A stretch of DNA of 64,000 nt from Pavona decussata (GCA_977016875.1 CDRNST010000095.1:62001-126000); one strand, 5' to 3'. Shown: positions 1-64,000, counted from the first letter of the stretch. Numbers and translations: made by a program. The notes: generated by a model from the letters alone, not told the origin.

Positions 1-388
1 GTGTCTCGGGGGTTGTTGCCTTGGCGTCCGATGTCTCTGTAGTGGTTTTCACAGTAGATGGCTTTCTACCTCTCTGTTTGGGGGTAGAAGGCTGATTTGC
101 CGAGTTTGATGCAGTATTGTTGTCAGATTTGGATGCAGGTTCAGAAGACACTGCTGCAGCTCCTATAGAAAGTCTTGGTTTGGGAGTTTTCTTCTCTTTT
201 TCTTTCTCGGGTTTGGTTTTGGTTTTTTCCTTTTCCTTGTCTTTCTCCCTTTCTTTTTCTTTTTCCTTTTCCTTGCCCTCTTTCTCTTTCTCTTTCTCTT
301 TCTCTTTCTCTTTTTCTCTTTCTTTTTCTTTATCTGATGCCTTGGTCGTTTTTTCTGATGGTTTGCTGTTGAACAGAATACCTTTGGC
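1..388 (-). CDS. MLLT10: MLLT10/AF10 exon 7 (partial, runs off the window): Lys/Glu repeat and AT-hook-like motif
   Basis: Acceptor ctttccttggcag|GCC, phase 0, open to position 1: AKGILFNSKPSEKTTKASDKEKEREKEKEKE...STPKQRGRKPSTVKTTTETSDAKATTPET. An additional small exon between 388 and 2779 cannot be excluded. Confidence 0.8.
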
Positions 389-474
389 CTGCCAAGGAAA
401 GATGGTACCACTTTAACCACAACTCTTACCTATATAGTGGTTGTTGCACCAAAAGTAATTTTGCATTTGCTTTA

Positions 475-1070
475 GGTTGCGTTTGATTGACCCTATCCCG
501 GAATAAGAATAAACGGAATAGCTGTTAGATTTCTCTTTTCAAGTAAATTTGGGAAGGCGTTTCTGCAAAATTTCGCTGACACACGATAGTTTAAAGGGGA
601 AGTATCATGAGAATTCGCTGTCATTTCAAAACCCCAAAATGTTTGTCTGTCAACAGAAACATAAAAAAATTGTCTAGTTTTGTTATAAATTATCACCCAA
701 GTGCAACAAAACTGTCGATAAGTGCCTCTGGCTAGAGACAGAGTAGATCGGAATGGATTGAAACTTGAAAAATGTTAGGCTAACGTTTTTCAAGTTCTCG
801 CATTTTTGTTTTCAAAACGCGCTAGAACAGAACACGAGTGGTCCTTTTCAAGAATTGAGTTGAGCTCTTTCCTCTCGTTGTTCTAAAATTATTTTGCAGC
901 TATGTGAAGGCCTTATTTCACCATTTTTAACCAAACAGGTCAAAACCCCCATGAGACTTCCCCTTTAAGAACGATTTTGTACTTCAGTAACTCCAAAAAC
1001 CTCTCATGAGGGATTTCTTGTCATCATGCTATGTATTCCTATTCCGGAATAGAGTCAATCGAACGCACCC
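475..1070. mobile_element. PIF/Harbinger-like MITE containing the 595-964 element
   Basis: TIR GG(T/G)TGCGTT(T/C)GATTGAC(C/T)CTAT(C/T)CCGGAATA; flanked by TTA and TAA. Confidence 0.7.
595..964. mobile_element. Kolobok-type MITE
   Basis: TTAA at 591-594 and 965-968; TIR AGGGGAAGT(A/C)TCATG; second copy at 29548. Confidence 0.8.
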
Positions 1071-2421
1071 TAAGTTTCCTTCACTGCACTCTGTGATTGG
1101 TCAAAAATTCTCGCACCCCTTTCTCGACCAATGGGGAACAAAACTAAAGCCAATCAACCGTTCCAAAAAAGATGGCGACTAGTACATTTCCCCATAATTC
1201 TTAGCCTAAGAAAACCTATAAAAAACGCTCATAAAAACGCACAGCAAACAAACCTAGCATACACAGTGTTGTTAGTATAGAGACGAATTTTGCAAGAAAT
1301 ACGGCTTTCTATGTGGCTATTGGCTGTATTAGGTTTGCAAGGTATTGTGGTAAAATGTACAGCCGCCATCTTTTTCCATACGGAGGATTGCTTCAAGTTT
1401 CAAGTTTCTTTATTTCCACATATTAATTAAACACAAAGAACAGGAAATAGGGAGAAAGGAATGTGTAGGTGTGTATTGTACCACTTACTTGCATTTGCTT
1501 TGAGTTAGGGTTGGTTCAATAAATTGTTTATGTTCGTTGGGATTGGTCAGAGTTATTATTTTGGTTTTTGTTTTATGGCGCTCAACTGAAAACGTCTTTA
1601 TACCTACCAGCTGATACAGTGTCCCAAGATCAATTTTCAAGATTGATTTTTTTATTGTTAGCAACCTATTATGAACATTGCACGAAGGTGCAAAACCCCT
1701 CAATTTCAAGATCAACATGGCCGAGCTCCATAGCCACTTTACAATGATCATAGTCTTGAACACATTCATGCTTTTCAAGTCATTATACTGTTAGAGAAAG
1801 ACGTGAGTTACTACAAGAGTCACAAAGGAAATTGATCGTATTCTCAGGAATATTCTTTTTATCTTTGCCTGGATCTAACATTAATTTTAAAAGATGCCCT
1901 TCGTAGCAATTTAATCCACCATTGATAATTTTTTGACTCAACATGAAAGCCAAAACAATTGCATCACTTGGAGAGCTGAAATACTAAGGCTCTTGGCTCC
2001 TTTAATGGACAAAATCTTTTTACGAAACCTCTGTCTAACCCTCACTTTACTAGGAAATAATTACAAGTCTCTTGCAAGTGCATGTTCAAATCATGTTATA
2101 GTATTAACAACCCATTCACACCAACAAAATGTGTTTAATTGAACCAGGTTTAACAAAATGAAAATTGGTAACAGAAAGCTGAACCATTGGCTTTGACATA
2201 AGAATCAAGTAAACTCTAACTTATGCTTTCAATTGTGCTAAATCTGTAGTCGACTTAAAATCCGAAAGCAGCTTTTATGAAGGAAACAATTTTAAACTGT
2301 GTTTAGCTAAACAGCTTTTAAACGTGTTTAAGCCTTGGTGTGAATGGGGCTAGACTGTTTCAAGAAGGCTTAGCATGAGCCGATACCTCTTTGTTTCAAA
2401 ACAATTTACTTCACATTGTAA

Positions 2422-2726
2422 AGGCGTCATTACACTGGGTAATTTTGTTTCGCAAAATGTCTCGCAATTTTGTTTTGACACAAGTTGCACAACTCATTTC
2501 CCAGTGTAAGTTACATGCCCTGAAATGAACGTCTCGCAATTTTTTTTGTTGCCACAATCGTTGCGAGAAGCAGAAGTCGGTTCTACTTCTTGCGATGGTA
2601 ACTGCAACAGAACCATTGCGAGACATGTTCATTTCAGGGCATGTTAGGCAAGGATTCCTGCATCTTGTGTCGCGAACAAAATCTCAAGACACGTCGCCAG
2701 AAAAATTGCCTAGTGAAACAGTGCCT
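2422..2726. mobile_element. Harbinger-like MITE
   Basis: TAA direct repeats; imperfect TIR AGGCGTCATTACACTGGGTAATTT / AAATTGCCTAGTGAAACAGTGCCT; internal TCTCGCAA repeats. Confidence 0.65.
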
Positions 2727-2778
2727 TAAGCCAGTGGCTAAAGTGTTTTGAGACAACAACAAAATTCCAATCCAATAC

Positions 2779-2875
2779 CTTTTTATTCCAGTGGAACTGA
2801 CAGTAACCAACATACTTTACTGTGGGACCAGACTGACCATCATTTTCTTCACACAGCAAGCCAGAGCTCTGGGCA
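2779..2875 (-). CDS. MLLT10: MLLT10/AF10 exon 6 (97 nt), end of PZP domain
   Basis: (C)AQSSGLLCEENDGQSGPTVKYVGYCQFHWNKK; TAG acceptor, GTATTG donor. Confidence 0.9.
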
Positions 2876-4366
2876 CTAAAACATCATATAATAGAAGGGT
2901 ATTAAACTCCAACACTAATCATGTAGGTGAATTAAAATCCTTTTTGAATGTTTTGATATGGTTCTCAGTCCCCTACCAAGTGAAAGTCTCATAGTGTATA
3001 TGACAGAATTTTTTTATTTGCTTGATCAAATCTTCATGTTGCTCTTGCATGAAAATGAGACACCCCCCCCCCCCCAAAAAAAAAAAAAAAAAAAAAAAAA
3101 TTAGAAGAAAAAAACAAAAACAAAAACAACAACAGCAACTTATCAGCATTTCTTTCCCATGTTTGTGGGGTATGAAAGCGTCAAATTTCATTTCCGGTTG
3201 GGTACAATACTACACAAGATGGAAGACTGGGGATAGTAGGGCTGTGAGGTCAACAGTCAGGATTGCTAGTCTCCTGATTTCTCTATTCCTCAGTTGTGTT
3301 TCATGTGCAGAGGAAGAAAACTGTGTGGATGGAAATACACAGGATGAAACAACTGAGGAATGGAAAAACCGGAAGACTAGCATTCCTATATTGACCGCAC
3401 AGTCCTACTATCCCCAGTCTCCCGTCTTGTGCGGTATTGTACCCAACCAATAGTTAAATTTGATGCTTTTTACAGTATATGCCTGAAACACGGGAAAAAA
3501 AAGTTGATAAAGAATTTTTTTTATTTTTATATGAGAACAGCATTGTTCAAGAAAATAAAAAAAATTCTGCGATATACTCTTTAACCAAGATACTCAACTG
3601 GAAGACTTGGCAGATGCATTGTGCTACAACATCTGGAAATTGTTTGGATTGTTTGTTCATTTGTTTATTAAATCCAATAAATGCTTGCAAGGACCTCCAA
3701 GATCAAAGTCCAACAGGAATGTACGAACTACTAAACCACAGAAGCAAGTAACTCTAGCTAGTGATTAGCAAGTTAAGGGGCTGACTTTCACCCTGGGACG
3801 TCAGGATTTCGAGTCTGGTGCCCTAGCCACATGTCATGCTACTGATGATTGTAGGATAGAGATTTTATCTCTTTGGTGAATGAAAACTAATATATACAAG
3901 GGAGAGCATGAGTTTAACCTTTTTACTCCTAATATAAGAACAAATTCTCCTATCTTGTTCCCATACTTTTCTTACAAAAGTACTAGGAAGAAGTTGTTAA
4001 AATATCAAGAAAATTCACCTTGGGTGATCATATACATACTTCTCATGACTTCAGGGGTTGAATAAGCATTGATATTACAAGAAGAAATTTGATGCTGGTC
4101 ACTGTTACGGCGTAAAGGGTTTTCATATCTTCTGTTTATTTTATAGAGGGCCACAGTGTCATCAGTTTCACCACTGTCATATGCTACGCTCTTAAAATAA
4201 AGTCTATTGTATTATTAAGTCATTAGCTGTGACTAACAGTGCTTCAAAATTTAGTTTGTGACCATGCAGCATTGACCTCGGTTTTGACTGCGTTTCGGGC
4301 ACAGACGCTGAAGGGTAAAACAAAAGAACAAAAGAGAACACTAGACCAAGGAAAAGTACTACATAC

Positions 4367-4470
4367 CATGTCACATGGAAAGCGTGTCTACAGCCTGTCT
4401 TGTTACAGTTCATGCATGCTCCGTGTGCTGTCTTACTCTCTCTTCCTCTCTCTTCACATATATAGCATGT
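4367..4470 (-). CDS. MLLT10: MLLT10/AF10 exon 5 (104 nt), PHD2
   Basis: TCYICEERGRESKTAHGACMNCNKTGCRHAFHVT(C); AAG acceptor, GTATGT donor. Confidence 0.93.
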
Positions 4471-4590
4471 CTTGAAAGAAAAATGCACAAAAATGTACTC
4501 AAAACTAAGATCTGCTCATAGCACTGACAATGCATGTTTGGTGTGCAAACAGGAAGAACTTGCTGAATCTTTTGCCCTTCTTTTTTTTAA

Positions 4591-4961
4591 CCTTTTAACC
4601 CCTTATATCAAAGAACAAATTCTCCTACATGTATCTTGTCTGTATACTTTTCTTATGAAATCACTGGGGAGAAGATATTAAAATATCAAGAAATAGGCCA
4701 TTTCAGAGTTACTGTGAACCTCATTATGAAAGCAAGGCTAAGTGCAAAGTTTTTACTATGAAAATTAGTTTTTACAAAACTAATTTGCATATGAAAAGCT
4801 TTTGCACTTAGCCTTGCTTTCATAATGAGGTTCACAGCAACTTGGAAATGGCCCATTCACCTTGGGTGATCATATCCTTAATTGTCATGAACTCAGGGGT
4901 TGAAGAAGCATTGATATTACAAGGAGAAAATTGATGCTGATCACTGTCAGGGCTTAAAGGG
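4591..4961. mobile_element. TTAA-flanked piggyBac-like MITE with a nested hairpin MITE (4692-4857)
   Basis: TTAA|CC(T)TTTAA...TTAAAGGG|TTAA; uninterrupted sister copy at 3918-4119; inner element AATAGGCCATTTC...GAAATGGCCCATT. Confidence 0.7.
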
Positions 4962-5983
4962 TTAATATTGATGGTTTGAAAATTGCTTGTTTGTAATATT
5001 CTTGTTGTTTGATAAATTGCCAAAACACTGTGGACATTTTACACTTGCCAATGTTAATACTTTACACAGCATGAGGAGTGCAGCTTTGCTTATTGCAAGG
5101 ATGACAAAACTCACTCACTTCTCCCTACAGTTCAGAAGTTAGAGCAATGATCTGACTGTTGCGTGTAATTTTGGATTGCACTTGGCGACCCAGACTTTTC
5201 CTTTGTGTCTCGCTTGGCAAGCCCCATTAGATGCACATCTTTCATAACTTATGACAGTGAGGCTGCAATAAATCTTAGTAAGAAGATATGTAGAGTAGAT
5301 TTTAATCGAGTGTAAAGTAATTTCATTTTGCTTTGGTTTTGGTTCACTACATTCCGTGATTAGTTAACAAAACTTGGAACACTATTTGAACCAGTGAGAA
5401 GCAAAACCAAAACCAATATTGTGCATTGCTCATACACATTTTATGTCCTGTGCTTGGTGCTGATAACGTGACATTGGTTTGAAAATGAAGGCATTGACAA
5501 AGAAAAAGGGCACAAGTGCCTTCTTTTTCTTTGCTGTCAATGTACATGTAATCTGATTATGATTCATGATTGGTCACTTCAGTTTAACTTCTGATTTGCA
5601 ATTTAAAAGTGAGGACGTGCAGTAACCACACGAAAATCATTACTTTTCATTCTTATTGTCAAGAAATCAATCATGTTATCAAAATCCCAAAACTTGAGAT
5701 TCTTGAAAAGTTCTCTGAGTGACTTGAAAATTAAAAATTGAAATCTGGACCTTGATTTCAATTCTTGAAAACCTCTAGAAAGTACATGCATAACTGCTAG
5801 TTAAGACAAATTGCATTTTACTGCAAACACCACTGTAACAAAATAATATTAGATCTCGTAACATACACAACCTGTATGATGTATGAAGTCATCCCTGCTG
5901 CCCCAAGAAACAGGGAAATTCTGGCCATCACTTACAGAAAATCAACAGAACCATAAAACATGCTGTAAACTATCATCATTTAC

Positions 5984-6093
5984 CTTGCAGAAACGGTCAT
6001 GTGGCACTGATGCCAAGATGATTGGCTCCATCGTTGAGACATTTCCAAATCGAACTTCAGGAATGTATAATGCACAAACAACATGAGCCCAAC
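5984..6093 (-). CDS. MLLT10: MLLT10/AF10 exon 4 (110 nt)
   Basis: (G)WAHVVCALYIPEVRFGNVSTMEPIILASVPHDRFCK; TAG acceptor, GTAA donor. Confidence 0.93.
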
Positions 6094-6492
6094 CTACAAA
6101 CAGGAACATGCAAACATGATAACTTTAGAAACATAATGTGGCTAAATGTAATTTAGGATTTGGAACTGATCATTGCGGACCTCTGGTTGCTTTTGCTTTA
6201 ACCCTTTGATTGTTCAAATGGACACCACAAGCGGAAAGCACTGGGTATACCCTTTGTGATCCGACATACAGTACTAGGATCATTGCAACCTTGGATTTTT
6301 TTATACTTGAAGACACAGACACATTGACATGCCTCGCTTTCTGCATAAAGGGTTTTGCTATGCATTATGGCATGATTTCAAAACATATGGCCATTGTAAA
6401 ATTTTAGCTCAAGTAAGTCAAGCTGATAGTTGAGAGTGCTTTCAGCAGCAAAACGAAAGATGGAGAAGTGAGATTCTCATCGCTTTCAGGAA

Positions 6493-6909
6493 CATCATCA
6501 TCACCATATCTTTATTTACCCTCGGATTTCAGAGTAGCTTATTCAGCTTATGTCTCTAAGCATTTACCCACCCAACCATGAGAATATACACATAAAGACC
6601 AGACCACAACACCGGGAACTACGTCCCCTACTCTTTGCGAACAGTGAGTGGGTTCTTTAATGTCCCACAGAGTTATTTACGAACAAGGGTTGTGAGACGG
6701 GGCCTACGGTTTATTGTCCTTATCCGAGAAGACTAGAAAGCCTTATCTGAGAAGACTAGAAAGTCTAACCATTTGCAGATGTCAGAGCAAAGGCAGCACT
6801 TTCTCCTCAGTTATTTAAAGACCCTGAGTGTTGGTCCAGCCAGGGTTTGAACCCACGACCTCTTGCACGGTAGTCTGGTTCTCTACCAACTGAGCTAACC
6901 GGTCGGCAG
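6493..6909 (-). mobile_element. tRNA-derived SINE with Deu/Nin-domain-like core
   Basis: Minus strand: TAGCTCAGTTGG (A box), GGTTCAAACCC (B box), GGGACATTAAAGAACCCAC...AAGAGTAGGGG...TTCCCGGTGT core, (GAT)n tail. Confidence 0.75.
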
Positions 6910-7472
6910 TTAAAAAACAAACACAACCACTTTAATAACAGGATTTTGAAAACACAGTCTGAGTCAATTTTCTGCATGGATACCCTATTTTTGTCCAACA
7001 CATTTAGAACAAATCAGACACTTCTAGATAAATGGTTGCACAAATTAATATCAGCTGACTATTACTAACGGCATGACAACAAACTAATGAAAAACAGGCT
7101 GGGTTTGTTGTTAGTTGTAGTGGTTTGATTTTGTGAGTCTTCTGGTGCAAGAACCACCATTAATGAGCTGGCAAGGGAAGTGGGCTGGGGAGAATGGGTG
7201 GGGGAGTAAAAAGTGTTCCAGCCCTCCCCACATTTTGCTGACCAACTTGGTTACTGGTATGTGTACCTCTGCCACAAAGATGTTCTCCTAAACCCCAATT
7301 TAATTAATTACCATAGCATTAGCTGAAAAAAATAGGTTTCTACTGGTGCAAATTTAGAAAAGTCACTGTGAATGGTAAACCTGTGAACACAAACTTTGTA
7401 AGAATGTTTTAGTAACATCAGCATCCAGTTATAATTGGTGCAAGGGTAATGCAAATATTTGGCTCCGCTAAC

Positions 7473-7527
7473 CTCCAGTATCAGTTCTTTTAAGAGCTCC
7501 CTCTTTATATGGACAAAGTTCACATTT
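7473..7527 (-). CDS. MLLT10: MLLT10/AF10 exon 3 (55 nt), zinc knuckle
   Basis: TAG acceptor, GT donor; KCELCPYKEGALKRTDTG; phase-compatible with neighbours. Confidence 0.92.
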
Positions 7528-8363
7528 CTAGGAGATAAAAATTAGTAACAACAATGTCATTTTCAAATGATTATACAGTGGAACCTTGCCTTGTGAGTAC
7601 CCCATTACAGCAGTTACCAATAACATGTGTTCAAAAGAGTTCAATAAGGTTGCATTTTGGTGAACATCAATCAAAGAAAAGCTATTAATAACCTAATTGA
7701 AATTATTTTGAACTCTAACATTTCAAGGCAACAGAACCAAGAAATTGACGATTTAACCACTGACAGATGGGAAACTTTATCAAAGTTGATTTCCAAGCCA
7801 GTTTAACTATTAGTAAAATAAAGGGCACTGTTAAGAGGATACCACATTTTTGAATGAAAAACTTTAAATCACCGCATGTGATAATTTGTAAAATCAGTGA
7901 TGCAGGAGATCTAGCTAGCAAATTATCCTGTGCAGTGAAATTAAAAAATTTTAATTCAAAAATACCTTTTTTTTTCGCTTGATGTGGCTTAGGAATCAAT
8001 TTAAATAAAGTTTTACCTTCTCTTAGCGAAGTAAAATTCTCATTTTCTTGCCGGGTTGCCTTGGAATCTAGTCAGAATTCAAAACAATTTAAATGGCTTT
8101 TCTTTGATTGATGTCCACCAAAACATAACTTATCCAACTCTTTTACACTGTAAAGGTGATAGGTCGCGTGTAATTGGTAACCATTATAACAGGACCATCT
8201 CTTTTCAGCTCAAACTAAAATTTATGCTGTCATTTTCTTGTTAATATGCCCTCATTGATTCAACCAATGTTTTCCTCCCTGTTCTCCGCACATCTTTCAT
8301 GGCACTAGTTGGGAGAATTTGTTTTTGCACATCAAGACATTTTGTCTTTGGTGATTATTTCTA

Positions 8364-8925
8364 TTTATTTATTTATTTATTTAGCTTTGCCTAACTAAAA
8401 TACAGATACAGAAAGTATATATGCATGAATACGTAAAAAAAAATTATTAGACAGGGAGACCATTATAGCCTAGCCAATTGCAGTGGATCCCACGTTAATT
8501 ATTTAAAACTTAAAAGCTAAAGCTACTAATATATAAACAAGGAAAAAAAAAAACAGAAGTTGAAATTGCTCGAAGCAGCACGTCGGCAGGCACAGTAGAG
8601 TCCTTGCTATGTTGCACCTGGGACAGACTGTTCTCAGGGTTCTGAAGTCATCAATGTCGTACAGGTTCAGACCCTTATTGTAAATATTGAAGTAGTAAAC
8701 TTTTAAATGAGGCTAGAGAGATGTGGCTTGTGCGAAGCTCAGCAGGCAGAACATTCCATGTGCAGCATGCGCATATGAAAAATGAGCGTTGATAAGTAAC
8801 AGTTCTACTTCGCTTAAGAATATAAGTAATAGCATTGCTGCTCGATGATCTAGTAGATCTTGTTAATTGTCTGGTTACCGGCAGAGCTTCACTATTAATG
8901 AAAACTAAGTTATTATTAAATATAT
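8364..8925 (-). mobile_element. CR1/L2-type LINE 3' fragment
   Basis: ORF2 end TRSTRS...YQRSFF...TWNVLPAELR...SFKSLL, then 3'UTR and (TAAA)n tail. Confidence 0.7.
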
Positions 8926-9689
8926 TGGATTTGTTCATTGTTAAGTATATGTGATCAGATAGTAGTAACACTGAGAGTGAGGTATTATTCAGTGAGCGAC
9001 ACAGGCATACTTGGAAAAAAGAAATCCGAATGCTCCAAACAGGAGACTTGTGGGAGCCTTTTTTTCTTTTTTTTTTTTATTAGCAAAATTGACATTAGTG
9101 TTTGATGGAGTTCAATTACTAAACATTAAATCACATGCCTTGGGTTTTAAACTGCTGTCATTTAAATAGTTACTGCTCACTTTTAAGACTTAAAAAGTTA
9201 AAAAAAAAAAAGACTTGAAGGGTTAACAGACTTCACAGGGTTTCAACGTATGTAAAAATAATGTGGCTTTGATCTGAGGTACATGTACCTAACTTGGTAA
9301 GATCAAATAAACAGACCCAATGTGGAGATCAGGTATGTTGAATTTTTGATAATTGAACACAATAGAACACTGGCTTTGAGTGATTTCAATTTTCAAACCA
9401 ATCAATTTACTGAATACAAATGTTTAGTTTTATCAACAGAGTCAATAAGGAATAAGGTAATTCAAAAGAAATTCAAGTGCACTGGAATCTCTTTACAGTG
9501 GCTAAATTACCCTATTGACTCTGTTGATCAAACTAAACATTTGTTTCCACTCCTCCACCAACACAGCACGTAACAGTTTCTGAACATCACCTTACTGAAT
9601 TCAGATTGATTCTGTTCAGATTGTACTCATTACACTTATTATAACAAGCAGGAATAAACAGAGGGGCATTTTAAATTCTAGTAATGAGA

Positions 9690-10040
9690 CCTGGGACATT
9701 TTATAAATTTTAGTGATGAGACCCATACTAGTAGCCATAGGCTTAAGCTTCTTGAACTGCACTATAAGAAAGACGTCTTCAAATTTTCTTTTTTCCAAGA
9801 ACTGCTAGAGACTGGAATCAGCTCCTCTCTGATATGCCGGATATTACGTCTCTTGTTCAATTTAAGAAATACCTTAGTTCATGAGCTTAATAAGAATGTG
9901 TCAATTTGTATAGTTAATTTTTTGTTCTGTATTCTACTTAACTGTGGCATGTAATTTTTACTTTTACATTATTTTTGTAAGTGGTTGGTGTGTTACCTAA
10001 CCGGCTTTTACTGACCTAATTGAGATGATGATGATAAAAA
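9690..10040 (+). mobile_element. CR1-type LINE 3' fragment
   Basis: Degenerate DVFKFSF-PRTARDWNQL motif and (GAT)n tail. Confidence 0.5.
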
Positions 10041-11194
10041 TATGTGTGTATATAATTAAAAATGTCACTATAAACATGGTGTGTTTCTGTATGGAGACCG
10101 CAACACAGTCCTGACTTGTTCCAAAGGCAACTAGTACTTTCAAAATGTGACTTCAGTTTATAAAACAATACATAAATACATGTTTTTACTTGTTAGCAAA
10201 ATTGACATTGGTGTGTGATTGAGTTTAATTACTGAACATTAATGTTTATCACATACCTTTAGATTTAAACTGCCATCATTTACACAAAATTACTAGCTTT
10301 CTTTTTTGTATTCAATTTTATATTGTGCAACTTTCACAACTTCAAAATCAAGTAACTTATCAAGAGCTTTATTTCACTGTCAAATGAATAATTAGCAGTT
10401 GTCAAAGTAACAAGCAATTAAACATCGCTTAAACTTCAATACGATGAACAAGTTCGGCATAAGGTCAAAGGTCATTTTCACCACATCAACTAAAGATCAA
10501 CTATAGAGTTGCCATTTTGGCTTAATTCAAGAATGCCAACAAAGACACTACAATGCTTAATCTACAACTGTAAGGCCATGTATTAAACTACATGCATATA
10601 TCAAGTCTGAAGTTCAAAACACAACTAATGGGTGCATTCACGATTCACATGTAAAATTTCAACCAAATTGTTGAGATCTAAATGGTATACACTCTATCAA
10701 ACAATGCAAAACCCTCAAGTTGATCACTTCCTTAATTCTGCGCCATAAAACACTTGATAATGTGCAAACAGTGCGAGAAGAAAATTAGAGTTTGATAACT
10801 CTAGTGGATGAAATGCTTTAAATAATGTAAATATTATACAAGCGTATCGAGTTAGATTTTGAGCGATCCCTAAATCTTGAGCGTCAATAATTCTACGTTT
10901 ATATTTGAACTTTAACGGATATATGGGCATCCATATATTGCCTAACTGAGGTGTAAATGGAATTGTTTCACCAGTTGATGAAATTACTATATATAGAGCA
11001 GAATGGAGCATGAAATCTACAAAGTTGCGTGCAGGTCACGCCATCGCAAAAACAAGAAATTCGTGACAGATTTAAATTACAAACAAGAAAGGATGTTCGC
11101 AGTTTACACAAAAATTGAAAAGACCACCCGCACCTATTGTGAAAATCCCTTTTTATGAGAAAACTAGACTGTCAAAAACAACTTTATTACTCAC

Positions 11195-11274
11195 CACTCG
11201 TGCGATTCTCTCTTGCGACTCGCATTTCCGACAAAACCACGGTCCCTTCGGCACCTGCACGATTCCGTAGCAAG
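11195..11274 (-). CDS. MLLT10: MLLT10/AF10 exon 2 (80 nt)
   Basis: CAG acceptor, GTGAGT donor; (A)CYGIVQVPKGPWFCRKCESQERIARV. Confidence 0.93.
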
Positions 11275-11354
11275 CTGGCGATCGAGAGATACAAACATCA
11301 GAACACATCTCGAGTGTAATAACAAGATAATTGAAAGAGGCCCAAAGCTAGTAC

Positions 11355-11466
11355 CTTGATGCACAGCAACATTGCACCCGTGTCCGTCACAATAAACCAA
11401 CGGGTTTTCGTCCCATCCTCTTTCATCCGAACAAACGCAGCAACCTCCTATCATCTCTTTTACCAT
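11355..11466 (-). CDS. MLLT10: MLLT10/AF10 (AF10/AF17 family) coding exon 1, start of PHD1 in the PZP domain
   Basis: Translates MVKEMIGGCCVCSDERGWDENPLVYCDGHGCNVAVHQ, the AF10/AF17 N-terminus; donor CAAG|GTAC; phase 1. Confidence 0.93.
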
Positions 11467-13060
11467 GTTTATAAACCTCGATTATTGCTAAGCACCTTTC
11501 AGGAGCTATATGGTCCCAATTTAAAGAAAATCGGGCAAAATACAGACACGGTAAAGGCGCTCCATAGATCGAGTGCAGTTTTCAAAACTAAAATGGACGC
11601 GCGATGCTGCACATGTTCGCAGTGCGACTGCGTTATGTGGAAATTCGCTGACCCACAGGGGGTGACTGCGGAACAGAATGCAGACTAATTCGTTCACGCC
11701 AGAGGTGACTTATTAAATCAAACTGATTGTAAAGCTGACATTGAAACATGGGCCAGATTAAAATTGCCCTTTGCCGAAGTGTCAGCTTTGCAATCCAGTT
11801 TGTAGGGATAGCATACTGTCAGTCACGCCACTACATCCAAATTGTTTTTAAACTTGATTTTGACAAACAAAAAATCAAACCAAAACAAAACAAACAAAAA
11901 AGTTTTCTTGAAATAGTTTCCTCGTACTAGTATTATGCGCAATGGCTCAACCCTGATACGGTCAATGCTTGGTTGTTGACCAAGCAAGCTATGACAGTAA
12001 GGTACGTCTATAGTCAGGAGCCCATAATGGGCTCCTGCTATAGTATTCGTTAGTCAGTAGTCGGTGAGGAGAGGGGGGGGGGGGGGGGAGGGGGGCGACT
12101 AAACAAATCTAACTTCTTTATTCTTTTTCGTCCCCAACGTGGAAGATAGCAGCCACTGCCGAGTTTAGATCCTCTTCTATAGTTATCTATCTTTTTGCTC
12201 TTTTAGGAACCTGTCTAACCGATTTCCGTTGTTGTGTCGCAATTAATTAAGGACGATTCCACCGTAATAATATATACAAAGGCATCTTATTTGAGCGGTT
12301 TATGACTAGTTTGTGGGAAAAGGGCTAATGGACACATTTTCCAAAGCATTTTTTTAAGCTTAATTACGGCTTCACATAAAGTACAATATTTCGTTTTTCA
12401 GGTCTGGTAAAATAAGAGAAAAAATAAAAATAAACGAGAAAGAAAGAAATACCGCTACACCTCAAGTGTTAGCCGTATGTTAAACAGTCTTGGTCTCGAA
12501 TCCCTGGAAAAGAGAAGAAAGATCTGTCGACTAGTGATGATGTATAAAATGATTCACGGCCTTGTAGATATGAATGTTCAAAATTATTTTCAGTTCTCCT
12601 GGGAAACGCAAACACGGAATAGAGTGTAGTCATGTCTTAAATTTCGGACACCCTATATCACCAAAAATGCCTTCAAATTGTCCTTTTCAAGGGACTGGAA
12701 TCAGCTTCCGGCTGACATAGTTACCGCTCCAGTCACCGCTCCATCGTTGACTGTTTTTATGAGCGAATAATTATACCCAACGGGCAACCTCTTACTCAGA
12801 ATGGCGTTTTAGTATTGCCTCACCGGCTGTACTAATCAAGCAGTCGTCGATTAAGGAGTGCGTTGGAAATTTTTGGATATTTGTAAAAGGAGCTAATTTC
12901 AATTTGGGTTTAATTATTGCGTTCAGTACAGTGCAATGCTTCCCGACCCTCCCCTTCCTGCCAATGTATCTACTCGTAGAGACTGGGACAAGCGGGGAAC
13001 GGGAACTGCTCATTTCCCACGAGGCACTTCGCGTCACTAAGCTCCTTTCAATGTTTCAAA
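11467..13060. promoter_or_regulatory. Divergent intergenic region / candidate bidirectional promoter of MLLT10 and RBM45
   Basis: Start codons 1.6 kb apart, pointing away from each other; YY1-like CAAAATGGCTGC overlaps the RBM45 ATG. Confidence 0.5.
12460..12770 (+). mobile_element. CR1-type LINE 3' fragment in the MLLT10-RBM45 intergenic region
   Basis: SVSRMLNSLGLESLEKRRKICRLVMMYKMIHGLVD...AFKLSF..DWNQLPADIV. Confidence 0.65.
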
Positions 13061-13357
13061 ATGGCTGCGAATCACCAGCAAGCTATGGATGCTGGCTCTG
13101 TTTCAAGCCGTGTAGACGTAGACAACCCCCCATTTTCTCGAATCTTTATAGTTTGTAGTAAAAAACATTCGTCAGACGACATGAGGGCTGCATTTCAGCA
13201 TTTCGGTAGCATCGAAGATATCTGGGTAGTCAAAGACAAACAGACGAAAGAGAACCGCGGCGTTTGCTATGTGAAGTTCGCGAAAGCGTCTTCGGCGGCA
13301 AGAGCGTGTGAGGAAATGGATGGAAAAGTGATCGGAGAAGATGCCAAGCCCATCAAG
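13061..13357 (+). CDS. RBM45: RNA-binding protein 45, exon 1 (RRM1)
   Basis: MAANHQQ...DNPPFSRIFIVCSK...ENRGVCYVKFAKASSAARACEEMDGKVIGEDAKPIK; donor AAG|GTGAGT; 99 codons. Confidence 0.92.
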
Positions 13358-15287
13358 GTGAGTCAAGATCCTAACTTCTTGAAAGTTCGTCATGCTAGCG
13401 TCGTGTTCAAATTTTGAGGTTTGCATTAAAAACTTAATCGGTTTGTAAGTAAAGTTTGTAAGCATTGTGACAACTCACTAATTTGCAAAAATTTAAACCA
13501 TGTGCTCTTGTTCTCTGCGCTTTCCTTGTGATGTTTTGAGGGATGTGTCTAATCACTGATCGTATAAATATGCGATCTTTTTCTCTTTTGGGATTTTGTG
13601 TAGTTGCCTTTGATTGATAACTGAGAGCTTCAAAGGGAATTGACGGATTAGAGGATAGACACAAATTTCATAAGCTTATTGTCTTCAAACGAGTGCTTTC
13701 AAGTTGTGAATTATTAATGTTAGATGACCACTTTTTTACCCTAAGTTTGAAATGATTTTATTGCGTTGATCTAGGGGAAAACTCGGTACAAAAACGTTTC
13801 TCTGGTTACACAGTATGCACTTTCTTTAGGGTGAATTTTACTCTCAAATTTGCACATTCTTGTTGTAGCTGGACCCCCAGAAAGCTGTTAGCACAAGATA
13901 AATAAGCGTGCTTGTAGCTACGTGGAAAAGTAAATTAGATTTTTTTAAACCATGAATATTTTACATTTCCAGATTAACTTCATATTAGCTGTAGAAAAGA
14001 AAAAACTCGAAATAAACCTCTATAATTTATTTAAGTTTTCTTGCAAAGGCGAAAAAAATTATATAAGAAAACTTTGAAAACTTTAATTATGTTTTTAATT
14101 CTGAAGATTTATTTTTGTTTCTACATGGTGTACCCCTATGGATTCTATGAAGGCTCTTTGTTACACTTGGTGAGGTAAAGCTTTTAAAAATTAATGGGAA
14201 ATTGCTTTTTCCGGCCATAGTGTTTGTTCTGTGGATTGAACCTCTAATGGCATTGGAATTATAAAATGTAGTTTCCCTTCCAAAATAAATTTTTGATGCA
14301 TTAGCCTATTTAGGCCTTTAACCAAAGTATCTTTCATTGGAAGTCTCAAGTAAAATTTATCTTTGCATTCTCAAATCAACAAGATTTGTTAAAAATGTTT
14401 TGTGGATAGTGCAGTTATTTAAAAGCTATGCATGGTACAGTAGTAGAGGTTTTTCAACAAGTGAATTAAAACATTGTCATCTTTTCCTGCTGATACCAAT
14501 GCGAATAATTTAATTAAGCCAGTAGATTTTACCGTACTTACTTTAAATCAAAGTGTGAAAAAAATGCTTGTATTTGAAATTCTTTTAACCTTAAAGTGAA
14601 TTTGCAGATGGTGTCCAACCTCTTACATTTTACGGTTCACTCACTGCAATAAATATTTATATCTTTCAACTTGTTGTTTACTATTTTGGTCAATGATCTT
14701 TGATTGAATTTCCAAATACTTCAATATTTGTACATAAGTTTTTTTCTTCATGTATCTAAACAGTGCATTCGAAGTGTGTGATTGACATGAAAATAATACT
14801 ATTGCTCTATTTTGAAAGTTTATTGCCAGCCCTAACAAAACATAAAGAAGTGGTGTATGTTTTTCAACATGGATTCAATGTAACTGACCCACCCACCAAA
14901 AGGTTTTGTCAATATACTAGCTTTTTTCTAGTTTATTCGAAGTAACTGAGTTTCCATCATCAAGCTCGTTCTTATACAATTCTGTAATTGGTTTTCAAAC
15001 AACTTAATGTTACAAGTCTACTAACTTCTAAATACCAGTAAAAAAAGTGTCACATTCAGCTTTTGTCTATGCAAGTAGCGCATTTCAAATGAAAGCTTTA
15101 GAACTGTCTTGATGCTATATGTATTTCAGAAAGTTTTGTGCTCGCAATTTTTGCGGTGTTCAATCCTTTGATCCTGTATTAATTTTAAGGCTTTCTTCAT
15201 ACTGTTTGATATAAACAAACTTTTGAGTTTGTGAAAGCTTGGCCACCTGTGAAAGTTACTGTTGTGAATAAATTAGTATTTTCCTAA

Positions 15288-15557
15288 NNNNNNNNNNNNN
15301 NNNNNNNNNNNNNNNNNNNNNNNNNNNNNNNNNNNNNNNNNNNNNNNNNNNNNNNNNNNNNNNNNNNNNNNNNNNNNNNNNNNNNNNNNNNNNNNNNNNN
15401 NNNNNNNNNNNNNNNNNNNNNNNNNNNNNNNNNNNNNNNNNNNNNNNNNNNNNNNNNNNNNNNNNNNNNNNNNNNNNNNNNNNNNNNNNNNNNNNNNNNN
15501 NNNNNNNNNNNNNNNNNNNNNNNNNNNNNNNNNNNNNNNNNNNNNNNNNNNNNNNNN
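15288..15557. other. Assembly gap (270 N) in the RBM45 intron
   Basis: Run of n characters. Confidence 1.
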
Positions 15558-15681
15558 ATTCGTTATTTGGAATTTTTTACTTTCTTGCCCGCATTCTCAA
15601 TACTTAGCCTTGAACCCAATTTCCAGTGTTGAGCTCTTCTGTCAGAGTGATGCTAAACCTTTCATGTACTCTCTTTCCCAG

Positions 15682-16866
15682 GTGATGATTGCCCAGTCAA
15701 AGTGTTCAGGGTCAAAAACTGATTTCCAGGATGAGACAGCCCTCACCCGATTATTCATCATCTGTCCCAAAGAATACACAGAGGATAACTTGCGCCAGAA
15801 GTTCCAGGACTTCGGTGAGATAGAATATGTGCAGATTGTGCGTGACCACACTACTCATGAAAACAAAGGCTATGGATATGTCAAGTTCAGGAAGTCTTCG
15901 TCTGCTGCTGTTGCGCTAGAGAACTGTGATAAGACGCTAAAGGCTGTTTGGGCCGAACCCAAATCAGCAAAGATAGCTCGAAACGCAGCAGCGGCTGCGG
16001 CAGCGATGCAGTCCACGTTAATTCCTCATAATCCATTCCTAGAGGCAAATAGCTATGTAGCGCCAGCAGCAGCGCCTCCAGTGACCCTGAGCATGAACAC
16101 TCAAGCAGCTCTTCCAGGGGTAATGGATTACTACAGTGGACAAAACCCAACAGCAGCTGTGGCAGAGTCGATAACAACATCGCACACCCCCACCCGGTTG
16201 TTTGTCAAAGTATCACCGATGATAACTGGTGAGCAGTTGTCCCGCCTGTTTGACATCATCCCAGGCATGCAGATGTGTGATTTAAAGCGGAATTTTAGCA
16301 CAGGGGAGTCAAAGGGGTTTGCATATGTCACGTACAACTCCGTAGGCTCTGCAATCTATGCCAAGGAAAAGCTCAATGGGTTTGAATACCCCCCAGGTTC
16401 AAAGCTTGTGGTAAAGTACGCTGAAGATCCCCCTGGTGTGCACAATAATGGCACAGGTCAGGGCAGCGATGCCACTTTTCAGGTGCAGTCATATGGTTCT
16501 AAGTCATCACTAACTGGAAGTTCATATGCAGTAAACTCCGCTGCTGTTTATACCTCAGCAGCTCTCCCTCCACCAGCCCCGTTAGCAGACATGAACTCTG
16601 AAGTGGCCTCAAGGCTGTTTATAGTGTGCCAGCCAGCACCACCGCCAGAGAGTGCACTTAAAGATGTCTTCAGCAGATTCGGAAACTTGATTGACGTGTG
16701 GATGATGAAGGAGCGTAATTTTGGCTATGCTAAGTTTGCTGCCAAGGAATCTGCTGATGCAGCTATTGAAGGCTTGCATGGCCATGAGGTTCTTGGAATG
16801 AAGTTAAAAGTGATGCATGCCGATCCGCCCAAGTCCGAGGCATCCAGAAAACGACCGCGCACGTGA
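15682..16866 (+). CDS. RBM45: RNA-binding protein 45, exon 2 (RRM2, HOA/pseudo-RRM, last RRM, C-terminal NLS)
   Basis: Acceptor ctctttcccag|GTG, phase 0; RNP1-type motifs KGYGYVKF, KGFAYVTY, NFGYAKF; C-terminus RKRPRT; total protein 493 aa. Confidence 0.92.
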   Translation: MMIAQSKCSGSKTDFQDETALTRLFIICPKEYTEDNLRQKFQDFGEIEYVQIVRDHTTHENKGYGYVKFRKSSSAAVALENCDKTLKAVWAEPKSAKIARNAAAAAAAMQSTLIPHNPFLEANSYVAPAAAPPVTLSMNTQAALPGVMDYYSGQNPTAAVAESITTSHTPTRLFVKVSPMITGEQLSRLFDIIPGMQMCDLKRNFSTGESKGFAYVTYNSVGSAIYAKEKLNGFEYPPGSKLVVKYAEDPPGVHNNGTGQGSDATFQVQSYGSKSSLTGSSYAVNSAAVYTSAALPPPAPLADMNSEVASRLFIVCQPAPPPESALKDVFSRFGNLIDVWMMKERNFGYAKFAAKESADAAIEGLHGHEVLGMKLKVMHADPPKSEASRKRPRT

Positions 16867-17088
16867 TGTATGCACCATAATTCTCCTCCTGGAATTCTAG
16901 CGTAGCATGGATTTGTGTAAAACAAAGGTAATGTTATTTATGTACAATCTGTTACTACATGTTAACTTCCTATGCAAGACATCTTTCAAGGTGTTTGCCA
17001 TATGGGAACAGACTTTCTAAACTCACAGACTACAGCTCCTGAGCACGGCTACAGAGCCCCTCAAAGCACACATTCTGTACTGCCCCTG

Positions 17089-17376
17089 GGACTTGTCAAC
17101 TCGACATGGACAACTTGACTGGACATCACAAAAATATGGCGAGCTCTTGGACTAAACATCACAGGGCCATACTACTGTACACATCATGGAATTCACAATA
17201 TTGGACTTAAGATACAGGACTTGTGGACTGGACATCACAAAAGTCACAGGACTTATGGACTGGACATCACAGAAAATACAAGACTTGTGGACTGCACACC
17301 ACTGAAGATACAGAACATTTGGACTGGACAACACAAGATACAGGACTTATGGACTGGATAACAAAAGATATGGACT
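17089..17376 (+). repeat. GGAC(A/T)-rich degenerate ~31-32 nt tandem repeat in the putative RBM45 3'UTR
   Basis: 17 GGACW motifs in 288 nt; about 5 units of AAGATACAGGACTT(A/G)TGGACTGGACATCAC at 17209-17363. Confidence 0.85.
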
Positions 17377-17980
17377 TGACATGATGAAAGAACTGGATAT
17401 TACAGATGGATATAAACTCTAGGTGGTCAACAGAATGATCTTAACTATTTTAAATTGAACTTTTGCCAAAAGAATGCAATTTTAAATGTTATTTCTGATT
17501 TTAAACAGTCGACATGTACACTTCCATGTGCATGTATGTGCACGTTCTTGTCAGACTGTTCTGGTGTAACCTGTCTTAATGTGTTTGTTTCTTATCATGA
17601 CATGCATGTAATACCGCTTTGGTCATTACACATTCAATGTGTTCAACAAAAATTGTCACACAGTTTCAGCTCCAGTTTTATTCTGCCCTTTTATAGCATT
17701 CTAGATCAGCAAAGTGATCTTTTGCAAATATTAATTTTTTTATTGTTTAACATGCATAGGGGGGAATTTCCGATTGACAAAACACTCATTTACTCAAGTT
17801 AGTTTACTCGTGTAATAACATTGTTACTGTGGCAAAGTTTTGTAACGTTGAAAACATCCAAACACATTTCATATTCTCCTAGTGCTGGTGCTGTTTTTTT
17901 TGCTTGCATTTTAAGAAATCACTGATTGTAGATCATATTCATTTACTGTAATTCTCATTCATTTTGTTTTATACCCTGCT

Positions 17981-18143
17981 TGCAGAGGATTCTTTCTAGT
18001 AAGTCTTTTAGCATGTACAAAGTCGTTTGCATCTCTAGTATTTCGCGTAGTCGGCTTGTTTTTTAAGCCGACTACACAAAATACTAAAGACGCGAAAAAA
18101 ACTTCTTACATGCTAAAAGACTTACCAGAAAGAATCCTCTGCA
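17981..18143. mobile_element. Hairpin MITE downstream of RBM45
   Basis: TGCAGAGGATTCTTTCT(A/G)GTAAGTCTTTTAGCATGTA inverted arms, about 37 bp with 1 mismatch. Confidence 0.7.
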
Positions 18144-19161
18144 TATTCATCATATCAACATATTTCATATTCTCCTCACATCTCACATCTCTTCATATTC
18201 TTCACATCTCAACATATTTCATATTCTCCTGGTGTTTGGTGTAGTTTATTCTTGTCCATGTATTTTTAGGAATCACTGATTGTAGATCATATTCATCGAT
18301 TGTGATTCTTGTTCATCCATTTTGTCTTAATCCTCCAAGCTGCAGTTAATGAAAAGAAACATCATTCTCTGTACTCATGTTCTGCCAGCTCATCATTGTT
18401 GGCATTTGCAAGTTGTTGTTTTTTTTAAACGTTGCAAATCCTTCATGTCAAGGAATTTTCTCAAGTTCTAGTGATTGTGAGCTCCTTTATTTTTAGTTGA
18501 TGTCACTTCAGGACAAGTTTATGCGATGCATAAATAAGCAACATAGTATTTCTAAGATTTTCAGAGATTTTAGTCATCCTCAAAAGAAGGTTATAGGTGG
18601 AAAAATATAGCATCTAAATCTTTCTTTTTTTTTTCCTCGTTGTTTGAGGAATTGATAGCTAGATATATTGTGAAGACATACTCTGAGGTACATGTACATG
18701 TAATAATATTGTTATCACACACAAAAAATTTTGTCTTTGGTTTAAATGGTATCATGCATCCTGGGAATTAAAGAAAAACTGCATTAGAGGTGTACATGGT
18801 TGATATTGATTGGTGATTCAGTTACATGCAGTATACAAATTATATTAAAAGCATTATTTTGCTCTCTTCATTTCCTTTGCTTTTATTTCTCTATGAAAGT
18901 GGTATTTAAGTAATTGTTCTTTCTCGTTGTACGTTTGATACACCGGTTGAAAGGTTTTGTAGATTGAGTCAGACATCACATCAAAAATTAATGAAGAAAG
19001 TTATGGCTTTGATGAAAATGGGTTAAAAATTAAGACAACGATATTATCACCAAATATATACAGAAATGGTGATTATACCCCTAGGCGCCCCCTGGGGCAA
19101 TACTAATTCATATGTTCTTGACGGGTTTATTACGAACTCACAATATGCTAAGCTCCCAGTT

Positions 19162-19234
19162 GGCTTGATAGCTCAGTTGTTAGAGCACTGCACCGGCATC
19201 GCAGAAGTCATGGGTTCAAATCCCGTTCAAGCCT
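19162..19234 (+). repeat. tRNA-like cloverleaf within a dispersed repeat (pseudo-tRNA)
   Basis: Acceptor stem GGCTTGA/TCAAGCC, D stem GCTC/GAGC, T arm ATGGG-TTCAAAT-CCCGT; anticodon loop CCGGCAT lacks U33; same family at 42940-43390. Confidence 0.65.
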
Positions 19235-20715
19235 GATGTTTTTCTTCAGGTTTTTTTTCGCTGCGGTCTAGTTGGGTAGATAATCGCGAATGCGAGAATC
19301 TTTTCTTCTTCTATTAAAGCATGAAACCTCTTCTTCAGTAAACTTGAGCTGGAAAAAAAAAAAGGTTTGGCGGGGGAAGGGGTGATTGATCAAGGGTACT
19401 CGTTTTTTCAAGGCCTTCCCTTGAGTTTTGGAATAGTGAAGATCTAACGGCTGTCAAGCGTGATGAAGGGGAATGAAGCTGGGTAGAATATGAACACAGC
19501 TGGCACGTACATCAAAATTCTGAACTCAACAATGAATGTAATATAAATCGGGCTGTATTCTCGCCAGTTGAACTTTACCATTTAAAATAGATAAGTTTGT
19601 TACTCTTCACGTTCAGTGCTTTCCAGTTGTTAATTACAGTGTATCGCTAGAGACTTAAAAATCTTTCAGAAATCAGGAGGTATAGAAAAATTTTCAGCTG
19701 CAAACTAATAAAGTTATTGTTTTGAATTTTCATTATAATTTTATTTCACAATTATTCCAATTGCACTTGTGGATATGAAATTATAGATAATCATCTCATA
19801 TCCTACAAGCTTAAGTGGAATAATTGTTTTATTAAAAACAACCAAGAAATATTGCTAGATCTTGTTGATTTCACTTTGCAAGAACAACCAGAAAACAATT
19901 TAATGGTCGCTATTTATCGGGCATGGAATAATGGCTCAAATACCTGTACCATGGCCCCTAAGCCAATCAAATCTCTTGAATTTTATTATCCAATCAATGA
20001 TCACGTTTTTAACGATTACGAATATTTCAATTTGAATGGTTGTTGAATGTAAGTTGAATGTAAGTTGAATGTAAGTTTCTTCTTAGTTTCACTGTTCGTG
20101 CGACTAATCCTTGTGGGCAGAGACACATGCAAAACAGTCAGTTTTTTTTCTCGAAAGACGCGAAACGCCGAAAGCGTGGTGCGAGCCCAACAGGCGTGTG
20201 AAGCCTCTCTCAATCTCCCCCCAATCCCACTCTCCGTTCACACACTCGCTCCAGACCTTTAGTTTGAAGACCGTGCGCATTCATGCGTATAACAGACCAA
20301 CTGAAAAAATACGACTGATTTGCAGTCTACTGTGAGTAATCAAAAATATTTACCAAGGACTAAATCGAACTTTCCCTACGACAAGTCCGCTAGTGTAAAC
20401 ACAATAGGTGAACTTGTCCCAGCCCCTGGGACCCATTTCTCGGCGGAAGGCCCGAAGACTTTTCTGGGCGCGAGTACTATGATATGTACACAATGTTCCT
20501 CAACGGAAAATCAGAGTTGGTTGATTCTAAAATTGTTAAAGTTCTATGGAAAGCATTGAGCAAAATTATCACTAATCGAAAGAAAACTGATCTCAAAACT
20601 TCTTTCCGGGCCCCTGTGAGTGTGACTTGTTACGGAGACTAGTCGTCAAGTCCGCCGTGCCACCGCAGTTATCTTCTCGTGTGTCCCGGACTTGAAATTT
20701 AGGATTTGTAACCGT

Positions 20716-21975
20716 GGGTGGTTGCCATTAGCCAAAATCTTCGGTTGGAAATTTCGGAAACTTTCGGTCTTAAATTGAAAGGTTTTTTTTGCCATTCGTT
20801 CCAAACTTAGGGACCGATCGTTTATTACGTCGTAGGGGGGGAGGGGGGGGGCGGCGGTGGTTTTCTAAAAAATCGAGTGTATGAAAATTTTACTCCCCCA
20901 AAAATCTTTCAAACAAAAGTTTTACCCCCACTGCGATGACAGTTTGAAAATTTTACTCCCCCCCCCCCCCCATAGTTGGCCTGGTGGTTGAATTGTTGAG
21001 AAGCTCCTGGGCACAACGCTTGGTTACATGCGGAAATCGCTAGCTCTCTGAATCTGAACTGGCAAGAGAAACAATCAGAAGTTAGGCGAAATTAAGTACA
21101 GGCGTAAGGTAATTAAGGTAATTAATTAACTTCTAAGTACATTGAACTTACTTAAGGTACTTACTTAAGGTAAGTAAGGTAATTCACGTACCTTAGATCA
21201 TCTCTTCAATGTCTCGATAATATTTAACGATGTTTTGTTATTGCTGGAGTCTATCCTCCAGTCGTCAAAAGAAGGTACACAGAAGGTCAAAGCAGCACGG
21301 GGTTTGAGAGCAGTACAGGAGCATTTGATGTATGGATGTGGATATATAGATTTCGAAGAAGCCTACCATCTCTATTCGTCTTCTAGTCAATTTTTTTGCC
21401 CAGATAAACAAGCCTTCAGAGATAAACTGCTTGATGGAATACACGGTTTGCCTGTCTACGTCATTACTCAACCTATTACGTGCAAGATCTTTGTCGCTCT
21501 GAAGAATAGTAGCGATATGGAGAAGTTCCTAGTCGATTTTACCAACTCTATGATTGATGAGAAGAATAATTGCTAAATACATTTAGTTGGTACCTTTTGC
21601 ATGTCTTAAAATTTTACCCCCCTCACTTTTCGTACAAGGTAAAAAATTACCCCCCAAAAAAGAGCTCTTTTAAAAAAATTACCCCCCCTCAAAAAACACC
21701 GCCCCCCCCCCCCCCCCCCCCCCTAGGACGTAATAAACGATCGGTCCCTTACAATCTCTGATTGGTAGATCAAAAAACCTTATGGGATAGCGCAAGAATA
21801 AACTGGAAATTTTGTGCAAATGGACGGTAATTTCCGTTCAGAGCGTTTAGAATGGAAAAGTAAGAATACCTCCAAAGGTAGTCCATTTGTTCTGGAAAAT
21901 TCCTGTTTGATTCACGCGTACCATTTGTACTTCAACAGGTTAAGCCGAAAAATTTTGGATAAATGGAAATCACCC
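20716..21975. mobile_element. Outer MITE hosting the 20810-21748 element
   Basis: CGT direct repeats at 20713-15 and 21976-78; TIR GGGTG(G/A)TT(G/T)CCATT. Confidence 0.7.
20810..21748. mobile_element. PIF/Harbinger-like non-autonomous element with internal cargo
   Basis: Exact TTA target duplication at 20807-09 and 21749-51; TIR GGGACCGATCGTTTATTACGTC(G/C)TAGGGGGG; subterminal AAAATTTTAC(T)CCCCC repeats. Confidence 0.85.
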
Positions 21976-23311
21976 CGTGTCACTGTTCCAATGAAATTCT
22001 CCATGGTCGAGTCACACCCCTCCCCTCCTCCCTTGGGTTATTATTCTGCCACACGGTCTGCGTGTCTGAAATTTAAATTGACCAATCAGAGCTCATGCAG
22101 TAGGCCAAAAGTCATTGACGTCAGCGCTCTCTGATTGGTTGTGTCGAACAGAAGAAATTAATTACATGAAGCCAGAAGATGTTTAGGAAAGTGTGTACAG
22201 TGGCGCGAAGAATTGTTCTCAGTTAGTCGACAATGAGATGTTACTATTTTTAGTAGAGCTATTAAATGACATATGAAAACTAGTTTCGACTGTCGCTCGT
22301 ATTCCTTTTTGCAGCATGTGGTGGAGATGTGTTCAACCAAACAACATATTTTTTTTTCTTTTTTTTTTTTACCCTTCCAGAAACGCAGGAGAGTGCAGTC
22401 CGAAGATTAGAGCTGAGTGTGCGCATGCGCTGAACCTGTACTTGATGTGGAATAAGACTCGCTTCCAGTTCACCTCCCTCTAGTGTGCTGGAGACTGGTG
22501 CAAGTTGTTCGGACGTGTACGTCACAGGATGCATCGACCTCGATGCCGTGTCACTGTAAAATGAAAACGAGGGCACTTGGAACTGAAGTAAACGCAGTTA
22601 ATTTCGTCATTGAACGGCAAATGAACAGAAAAGGGTTTTGGAATAAAATGATAGTCACTGAACCAGAAATACTGACGTTTTCAAGTTTTTTTAAAAACTT
22701 GAAAACAAGCATAAACAAACAAAACAAGCATATTTTTTTGTTATTTTGTGTGAGAATAATTTTCTATAAGGTAGCGCTTACGGGTCATGGGTTAACAACC
22801 AACCCTCATATTTCCGTCATATTAGTTTTCACTGATACATCTCTATGAATATTTCCAAAAGGTAATGGTTTTTAGGAGACAGGTAATGTCATCACACGTG
22901 ACCAGTATTTTTGAAAATTGAACGCATTTTTGAAATATACATGTCAGTTTTGAGCAAGTGAGATTTCAGAGTTCCCTTAGAAATTTCTCTAGTTTATTGA
23001 CGGTATAAAGCTGTGGATATTATTTACATTACAGCATCAAGTATTTAAAAAAAAAAAAAAAAACAGTTGTTTCCCAAGTATTTTGATTTTTTTTCAGTCA
23101 CTGCGTCCTTTTCGAAAAGATTTCCAGGGAAATCTTCAAGATTCCATCATTCAAATGCCGGTTATTAAAAAGAGGAATTCCGAATGTTTATTTCATCCTC
23201 AGAAATACTGGTCATGCGTGAATTACTGACTGTAATCGTTCCCAGAGCCCTCGTCCCGTTCCGCTGGACAAGGGTAACGAGGGCTCTGGGAACGAGATTT
23301 CATCGTCAGGG

Positions 23312-23529
23312 CAATCTCGTACCCAGAGTCTTCAGGCTTTTTGGTCAGCGGGGCAACGCCGGGAAGACTCTGGGGACATCGAAAAAATTCAATTTTTTTG
23401 ATTGGCTGTTCCGTAACGGTTTCCATTGTTTTACCGCAGAAATCCTGCGGTAATAAAATTCGATGTCCCCAGAGTCTTCCCGGCGTTGCCCCGCTGACCA
23501 AAAAGCCTGAAGACTCTGGGACGAGATTG
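23312..23529. mobile_element. Mutator-like foldback MITE
   Basis: Exact 9-bp TSD TCGTCAGGG; near-perfect ~70-bp inverted arms CAATCTCGT(A)CCCAGAGTCTTCAGGC... Confidence 0.85.
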
Positions 23530-23818
23530 TCGTCAGGGGTGTCCGATTTGGGGACGCCATATTGAATTTGCAGAGGTCAGTATCAAGGGCCTGCGCTCTG
23601 AGGTCTTGCTAGTGGAAGTCCTCATCGATCCGTACAATTTAAAGACTCTGTACGCGATTAAAATGACGTTTTGTTTCCAGTTTTGCATTGGTTGCTCGAA
23701 AATTGTGAACGAAATCCATCCTAAAGCTCTTCGTTGATATTTTGAAATTGTAGTTGTTATTTTTCTCTATCAACCACCAGGCCACGCTCGATTGACTCGG
23801 TAAAACCCGGTGCAGACT

Positions 23819-23864
23819 CAACCTCGTTCCCAGGGTTCTCTCTTCCTCCCTGGGAACGAGGTTG
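23819..23864. mobile_element. Tiny foldback MITE of the CAACCTCGTTCCCAG family
   Basis: CAACCTCGTTCCCAGGG...CCCTGGGAACGAGGTTG; flanks GTGCAGACT / GTGCAGTCG (7/9 TSD). Relatives at 23234-23299 and 26411-26508. Confidence 0.7.
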
Positions 23865-24030
23865 GTGCAGTCGTTTACCAAACCTCTATCATTTGGATGA
23901 CGTCTTTTACATGACCGCATTCCTATGAGGCGACAATAAAGGAATTGCACTGTTTTTTAATAGTTAAGAGGGAACTCTAGTCTATATTTAAGATTGATAG
24001 GGGCAGGGAGCAGCATTTAAGATTGAGCGG

Positions 24031-25003
24031 GGAGCATGGATGGTGCAGTGGTGAGAGCACTCGCCTCCCACCAATGTGGCCCAGGTTCGATTCCCCGACT
24101 CGGCTTCACATGTGGGTTGAGTTTGTTGTTGGTTCTCGTCCTTGCTTTCTCCAGGTACTCTAGTTTTCCCATCTCCTCAAAAACCAACATTTCTAAATTT
24201 CAATTCGATCTGGAAAGTCTCCCCAATTAAGGTTACCCGGGACCTTCAGAGGTGTCTTCAGAGGTGTCTCACATCCAAGCGATGTAGCGCGTCTGGTTTA
24301 AACTGTAGATACCTGAACCCTTATATCAAATTAAAGCTTATAGAGCTGGCTATTCAACTAAACCAAGAATTTTGAAATAAAATGAATTGCCGAATTTTTA
24401 GCGCTGTTTTCTCGAATACATTTTTTTCACTTGGAGGAGCCACTTCAAAGAGCTAAAACGCAAAAGGAATTTGTTCGTTTGCCTTCAAATTTGGACAGTA
24501 GCTAGTTTAACATATAAACAACAAAAACGTGTCTGCGTGTTTCTTTCGAAATATTTTTTCTCCGAGAGCGATTTTTGTACGATTACTCCACATTTTTTCC
24601 ATCCTTTTTCGAAAATGCTCTATAACGTTTCACTGCGATTGAATATGGCAAAACGCAGACACGTTTTTTTTAGCGCTTTGGGTCTGGAAACTGAGGAGCA
24701 AATTAAATTAGCAAAAAACAAAATTCACTTTGACTTGTAGCTTTAAAAAGGTGATTCGGACGCTCGCAATTAGAGGTCGTGAAAAATTCGACAATTTATT
24801 TTATTTCAAAGTTCTTGGTATGGTTTGATAGTCAGCTCTATAAGCTTTAATTTGATATAGGGGTTTAGGTATCTACAGTTTAAACTGGACGCGCTACATC
24901 GCTTAAACGCGAGACACCTCTGAAGGTCCCGGGTAACCTTAATGCTCTGCGCTAAATACGTACATTGACACTTAAATATAGTAATTTAGTTTGTTTTATT
25001 TTT
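24031..25003 (+). mobile_element. tRNA-derived SINE (V-domain-like core), split by the 24231-24938 insertion
   Basis: A box TGGTGCAGTGG, B box GGTTCGATTCC; core TTCTCCAGGTACTCTAGTTTTCCC; 3' tail resumes after 24942. Confidence 0.7.
24231..24938. mobile_element. TTAA-flanked non-autonomous DNA transposon (Kolobok-like GG...CC ends) inserted in a SINE
   Basis: TTAA at 24227-30 and 24939-42; TIR over 100 bp starting GGTTACCCGGGACCTTCAGAGGTGTCT. Confidence 0.8.
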
Positions 25004-25933
25004 AGAGTAACTTCATTGAATAAAACAGCATTTAATAACAACTTGTCAGTTAAGGCTTCCAAAGCAAACAAACCCTGTTTGTGTACTAGTCGTTCCTCAA
25101 GAATATATTCAGTTTAAGCTTTAAGACATAAGTTATAAGTTCCAACGTTATCGCATATTTGTGGGTTTCAATTATCCTTTTCGGCATACGCTCTATCACG
25201 AGTATTCATCGAAAAACTGTGCAAGGTTTTTGTGACAGAAGATCATTCGTCTATGCATTTTCTGTTCGCGAACTTTCTCTTGGTGTTTGAGGTTTTGATT
25301 CAAGAACTGAGATCTCGTTGAAAAATCTGAAGGTCGCCCGCAGTTTAACCTACAACCAGGCCAATTTTTAGCATCGCTCATCATTTTCCTCCTAATTTTG
25401 TTGCTCGCTATAATTTTCGTTTCCCGTTTCTCGTTTCCCGCGGGAATGGTTTACCAAGCGAACCGAATAATACGCCTGATCGCAGGTTACGCCCAGTTAG
25501 ATTGTTTGCCAAATAATTTTTTCGAAATTCGTGTGATTAATTTATCCTTCTTTCTTCCTGTCATGGCCCATTATCGCCTCATCGTCTTTCAAAGGTAAAT
25601 GAATTAGCCGTGCGGCGTCGTCCCACGTCTGCCTTGACGCGAAATCGAACGCTGATCATTGGGAAGATGCTGCAAGACGCCTGGCTCTCTTGCGCCTGGC
25701 CCTAAGCCTCTGAAAATATAGCTCGTTTCGCTTACTAGGCGCCCTGAGGCCTGAGAACGATGCTGCTTCTTTCGTTTTGAAGGAAAATTCTGTACACTGA
25801 AAACGAAAACTGATAACACGACTTACCTCAGTTAAATACAAGCCAATGCTACATAATTTTCTCTACAGTTTTACAATCTATCGAAATTTGCATCATATGT
25901 ACACTCTATTCCTTTTTGAAAATTCAACTCAGT

Positions 25934-26315
25934 TCAGTCTGTGAAACCAAACTGGTTTCCGCTCTCTGATCCACTTGAAACTTCTCCCGACCCTGATTCC
26001 TCAGTAGATCCTTCTCCGTCGATCAAATTACTCGCTTCAACCGGCCTCGGGTATTCCAGCATTCTTAGTGTGTGGACTGGCTCTATCTCGCACATGAACA
26101 CCATTGGTCCAATTGATGGGTTCACACACAATTCGTCGTTCCATTGCTTGGCCTTTTCGCTCTTCCAGATGTACATGTGACCGCAATTTTCGCCTCGTCC
26201 GTAGAAGTTGTTGGGTTCGCCAAGTGCCCAGTGAGTGTACAGTGGAGGGGAGGGGTCATTGATCCACGAGAAACTCTCATCCGAAGAGCCTCGCAATAAT
26301 CCAATCCACATGAAC
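25934..26315 (-). CDS. LamG/C-type lectin protein, last exon (C-half of CTLD with EPN/WND, acidic Ser-Gly tail)
   Basis: (R)FMWIGL...YTHWALGEPNNFYGRGENCGHM...QWNDELC...FMCE; stop TGA at 25934; total 585 aa. Confidence 0.88.
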
Positions 26316-27140
26316 CTTGGGAAGAAGATGGAAATACGGTGAAAAAATAAGTTAATCAATCCGAGTAAATACACGAGTCAAGCTCTCTACAACACCAGTG
26401 TTTAGGGAATATCGTTTCAAGAAGCTGCGTTCCTTTTGGTCAGCACCAAAGCAGTAAGTGTGGCCCCCGATAGTTTAAAACGTGCGCGGGTTCTGGGGAC
26501 GAGATTGGTGTTTCGGATTTTTGTTCTCCGCATGCGCAGCATGAAGTGATTTGAGGATCTGTTGTCAATTTATGTTCCAGGTCCCGCTGAAAAAAGGAAA
26601 GAATCCAGAACTCAACTTCATATTCCGTCCCCAAAATTTTTTAGTCTTCTGCTTCTTTTACTGAGTTGATTTTCGTTAATTTGCGGGAGACAAATGCTTT
26701 TAAAGCAGAAAAACAAAATTTACACCTCGGAAAAGGTTATTCGTCAGCATGACAGAGTTCGGTGTTCGAACGATCAAAATTACTTATATACATTACTTTG
26801 CAGAGAGAAGTAGGATGGACTTGCTGGGCAAAAAAGGAAGTAAAACTCACAGTTAGTTGCGCCAGATGTAGTATTCTTGTTGTTTTAGCTGACACTTTGA
26901 GAAATCTGCTAATAAAGTGTGTTTGTGTGAACTCTCTTGTCTACGCCCACAGGGAGTTGGTAAGAAGAAACGGTCGACAAAGAAACTGGGAGTACCGTGA
27001 CACTACTAATTTTAAAACAATAAAGAAATGTGGAAATAACGTATTTCAAGCCGTTGTATCTCTTCGCTTCCTTAATATGCCACTTTTTCGTAGGTCAACA
27101 TTTTCTTCAAAATGGCATTATTGTTGAAGTGTTTACCCAC

Positions 27141-27330
27141 CTTTCGCTGAAGGCTTTGGCACGAGCAAGTGCGTACACGAAGTGATTTTCCTCTGACGAC
27201 CCAATCTTCACCAGGTCTCCTCCGTGTTCCTGACAAACCTGTCTAGCCTGATTCCACTGGTTTGTCAACCGGTTAAACACCAGGTAACACGAAGAGCGAT
27301 ATCCCGTCCAACCTTGCGGACACTTGCCAA
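27141..27330 (-). CDS. LamG/C-type lectin protein, exon 4 (N-half of CTLD)
   Basis: (V)GKCPQGWTGYRSSCYLVFNRLTNQWNQARQVCQEHGGDLVKIGSSEENHFV; TAG acceptor, GTGGGT donor. Confidence 0.9.
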
Positions 27331-27619
27331 CTAGGAGAGATTAAAAATTTTCGAAAGTCAGCGCTGTGATGTCAGAGAGAGCATCTGCCGTCATGATCAA
27401 ATAATAAATCTGTGTTGTTTCAGTTCTTTCTGACAAGACAAGACTGTTACTAAAATTATAAACGTCCGATGAAGAAAATATTTTTCTGTTCCAGAGTTCC
27501 TTGTAAACAGGCCTGAAGTTCATCCATTTTATGAAAACTTTATACCATGTAAATGTTCGCCTCTGTTATTGTTTTGGTTATCTTAAAAAAAATAAATTAA
27601 TTAAAACTGTGTGGCGATC

Positions 27620-27866
27620 TTACAGTGCGACGCGCCTTACCGTGGCCACCCAACAAACTTTTTTTACAAGTTAGCCGATCAGGATATCTTCCTCCTTGTT
27701 AATAAGATACAAAACGACATATAAATTTTCAATAATTCGTTGTTGCGTCACTCGCCTGTTGGACTTTGCAAGGAGGCGTGACCGTTAATCAAATTCGCGT
27801 ATCCTGATTGGCTAACTTGAAAAAAAATTTGTTGGGCGGCCACCGGTAAGGCGCGTCGCACGGTAA
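27620..27866. mobile_element. MITE in lectin gene intron 3
   Basis: TIR TTAC(A/C)GTGCGACGCGCCTTACC...; inverted similarity extends inward. Confidence 0.7.
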
Positions 27867-28325
27867 CTTCTCGTTTTATGTTTAGACTTGAGAGACTTGA
27901 GAATGCGGTAGTCACCAGCAACGGTTGTCAGGTGAGAAAAGCCCTAGCTGAAAATAGAAATTGTGTGAATTGAGAAACTAAAAAATCGATCTCTTGCATT
28001 TGCAACGGAGTTTTGGTTTGAATCAAGTGGCCTTGTTTGTCTGTCTGGCCTTATCATCAAGGACTGTTGTTGTTGACATAGTCAGTCATGTTACGCACAG
28101 CAGCTTGTCTTACAGGAATACTCTTACTTAGCCAATCAAACTAGGCAGACTTTTGGTAAGTAGAGATCAGATGATCGCGTCATTGGGCGGTGACGTTATT
28201 TCTTTTTTTTTGTTATTTTTTAAACTTTTTTTTCGGTGACGTTGTTTCCTTGGCAGGTGATAAACGCGCTGAAAATCTGACAAACCCCACTATAAGACGA
28301 CCAAAAAAATATACCAAAAATAAAC

Positions 28326-28328
28326 AAA

Positions 28329-28371
<43 letters not shown>

Positions 28372-28373
28372 AT
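28326..28373. repeat. (AAAT)n microsatellite
   Basis: Direct reading. Confidence 0.95.
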
Positions 28374-28552
28374 AGAGTTCGTGCTATCCTAGTATTGGGC
28401 TGACAAAACCCAAAAATGCGATGTGGATGTGAGTTACTTGATTATCGGGGTCAGAAAGGCTCGTGTGGATTGAGCGGTATCAACTTATGGGTAGCTAGTC
28501 AGGCAGATTCATCCTTTTTGATAATCGTGAAATACAAATTAAAGTTATTTAC

Positions 28553-29200
28553 CTTGGATTGGTCCAGCCACAGCCTCGATCTCACTTTGAGTCAATGCCT
28601 TGTCGTAGACTTGCATCCGGGATATCCGTCCGTTGAAATAGTCCTCATCATTCAGCGCTCTCGCTCCCATCCTGGCGCTCTTGGAAGTAGACAGATGAAT
28701 CTTGGTGCCGATATCTCGCCCAATGCTCACCTTTCCGTCCACCCAGAGCTTTGCAACACCACTGGCGTGGTCATAAGACATTCCAACATAATTCCACGCA
28801 TTTCTTTTTAGCGGTACAGCGCTGACAAAACATGTCCTGCATCCGTCGTCTTGTTCAACGAATTTCGCGGCCAGGTGGTATTTCGAGTCGATCCACATAC
28901 TCACACCCCACCCCAGGGGGTTGTAGTTAAATATCGGCCCACCCCTTGACTTGACATATACCCAAGCCAGTAGCGTGATGGAGTCCTTCGCTCTCAATGC
29001 CCCCATGTTTGGAAACTCGATGTAACTGCTGCTTCTCCCGAAGAACTGGTACGAGCCATTGGCTTTTCCGTTTGGACCTGGGGCGAGTCGGACTCCTCGC
29101 GCAATGCCGTTGGGATTGCTTCTGCCGCTGACGTCCCAGGTTGTGAATTCGCCATTCAGAGGATACAGAGCGATTGGAACAGGCAAGCTCACAGGAGCAC
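28553..29200 (-). CDS. LamG/C-type lectin protein, exon 3 (LamG-like / concanavalin A-like domain)
   Basis: PIALYPLNG...GSYQFFG..SYIEF...SITLLAWV...WNYVGMSYD..SGVAKLWVDG...YFNGRISRMQVYDKALTQSEI, a typical LamG3/pentraxin-like pattern; 648 nt, phase 1-1. Confidence 0.88.
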
Positions 29201-29296
29201 CTAACAAGGGGTTGGTAAAGTTAGCTAACCAACTTCACTCACCCGCCATTACACAAATGTAAGTTAGCTTTTTCCTAAGCACACGTAACACATTAC

Positions 29297-29467
29297 CTGG
29301 TGTCGAAGGCTCAACTGAGTCCACCTCGATTACGTCTGGCTCTCGTTTCTCTGTAGGTTCTTGTTTTGTTACCATGGTAATCCTGCCAGTTTTGTTTGTC
29401 TTAAACTGATCATTGATATGTTGTGTAAACTGCGTGGTCCAGTTTGTGAGAATCCTGGTTAACATCG
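29297..29467 (-). CDS. LamG/C-type lectin protein, exon 2 (stalk)
   Basis: Acceptor tattttttatcag, donor CCAG|GTAATG; 171 nt, phase 1-1; (A)MLTRILTNW...EPSTP. Confidence 0.75.
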
Positions 29468-29547
29468 CTGATAAAAAATAGCAGAAAACAAGAGGTTCAG
29501 TTCAAAAAATCAGACATTATTATCCAACTCCGCTCGGTATCATTTAA

Positions 29548-29866
29548 AGGGGAAGTATCACGCAAATTTGCTGTCATTTCAAAACCCAAAAATGTTTGTC
29601 TGTCTGCAGAAGCGACGAAACAATTGTCAAGCTTGTTATAAATTTAATATCACCCCAGTGCAATAAAACTGTTGATTAGTGTCTCTGGCCAGAGACAGAG
29701 TGGATCGGAATGGATTGAAACTTGAAAAATGTTAGGCTAATGTTTTTCAGAATGCGCTAGAACAGATCACGAGTTGTTCCTTTCAAGAATTGAGTTGATT
29801 TCTTTTGTCTCGTCGTTCTAGAATTATTTGGCAGCCGATTGAAGGTCTCATTTCATCATTTTTAAC
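29548..29866 (+). mobile_element. Second copy of the 595-964 Kolobok-type MITE, right end not found
   Basis: TTAA|AGGGGAAGTATCA, then about 320 bp clearly alignable to 595-930. Confidence 0.75.
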
Positions 29867-32800
29867 ATTTTAAACAACGTGCGAAACCGACGAGTACGAA
29901 TTTTGAGGCGATATTAGTGTACACCAGATTGTACAGTAATAATCCGGATTGTTATCCTGAGGGCTCTCACCCTGTTTCAGTTTTTCAACATGGTTTTCTG
30001 TGCCGCTTATCAGAAAAACTTAAGTTGGAACAGTAATAAATTTCTTATTAGTTTGGTGTGGTGGACTCGTGAAAATGCAGCTGACAACTCCAAAAATATA
30101 CAGCAATACTACGCATCAAAACATCTATAATAAGAGACACGTATAATAACTTTCCGTTGGAGAGTTAACCGCGAAGTGAAAATCGGAAACTTTCATGAAA
30201 CCACCCATTGCATGCGGGTTTTTCAGAAGAATGGCGTCTTAAATAGCATGTAAAGGAAAGCTAAAATTGTATCCGGTCGGGGTGTTTTATCGTAAATGAA
30301 TTCTTAAGAACAAGTTGGCAATCGGAACTCATCGGAAATCATCTTTCATAAAGTGGACTCCTAGGCCTCGACCACAAACTCCCGCAAGTGGGTACTTGGC
30401 GGTTTTGTCGCTGCGTAAAAAGAAAAACGATAAAACTTAACTGGGGGTGACTGCACGCTAGCTAATTTTCAACACCATTTGCGATGAAGTTTTCAATGCT
30501 ACTGAAAGGTACAATTAACTCGTATCCGGCTGTGCAAAACCAATCTACCGCTAGTGGATGGAGCACCGCGGCAACGAGTGGCGACTTCGATTGTAGCCTT
30601 CATCACAGTTCCTGCCGAAAAATTGTGTTGATTTTGCCACCTTGTTTCAGGCACAACGCCAGAAATAGATATTCACTACACCCTCCTTTCAACCCTATAA
30701 TTACCACAGTCCGTGAAATGTGTTTGCAGTTGAAATCCTAAAGGGTGATAATTCAAATCAAAGCCACCGTGGTGCTGTTCTGAAGAACAAAGGGGCATTG
30801 ACTTTTTATTTTTTTGATAAATTCCAATCCTTAAGTGAGACCGTTTAAATGACAGCTACTGAGAAGTATTGGTTATTGTACCGCATGCAAAAGGTGGTAC
30901 TTAATTTTTGAGTTTGTTTTTAATCTTTGTAGCATAACCACGAATTGCAAAAATTAAAATGTTTGTATTTTCAACAGAGGGTCACAAAATAGGCTATGAA
31001 AAGAAAGAGCCAACCTGTTACAAACAGTACCAAAAACCTATCTGGGATATTCTTTTGTCTTTGGCTTGGCTCAATTTTCCAATATCTTTGAGGTATAAAA
31101 AAAAGGGCAGAGGAGTGTTAACTTCATGCTGGAGCCTTGATTTACCACCCTCCCCCTTTCCCCCATCAGAGAAAGTCATATCGGGGTGGACGGAGGTAAA
31201 TCATTGCAATCATAACAAAAGGACGGCAGGTTTACAACATTTTGCTGAAAGCTCCATATCATTTTAACTTTTATAAGAAGACCTTCCAACCATTTAGTCA
31301 GATATGGGTGCTCTTTTAATGGAGGGAGAAAAAAGCGGATAACGCGATTACAGGCCTTTGGAGAAAGTTTGCAGCCTGACGGTTTCAGGAGAATTTCTGA
31401 AGTGAAGACAATAAATTCCCCCACCCTCTCCCCTAAAACGAACGTTGCTTAGTGCCTTCGACATGCTATAAAGTGACCTATTTTTAGTACTACTCGTAAA
31501 AGCGAAGACAGAAATTCCAAAATAATGCTTCAGATTTGTTAAAGAATCTCGTCTAGTTTTCTCAAGTTACAAATGAGCCTTTTGTTACGTACGGCCTGGA
31601 TGGGAACCGCACTAATTTGTTTTAATTCTTCCGTTTGTCTTGATATAAAAATCGCTAAAAGCTGACATTTTTCCATCCCTTTGACTAAGAAAATCATTTG
31701 AGATCTTCTAAGAGCATTTCTTGGACAAGAAAAGGTGCTTAGTCTTGATTTCAGCGCAGTTCCTTGACCTCCTGACGAGGCCACTTTAAACTGTCCGACA
31801 AGGTGTACCCCAAGCTCATCGATTGGGTTTTAAGGTACAAAATTTCACAGTACACTTTAGATTTCGTGCCTGAACTGTCAGAACCGGAAGTGTATGTTTT
31901 CTTCACAGCGTTCGAGAAAACCACTCGATACCTTACGGCCTAAATATAGAAAGCGCTTTCACTGATGCTTACACTGCGGCGATAATGTAATAAATTATAA
32001 ATGGTTTAAATCCGCACGCTATTTGCCACAATTATTTCCTTCCGATCGATTTCGTGGTTGTGACATTTCCTTCCTATTTAAACCGCGCGAACTTTTTTGG
32101 ACTTTTGTTCCGGTCTCCGCGCTGCCGGAGTCGGCAATTTCTGGTGTGTTCCTGCTAATTTAGTATCTGTGAAACATTCTCGTGTGTGTTCATTAAAAGC
32201 TTTCACTATAGAGTTACTTGCTAGAGTCTGAGATGCAGTGTGTTATAACGTTTGAGTCTGTTAGGGAAAAATCGAAAAGTGTGACCATTCAAAAGTACTT
32301 TTCTGCGGTATTTATCATATCTCTCAAACTCATTTATGATTCATATTTAAAAGAGGAAACGTCACTACCGTGAAGGAGATTTGACCGATTCGATCTTATA
32401 AATTATCATAAATTTGGTAAACTTTTGCTTTGAATTTCTCCAAGATTTTTTGATAGCTTGAGAAGCTATATCGAACTCTCGAAAGAGTTTCTCATCCGAT
32501 TTCCAAGCTGACCTCGAAGTTGGCTTCAAAGACTCGGCTGCGCCTCGTTTTTCCAACCGACTTTTCGGTGTTTGGAAATCGGACGAAACACTCTTGCTCA
32601 TGTTTGGTATACAGTATTACGTACAAGGTGGATCTAACTTTGCGTCTGTCCAAAACAAGCTTTGCGATATCAGTTTGTCCAGCTTCATTCCAGCTTGCGT
32701 GATCGACGCTCCTACCGGGCTCGGGTTATAAATGTTTTTTAAAGGGGAACTCCGGTGTAAAAATGAAGTTATTTTGGATGTTTAGCCTTGGAACCATGTT

Positions 32801-33047
32801 TCAATTTTTGATAATTTTATTCACAAACAGTTTCTTGCAGCTCAGATAATTAACCTGAAAGACGACCAAAAAATGCAAATAGAGCGCCGCCATCTTGAAA
32901 ATAGATTGCATGCTCAGAGGTTGGTCAGCGTACCATTTTGTGACGTCAGATCGTCAAACGTAATTCGATATTTGCGCGTCTTCCAGTTGTGTACAGTATT
33001 TTTCATCGCAAAGATTTACAGTTTATCCTTCCAAAATCGCTGCTGTA

Positions 33048-34217
33048 ATGTCTGTTTCTGGGTCGGACTCTGATAATTTCGACGAGGAAAAAGCTTTCCC
33101 ATAAAGCCTTACCAATATGAACCGGGAGTGAACTCGGAAGATGCGAACAACAACCCTGAAGGCGGTTCAGGCGATGAGTCGATGGGAAGCGACAAAGAAG
33201 CAAACCCTCGACTGCAAAATTCATACTGGTATGTAGTGTGTAGGCTCTTGGTTTATTGTAATATCTCCACAGGCATTGACTTGCCGATTCAGGACAGAAA
33301 TAAAGTTGTATTAACACAACTGTGGCATTCAATCATCTTTGTTTACGCATTTTCTTTTCTGAGTGTCGTCGATCCAAATTCAGTTCGACTTCACAAAATA
33401 GCAAACACGCGGAATAAATTTGTTTGCAATCTGTTTATGGGGAAATTCGTTCGTGAGGCTGTACAAGCTTCTCTAGCCGCTTGGATGTTCTATCGATTTC
33501 ACCGCTTTACAGGCCGGCGTAGTTCCGTTTATTTTAAAACTTCCACCAGCACAAAGGAAAATATAAATTTATAAGTCTCTAGCATACGATCAGGATTTTC
33601 TTACTCAGTCAGGGCATCAATTCGGACTTTGCTACTGTGGAATACTTTAAAAATAGAAGAAGACTTGTTTTGCAATAGTTGCTATGTTTCGTTGTTATTT
33701 CAATTCACTGTCATTACGTTTCTCTACAATTCAATATAAATCGCTCGTATGTTGTTTACATAAGTTATGTAGTGAAAATGATATTTCAGAGCTTATGTGG
33801 TGTGCATGTGAGAATTACCAGATAATGGGAAGAGCGGAGGCTTGCAAATGTTGCCAATAAATCGAGCAAGTAAAAAGTAAACTGACTGAGGCTGTTACTT
33901 GTGGCGAATGCAATGAAGAACCCACATGCATTACCCAGCACCCTGGGTTTCATCCAGTACGTAGTAATAGATGGGTTCTGCAGACAGCGTGGTTTCAGTA
34001 TAAACAGCAAAATAAAGATCCTTATGAAGGGCCAGAACACAAACTTTTCAGACACATTGCTTACAGGCAGTTGGCCAGATGGTGCTGGGGAATTTTAGGA
34101 AAAGAAATTGGGGTTGTCCTGCCATCCTGTGCGGTTATGTGTATTAAGAGGTTCCATCCTCCACCTGGGCCATAGGAAGAGTTTGCATTTGAAGGCTTCC
34201 CTTATGCGGATGAATGA
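33048..34217 (+). pseudogene. Decayed two-exon P2X7 C-terminal ballast-like (KolX/nanor-like) Cys-rich gene within the transposon
   Basis: Exon A about 33048-33228 (PIKPYQYEP...RLQNSYW, frameshifted); exon B about 33800-34217: WCACENYQIM..ACKCCQ*...CITQHPGF..VLQTAW...LFRHIAYRQLARWCWGILG..VVLPSCAVMCIKRFHP..*..FEGF; two in-frame stops and a mutated acceptor. Confidence 0.8.
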
Positions 34218-34784
34218 TCCAACACCGAAACGTTTTGAAAATGAAATATATTAGTACATGTTCAGTTAATCTGATATAAAAAGATTTGGTACTAATTTTC
34301 ATGTTGCTATGACATCCTTGAGAAGTTTGGTGTTCAAATCCACCACCTCTAATGCTAAGTGAAATTGAAGTATCGACATTAATATTAAAAGTGCAATGTT
34401 ATTTCGACTATTTCGTTACGAACGAGAGTAAACTACAATTGTAATCAGTTACATACTCAATATTTTATTTTAGTTAATATCAGTAATAGCTGCAAGGAAT
34501 AAGTACACTTATAGACTAGAGAATGATTACAACGTCAGTAATGTTTTCTCCTGGCAAACGCGACAAGCGGTTGCAATGAGCGACGGCTGTTTTCGCAGGC
34601 TACGATTTGCTTTGAGGTCGTACGATATTTTTGTAAACAAATAAATATTATATCGGACTGATTCCCGCGCGCGATGGAAAAGTCCGCCTGTAAATCGGAA
34701 TTGTAAATACTATCTAAATTCGACAGGTATATAAAGTGAAATCAAAGTAAATTATAGCAAAAGCTGAAAGAGTAAAGCGCTCAC

Positions 34785-35100
34785 TTCTTGATGGCGTTCA
34801 CGTTCAAGGCGACGTTCCTCGATAATCGTGGCGGGCCATAAGAAAACCGGGACGGTATAGCATCGTCCGTCAAGTTTCCCCCCATTAACTGTTACCGGAG
34901 GTCGGTAACTTAACAGCTCGGCTCGAAATGGTCGCTGCAAACATAGCTGTGTTCGAGGGGAGGCATATTTTCCGCCTTATTCGTTCCAGCCATGCATTCG
35001 TACGGTGGTCCAGTGGGATACTGGGGTAAGTGACCTTGTCTCCGGCCTTCTTTGTATTCTCTGAATGATTCTTATAATCAGGTACACAACAGCTCACCAT
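34785..35100 (-). pseudogene. THAP zinc-finger remnant (N-terminus of the transposase)
   Basis: MVSCCVPDYKN...IP...AWLERIRR, then after a frameshift YVCSDHFEPSC and DAIPS (AVPT-box-like); stops and frameshifts; no DDE core follows. Confidence 0.75.
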
Positions 35101-38100
35101 CTTTTAGATGAAATCGATTAGCTTGTCAAAGGGCGAAATTCGAAATAGAGAGAGCAAAACGATTTTTTAGACAGTTCTAGCTGCGTGTTTATAGATTTCC
35201 ATAAACCCGCGAAAATGCTTTGACGATTCTACGTCATAACTTACTGCTGACCACTGTAACGCGGCCCATTTTCTCCAAGATGGCGGCGTTCCATTCGCAT
35301 TTTTTGGTCGTCTTTCAGGTAAAATATCTGAGCTGTAAGAAACTATTAGTAAATAAAATTATCAAAAATTGAAACATGGTTCCAAGGCCAAACATCCAAA
35401 ATAACTTCATTTTTACCCCGGAGTTCCCCTTTAACAGAAGTCAATTTTTGTTCGCTTTGAATACCAAATTTTTTAATCTTATTATTTTTATGAAAACATT
35501 GGCCACGTACCATGTCCGTAATAACTGTGCAATCGGCAAAAAGACATTTAAAAATATACTTATCGGGCCCGGTAAGTTACCGGGACTTTCGGGAAACGGG
35601 CCCCTGGGCGCATTTCGTAGGCCCCTAAACTAGTTTTCGGCTCAAAGATTTTGTATATGAAGACTGCAGTTATTAACGGTCTAGCAATTTCAAACTTGAG
35701 CGTGGAAAACGATCGTGCGCAGTCACTGTACTTTGATCGTTTTAGAAATAGAATATAAACAAAGGTCACATCTTCCACTACAGCTTCAAGGATCTGAAGG
35801 ATTGTCGCTAAGACCGTCCGGAGCTGGGTGACTTAATTGGGTGAGCAAGCCGTCCAAAGAAAAGCTTGCATGTCATGTTCCTCTGTTTATTGTTAAACAA
35901 TGCGGGTTCATGTTTGACTCTGGGGGAGAAACGTTTAAGGCTGACAGTGATTTCAACAGAAAGCTACATGTTTTGTGGCAATCTCGCTCCCAGGGACGAC
36001 TGATAGACGTGGTTCATGGAGTTATACTTATGAGTCTCTGGATGAGACCAGTCAAATGAAAGATGCCGAGCAGCACTTTTATATATACAGTGTTGCTATT
36101 TGGTTCGTAATATTTAACAAGAATGATATTCAGGATATTTCCGTGCATGCGTGCGTGCGTGCGTGCTTTGTGGGTGATTGCGTGCGCATTTTCCCTCTGG
36201 GGCACGACGATTGAATGACGCGCGCAAAGTGGCGATAACTTATTGTTCATTGATTTCTGACATCACGCGATAAATAGAGCACGCTTCCAGCGATAACAAG
36301 CTGCGGTTGATGATTGACAGAGCGGCAGAGAATCATTTCCATGATCCATCCGTCGAGATCACACGACAGAATAATTGAATTTGTTTGTAAAAGTCGAGCG
36401 CGCAATTAATTTCGCAGGCTTACTTTGTAGCGTTACTAATCGTGCCAACAGCCGAAATATCGTCAAATAAGCTTAGATTTAACCTTCTTTCTCAATGGTG
36501 GTTTTTATCAGAAATCGCCGGTTATTTTTGTAACCACTTATCACTTGCACTAAAGATAAAGATAAAATGAAAAGCATACGGGAAAAAATATGGTTTGGGT
36601 ATCTTGGTCGGCTACCTTTTGAGTCTGTGGACGAATTCACATGGTCGTGTTTAACTAGGCATCTATTTATATGCCGAACAAAGCGTTCCTAAGTTTTGAT
36701 GGTCTGTGAGGAAATCTTCAAATCTGTGACCATTTCAGTCACTGAACGGACTTTAATTTAAGACGGTGCTGTCTGTTATACTGCTGGAGGTGATTGACAG
36801 ATGAAATCCTAAAGCGTGACTATTCAAATGAAAGCGTCTACAAGTTGCGATGTTCTTTTTGCAGTTTTTTCTAAATCGAAATTTTAGATGAAAAAATAAA
36901 AGGGATCAATCTTGTCTCCGGTCCTCTGATTAAGGGGTTAAAGGGCCACCTTCAAAGCAATTTAACCTTGAGAAATTCGTCATGTCCCACGCGATGGGGA
37001 AACGAGAAACTGAAAACAGCGTGATATGTTGAAATACTGCCGAAGGGTCCCTGTGATTTGTTTTTGTTTGAGTCGGTTCACAGTTACAACTGGCTTGAAA
37101 TCAACGTTTATCTTCACTCTGAGATACGGAATCTACGCTTTTCCTCACGTTGGATTTAGTTTCGTGTTCTCAGGACAGGAAAAGTGATTTTTTTTCTTGA
37201 CCTAAAGTTTTATGGGAGATATACAACTCGACTAAACCGAGATTAGTAATCCGGGAGGGGGGGGGGGGGGGGGAAAGCGGAAAGAAAAGAAGCTAGAAGG
37301 GGTGATGGGGGGAGGACGATTTGATACAAGTTTCCAAGGGGTGGTGTGGTTCCTTTGATCTGTTACAGCGGACTATGAGGCATAACATCCCCTTTATTAT
37401 TGAGATATTGGCCTTAAAACGAATAAACCGGAGGGAAAATCAAAGTAACCACAAAATGGTAATTGGATTTTAAGTAAGCGATTCAGATATATTTGTCTAC
37501 ACGGGGTGTATAAAATGAACGCTAGCAAGTCTTGGGAGGGGGGACATGCAAAATGAAAATTGCCTTGCATGGGCCAAAAGTTTCAGAAACGGGCGGAATT
37601 CACTTCCTCTCCAAAATATGTCTCTGAGAGCTATCTCTCACTTTCCAAGGCTTAATTTGGAAGGCTCTAGATAGGCTCCGGCGAACGTGACTATTTAATC
37701 GCTCAACGGATGAAAACAAATAGTCGGCCGAGATATGAGGGTAAAGCGATAAGAAACGAATTGGATAAACAATTACTATACATCAATACCAACGCCAGCT
37801 ATTTTTGGTCTCGAATAGATTGGTTACAGGGGCTGTCATTACTGCGTTCCGCATAGTCAATTGAAGTTAATACATCGTCGCAGATGTTTTTTGCTAACCG
37901 TTCTGTGGGAATCTCTACTCAAACATGTTTCGATTCGTTAGAGAGTTGTAAACTTCTATGCCAAGTAATTTCATTTTTTCCTTGGGATATTTTTGATGGC
38001 ATGGAAATATCAGTGATTTGCGGTAGTTTACGTATCAAGAACTTTGTCGCGACTTGGTTTCCCTGAGATATCTCGATTTAGATTACCGAGTGCAAATTAT

Positions 38101-39058
38101 AAAAACCTGTTTAGTAGAACTCGTTAGCTTATGTTTGGGGATAAAGGTTACGCAAACTTTCAAGGCAATGAACGAAAAGCGTATTAATGTTTTAATACCT
38201 ATAAGGTTGTTTCGTGCGTTCCACCCGAGTGATTTGTTTCCCATCGACTCCCGATGACATTAAGTCAGCGTGGAGGAAACGCATTCACATTTTCTCACGA
38301 AATCACAGTTCGCATTCACCGGTGTACTTAATGAGAAGAAAAAACGCTGCGATAAGTTCCAGAAAAAAAGATTCACGCTCAACTTAACATGACAGGGCAT
38401 TTCCGGCGCACTTTTTAACCCAGTTGGAGTTACCCGTTTTCTTTTGACTCGCTTTATCTGCTGGAATGCAAAAAAGCCAAACAGATTAGCGCTAAGAAGC
38501 AAAACGGAAGATAAATAAGGTTCCATCTGATGGCTTCTTGACAGTTGAACTTTTGGTATTCTTAAGTCCAATGCTTAAACTTCAATGAATAGGACATTTA
38601 ACAGCGTATTTACGAAACAGAACGTGGAAGGCGCCATTGAGCAAAAAACACTGGTCTTAATTTAATGAGCGCAAAGGGAAAATAGAATTTTTTGAACCAT
38701 TTCTTTTGGGACTAAATCGAAATAACAAAGGGGTGCTACAAAAAGAACTAAACGAAAGCTTTCATTTGCATGAAGCAACTTTAGAGTTTAATCCACAGAC
38801 TCAAAAGTATAAATCTTTTTTATGACATGAAAGGAAAAGCTTAAATATATGAAAACAAGGGATTGGGAGAATTTAAGGTAATTAAACGTCAACGAAATTT
38901 GCACAAAGCTTGTACATGAACTACGCGCTACCAAAAGGCCTGTTCATCAGTTAGAAGGTAAATAAAACCCACCGTGTTTGCTAAGATAACTAAAGCTTTT
39001 AAAAACACTTGAAACTATGCGTTACTTTTGTAAGAACAAACAAGAAATGTAATAGTAC

Positions 39059-39425
39059 CTCGTAATCCTTTCTTCGTTGCAGCATCCTTGGCTCTTAACA
39101 GTTTCCGTATGGCGGGGTTGATTTTTTGTCTAGAGACGTTTACCAGCTTTGCCTCAATCAACTCGTCTAGAGATTGACTCCAATCGCTCATAAAGGTCGT
39201 GAGATCCTTTAGCGAAACGCATTTAGACTTGAAGTTTTGCTTTGTCCATGCGGCTTCATCTGGACTGCAGCGAACTTCGTCTTTCACGTCATCTCTTTCT
39301 CGCGAGGACACCAGCGGCCCTACGATAATTCCAGCGGCAAACGCTGCGCAGATCAAAGCAAAAATTGCAGCGTTGCAGAGCCATGTTTTGTACGAACGAG
39401 GAAAACTCTTCTTGTCTTCACCCAT
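39059..39425 (-). CDS. Type II membrane LamG/C-type lectin protein, exon 1 (short cytoplasmic tail, TM, stalk)
   Basis: MGEDKKSFPRSYKT followed by hydrophobic WLCNAAIFALICAAFAAGIIVGPLV; donor CGAG|GTAC, phase 1, matches the 29467 exon; TATA upstream. Linkage across a 9.6-kb intron is inferred. Confidence 0.7.
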
Positions 39426-39504
39426 GTCAGACAGCCGGACACTTCAACGAGACACGCGCTAACTCGGTACTCTGACGAACTGGTTCGGGAATCTGTCTTG
39501 ATAG

Positions 39505-39515
39505 CTTATATATAT
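39505..39515 (-). promoter_or_regulatory. Candidate TATA box of the lectin gene
   Basis: Minus-strand TATATAAG about 80 nt upstream of the ATG at 39425. Confidence 0.45.
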
Positions 39516-40824
39516 TGAGCTGTCAGCGAAGGTCGCGATAGGTCGTGAAATTAATACATCCCCGGCCCCGTATTGCTTTCTATTCTCTGCGTGGTTTGGA
39601 GATCAGTGATCGTAAACAACATTACATTTTATCGCTTTCCCGGTTCTATGGTTTCGGGGAGCGCAGAATTAGCCAATCGCGGCAGCTATGAGCTCGTTAA
39701 GAGTTTGCGAACTACTCTGGCGACGTGCTTTAAGCGGTCACATGTTGCGTTAGCAAGCGCTAGCGTTTCCTTTTGATTGGTTCTTAATTTATCCTGTGGT
39801 TTTATGATTTATTACCCACGGCCACATGTGTACATACAGTAATTTTTGGTACGATTTCAGGAACGTATCCCTTGCCAAATATTTCTCAGGTATTCGGTGG
39901 TGTTTATGATTCTAGTCTCTTATCGGAAACAAAAGGTATTAAAGGAGTTGCTTTGCGGCACGATAGTTGGTGATAAAGTTTCACCAAAAAAATGTAAATA
40001 CAAATAAACTTTATCATAAATTTAAAAGCTACATACCATTGCAAAGCACGTTCTAATGCAATTTGATATAAAATTCAATTTGTCTCCTGCGAAGGGTTCA
40101 GAAATCTTAAAGATAAATCTTGTCCAAGTTCAGTTATCACCTAAACAACGTAGTCAATTCTCGTTTTTTAGCGTTTAGTTTATAAACGAAACCGTTACTT
40201 TTTACAACCGCTTTTCCGTGTAAGCTCATGTCCAAGCCCCCAGTGATGCCCAGCGTACTCTATAATTTCTCTTCACAATATCACTGCTTAAGCAAACCTA
40301 TAGGTGACGAGAATAAGAGAACTGATCACAAAAAACAAAATGTCCTGATGTTTAAACAAATTCTCCCTACTAGTGCCCTAAGAAATGTATGAAGAAGAGT
40401 AAAGAGAATGTAGATGGATATGGGGGCTGCAAGTGTCTAGACTTGAGTCATTTATGCAGTTGAGAGTTCCTGTGTTGCCCGGTGTTTATGATGCTGCAGA
40501 CTAAGGTGGTTCTAACTTTTCAATCCACGAACGAAATCTTGAAGCTAACTATTCAAATGAAAGCTACAGAACAGTTAGTTTTCGTGGTTCTCCGTCATTA
40601 TGCTGCATAGGGTGTTAAGTGCAAGCATTCAAACAAAAGTGCTAATGTTTGTTATGTTGTACTGCGAGGTAGATGAAATTCAAAGGTGTGGTCATTCATC
40701 AGTAAGACCTCCTGAGAGTACTGTCTTGTGATGAAGCTGTTTACGGGTGCTGTACAATGTGCCTCCATTATTTTTCCTCAGGGATAGTAAAGCGAGTGTG
40801 GGTAGAATCCTCGTAGACTTTGTA

Positions 40825-41777
40825 CAGTGGAACCCCGATCTACGGACACCCGCTTAATACGGACACCGGGATATTACGGACAGTTTCGTTTGTCCCGACG
40901 AAAAGCTCATATCTATTTTCTCTAAAATTAAGCCGCTAATACGGACACCAGTTAATACGGACAGCAGACACTTTTCTGTGTCCCGAGTGACAAACTCTCA
41001 TACGTCGTCAACCCCGCTTTACGGACACTGGTTATCTAGACTATGTACGCACGGTCTATTTTCATTCACCTATGCTTATACATATACATACATATCCTTT
41101 ATTTAAACATGATGGGGTTTAAAGCTCAGAGCTTGTGGGGTCGTTTGAAAATAACTGATTACAGTATAAAACTATATTAAAATGGTGATAACATTACATA
41201 CAGAACAGAAAACAAAATTTTGACTACAGCATATTAAGGCATAAAATGTAAAATATTCAGTAGCATTTGAAATCTTGGTATTGTAGACAATGTACGCGGT
41301 CAAAATTATGACATATTTCTACGGGTTAATACGATTTTATTATAAAAAAAGAAACAGTAGCAAAACAGTGTGCCTAATGTTTGATCAGTCTGCCTTTCTT
41401 CCGGTGTTTAACCCTTGACTGAAGTCTTAACTAAAGTTTTCTGCCTACTACTACACAAAAGTCAGTTCTCCCCTTCTTCCTCTTTGACGTCCTTTGCTTG
41501 CCGCTATCAGCATCAGCCTCCGAGCGGAAGCTGATGCTGATACGACCTTGATTCCGTTGTCGTGTTTCAAAAACAATAAGTAATTGGGAGACTATATGAT
41601 ATATGACCGCAAGAAAGGTTACAGTTACAGGCGTACAGTTTAGAAATTAAACAACGTTTGTCTGCTTCAGTCTTTGTATCGATAAAACATGTGTCCGCCT
41701 GTCCGTGACGTTTTTTCTGATAGCACGGACACTTTGGCATGTCCCCTTGGCCTTGGTGTCTGTATTAACCGGGTTCC
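40825..41777. mobile_element. Tc1/mariner (pogo-like) non-autonomous element, degenerate right end
   Basis: TA|CAGTGGAACCCCG followed by several TACGGACA(C) repeats; inverted GGTGTCTGTATTAACCGGGTTCC near 41777. Confidence 0.6.
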
Positions 41778-42939
41778 TCGTCTTACCTCCTGTGGGGAGG
41801 TAATACACGTCCCCTACAAACGACTGCGTGGGAGGCTACCGTACCTCCTAATCCAATGACCATTCAAGTGAAAGCTCTGAAGCAGTTTTTTCGGATGCTT
41901 TCATGCCTTAGTCGTTTTTGACGAGAAGAAGAAGTTTTGCAGTTTTAATTTAACCAAACCGATCCTGTGAAGGGTTCAATTGAGCGCAGTTGTCGGACAT
42001 GCACGCTGCCAGGATTAGCTGACAACGAGCACTTATAATTAGCACGTCTCGACTCCAGCCGCAGAGCTATAAACTACAATTTTTGATCATATTAAAATGA
42101 ATGAAAAGCTACTCGACGGCATCAGACGGCATCCACTCAAACAACGATTTGTTGTCTTCTAAGCAATGATGTAAAGAGAAATAAACAAATAAAAAAAATT
42201 AAGTTTAAATTAATTTCTCATTGGACCTGAAGGTACGTCCTAGCCTGGGAACAATTATGGTCGGGACCTTATGAATATTCACATTGAAACAATCAACTTA
42301 ATTTATTTTATATTTTTGGAGCTAATTTAATCTGTTATCAGACACAAAATCATTGCCGTCACCGTAATTAATTTTACATCATTGTCAACAAGGTCAAATG
42401 GCAACACAAACTGAAAACCTGGCGAGCAGCTTTGATTTACACCAGGATTTACACTAAGAAGAACTGATTCTATCACCTCACGATATACTTTTAACAGCCC
42501 TGACATATTACAGTCTTAAAGGCCTTCATATATTTTGAGACTTTACGTGGAGGTCATGGATTCAAATTCCGTTCAAGCCTAAATTGTAAGTTTTTGAAGC
42601 TTTACTCAAGTTGCGTAGATCAGTGCTGCGCGTGCGATGGTCTTCCATGAGCGCGCAGTGATTGGCTCCACGCTGTTGCGGTCACCCTCCAAACTCCTCT
42701 TAAATGTCATGTAACTGTAACTATTTTTTCCTTTTTTTTTTGGCAAAGCTAATAAAATCAAACCAAATCAAATGAACTAAATGCCCTTAAAACTTTCATC
42801 CGCAGTTATAAACCTGTTCCAGAGGTTCAAAAGGTGGGGAGCACACAAAAGAAAGTTGCAGTGCAAGCGAATATCTTTCGTTCGTGCACTAGTTGTCGCT
42901 GCTCACCATAATCGTAACGCCTACAACACGCTTCCTAGT

Positions 42940-43390
42940 TCCTCAGTTCAAATATGTGATTTTCCATATTTTTACTCTCCTTTTCCATCCTCCAGGGCTT
43001 AATACGAACTCACAATATGGTCAGCTCCCAGTCGGCTCAGCACCAGTATCACGGAGATCGTGGGTTCGAACTCGTTCAAAGCTGATTTTTTTTTTCAGGC
43101 TTTCTTTTCGCAGCTACTCAGGTTTCGGCGATAATTGCGAAGATCTTCCATGTGTTTACAAAATCTTTCACCCGCAGTTCAATTATATGACATTCCATAT
43201 ACTCATTCTCATTTTCCATCCCCCAGGGTTTATTACGAGCTCACAATATGACCAGCTCCCAGTTGGCTTGATAGCTCAGTCGGTAGAACACTGCACCAAT
43301 ATCGCAGAGGTCCCGTTTGAGCCCGGCTGAATTTTTTTCCTGGCTTTCTTTTGGCAACTTCTCAAGTTCCGTAGCTAGCTGCGATGGTCT
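42940..43390 (+). repeat. Two tandem ~240-bp units of the tRNA-like repeat family, degenerate
   Basis: CAGGG(C/T)TT(A/T)ATACGA(A/G)CTCACAATATG..CAGCTCCCAGT at about 42993 and 43224, each followed by a partial tRNA-like head and a T-run. Confidence 0.65.
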
Positions 43391-45431
43391 CCAGTTCATT
43401 AAAATACTTTTTTTTCTCTTGTGTAATTAAAAGTTGCCAAGGAGAAAGAGTATATTTATTGGCAAACATGAGCAGTTCCAAGAAGCCCAGCAGTTTTCCA
43501 AGAGCGAAGTGTGAGGATGATGCGAGCCTCCAGTCACCGATGATGTCTAAGGACAAATATCCGTTCATATTTTGAAAACCAAATAGAGGTTTAATTCTTT
43601 ATCCTTCAAATATTCTAGCAGATGATAAGAAAGCTCGCGTTGGACTCAGTTAATGTTTTCTGGCACCTCCTTTCGACAAGTATGATCCAACATCAAAATC
43701 TTGAAGAAAAAGTTTTCAGCTACTCCAAGTGACTCGTCCCTAGTTTGAAAACTGGGGGATTTCACATGAGGAATGCGGAGTTGGCTATCTATCATTTCAT
43801 ATGCAACAAGCGAATAATTGTTAATTAAAAACAACCAACAACTATTGCTGATTTCATTTTGTAAGAAAGACCAGTGATGGTGATTTAATGACCGCTATTT
43901 CTCGGGCATGGTGTCATGGCTGAAAAACTATGACCGCTAAACCAATCAAAATTCTGGAATCAGATATGTGCCAGTTTTATTTGGGAGCGTGTTGCATCAC
44001 ACGGTGGTTTTTGATTAATCGCAGGAAAGCTGAAACGTTTTGCTGAATTAAAACAGGTGTTATACGACTACTATAAACTCCCAGGAAACCAAAAATGGTC
44101 AAACTACGATGCCTTGCCGCAATACCGATGAAATTGATCATCTAGAATCAAAATGATATGCAGTTAATTTGAAGAATTAATAATGCATGCTTACGGGAGA
44201 AAAGACGCCGATCCCATCGACCACCTTACACTCACTCTCCCACAGTCAGACCTTTGTCGCGGTATATGGTGTTAACTTTTGGTTCTTGTGTGAAAAGCCA
44301 AGATGTAACAATCCTAGACAGTCACATGAAAGGCTTATAAGTATTAATTTTACTGATATGGTACTGTATATTATGCCATACAAAGTAGCTCTCTAGTGAG
44401 TCTTAAGTGTGACTACTCATTGATGAAATCCGTGATTGAGCATTTCTTGACTGTGATCGATCAGTTAAAACAATTATCCCACGAGCGCACCTTGGATGAG
44501 ATGATGGATAGCCAACGAGGCGTGTAACGCAAAGATGACTAAAATTATCTCATATCCAACAACGGCGAGTAGAATAATTATTTTATTAAAACAACTGGGA
44601 AATATTGTTAGATCTTGCTGATTTCATTTTGAAAGAATGGCCAAAAAGACTATTAATGGCTGCTGTTTCTCTTTTCAGGGGTATAATGGCTGACATCTCG
44701 ATGACCACCTTGAACAGTCTGGCCGCTAAGCCAATCATAATTATGGAATTGCATTATCCAATGAATAAAGGTCTCTTAAAAAGTTTCTTTTTACTCAGAT
44801 ATACGGGGAATGAGAATAAAGGAAATGACAACAAGACATAAAATTCTGTTTATCAGAACTTCTCGGCCTGGCTAAATGTCTATACTGGAACTCAATGGCT
44901 GAATGGTTCTTACTTAAGGATTTCATATAAAAACTGAAAAGTCAGAACGACGGTACAACATAATCAACAGCAACACAGGAGAGTGAATTTCATCCACAAG
45001 ATCAAAAATTAGAACCACATTGCACGACTAGAGAATTAACTCGGTGAGTTGAATGTGTACATCTGGCCAAGAATGAAAAAAAAAATGTAGTGGATCTATC
45101 AATTGCGACACTATGTTGTCAAGAACAGCTGTCGGCCAGGTGTTTATATCAGCATTGGTTAATTAATCTGTGATAACTCTCACAAGTCTCCTTGATCAGT
45201 GATAAACACATGCGGATTGTCTCCTGTTGAGTAGCTATTCATGGCTTTACTAGCTATTGTGAATGTGGCTTATCCTACAGTTCGAGTGGTGAAGGAGACG
45301 GATAATTCCATGGCCATGGAACGTTCGTTGAGTTTCTCGATGTTCTCGAACGGCCTCGCCTTATATCACACCAAATTGTCCAAACTGGGATAATTGGGTC
45401 CACGCGGTTCGAAACCCCAAGGCCCATCTGA

Positions 45432-45729
45432 GACTAAAATATGTCAGTGATGCTTCATAAACTTTTACAGATCTAACCCCAGTATCGCTGCCTTCTTGTA
45501 CGTTAAAAGTGTTTAATATTAGGGACAACATCTCCAGTTTCAGGTCAAAATGATGAAAAATGTTTACCCAGTTCCAATTTGACTAAAATATGTCAGTGAT
45601 GCTTCATAAACTTTTACAGATCTAACCCCGGTATCGCTGCCTTCTTGTACGTTAAAAGTGTTTAATATTAGGGACAACATCTCCAGTTTCAGGTCAAAAT
45701 GATGAAAAATGTTTACCCAGTTCCAATTT
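45432..45729. repeat. 149-bp direct tandem duplication
   Basis: 45432-45580 and 45581-45729 are identical except for one A/G. Confidence 0.9.
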
Positions 45730-47474
45730 GAAACCAAAACTGCTTAATGAGAAACCAAATAGCTTATTGTACAGGGACGACCCCTCCCACTCGGGTTCAC
45801 CATGTCTGACCAAACTTCACCAAATTTCGACCTCTTCCTGTCAGACAGGTCTCCTTTTACCGCCATGGTTAAGATTAATTCCCCACAGCATCCGCAATAC
45901 ACATGGAGAAGAGGGGATAATCATTCTATATTGATTATATTGAATTCCCTACACATAGCCGCTTATTAAGATAACAAAGTGACATTGTGCCATCTCATAG
46001 TTCCATGCAGAAATATTTTAAAATCATGGAAAATCTACGTTTATAGACTTATTTTAACAGTAGAATGTCTAAAACAACCATTTGGTGGCGGCAAGCTTCA
46101 TTCATTTGTTGGTCCTCTTCGTCCCATAATTAAGTGTACACATACGGCATTCAAGTGAAGACTCTTGCCCATGATCGAACTACTAGAAGACAGACAAGGC
46201 CAGGGCAGAGGATGTCATCAATACGTTCTGTAGCTCGGTCATGAGAACAGGGTCCAAGTGACAAAGTTTTGTAAAATTGGTCTGGTCCATCAGTGACAAA
46301 ACAAAGATAATTTAATAAATTTTTAACTTGCTATACTGGAAAATACCTTTGATAAATTAGGCATGGCTCAATGTCTTTAGCAGGTTAAAGAGGCTTGGTT
46401 AAGTTATGCGACGAAAATTAGGATAAAACCTAAGTTGGCAAAGATTGTCGACGCTTTGGAGACTTAATAATAATTGATTAATGGTAGGGTTTAGCTTGTA
46501 TGCACTGAAATACGTCCGTCAGGAGCTCATCTGTGATCGTCATGGGCGCCTGAATCCTGATCCGTCTACTCAATCATTCCTTTCGGTCCAATCAGCTACC
46601 TGGGATTGTTCTAGTAGGTTTGGCGGAAGTCATTCAGAAAAACGGCATTGAAGCAGTTAATTTTTTTACCTCTACCTGTTGTACGAGCATTGTGATAATT
46701 TTGGAGCCATTATACAGTTTCGTTAACACTTAGTTAGAGGTGAAATGACACTCATCATAGGGAAGCAGTGAAAAAATTTTTTCATCCGATGGACAATATC
46801 ATCGAAAAACGTTAAAATCTTTTTCACCAACTGAATTCTTGATGTTGTTGCCAAGCAAAGTATCACGTTGGAGATACTGAGACTTGTTTAAAATCGAGGG
46901 AGCTTAGCTGCAAGCTTGCTACGATTTGAAACAAGAAGTCTACAACGAAGGTGCGATGTCTTAAGATAACAAAAACGCCAAATTGACGCAATTTGAGGAG
47001 TGTCTTAGACTGGATGAGACAAGATTGAGCGTTGTTAACAAGGATGATGCTAGCTTAAGTTTATCGAAATCCCAGAGTTCGACTGATAAACACAAGCGTT
47101 TTATCAGTATTGCGAATGACATTTCTTCTAATTCTAATTAAAGACTGCAAAACATACTGCCCTTTTAAGTGAAGAATAAAATAGTGCGACCGTGGGACGC
47201 ATCGTGGCCTTGAAAGATTCCACCAGTGGTTGTTTCACAGTGTATTATACGATTTAGCATGCAAATATCAAAGTATTCGATAAAAACAAGAAATTAGAGG
47301 GTAAATGCCTCGTTCCATCTAGCCAAGGGCACTCAAATCCTGAAACTGTTGTTTCCTGATTTTTCCAGATTTTGTTAGGCCATTTAAAACAGCCAGCGCA
47401 GTTTGATCTGTTCCGGAGGTTCCAAAACATTTTAGGGGATGAAATCTCATTCCCAGAATTTCCCAGATGCTTCC

Positions 47475-47521
<47 letters not shown>
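47475..47521. repeat. (CAA)n microsatellite
   Basis: Direct reading. Confidence 0.95.
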
Positions 47522-50516
47522 AAAGTAAGCTGGTTTGCACTTCAACGACGTCGACATATTTACCCTTCCGAAAACAAAAGGAACTAGTTTTAAAGTGTAA
47601 GGTGACATCCGGCCTTAGAAAAGTCTAGTTTTTCTTCACAAGTTGGAAAATGTGAGGCGAACACTGAGATTTTCAACCAAACTAATGAACAATTAAACAA
47701 GTACAATCCATCATGATCAGTTTATTAGGTCAGTGTGCAATAGGAGCCACTGTCTGAAATAAAAAAGGCGTCCTTTTCAGAACGGAAACCTAGACTACTT
47801 TGCCACTGAACGTTTAATTTGTTCAAAGGGAAATAACTTGGATGCGTGTCCAAGGATAAGCTGAGAACATTAGAGGTCGCTACTCTTAATAATAAGCTCA
47901 ATTTTAAGAAAGCTCTTAATGAGTTTAAGTGTCATAAAACAGTTTTAACCGCCCACTATTTCCTTTGAGCGAACTGATTAAGATAAATTTTACCGTTAGC
48001 TGCCAACAAAGCGACATGAAGCTTATCCTCCGCCTTTCAAAAACGGCCTTACAAGCTTGAGAGAACTTTTGTAGAACGAAGCCCTAGAATTAAACGTCTT
48101 TTTATGGGAAGTAGGAAGTCACATCCGACACCTCCCTCACAAAATAGCGTGCACTTCGGCTTGTTTTCGTCGTTCTTCAAGAAGTCGTTTACAGTTACAA
48201 ACATCATTCTGTTTGCTTGTGGGCTAATATCGCCTTAATATTTCCTATCAGGAAATACGGCACACGCGCGTGCTGAAGGAAGCGCGGCTTGTGTGTTCCT
48301 CGCCAATCGTTAATCCTGTCAAAACTTATTAAAGTACCGCATTGCACACCATAGTAAAATTCATAGTAGGATATCAGGGGTTTTTTTTGCTACAAAAGAT
48401 GTAACTTAGCACTGTCTTCTGGAATGCTGTCATATTTGGGATTATTCTTACAGCTCCGGAATTCTGGAACACTCTTGTGATTCAAGATTCACGGGATAAG
48501 TGTAAGCGACCGCGTTGCTCTAAATCACGCCTGTAAAAAGATTAACACCGAAATTCAGCACTTATGCGTCCTAAGCCTATCCGCCTGTGGGGATTATTAG
48601 GCCATAGCTCAAGGTTTGTATGGGATTTATCTGATAAGAAATGTCAATTTTCCGAATAGATTTAGTTGAGGTAACAACGATTTATGGCAGTGTGACATTC
48701 ATGGTGGCATGTTCTTTGATTTTCACTGTAAAAAAAGAGAAAAAACATCACTTACTTTTATGTCGGGAACTTCTGGTTTTTTTTTTTGGTGTTTACCGTA
48801 AACTTCCAAGAGTCTTAACAGGGGTGGTTGGGAGGTGGTAGAAAAAGGCGGAGACCAATTTGTCTCCACGACATTCTCCTCACGGCCGCAACAGATTCTC
48901 TCGGCGTCGCCACCCAAATTTAGCCTTTCCCGAACAATACCTTGACGGCTGCGAAGTGCTATTTTAAAGATATAGACATCAACACAGTCACTATTTTTAA
49001 CAACTGCGGGATAGTGTGGGAAGGAATCGCGACGGTCAGGAAAAGTAGTGCTATTTTGGAGGGAAAAAATGACACTTTTTTGTAGTAGATTCATTGAAGA
49101 TTATACTGGTCTCAAAGCTGGATGAACTATAAGTGCGTGCGTAAAGCATGAGCTGCCTCAATAATCGGCTTATATAAAGCATAGGTCTCAATCAGATTAA
49201 ACGTTATCAATTATTTTGTCACATTTTTATCGTTAGCGGAGCGAATTTTTGCTGTTAGCCACCAATGAAGGATCTTTCGTTTAGGATCAACTTACCTGAG
49301 ACAGCAAGTACTGTACTTAACAGCAAGCAATGTAATCGTTTTTTCGGACGATGCCAAAAAAAAAAAAATAAATAAATAAAAGCAACAGCAACAAAAAAAC
49401 AACAGCAAAAAAGTCGGCAGCACAAATCCAAATAACTTGTAACCGCTTCCCGTCGGATGTGGACGGGCACATTAAATTAAGACGCTTGTCGTCTCCTGAT
49501 ACATGAACCTTGTTTTTCTCTACCCAGGTGTATGAAAGCGGATCAAAGTGACGTCATTTATTCGTATTATACAAGGAATGGAAAGCGCGCGTTTTACTAC
49601 AAGGGGGCAGTTATTTTTAATTCTTGACAATTTTTGTTGCACAGTATTATCAGTTAATCTCAGTTATAAGATTAATTTATTATTAAGTGTACCAGAATGT
49701 GTTTAGGTTTCCCTAACAGCTCGCTAGTGTGGAGTGACTGCTGAACATTCCATTCGGGAGGTAGTAAGACTGAAGTGTTACGTAAGAACGGTCAAGTTTA
49801 TTAAAGATTTAAACACATACAAAGAGAAGGTAAGCACTGCTCGCAGTTAGCTACAGCTATTCGAGGCGAGCAGTGGTTTTGGCGCATAACAAACAACAGC
49901 AGTTCAACCTTACAGAATCAAAAAGGTAACTTACAATACAGTAACAGGCAAAACAAGAAAAAGGAAAATACAATGACAAAGAACTAGGATTAGATGTGTG
50001 CAGTTAAAGAAACGAGATTTACGATAAGAAGATACTTAGCCGATCACTGGGTCATACTGGTGTGTATGAGCTCAGGTCCGTGGGGGGGGGGGGGGGGGAG
50101 TACTTGATCCTCCAAATTGTTGTGGGGTTATCACTGCCTCTTGAAACTCTTACCCAAGTTTGTACAAAAATTGGCAATTCTTCCGACATATCTTCAGAAC
50201 AAAATGTATAATTTTCACTGCCGATTCTCAGACCTGGGGGCCACTTCTCGAAAGTCGGGATATCTTACCGGACCCGAGAGGAATCTTGAGAGGAATCAAA
50301 GAGCACTTAAAGTTGTGGTCTACTTATTCCCTGTGATGTTTAGTACATATCTACCAGTGTAGCTTAGGAACGAGCGAATTAGGAATTCTAAGTTAATTAT
50401 GAATGTTTTCCTTTCCATGCAGCAGAAAGGTTGTTTCGTAGACAACTCCATTCGTGATCCCAGAGTTCTTCCCTTTTGTACATAAGTCTTGTAATGCGCA
50501 GTCAGGCCAAAACCTC

Positions 50517-50612
50517 TAGTAGTAGTAGTTCTTTATATAAGCTCAGGTAAAAATCTTCAGTAATGACAATAGTATTTTAATTACAATCATTTGTAAAAAT
50601 TAAAATGACTAT

Positions 50613-50647
<35 letters not shown>

Positions 50648-50667
50648 CGAATGTTTCTAGTGCGCAG

Positions 50668-50699
<32 letters not shown>

Positions 50700-50700
50700 G

Positions 50701-50732
<32 letters not shown>

Positions 50733-51030
50733 CAGTAAGGCACCACTATAACTAAAGCTACGTTTCAAATAGTGCGCGGCTTGGGTAAGGTTAACTTACG
50801 GAAAGAATCACACAAGTCATAGTCTGTGTGTCGCTCACTGAATAATTCATGCGAGTAGACTGGGGCTAACCCGTTGAGGGACTTAACCATCATCATAGCT
50901 TTTTGCTTTCTTCTTCTTAAAGATAGCTGGTCCCACTTGAATGTTTCGAGAAGCAGGCTTGAGTTTACCTCACAGTTGGCTTGCAGAATATCCCTAGCTG
51001 CTCGGTTGTGCAATTTTTGTAGTTTCTCAC
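50517..51030 (-). mobile_element. L2/Crack-type LINE 3' fragment
   Basis: KLQKLHNRAARDIL...LSLRRRKQKAMMMVKSLNGLAPVY...LPKPRT / LKRSFSYSGALLWNSLPESIR (one frameshift); (CTA)n tail. Confidence 0.8.
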
Positions 51031-51473
51031 ATAGATCTCATTCTGGGGTCGAGAATGAGACAACTCTTACCGCCAAAGCAGGGCATGCGCGTAAAGCGCG
51101 GTCAAATATTTTAAGCATTTTTTTATAAATTTCTAATTTATTGAGGCTCGCGGATTCAACGTTTACTCCGTGAGACCCAAATTAAACATCACGTTTATTT
51201 CGAGGAATTCTAGTGATATCATGCACGTATTTCTTGTAGGTGTTTTGTTGTTTACACCACGGTACGGGAACGTGATTTTCACTACAACAGTTAAGTATAA
51301 ACTAAGTTCCCAATGTAATCCTGTTCAAACTCCCTGATGTTATGACGTCTGTACTCATCAGACAAAACCGCTCGGAAAATAAAATCTGAGCCAACATGAT
51401 TTCGTTGCTGTCGGTGCCGCTCACTAACGCCATGGGCAGATCAATCCAAAAAAAAAAAAAACTTTTGGATAGA

Positions 51474-51578
51474 TCACCGGCCTAGGCCGATCCGTACTGG
51501 GAAATTCTGTGCCGAGGTCTTGAGTACTCAAGACGGAGGGCACAGTTTTTCCCAAAACGGACCGACCTAGGCCGGTGA
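51474..51578. repeat. Imperfect 105-bp palindrome (dispersed repeat)
   Basis: TCACCGGCCTAGG...GTCTTGAGTACTCAAGAC...CCTAGGCCGGTGA. Confidence 0.7.
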
Positions 51579-52514
51579 ATAACATTTTTATCGTTTCCGC
51601 AAGAAAACAAGGCCCATGTCTTGTAAACTCACGCAACAAATCAGCCCAGGTCGAAAACATTCCGCCCGCTGCCTGAACCAATCAGATTCCATGATTTACA
51701 GAATTCTGCCCGCTCGCGAGCTAGAAAAAAAAAAATTCTGCAAAACACGACTCCAGTGAAAGTTCAAGGCTCTGTAGAATGTTTATTTCGTGTTTTCACT
51801 GCCTCAACCCGATGTTCATGAAAATGCGGACTCTTACACAAGAAGCTATCTAGTTCAACATTGAGGAGCGTGGGTGGGGGGTTTGAGCGGAATAGAGGGA
51901 AGGGGGGGGGGGGAAGGAGGGGGACTCTGTACATACATAGGTGGGTTCCGATCGTTAGCCAAGTGTTCTTAGTGATTGTGACAAGCATTGTAGATTCCTA
52001 CATGGCCAGGGTGTGTGCTAGTGTGATCAATTCACTACCCGGCAACAATAATTACTGAGAACAGGTAGTCTGATTCAGAACAAAACGTACAATTATTTAT
52101 TTGTAGTAAGGAGATACTGGGTGTAAAGGCGTCCTTCTTCTTAGCATTATGTAACTTTTATACTTTTAGTGAAGAGCTACACGGTTATTAGCTGTCCGTG
52201 TCAAATTGTTGCAGAGCCTAGCGCCCTGGGCCCAGTTGTCAAAAGCCGATTGTTTTGCTAATACGTGATTAAAAGTACGTTAATTGAGGTTTTCATCTCG
52301 GTTGCTAAAATGCTTTCTAAAGCTAATTTTAAGTCAATGGCAAAGAAAAGTGTACGTCAAAACTTACAGGCAAAAAATCTTAGTAAACCCGAATCAAAGT
52401 TCACGTTAACCCAGGATTAGCTTAATGGGGCTTTGACAACAAACAACTATACAACAAATAGGTACGCAATACGTCCAAAATACAATTTTGACTGAATTAT
52501 TGTTTTTCTTGAGG

Positions 52515-52638
52515 TAGACTGCAAGCAGTCCCTTTCTGGTTAGTCGACGGGGTGCGCTCACAGCGCAGCGAGACTGGAGGGAGGAGAAATAAACGAGAAG
52601 AGACTGGGGGAGAGGCGGAAAGGACTGCCTGCAGTCTA
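52515..52638. mobile_element. Mutator-like MITE
   Basis: Exact 9-bp TSD TTCTTGAGG; TIR TAGACTGCA(A/G)GCAGTCC. Confidence 0.8.
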
Positions 52639-52666
52639 TTCTTGAGGCAGAGAGCGAAACGGTTTC

Positions 52667-52852
52667 AAAAGCTTGATTGACTTTTGTTATTAAATTAAGC
52701 AGAAAAACTAACGCGGAGAGATTTCGACGTTTCGATGACATCCTGTCTACTTACTTATGTAAATTTTCTTCATTTTCTTGATAATGATGACAGGATGTCA
52801 TCGAAACGTCGAAATCTCTCCGCGTTAGTTTTTCTGCTTAAAAGCTTGATTG
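52667..52852. mobile_element. Penelope-like element remnant: inverted pLTR fragment between 13-bp direct repeats
   Basis: Perfect 53-bp inverted repeat (52695-52747 / 52789-52841); AAAAGCTTGATTG at 52667-79 and 52840-52; GATGAC-aggat-GTCATC-GAAACGTCG motif. Confidence 0.55.
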
Positions 52853-55800
52853 TTATCGAAAATAGATTCCAAAAATGTAAAATGAAGGTGTGGTGAAAGT
52901 GAAATCATTTTCAAAAAGTTTCAACTTTTTCTGTTTCTGTTGCTATGTATAAAGGCGTTAATTCTTTGTTTCCAGCGTTTAGGTTTTAGATTTTTAGTGC
53001 GACGATACCTGTCTTTAAGTTTCGTACAGTTTGTTCTGATATCCGTTTTGTTTTAGAAATCAAGTTTTAGTTTTTGCTACTTATAGAATTCTTCTTATGA
53101 AAGTCCGAGCGCGTGGATGAGAATTCCACAAAACACGGTACTCTGATAGCGAGCTCTTACTAACGCATTTTTAGCAACAGTTACCTTTAAGTATATAGAA
53201 GAACTTAAAGTCAATTTGTTTCACATGATCATAAATGGAGGATTTTTTCGGTATTTCACAAAATACTAGTCGGTAGACACCTTTGGTGAGGTCACATTTC
53301 GACCGCCAGTTGTGATTGTTTGCCCTGTCAATCCACAAGTTGAATTAGAAGAAGCCTTTTTCTTTTTTCTTCTGTAGTGTTATCACCAGTTGTCTCCTTT
53401 CACAGCCGTTTTCCAGCAATCATTTTGTGTCATGGCACTTCTTTGCTGCAATTCAAAATTTGCTTCACGCTGTTTGCACTGAATTGAGATCATTATTCGT
53501 TTGTGTAACGAATAGTCTCTGATTTCTCCTTGGGATACTAAGACCTGCACAATACGCTTTTGTTTTCGTCGTAGAATCCCAAAAGTCACATCATGAATCA
53601 CTCAGTGTGGTTATAACTTTGAGATCTACATGCGGATGTAATCCTAAAGTGTGACCATTCAAATAAAAGCTACTGCGCAGTACGTTTATGGTTGAAATCT
53701 TTAGGTGTGACTATTCCAACGAAAGCTACTGAGGCCGACCTTTTAGTTTCTCTGGATTTGGGGGACTCGCAGGTGAAACAAGCTTGTCATCGCATTGAAC
53801 TCAAATGTGTGAATTAAATTTCCTCTCGTTCCTAATTTCGACTAATTGCATTCAGTTAACAAGTGAAGATGACTCCTCATAATTGGTAAAAAACGCCATG
53901 CAGAAGGATTATTGAAGATTGCCAAAAGTGGTTAAAAAAGGAAAAGAAGGTCCGTGTGTTTTTTGTTTTTTCGGCGATTTGCGCTTTTTAACGGGAATAT
54001 GTCACAAAGATCATCGGCCGAAAGTTGGCGTCACAGAAGCATAGCGGATCTACTAACAAATACGTTATGAATAATTTTTGATACCTCGATTTTCGATATT
54101 TGAGAGCAAATTGAATCAAGATCATTCTATGTACTTAAGGTAATCCTTTTTAATGAACTGATGCTGAAATTTAAATAACGAAACGCCACGTTTTGTGAAA
54201 TTCTCACACGCATGCCAAAAGTCTCAGTTAATTCATAACAAGAGCGGGCTGTTCACAAGTTTGGCATTCCATTCAAACGCTTGAAGCTTCAAACCATCTT
54301 GTACAACATAATAAGCAGTACCGTGGGAAAGCAGTGCGCGATAGTTTCCATCTGAAAGGTCACACCTTTAAGGGGGTTTACATGGGCCCTAAAGTTACGA
54401 CCACCTTGTATAGAATAATAAACAGCTTGATGGGAAGAACTGCTCAGTTGCTTTCATTTCAATGTGCTCGACATTATTTAGGATCTCATTAACAGAATCC
54501 AAATTATACTACAGAAAAATCATTAGAACGTTAGAGTACCGCTCAAAAACTTTATTTGAATGTTCAGTTTTAAAAGCTTCGTCTACAAACTCAACAAATA
54601 AAACGTTGTATGTGATTGTGAGTCCAAGGGACGCAAAGAAACTACAAAGCTGGTTACAGACCAGTATGAAGTTAAATTTCTTTAATTAAGGGTATAGAAG
54701 TGCGGTCGACTCAATATAATTGCTGCAAAATGCTTATGAAAAGTGATAACTCACGGTAATAATGCCAGAAGAAGAAAAAGAAAGTTTCTTCGGATGTTAT
54801 CTTGTTTACATTGATTAACATAATTAACGGGACTACTTTAATGAAATATCTGATGTCGGCTGAGATGTGACGTCACAAAAGGAATCGACCGACTACTGTT
54901 TTGTGAAGCGGAGAAAATCTGGATTCCCACATTGGAGAGCAAATTAAAATATCATATATACTTAACATAATCCTGTTTAATGAATTGATACCAAAAGTTT
55001 AGGTTTTTCAGAACGCCACGTTTTGTAAAATTCTCACCCATGTGAAAAAATTTTCACGTTATTAATAGTAATATAATAAGAATTAACAACACGAAAATCA
55101 TCTTATGGAGAAGTTAAAAAACCAAAAAACATGGAAACGCAAACTTGAAAATAAACTGTTGTTCGAAATTAAAATGGCTTAAAGGAAGCTGTCTTAGTTA
55201 ATAAAAATGCCACAAAGCGTCTTAAAAAAGAAAACACTGTACAACTCTTCGTGTAAAGTAAAGTACAAGAATATTACGCATCTATAAAAGCTAAAAACAA
55301 AATCCTTATGATTCCTCATTTTGCGCCAGTTTTGGGTTTCTTCCTACATTCAAGCAACTAAGCAATGGCTGTCTAGAGTTGGAAATCTCTTTATTCTATC
55401 TCCAGGCACTAAACTTAAACAACATCTTGCGTAATATCAAGATAATTTCAAATAACCTTCGTCAAGAGCCCAAGACCCATGACCCCTGTCTTCGTTTGAA
55501 TGGTCACACGATAAGAATTCATCTTCAGTATATACTCAAATGTTAGAAGCAGCTCTGGAGGCCAAAAACGAGCATGAATTATAAATTTAAGTTACGCATT
55601 CTTAGCAGGCACATCTACGGACTCGAAATTTAGATAAAATTCTCAATTCTTTGCTCTGAGAGTTAACTGAAGGGCAACGATTTCGTCAAATACCAGAAGT
55701 TCGTGTTTTGGACATCACAGTGCGTCACACTTTTTTCATTTCAAAGGATATCATTAACAACTGAAAGCCTTTTCAGAGTATCGTTTAACATTTCCCATAA

Positions 55801-56083
55801 ACATTCATTAGTTTTCCCACCGTAATACTTTGCTCAAATTGTTTGTAGAGTCTTAACACCCAGGAGGGAATTTCAAATCCGTTAGGGTGACTAAATTAAG
55901 TCGGGTCTTTTCAAAAGATCAAAGCATTTTAAACGCTAAATTTTTCTTCAAAATAAGCTAAAGAGATTTGTTTTATCATCTAATAAATTAAAACCATTAA
56001 CCGTGGCCACGATCAATAAAAAAATTGGCAGGGTAAACGACTAAACTGCTTTATTGGAAAACGTTGTTTATGTACACATTGTA

Positions 56084-56265
56084 CAGAAGAACCTCTCCTT
56101 ACGAACACCTCTATAATACGGACACTTCTCTATTACGGACAGTTCATTTGGTCCCTGAGAGACCGAAATATAATCCATATAAAGCCTACTTCTCTAAAAC
56201 GGACACTTCTATAATACGGACACTTATTCCTGTCCCTTGGTGTCCGTAATAAAGAGGTTCGACTG
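56084..56265. mobile_element. Tc1/mariner (pogo/Tigger-like) MITE
   Basis: TA|CAG..GAACCTCT...AGAGGTTCGACTG|TA; internal TACGGACAC repeats. Confidence 0.75.
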
Positions 56266-56608
56266 TAGTTAAATTTTGAATGCAATGAACGCCAAATTGC
56301 ATCCACCTACATTCAAACTCACACTCACAAAAACTTACTTGAGCTCTCTGAGGCACGAGCTCTTGCAAGAAACAGATCTCGGTCGCAAAATTAGTTACAG
56401 GTTTATTTTTCAGCCGGCAAATGCTGCTGGCAATGATGACTTTTCCTCAGGTTGTCGAGACATCAGTCGATGACGTCTGCAAAAATCCTTCCCGGGATTA
56501 CACTCACCCGGATGAATGAGTCACACTTCAGTTGTCTACGTTTAATATGCGCGACTTCTGGTTTCAAATCATTAACAATGTTGCAATTAACAGATGAGGG
56601 GAAAGTAG

Positions 56609-56641
<33 letters not shown>

Positions 56642-58467
56642 CAGTTAACGTCCAATCTCGGGCTTATAACGTTTATAGGCAGCTTTCAAACAAGGCAATG
56701 GTTTATAAATTCACTATATTTTCGATTCACTATATTTTCGACACGACAAAAGGACTAAACGAAATCTGTAGGCTGAGTCGACGAAGGGAGTTGAGCAGCA
56801 GCGCATGACCTTCTTCTTACACAAAGCCTGGATATACTGACTATGCTACCAAGTAAACATAACCAAGGGTGTTACGAGACTTCCAATATCTCAATGCTTA
56901 CTGCATCCGAATTGTACACGAGAGGTCATGAGCGCGATTCCCATCGGAGCTATGCTAAAAATGGCAGTGCAATCAAGTTTAGACAGTTTAGTGTCACTTT
57001 TAATAGCTATAACATGCATTTGTGTTGATGGGTATGTTAAAATAATGGTTCAGTTTCGTTAACAATAACCCTACTAGTGCACAGAATCTCTTATTAATCA
57101 TCATTGACTGCGGATGGCTAGGATAGAAACGGATTGCAACTTGAAAAAATTGGCCATAATTTGCAAGTTCCTTCTGAGTATTTTGGAATTGCTAAAAACT
57201 GATTATAGTTTATCCTTCCTGGGAGAAATAATTTCATTTCCACCTGGTGCTCTAGAGTGATTTCATCGTTATAAGAAAAGTGGTTCTTAATCACTGAAAT
57301 ATTTGAGCAGCCGGTCTTTGACCAACATGCAGCAAAATATGTCTTCGAGCTATTTCAGCCTTTTTTGGCTATAGCTACTGTGACATGATGCATTGTCGCT
57401 GACAGCCCCCCTCCCTCGGCTGGGGTGGGGGTGCTTCCTATAATGGACTTTAAGGACAGTAAGGTACATGGTTAAGCCAGTTGTCCTTTAGACGGATTTA
57501 TTAAGGTTGTTGTTTTCTGGGACCATTGCAGCCATAGCGCCTTTTCTTGCCCTTACTTTGTTACCAGATACAATCCCTTGCCTCCAAAATTTGGCGTTGT
57601 CTGTAATAAGGCCAGTCCAGATTATCGGGGTCCTGGGAAAAAGGTTCAGAAAGATGCTACTGCTAATTTGGGCAAAACAAACCAATCAAGCCTTGCTAAG
57701 TTTTTTGATAAAAGTTTTGTTTTTTCACGTTTTTACAACTGGTCAGGGTCATACACATTTTAGATTAGATTATGTCCATTCCTGACTGCAATTTCAGTAT
57801 TTTTCAACCAATCAAGTGTTTCTCCGCTTTTGATACGTGGGCATGTTGATTCAGAGCAAAACAAATCCCAAACTTTCTCTTTTTGTGGTACCTAAGGAGC
57901 AAACTCAACTAACCTACTATTTTTTTTGTGTGCGGAAACGGGTAGAGTTCCCTCAACATTGAAAGTTTTAAATGTTTTGAAATGTTTCTGCTGCTGTTTC
58001 TTCTTTGGCAGGGGAAATGGCACCGGGCTACTTAACAAGTTTGAAAAATACTATACCCCAGTCACTAAGATCTTGCGTAGTTTATTAAATTTGCTTGCGC
58101 AAGCTGTGGTGCCTGTTTTGTCGGCTAGACTAACTGGCATCACGCTAAACGAATCCTGGAGCACCTTTCCACTGACAAGAATTCCAACATTTCACTTCAC
58201 CTAGCTTTATATTCTAAAGATTGTTTATCCATCTTGGACATCACCTCCACTCCCTTCCAGCTCATAATCAACGAGGCGTTGCACATTCATTGCGAAAAAC
58301 CCTCTCTCAATAGGCAAATTTTTCATGTAAATCATTCATTCGCTATTTAGTTTTGTTTGTTTACGCAGTATATATTTTCTGTTCCGTTCCTTTATTATCT
58401 TCACGCCGTAGTTAGCTATATATTTTGCTTTTCTTGTTACGTTGTAATTAGCTATATGCTCTACATT

Positions 58468-58707
58468 TAGAGCGGTTTTCAATTGAGTGTCCAAAATAAT
58501 TTCGCGTTTGGTTTGGTCTTGAATTACTACGCTCTGTGATTGGTTAAAAAAACTCGCGCCATTTTCTCAACCAATGTGAATCCAAACCAAAACCAATCGT
58601 GTTTTGGCCGCACGCGTTTTCCCGCGCTTGGCGCCAGTTACATGTTAGAATGGCCAGAGTAATTACTTTGGTTTTGGAGTTACGACACTCAATTGGAAAC
58701 CGCTCTA
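58468..58707. mobile_element. MITE (TAGAGCGGTTTTCAATTGAGTGTC family)
   Basis: 24-bp TIR with 1 mismatch; degenerate relatives at about 435-1155, 1490-1600 and 5290-5490. Confidence 0.75.
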
Positions 58708-59089
58708 TTTTCACGTTGTAATTAGCTGTATTCCTAAGACTATTGTATCCTTCTTGCATCAAGTCATATCACACCCACTAGCGGGTCACGTTACTTGTAC
58801 TGAAGATGGAGTTTCATCCGAAACGAAAATTTTCTCGTATATGCTGAGATTCTCCACGAAGTGCAAGATATAATGTGATTTTCCTCAAACTGAGAGCAAA
58901 AAATAATAAGCTTTTAACATTTTTTCGAAAGACATTTGTTAATAAATAGCGTGATCAGGGTCGCTCAACAGTTCATCTCGGAGGATGTCTGTTCAAAAGG
59001 CCTAAGAAATTAGGATTTGGTCCTAAAGAACATCTTAAGTTTTCTTCGGCAAAGTGTAAGCTCAAAATTTCGTAATACCGGTTAACTAA

Positions 59090-59330
59090 GGGGCTGTTTA
59101 CATGAAAGGAGGAAGATCCTAGCACTAGGAAGATCCTAGAGGGCGGATCATCCTAGCTAGCACCACATTTTTCCTCTATTCAGTTTACATACAAAAAGTT
59201 GCACTTGGCCCTAGCGCTAGGATCTTCCTAGAGATAGGAACTTCCTAGCTAGAGATAGGAAGATCCTAGCACTAGGAGGATCCTTGCACCATGTAAACTA
59301 CTTTCGCTCGGAAGATCATAGTACTAGGGA
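59090..59330. repeat. MITE-like end with internal AGGAAGATCCTAG repeats in both orientations
   Basis: GGGGCTGTTTACATG...CATGTAAAC; several GGAAGATCCTAG(C/A) copies and one inverted CTAGGATCTTCC. Confidence 0.55.
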
Positions 59331-62300
59331 CAAAACGAACAAACATGGCGGCAGCTTGGCGTTCAGCTGCTCAAGGCCGGCAGTTATTCTTCTTTTCCTT
59401 GTCCACCTTAACCACTTCGGCCGAAATTTCTGCATTTAAACCAAACGAAAAGTTGTTCCGTCTTCTCGGATCTTCCTGGTGCTGGGATCTTTGATCTCCC
59501 TTCAAGTAAACACCCCCTAATTTCTTTCGTCCTCGGATTCCGGGGCGCTATCTCGTTAAAATTGCCAAAAAAAAAAAAACCCCTCAGGTAGCATGTTTGT
59601 AAATCCAGCAACTGCTCGTAAATTCTGAAAATAAGATTCCTAAAACGTTCTGCAGCTTAAATTTTTAGATTAAGCAACCGAGCAGATCAAACTTTGTTAG
59701 CTTATATACAATATGCCTTTTCTGCACAAAATGACCTGGCAACGCAAGAGACAACATTTCGTTGAGTGCCCCTAGGTCAGTTTGGTTTCAATAAAAAGAG
59801 TCTTTAAACTTTTGAAAGTTATACTAAAACAGTTCAAGTACATAGTTTACTTTGATCAGCTATTTTTTATATATTGGTATCAGCCTGTGCGTGGCATTCA
59901 CAAACTCTCCTTTTTCATTTCTGAAAGAGAAAAAGAAATTAATACAGTGTAAATAAAATTCTAAAGTTGACCTTTATGGTAAATATTGACAATGCACGCA
60001 GTAATTAAATGTATTTGGGGTTGGTTTTGTAAAAAAAGATCGCTTTTGATATGTATTTCAGTTCCATAGTTTTTTTTGCGACGTTTTGCTTAAAGTTTTG
60101 AGCACGTTTTCCGGAAAAGCACTAGCATTATTCCCAGCCTGTTCATTGCGTAAAAAAAAATATATGTATTCACCAGTGGTTGTTTGCATATTTTCTTTGT
60201 AAATCTTGTTCTCGATTGAGCAAACTAACACACATTTTTCCAATCGCAAGTACACAAAAGCCAACCAGGATTTAAATATCAATTTCATAGCAGCAAAATT
60301 GCTTTTCCTATTATTCAATCAGTATCTTTACTTGTTAAATGAAATATAAAGAGAGAAAACCGGATTGGTCTACTAAGATACAATCAGATTAACCAAACTA
60401 ATTAAACCAGCAAATTTGCTTTACTAAAGTTTTCAAAAGACAAAGATGTTCCATCATTATGATTTGGAAGAGACTATTAAATAGAAAAGTGCGAGACACC
60501 AGAAGCATTGAATAGAATATTATAAACGTCAATCTGAGTCAAATGTAAGAACGAAAAATATATATATTTTAACACAGATTTACAATTTTTAGTCCTATTT
60601 CAAGTCCCTTAATATCTCTCGTACAATTACTTACTGTTAATAGCGCTCTACTTGATAGATATTTTTATTTAATAACATGATTGTAATAATACTGAAGTCA
60701 CAAAGGCTAACATTAAGTGTTATTCCTTGGTGAGAACTTGAAAATCTTAATAGAGCGACCGGCTTTTAATGAATTCATTGTTCTGTTGTTTAAAAACGGA
60801 GATTGTAATATCTTTATTGCAGCAATCTTAGTGATATTTTTACGGGTCAATTTCTATTGTTTTCCCCACAAAACACCAAATTTTAGCAGAAAAAGTCAAC
60901 GATAATTGTATCGTTGTGCCATTATAAGTGTGAAGTCGAATTTATATCTGCGTGAAAAATATAAATTCTGTGTGGAAGGAAAAAATTAATCAGTGTTGAA
61001 CTTCCAGGACCGAAATTATAGGCTCTCGATGCTTGTTTTACCACTCAGAACACAAGTGAATTTAATTCACTGGACACAAGCCTTATTATTTGCAAGCTTG
61101 TTTTTGTTTTGTAAGCCTATTAACTGTTGGCACTCCAGCGCAGTGTTGGAGAAGAGCTTTTATTCCTTCAAACACAAGACACGCGGATCCGCTTTATAAG
61201 TTCCTGATCGCTTTTGTCATGCAGATGAACTTTAGAATTGTTCGCGGGCAATTTTTGTGTTTTCTGAATTTTAATTTTCTGTTCACCAACCGTTGAATTC
61301 GTTACCGAACAATTTCGAATATTTCGCAAAGTGATAAGGGAACAGCTTTTCCTGCTTTCAAGCAAAACTTGCCAGACTGTTTTTCGCCGAAATACAAACA
61401 GATCGACTTTTAGAACAATCAACTTGAAATCCTTGAACCGCATCGATCGAGTTATTACAAGGTTAACGAGTTTAAGAGGAGTTAAACAAATCTTTAAACC
61501 ACGACACGTTTCTTGTAAAACTATACTTAGCAGCGAAGACCGTTTGTGATTTGATGGACTGTATTAAACCTGGCTACTCACTTAAAAAAGAGAAAGAAAA
61601 AACGACTTCTCAGTTAAATATGTCTGAGAGTCTTTGTTGATCAAGACATGAATTGATGAAATAAAACTAATTAGTTATGACAAGCTTGCATTGTAATCGC
61701 TAACAACGTCACGCAGAATTTTTGAAGCATTTTTCGAATGTTCTTAACCCCCAAAGATGGCAAATTAAACATTCTAAAATTTACAAAACGCTCCGAATAA
61801 CCAATGCATGACAATTTTAACCGTATAAGCCACACTTCTTTGTTTTCAAGGTCTTCGCTTTCTTGGTCATTGTTTACAAGGTCTCCGTTTTAAGGATATT
61901 AAATCTTTCAGGTCTTCGTTTTCTAGTTACCGTAAGCCAACCATTACAGGTGTAAAATGAGCCATTCTTTGGCATTATTATCAAGAACAATAAGTGTCGA
62001 CCTTTGCAATAAAACTACTTTATAACGAAAAATTGATTTCACTTCAAACTCTCTTAAAATAACATAACTTAATTCTTAGCAAAGGAACCTGGAATAGCGT
62101 ACATAGACGACTAAAATCTGCATGGAGTTGTGTTAGAAGTAGCGTCAGAAAATTAAATAACAAACTAATAAAACACGTGCATCCTTATTTTATAGAACGC
62201 GCGACAAGCCGATAAAAACTGAAATATTCTCGAATTGTTTAAATTAAGAAGTTTGTAGATAAAAGTTGAATTCTAGTTTGGTCTTAGATGAATCCGAAAT

Positions 62301-64000
62301 TCCGTAGATTATCAGAGGATTCGTTCTTTTCTAGTCCTCTAGGAAAGAAAGATAACAACTTTCTGAGAAACAATGTGCGCTGCTTTCCTGAACTCCGGAA
62401 AGAACAAGGCATTTGCGTTTTCAGTTATTTCTCAGGCTCATTAATTAACCGAAAAAGGGCACACGGCTTGTCGCCTTTGGAGGGCTTAGAACTGGCTGAG
62501 CGAAAGTTAAAAAGCATCACATATGCCCAAACATTCCGCGCGTCGAGCCTAGAAACTAGACATTGTGCTCCAGACAAAAGCACAGCATCGCCTTGGCTGA
62601 AACTGTTAGAAACAAGAATTGTAAATGACACTAGCTTACTTTTGAACACGAAAGAGTAAGACTCATTTGTATCTTTCCTAAATGAACATCTTCCAGCAAC
62701 ATATAAGGTGTGTTAGTTAATTTTATTTAGCTTTGTATGAAATGATTCCTCGTTAGTAAAGCTAATTTTTCACCAACCACTTTAGCTGTGCATCGTCTGT
62801 GGAGTAAACGACACCACCTATTGGGCAGTTCTAATTACTTCTTATTTCAAAACTTAGTCCGTTTGTAGTTCCCACGGCTAGCAGAATTTTCTCAAGCTCC
62901 CACGGCTCAGTAATAAATGAACAAGTTGGCTTAAGAAGTAGGCTTGAAGCCAAAAAAGCGAAGGCCATAAATCTTCTTAATTAAGCGCGGTAAAGGGCAA
63001 CACGTGTTTTCATAATGTTGGTTCCATCCCCCTGAAAAGGGGTTCTTTACTCGAATTATTGCGCCTTCCAGCGGCATCTATGAACAATTTTCCAGAGTGT
63101 GGAAAAATCCACGGCATTTCAAGTCTATGTTTTTAAAATATTCTGCTCAGAGAAGTGCTCTAAATTTTACAGAAGTCTAATGGATCTTGTTATATCATAA
63201 TCCTTTTACTCGCCATTCAAAACGGCTTTGGAATAATTATTTGAAAATTATCTTGTTTTCTCGCAATATTTTCCTTCACCACCTTACAATCCATTCAATA
63301 AAAATTAATTGCACTCAATGCTCTGCGAAACCTTATTACCTTTTCCATTGAAATTGGCGACCGTACGGCACAGGTGTCTTTTTCAAGGCTAATATTTAAT
63401 TTTTCCGCAACAATGAAAGAGAAATTCTTTGGGTGCACGAGGGTCGAAATATTTAAGTGTAGTTTTGGTCTCCTGTTTTGCAGTTGTCCGTTTGTGTTGT
63501 CAAAGGTTTTAATAACTTCTCGGGCTTTGTGTCAATAGTTCCAACGGCATTTAATAACAAGCCGTAAACAAACATGGAGCAGGTCGACACATCCATTGCC
63601 GAAACGGGCTTCGCACAAGCAAAGGTTTTCAGATCTTAATTAGTTATAGCAGGTAAGCAGGTAGTTTGCGTATCGCAAGAGTGTATCTTTTTCTTTTGCT
63701 CAATGCTGTTTACTTAAAGGAACATTAAGGTCGCAACGTTTCCTCTTTAATGAAGTTCTTATCAGCTTTTTCAATGTTTACTAGTGCAATAAAGCGGCTT
63801 CGCTTCTTCTATTCTTGTTTGCCTTTTATCTTAATCATATAGGGACATTTCCGGCGTTCGTCTCAATGCTCTGTTCTATTCTCTTACGTGGGGGCACATC
63901 TAGAAACACGAATCAAGACCTTAGAACTTGGAAAGCAACTATAATTAAGGAAAGGTGATGGAAAGAACTTGTTTAAGTTTGTTTTCACACGTAACATATC

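Follow-up and report, generated by a model that had tools for sequence, protein, structure and literature searches.

The RBM45 gene of the coral Pavona decussata carries, shortly behind its stop codon, a dense sense-strand array of GGAC motifs that sits inside an alternatively spliced 3'UTR intron. Within the window analysed here, a stretch of 64,000 nucleotides, we observed the array itself, an mRNA isoform that retains it and a second isoform from which it is spliced out, and the splice donor, the array and a proximal enrichment of the bare word GAC are conserved in relatives. We judge the element likely to be functional. The best explanation we can offer is that the array may act as a multivalent platform to which RBM45 binds on its own transcript, steering the choice between splicing and polyadenylation; given the sequence evidence, we give this explanation about an even chance.

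The RBM45 gene and its two 3' isoforms

The two coding exons were searched singly for homologues and domains, and by homology the gene is assigned as an RBM45 orthologue, as had been proposed from the sequence alone. Exon 1 contains a Pfam RRM_1 stretch (E=1e-14) and matches the structure of human RBM45 RRM1-2 (7csz, E=7e-37). Exon 2 encodes RRM2, a middle RRM-like domain and a C-terminal RRM, contains the other three of the gene's four RRM_1 stretches, and closes the protein with RKRPRT ahead of the stop codon. It is 89% identical to a Montipora protein named "RNA-binding protein 45-like" and matches hundreds of RBM45 proteins, from Acropora to insects, and both exons match solved human RBM45 domains (7csz/7csx and 8wq3). 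The coral protein retains the R-x-F and aromatic residues through which RRM1 and RRM2 contact GAC (PMC7968997). RBM45 is an ALS/FTLD-linked, m6A-preferring RNA-binding protein. Intron 1 includes a run of N at 15288-15557 and a conserved non-coding block at about 14140-14300. The features of the locus are collected in Table 1.

Table 1. Features of the RBM45 locus, with positions counted from the first letter of the window
Feature	Position	Strand	Basis or remark
RBM45 exon 1, ATG to donor AAG/GTGAGT, encodes RRM1	13061..13357	+	ORF, sequence
Intron 1	13358..15681	+	GT..AG joint 13355>15680, skipped by contigs of X1, X3, X7 and X10
RBM45 exon 2, coding part, 394 codons and TGA stop (16864-16866)	15682..16866	+	
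3'UTR common to both isoforms, 61 nt	16867..16927	+	two branches leave the end of X1 record 2 at 16927
Long 3'UTR, unspliced isoform	16867..18800	+	contigs to 18723 (X3) and beyond 18800 (X1, X10)
Alternative 5' splice site AAAG/GTAATG	16924..16935	+	exon end 16927; without G at +5
Alternative 3'UTR intron, 5453 nt	16928..22380	+	first ~1.9 kb kept as 3'UTR if unspliced
GGAC array	17089..17376	+	17 GGAC, 0 GTCC
Ancestral core, three 32-nt units	17214..17309	+	7-taxon MAFFT alignment
Polypyrimidine tract and CAG of the distal acceptor	22346..22380	+	sequence; tract strong, long and T-rich
Downstream non-coding exon	22381..22893	+	joined to the 16927 donor; 3' limit nominal

RNA contigs from four runs in four studies (X1, X3, X7 and X10) were mapped across 12900-18800. 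Intron 1 is spliced in all four runs, and in X3 its depth is 0-5 compared with an exon depth of 53. A 3267-nt spliced contig from X3 links exon 1 to 15680-18723 and crosses the array uninterrupted, which confirms the earlier claim that the array lies within the RBM45 transcript. Because contigs of X3, X1 and X10 cross the array and AATAAA is absent from the unspliced 3'UTR before +1900 (ATTAAA occurs at 18767 and 18844), the array belongs to a major transcript, which has a 3'UTR of at least 1.9 kb. Polyadenylation upstream of 17089 is contradicted by contigs that run to at least 18723.

The second isoform is seen in X1, where a contig covering 16169-16927 stops at 16927 and two branches overlap its end by 30 nt. 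The unspliced branch extends to 18009 with a depth of 15.2. The spliced branch (record 4), a 543-nt contig with a depth of 5, joins 16898-16927 to the letters at 22381-22410 and holds 513 nt past the junction; the first 30 nt of the downstream exon (22381-22410) were checked letter by letter, and in the window species this isoform, 16927>22381, is represented by one contig from one run. The donor at 16927/16928 and its continuation at 22381 therefore define an alternative 3'UTR intron. The downstream exon is single-copy in the genome and has an AATAAA at 22643, and because the next gene downstream sits on the opposite strand, it does not represent read-through into that neighbour. When exon sequence 22381-22700 was searched by BLAST against eight orthologous loci, the flanks of which end about 5 kb after the stop, only poly-T matches were returned, and in the relatives the exon has either diverged or lies beyond the flank ends. 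A short 3'UTR intron using an apparently conserved TTTTAAACAG about 640 nt after the stop was considered and rejected; its AG is missing in Montipora and the pocilloporid, and no contig contains the joint.

The array starts 160 nt inside the alternative intron and thus occupies the region 160-450 nt downstream of the donor. The sequence-only reading had placed it in a long last exon, which holds for the unspliced isoform, but splicing from the 16927/16928 donor can remove the array altogether. This arrangement suggests that the control point is likely to be the nuclear choice between splicing and polyadenylation, beyond the fate of the mature UTR. The junction lies 61 nt after the stop in the window species and 46-72 nt after it across relatives, a borderline distance under the 50-55-nt NMD rule. 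A preprint gives ten exons for RBM45 in human and mouse, of which one is non-coding (10.1101/274647). As the ATG is in exon 1, this is probably the final exon, and its presence would fit an old 3'UTR intron.

A GGAC array conserved among corals

A recount of positions 17089-17376 returned exactly the 17 GGAC sites first read from the sequence, 12 of them GGACT and 5 GGACA, with no GTCC; bare GAC occurs 19 times and GTC twice in these 288 nt. Across the window there are 132 GGAC and 123 GTCC, about 2 per kb, and the chance expectation computed from this density is about 0.6 GGAC per 288 nt. The runner-up 288-nt stretch of the window holds 6 GGAC and the top stretch for GTCC holds 5, and none of 1000 dinucleotide-preserving shuffles of +150 to +600 attained 17 GGAC. 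The diverged 31-32 nt repeat that had been noticed in the sequence is recovered by TRF as a 32-nt unit in 5.5 copies at 17209-17377 (76% matches), and degenerate copies of the unit span approximately 17086 to 17420, flanking both sides of the periodic part. Because each 32-nt unit has three GGAC, the 17 sites are amplified copies rather than 17 independent events. In a profile built from 21 unit instances, the unit consensus resembles GGACTTATGGACTGGAC followed by ATCACRGAAGAT.

Orthologous loci were taken from ENA, Logan and JGI contigs assembled from environmental samples or transcriptomes, and cluster names place three of them in Acropora, Montipora and Pocillopora/Stylophora. GGAC enrichment is present in these coral relatives. 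The best 288-nt window after the stop, located in every case at about +170 to +520, contains 10 GGAC in sp93 (a coral with 93% protein identity), 11 in Montipora (mRNA contigs), 8 in Acropora, 5 in the pocilloporid (which also has GGAAC and AGAC variants), at least 7 in sp81 (contig stops at +407) and 12 in sp79, and GTCC is essentially missing from all of these windows. GGAC ranks 1-3 among the 256 tetramers in five of the coral lineages. In a MAFFT alignment, three successive 32-nt units line up without offset in the window species, sp93, Montipora, Acropora, the pocilloporid, sp81 and sp79, which together cover the complex and robust coral clades and have proteins that are 79-93% identical. 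Matches to the array were also found by BLAST in sp93, Montipora, Acropora and sp81. The first ~550 nt after the stop can be aligned in all seven taxa, and the sequence beyond +700 cannot.

Within the unit, information peaks at ACTT in the first site, ACTG in the second, AC in the third and a TCAC tail; the G's that precede AC are weaker, and the U that follows GAC is strongly conserved. The earlier impression of variable spacers around preserved cores is thus only roughly right: the A-C cores, the following U and the TCAC tail stand out, but individual GGAC sites turn over into GAAC, TGAC, GCAC or AGAC.

Turnover of single sites is one of several observations that would be expected of a neutral minisatellite, in which slippage multiplied a 32-nt unit that happens to contain three GGAC, at a place in a UTR or intron that tolerates it and without any function. 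The tandem structure accounts for most of the raw count, individuals differ in the length of the array (deletions remove 13 nt at 17217 and 12 nt at 17282), and the copy number of the unit varies between species. Such a history would nevertheless have to accommodate three units that are positionally conserved in seven lineages whose UTRs are unalignable beyond +700, a strand asymmetry that is complete in every coral, and GAC enrichment that recurs independently in non-homologous UTRs of distant phyla, as described below. The array is moreover single-copy, a 381-nt stretch of it having one BLAST place in the 602-Mb genome, and it does not behave as a high-copy minisatellite found in both orientations. 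Taken together, these data make a functionless repeat very improbable. The remaining genomic TGGACTGGAC pairs belong to a separate 12-nt repeat arranged in inverted pairs, which are probably transposon ends.

MiRNA targeting in cnidarians typically involves near-full complementarity, and several corals share an almost unchanged core of some 17-22 nt. The units might on these grounds be repeated target sites for a miRNA or piRNA with near-full complementarity, and repeated sites would silence strongly. When the 602-Mb genome was searched with the 18-nt unit core at up to one mismatch, however, matches were present at the array only and none was antisense, so that there is no evident genome-encoded near-perfect guide, and the signal shared across Metazoa is a 3-nt word and not a 20-mer. 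We consider small-RNA targeting extremely unlikely.

The donor is conserved together with the array. AG/GTA is aligned and invariant in 7 coral lineages, and the pattern AG/GTA, two variable bases, GT(A) is found 46-72 nt after the stop in all 10 of 10 anthozoan-like loci. The usual G at +5 is missing, which makes this a weak donor of the enhancer-dependent kind. Six Montipora mRNA contigs cross the homologous donor into the array with its 11 GGAC. Another four contigs, drawn from four other runs, terminate precisely at the homologous G/GT, which is the assembly-graph behavior expected at an isoform branch. Folding of the array is slightly better than that of shuffled sequences (z=-1.75), with an MFE frequency of 0.0002 and no defined structure. 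The absence of a defined fold fits a single-stranded platform, though it is not decisive.

GAC behind the RBM45 stop codon in other lineages

A profile scan of metagenome contigs yielded 80 further RBM45-like loci. For 44 loci the sequence covers the C-terminus together with 200 nt or more downstream, and these loci sort into 31 groups whose UTRs are unrelated in sequence. All 64 trinucleotides were scored, with a correction for composition, over the 500 nt that follow the stop, and then ranked. GAC is in the top 5 in 17 of the 31 groups (binomial p=1.4e-11 against 5/64); the other 14 lineages are without clear GAC enrichment. Along the strand that carries this signal, the median rank of GAC across these loci drops from 4 near the stop to 23 between +700 and +1200 and to 29 between +1500 and +2000, and GTC is depleted. 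An empirical base rate was obtained from 504 control windows of this 64-kb sequence, 4.4% of which have GAC at rank 5 or better, the two highest-scoring being the array itself; the controls in this comparison are confined to distal parts of the same loci and the window.

Judged by the closest relative with a name, the positive groups include hexacoral-like, medusozoan-like and pancrustacean-like ones, and the observed/expected ratio (O/E) of GAC is 1.9-2.1 in each of these classes. The contexts in which GAC occurs differ. GAC of the DRACH type has an O/E of 3.84 in corals, compared with 1.22 for non-DRACH contexts (CGAC and GACG), and GGACT alone reaches 17.4. The corresponding DRACH and non-DRACH values are 2.2 and 1.94 in medusozoan-like lineages and 1.69 and 2.29 in arthropod-like lineages. 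GACGAC, RBM45's RNAcompete motif, is present in 8 of the 31 lineages and its complement GTCGTC in 1. Because non-DRACH GAC is equally enriched outside corals, the common denominator is bare GAC. DRACH contexts are favored in corals but not in the arthropod-like or medusozoan-like lineages, and the GGACU form may be either a coral specialization or simply the sequence of the amplified unit.

GGACU is the optimal METTL3 site, and the coral data could be read in terms of methylation alone, with METTL3/14 acting on GGACU sites in a long unspliced exon to give a hypermethylated m6A patch, and YTH-type readers rather than RBM45 setting decay, export or poly(A) choice. Every one of the 17 array sites fits DRACH and 12 are GGACU, the U that follows AC in the unit shows high conservation, DRACH contexts and GGACT show the coral excess given above, and in the unspliced isoform the array is far from any exon junction. 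MT-A70 and YTH genes each occur at three loci of the genome, as matches above the cut-off that are assigned at the family level. With the DRACH fit and both gene families present, m6A at the array appears feasible; a literature search found no cnidarian m6A map. A patch read by YTH-type proteins would leave unexplained, however, why the cluster is linked to the RBM45 gene in so many phyla and why CGAC, GACG and GACGAC are enriched outside corals as much as the DRACH type. The coral excess of GGACT may also stem from a single amplified unit, as the seven lineages share one ancestral array. On this evidence we consider methylation without RBM45 an unlikely basis for the element.

The array could instead be a splicing or polyadenylation element bound by another RNA-binding protein of the UGGACU type, without self-regulation by RBM45. 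Candidate binders include IGF2BP-like proteins, FMRP-like proteins (WGGA, ACUK) and an SR or hnRNP protein. The varied contexts of GAC are an obstacle to such a binder, since bare GAC is all that Cnidaria and arthropod-like lineages have in common and it matches RBM45 better than it does longer words, and there is no reason for a site of this kind to track the RBM45 gene. In its favor, the conserved unit is longer than GAC, with UGGACU, ACUG/ACUU and a TCAC(A/G) tail, 13 of the 17 array sites have the context UGGAC, and a site just behind a weak donor would be apt for intronic enhancers or silencers of any kind. We regard a different binder as rather improbable.

RBM45 as the predicted reader of the array

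RRM1 and RRM2 of the human protein each bind GAC (PMC7968997, PMC11402289), and RRM3 binds GACG, with A and C selected most strictly (PMC11402289). The full-length protein favors RNAs that carry several GACs; short GAC spacings lead to 2:2 or 4:4 complexes, and a spacing of >9 nt lets RRM1-2 bind one strand 1:1 (PMC7968997). RBM45 CLIP peaks are ~90% intronic, contain GAC or bipartite GAC and overlap m6A, and splicing close to the bound sites is impaired when RBM45 is lost (PMC9472474). Binding is enhanced by m6A in mammals (PMC9472474, PMC11402289). An enhancer with the sequence GGGACGGU, located just downstream of a donor, is bound by RBM45 with a KD near 18 nM (PMC7064759). As of 2021, a structural paper noted that no physiological RBM45 target had been reported (PMC7968997), and our literature search found no report of RBM45 autoregulation.

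The coral array, with single-stranded GACs in an intron behind a weak donor that competes with internal polyadenylation, closely fits this published profile. The A-C cores, which are the most conserved letters of the unit, match the bases that RRM3 selects most strictly (PMC11402289). Other features of the array argue against a simple match. The U after GAC and the coral GGACU/GGACA core are unexplained by human RBM45 specificity, as RRM3 prefers GACG, and the GAC-to-GAC spacings of 2 and 5 nt that occur in the array are shorter than the >9 nt compatible with 1:1 binding by RRM1-2 (PMC7968997). Whether RBM45 itself is the reader of the array is, in our estimate, close to evenly balanced. The proposal in the sequence-only reading that the mRNA offers a landing pad for its own protein gains indirect but broad support from the conserved contact residues, the array in seven corals and the GAC signal in 17 of 31 lineages; the splice context was missed in that proposal.

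In the self-binding model, an old cis-regulatory RNA element in the RBM45 gene would have grown into the array of this species, a single-stranded multivalent cluster of RBM45's own word GAC that here takes the form of GGACU/GGACA. Two fates are open to the pre-mRNA. In one, the 16927 donor is spliced to the exon at 22381, removing the array and placing an exon junction 61 nt behind the stop. In the other, splicing does not take place and polyadenylation ~1.9 kb into the intron keeps the array as 3'UTR. Nuclear RBM45, an intron-binding and oligomerizing protein, would load onto the array in proportion to its concentration, and this loading would alter use of the donor relative to intronic polyadenylation and so shift the isoform ratio. 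Both mRNAs encode the same protein and would differ in fate, with the isoform ratio acting through mRNA stability or export to set RBM45 output and feed back on RBM45 level. By analogy with the mammalian protein, m6A at the coral GGACU sites could strengthen RBM45 binding.

The closest parallel is TDP-43 (TARDBP). Autoregulation of TDP-43 involves alternative 3'UTR introns and poly(A) sites. It acts through the protein's own 3'UTR (Ayala et al. 2011, as cited in PMC6382748). Both TDP-43 and RBM45 are ALS-linked RRM proteins with a cluster of their own motif after the stop in their own transcript, and in both the cluster goes together with an alternative 3'UTR intron and alternative 3' ends that leave the coding sequence the same in the two isoforms. 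The features of a TDP-43-type arrangement found at the coral locus are a sense-only cluster of the protein's own motif, an alternatively processed 3'UTR intron and an element conserved with the gene. The two systems differ in that the TDP-43 motif consists of UG repeats, whereas that of RBM45 is GAC/GGACU, and in that the RBM45 element is a 32-nt tandem array that can be traced across phyla. Binding and feedback have been shown for TDP-43, whereas for RBM45 we infer both here. RNA-binding proteins that regulate themselves by way of an intron in their own 3'UTR are thus already known, TDP-43 being the classic example, and the RBM45 case would be new.

Regulated unproductive splicing of SR and hnRNP genes employs poison exons or 3'UTR introns. 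The coral locus resembles these genes in having deeply conserved non-coding sequence in an RNA-binding-protein gene, beside an alternative splice behind the stop; in comparison with them, its junction 46-72 nt after the stop across taxa is near the NMD threshold. Parvovirus B19 provides a further comparison, which rests on the published description of the virus. Its intronic enhancers ISE2 and ISE3 are bound by RBM45, for which RBM45 oligomers and U1 recruitment have been proposed (PMC7064759). Like the coral array, they are GGAC-containing intronic sites, one of them placed directly after a 5' splice site whose use competes with internal polyadenylation. The viral elements are two single sites with the core given above, whereas the coral has 17 GGACU/GGACA in RBM45's own gene. 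Mammalian intronic RBM45 targets, which affect splicing efficiency, likewise resemble the array in being intronic, multi-GAC and single-stranded with DRACH overlapping GAC (PMC9472474, PMC11402289), but these targets lie in other genes (NTRK2, WNT3).

An own-motif cluster at an alternative 3'UTR intron amounts to a concrete proposal for a homeostatic circuit of the TDP-43 type, apparently much older than vertebrates. With three GAC per 32 nt, repeated, the coral array is a putative natural high-valency ligand of RBM45, and it would be useful for asking how spacing drives RBM45 oligomerization and whether early-branching animals have m6A reading by RBM45. A bolder suggestion, which on the sequence comparisons we put forward tentatively and consider doubtful, is that the RBM45 self-sensing loop predates the cnidarian/bilaterian split and that the coral GGACU array also reads m6A writer activity. 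If this is true, the coral RBM45 mRNA would be a combined sensor of protein dose and methylation. If the cross-phylum GAC signal holds against gene-set controls, the same loop would be predicted in model arthropods and vertebrates.

Length variation and repeats 3′ of RBM45

The length of the GGAC array, built from a repeated 32-nt unit in the RBM45 3′ region, varies among the sampled individuals, with 13 nt deleted at 17217 in RNA run X10 and 12 nt deleted at 17282 in run X3; both deletions take out part of a unit. Length polymorphism is also found in Montipora transcripts, where a 15-nt insertion/deletion in the proximal 3′UTR, about 118 nt after the RBM45 stop codon and 5′ of the array, separates L024 and L028 from L025–L027 and L029.

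An RBM45 homologue with 67% identity (L012) carries a post-stop tandem repeat of approximately eight to nine copies of a ~120-nt unit, unlike the coral array. GGAC as well as GTCC occurs in this repeat, whose GAC content is very high. It represents a separate expansion in another hexacoral-like lineage, located at the same position 3′ of the RBM45 stop codon.

Coordinates of features described in the text
Feature	Location	Strand	Remark
PHD-finger-like ORF	window 11191-11466	-	upstream of RBM45
Intron 1 block	window 14140-14300		
GGAC array deletions	window 17217 and 17282		
Palindrome	window 17981-18143		
GGAC patch	window 40760-41060		
12-nt repeat arrays	C20:3571118-3572793; C23:684135-686207; C84:2123105-2123939; C171; C443		inverted pairs
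L012 post-stop repeat	L012:5560-6700		

Repeats elsewhere

The GGAC patch second in density within the window is built from recurring TACGGACAC words and has no relation to the unit of the RBM45 array. In the 602-Mb genome assembly of the species, a 12-nt repeat (TGGACTGGACYC) forms short arrays that lie in inverted pairs spaced 0.8–2 kb apart; these paired arrays resemble a transposon family's terminal inverted repeats.

Other features of the RBM45 locus

The PHD-finger-like ORF (CCVC...C..HGC) sits in a block 71% identical to the Acropora locus and is a neighbour gene of RBM45, with synteny conserved. Within the long RBM45 3′UTR we observed a near-perfect palindrome of 163 nt, at which contigs break in three RNA runs. 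Its arms are nested, one pair being 48 nt long with 90% complementarity and the other 32 nt long with 84%. The palindrome may be an inserted MITE-like element or a long hairpin of the UTR.

RBM45 intron 1 contains a block of non-coding sequence, interrupted by stops in each of the three frames, which includes a conserved AAAATAAATTTTT and can be aligned to Acropora and to the coral lineages sp93, sp79 and sp81, whereas the remainder of the intron is not alignable. RNA contigs of low depth were found near this block in run X3. Possibly the block serves as another regulatory element, such as a poison exon or a poly(A) site within the intron.
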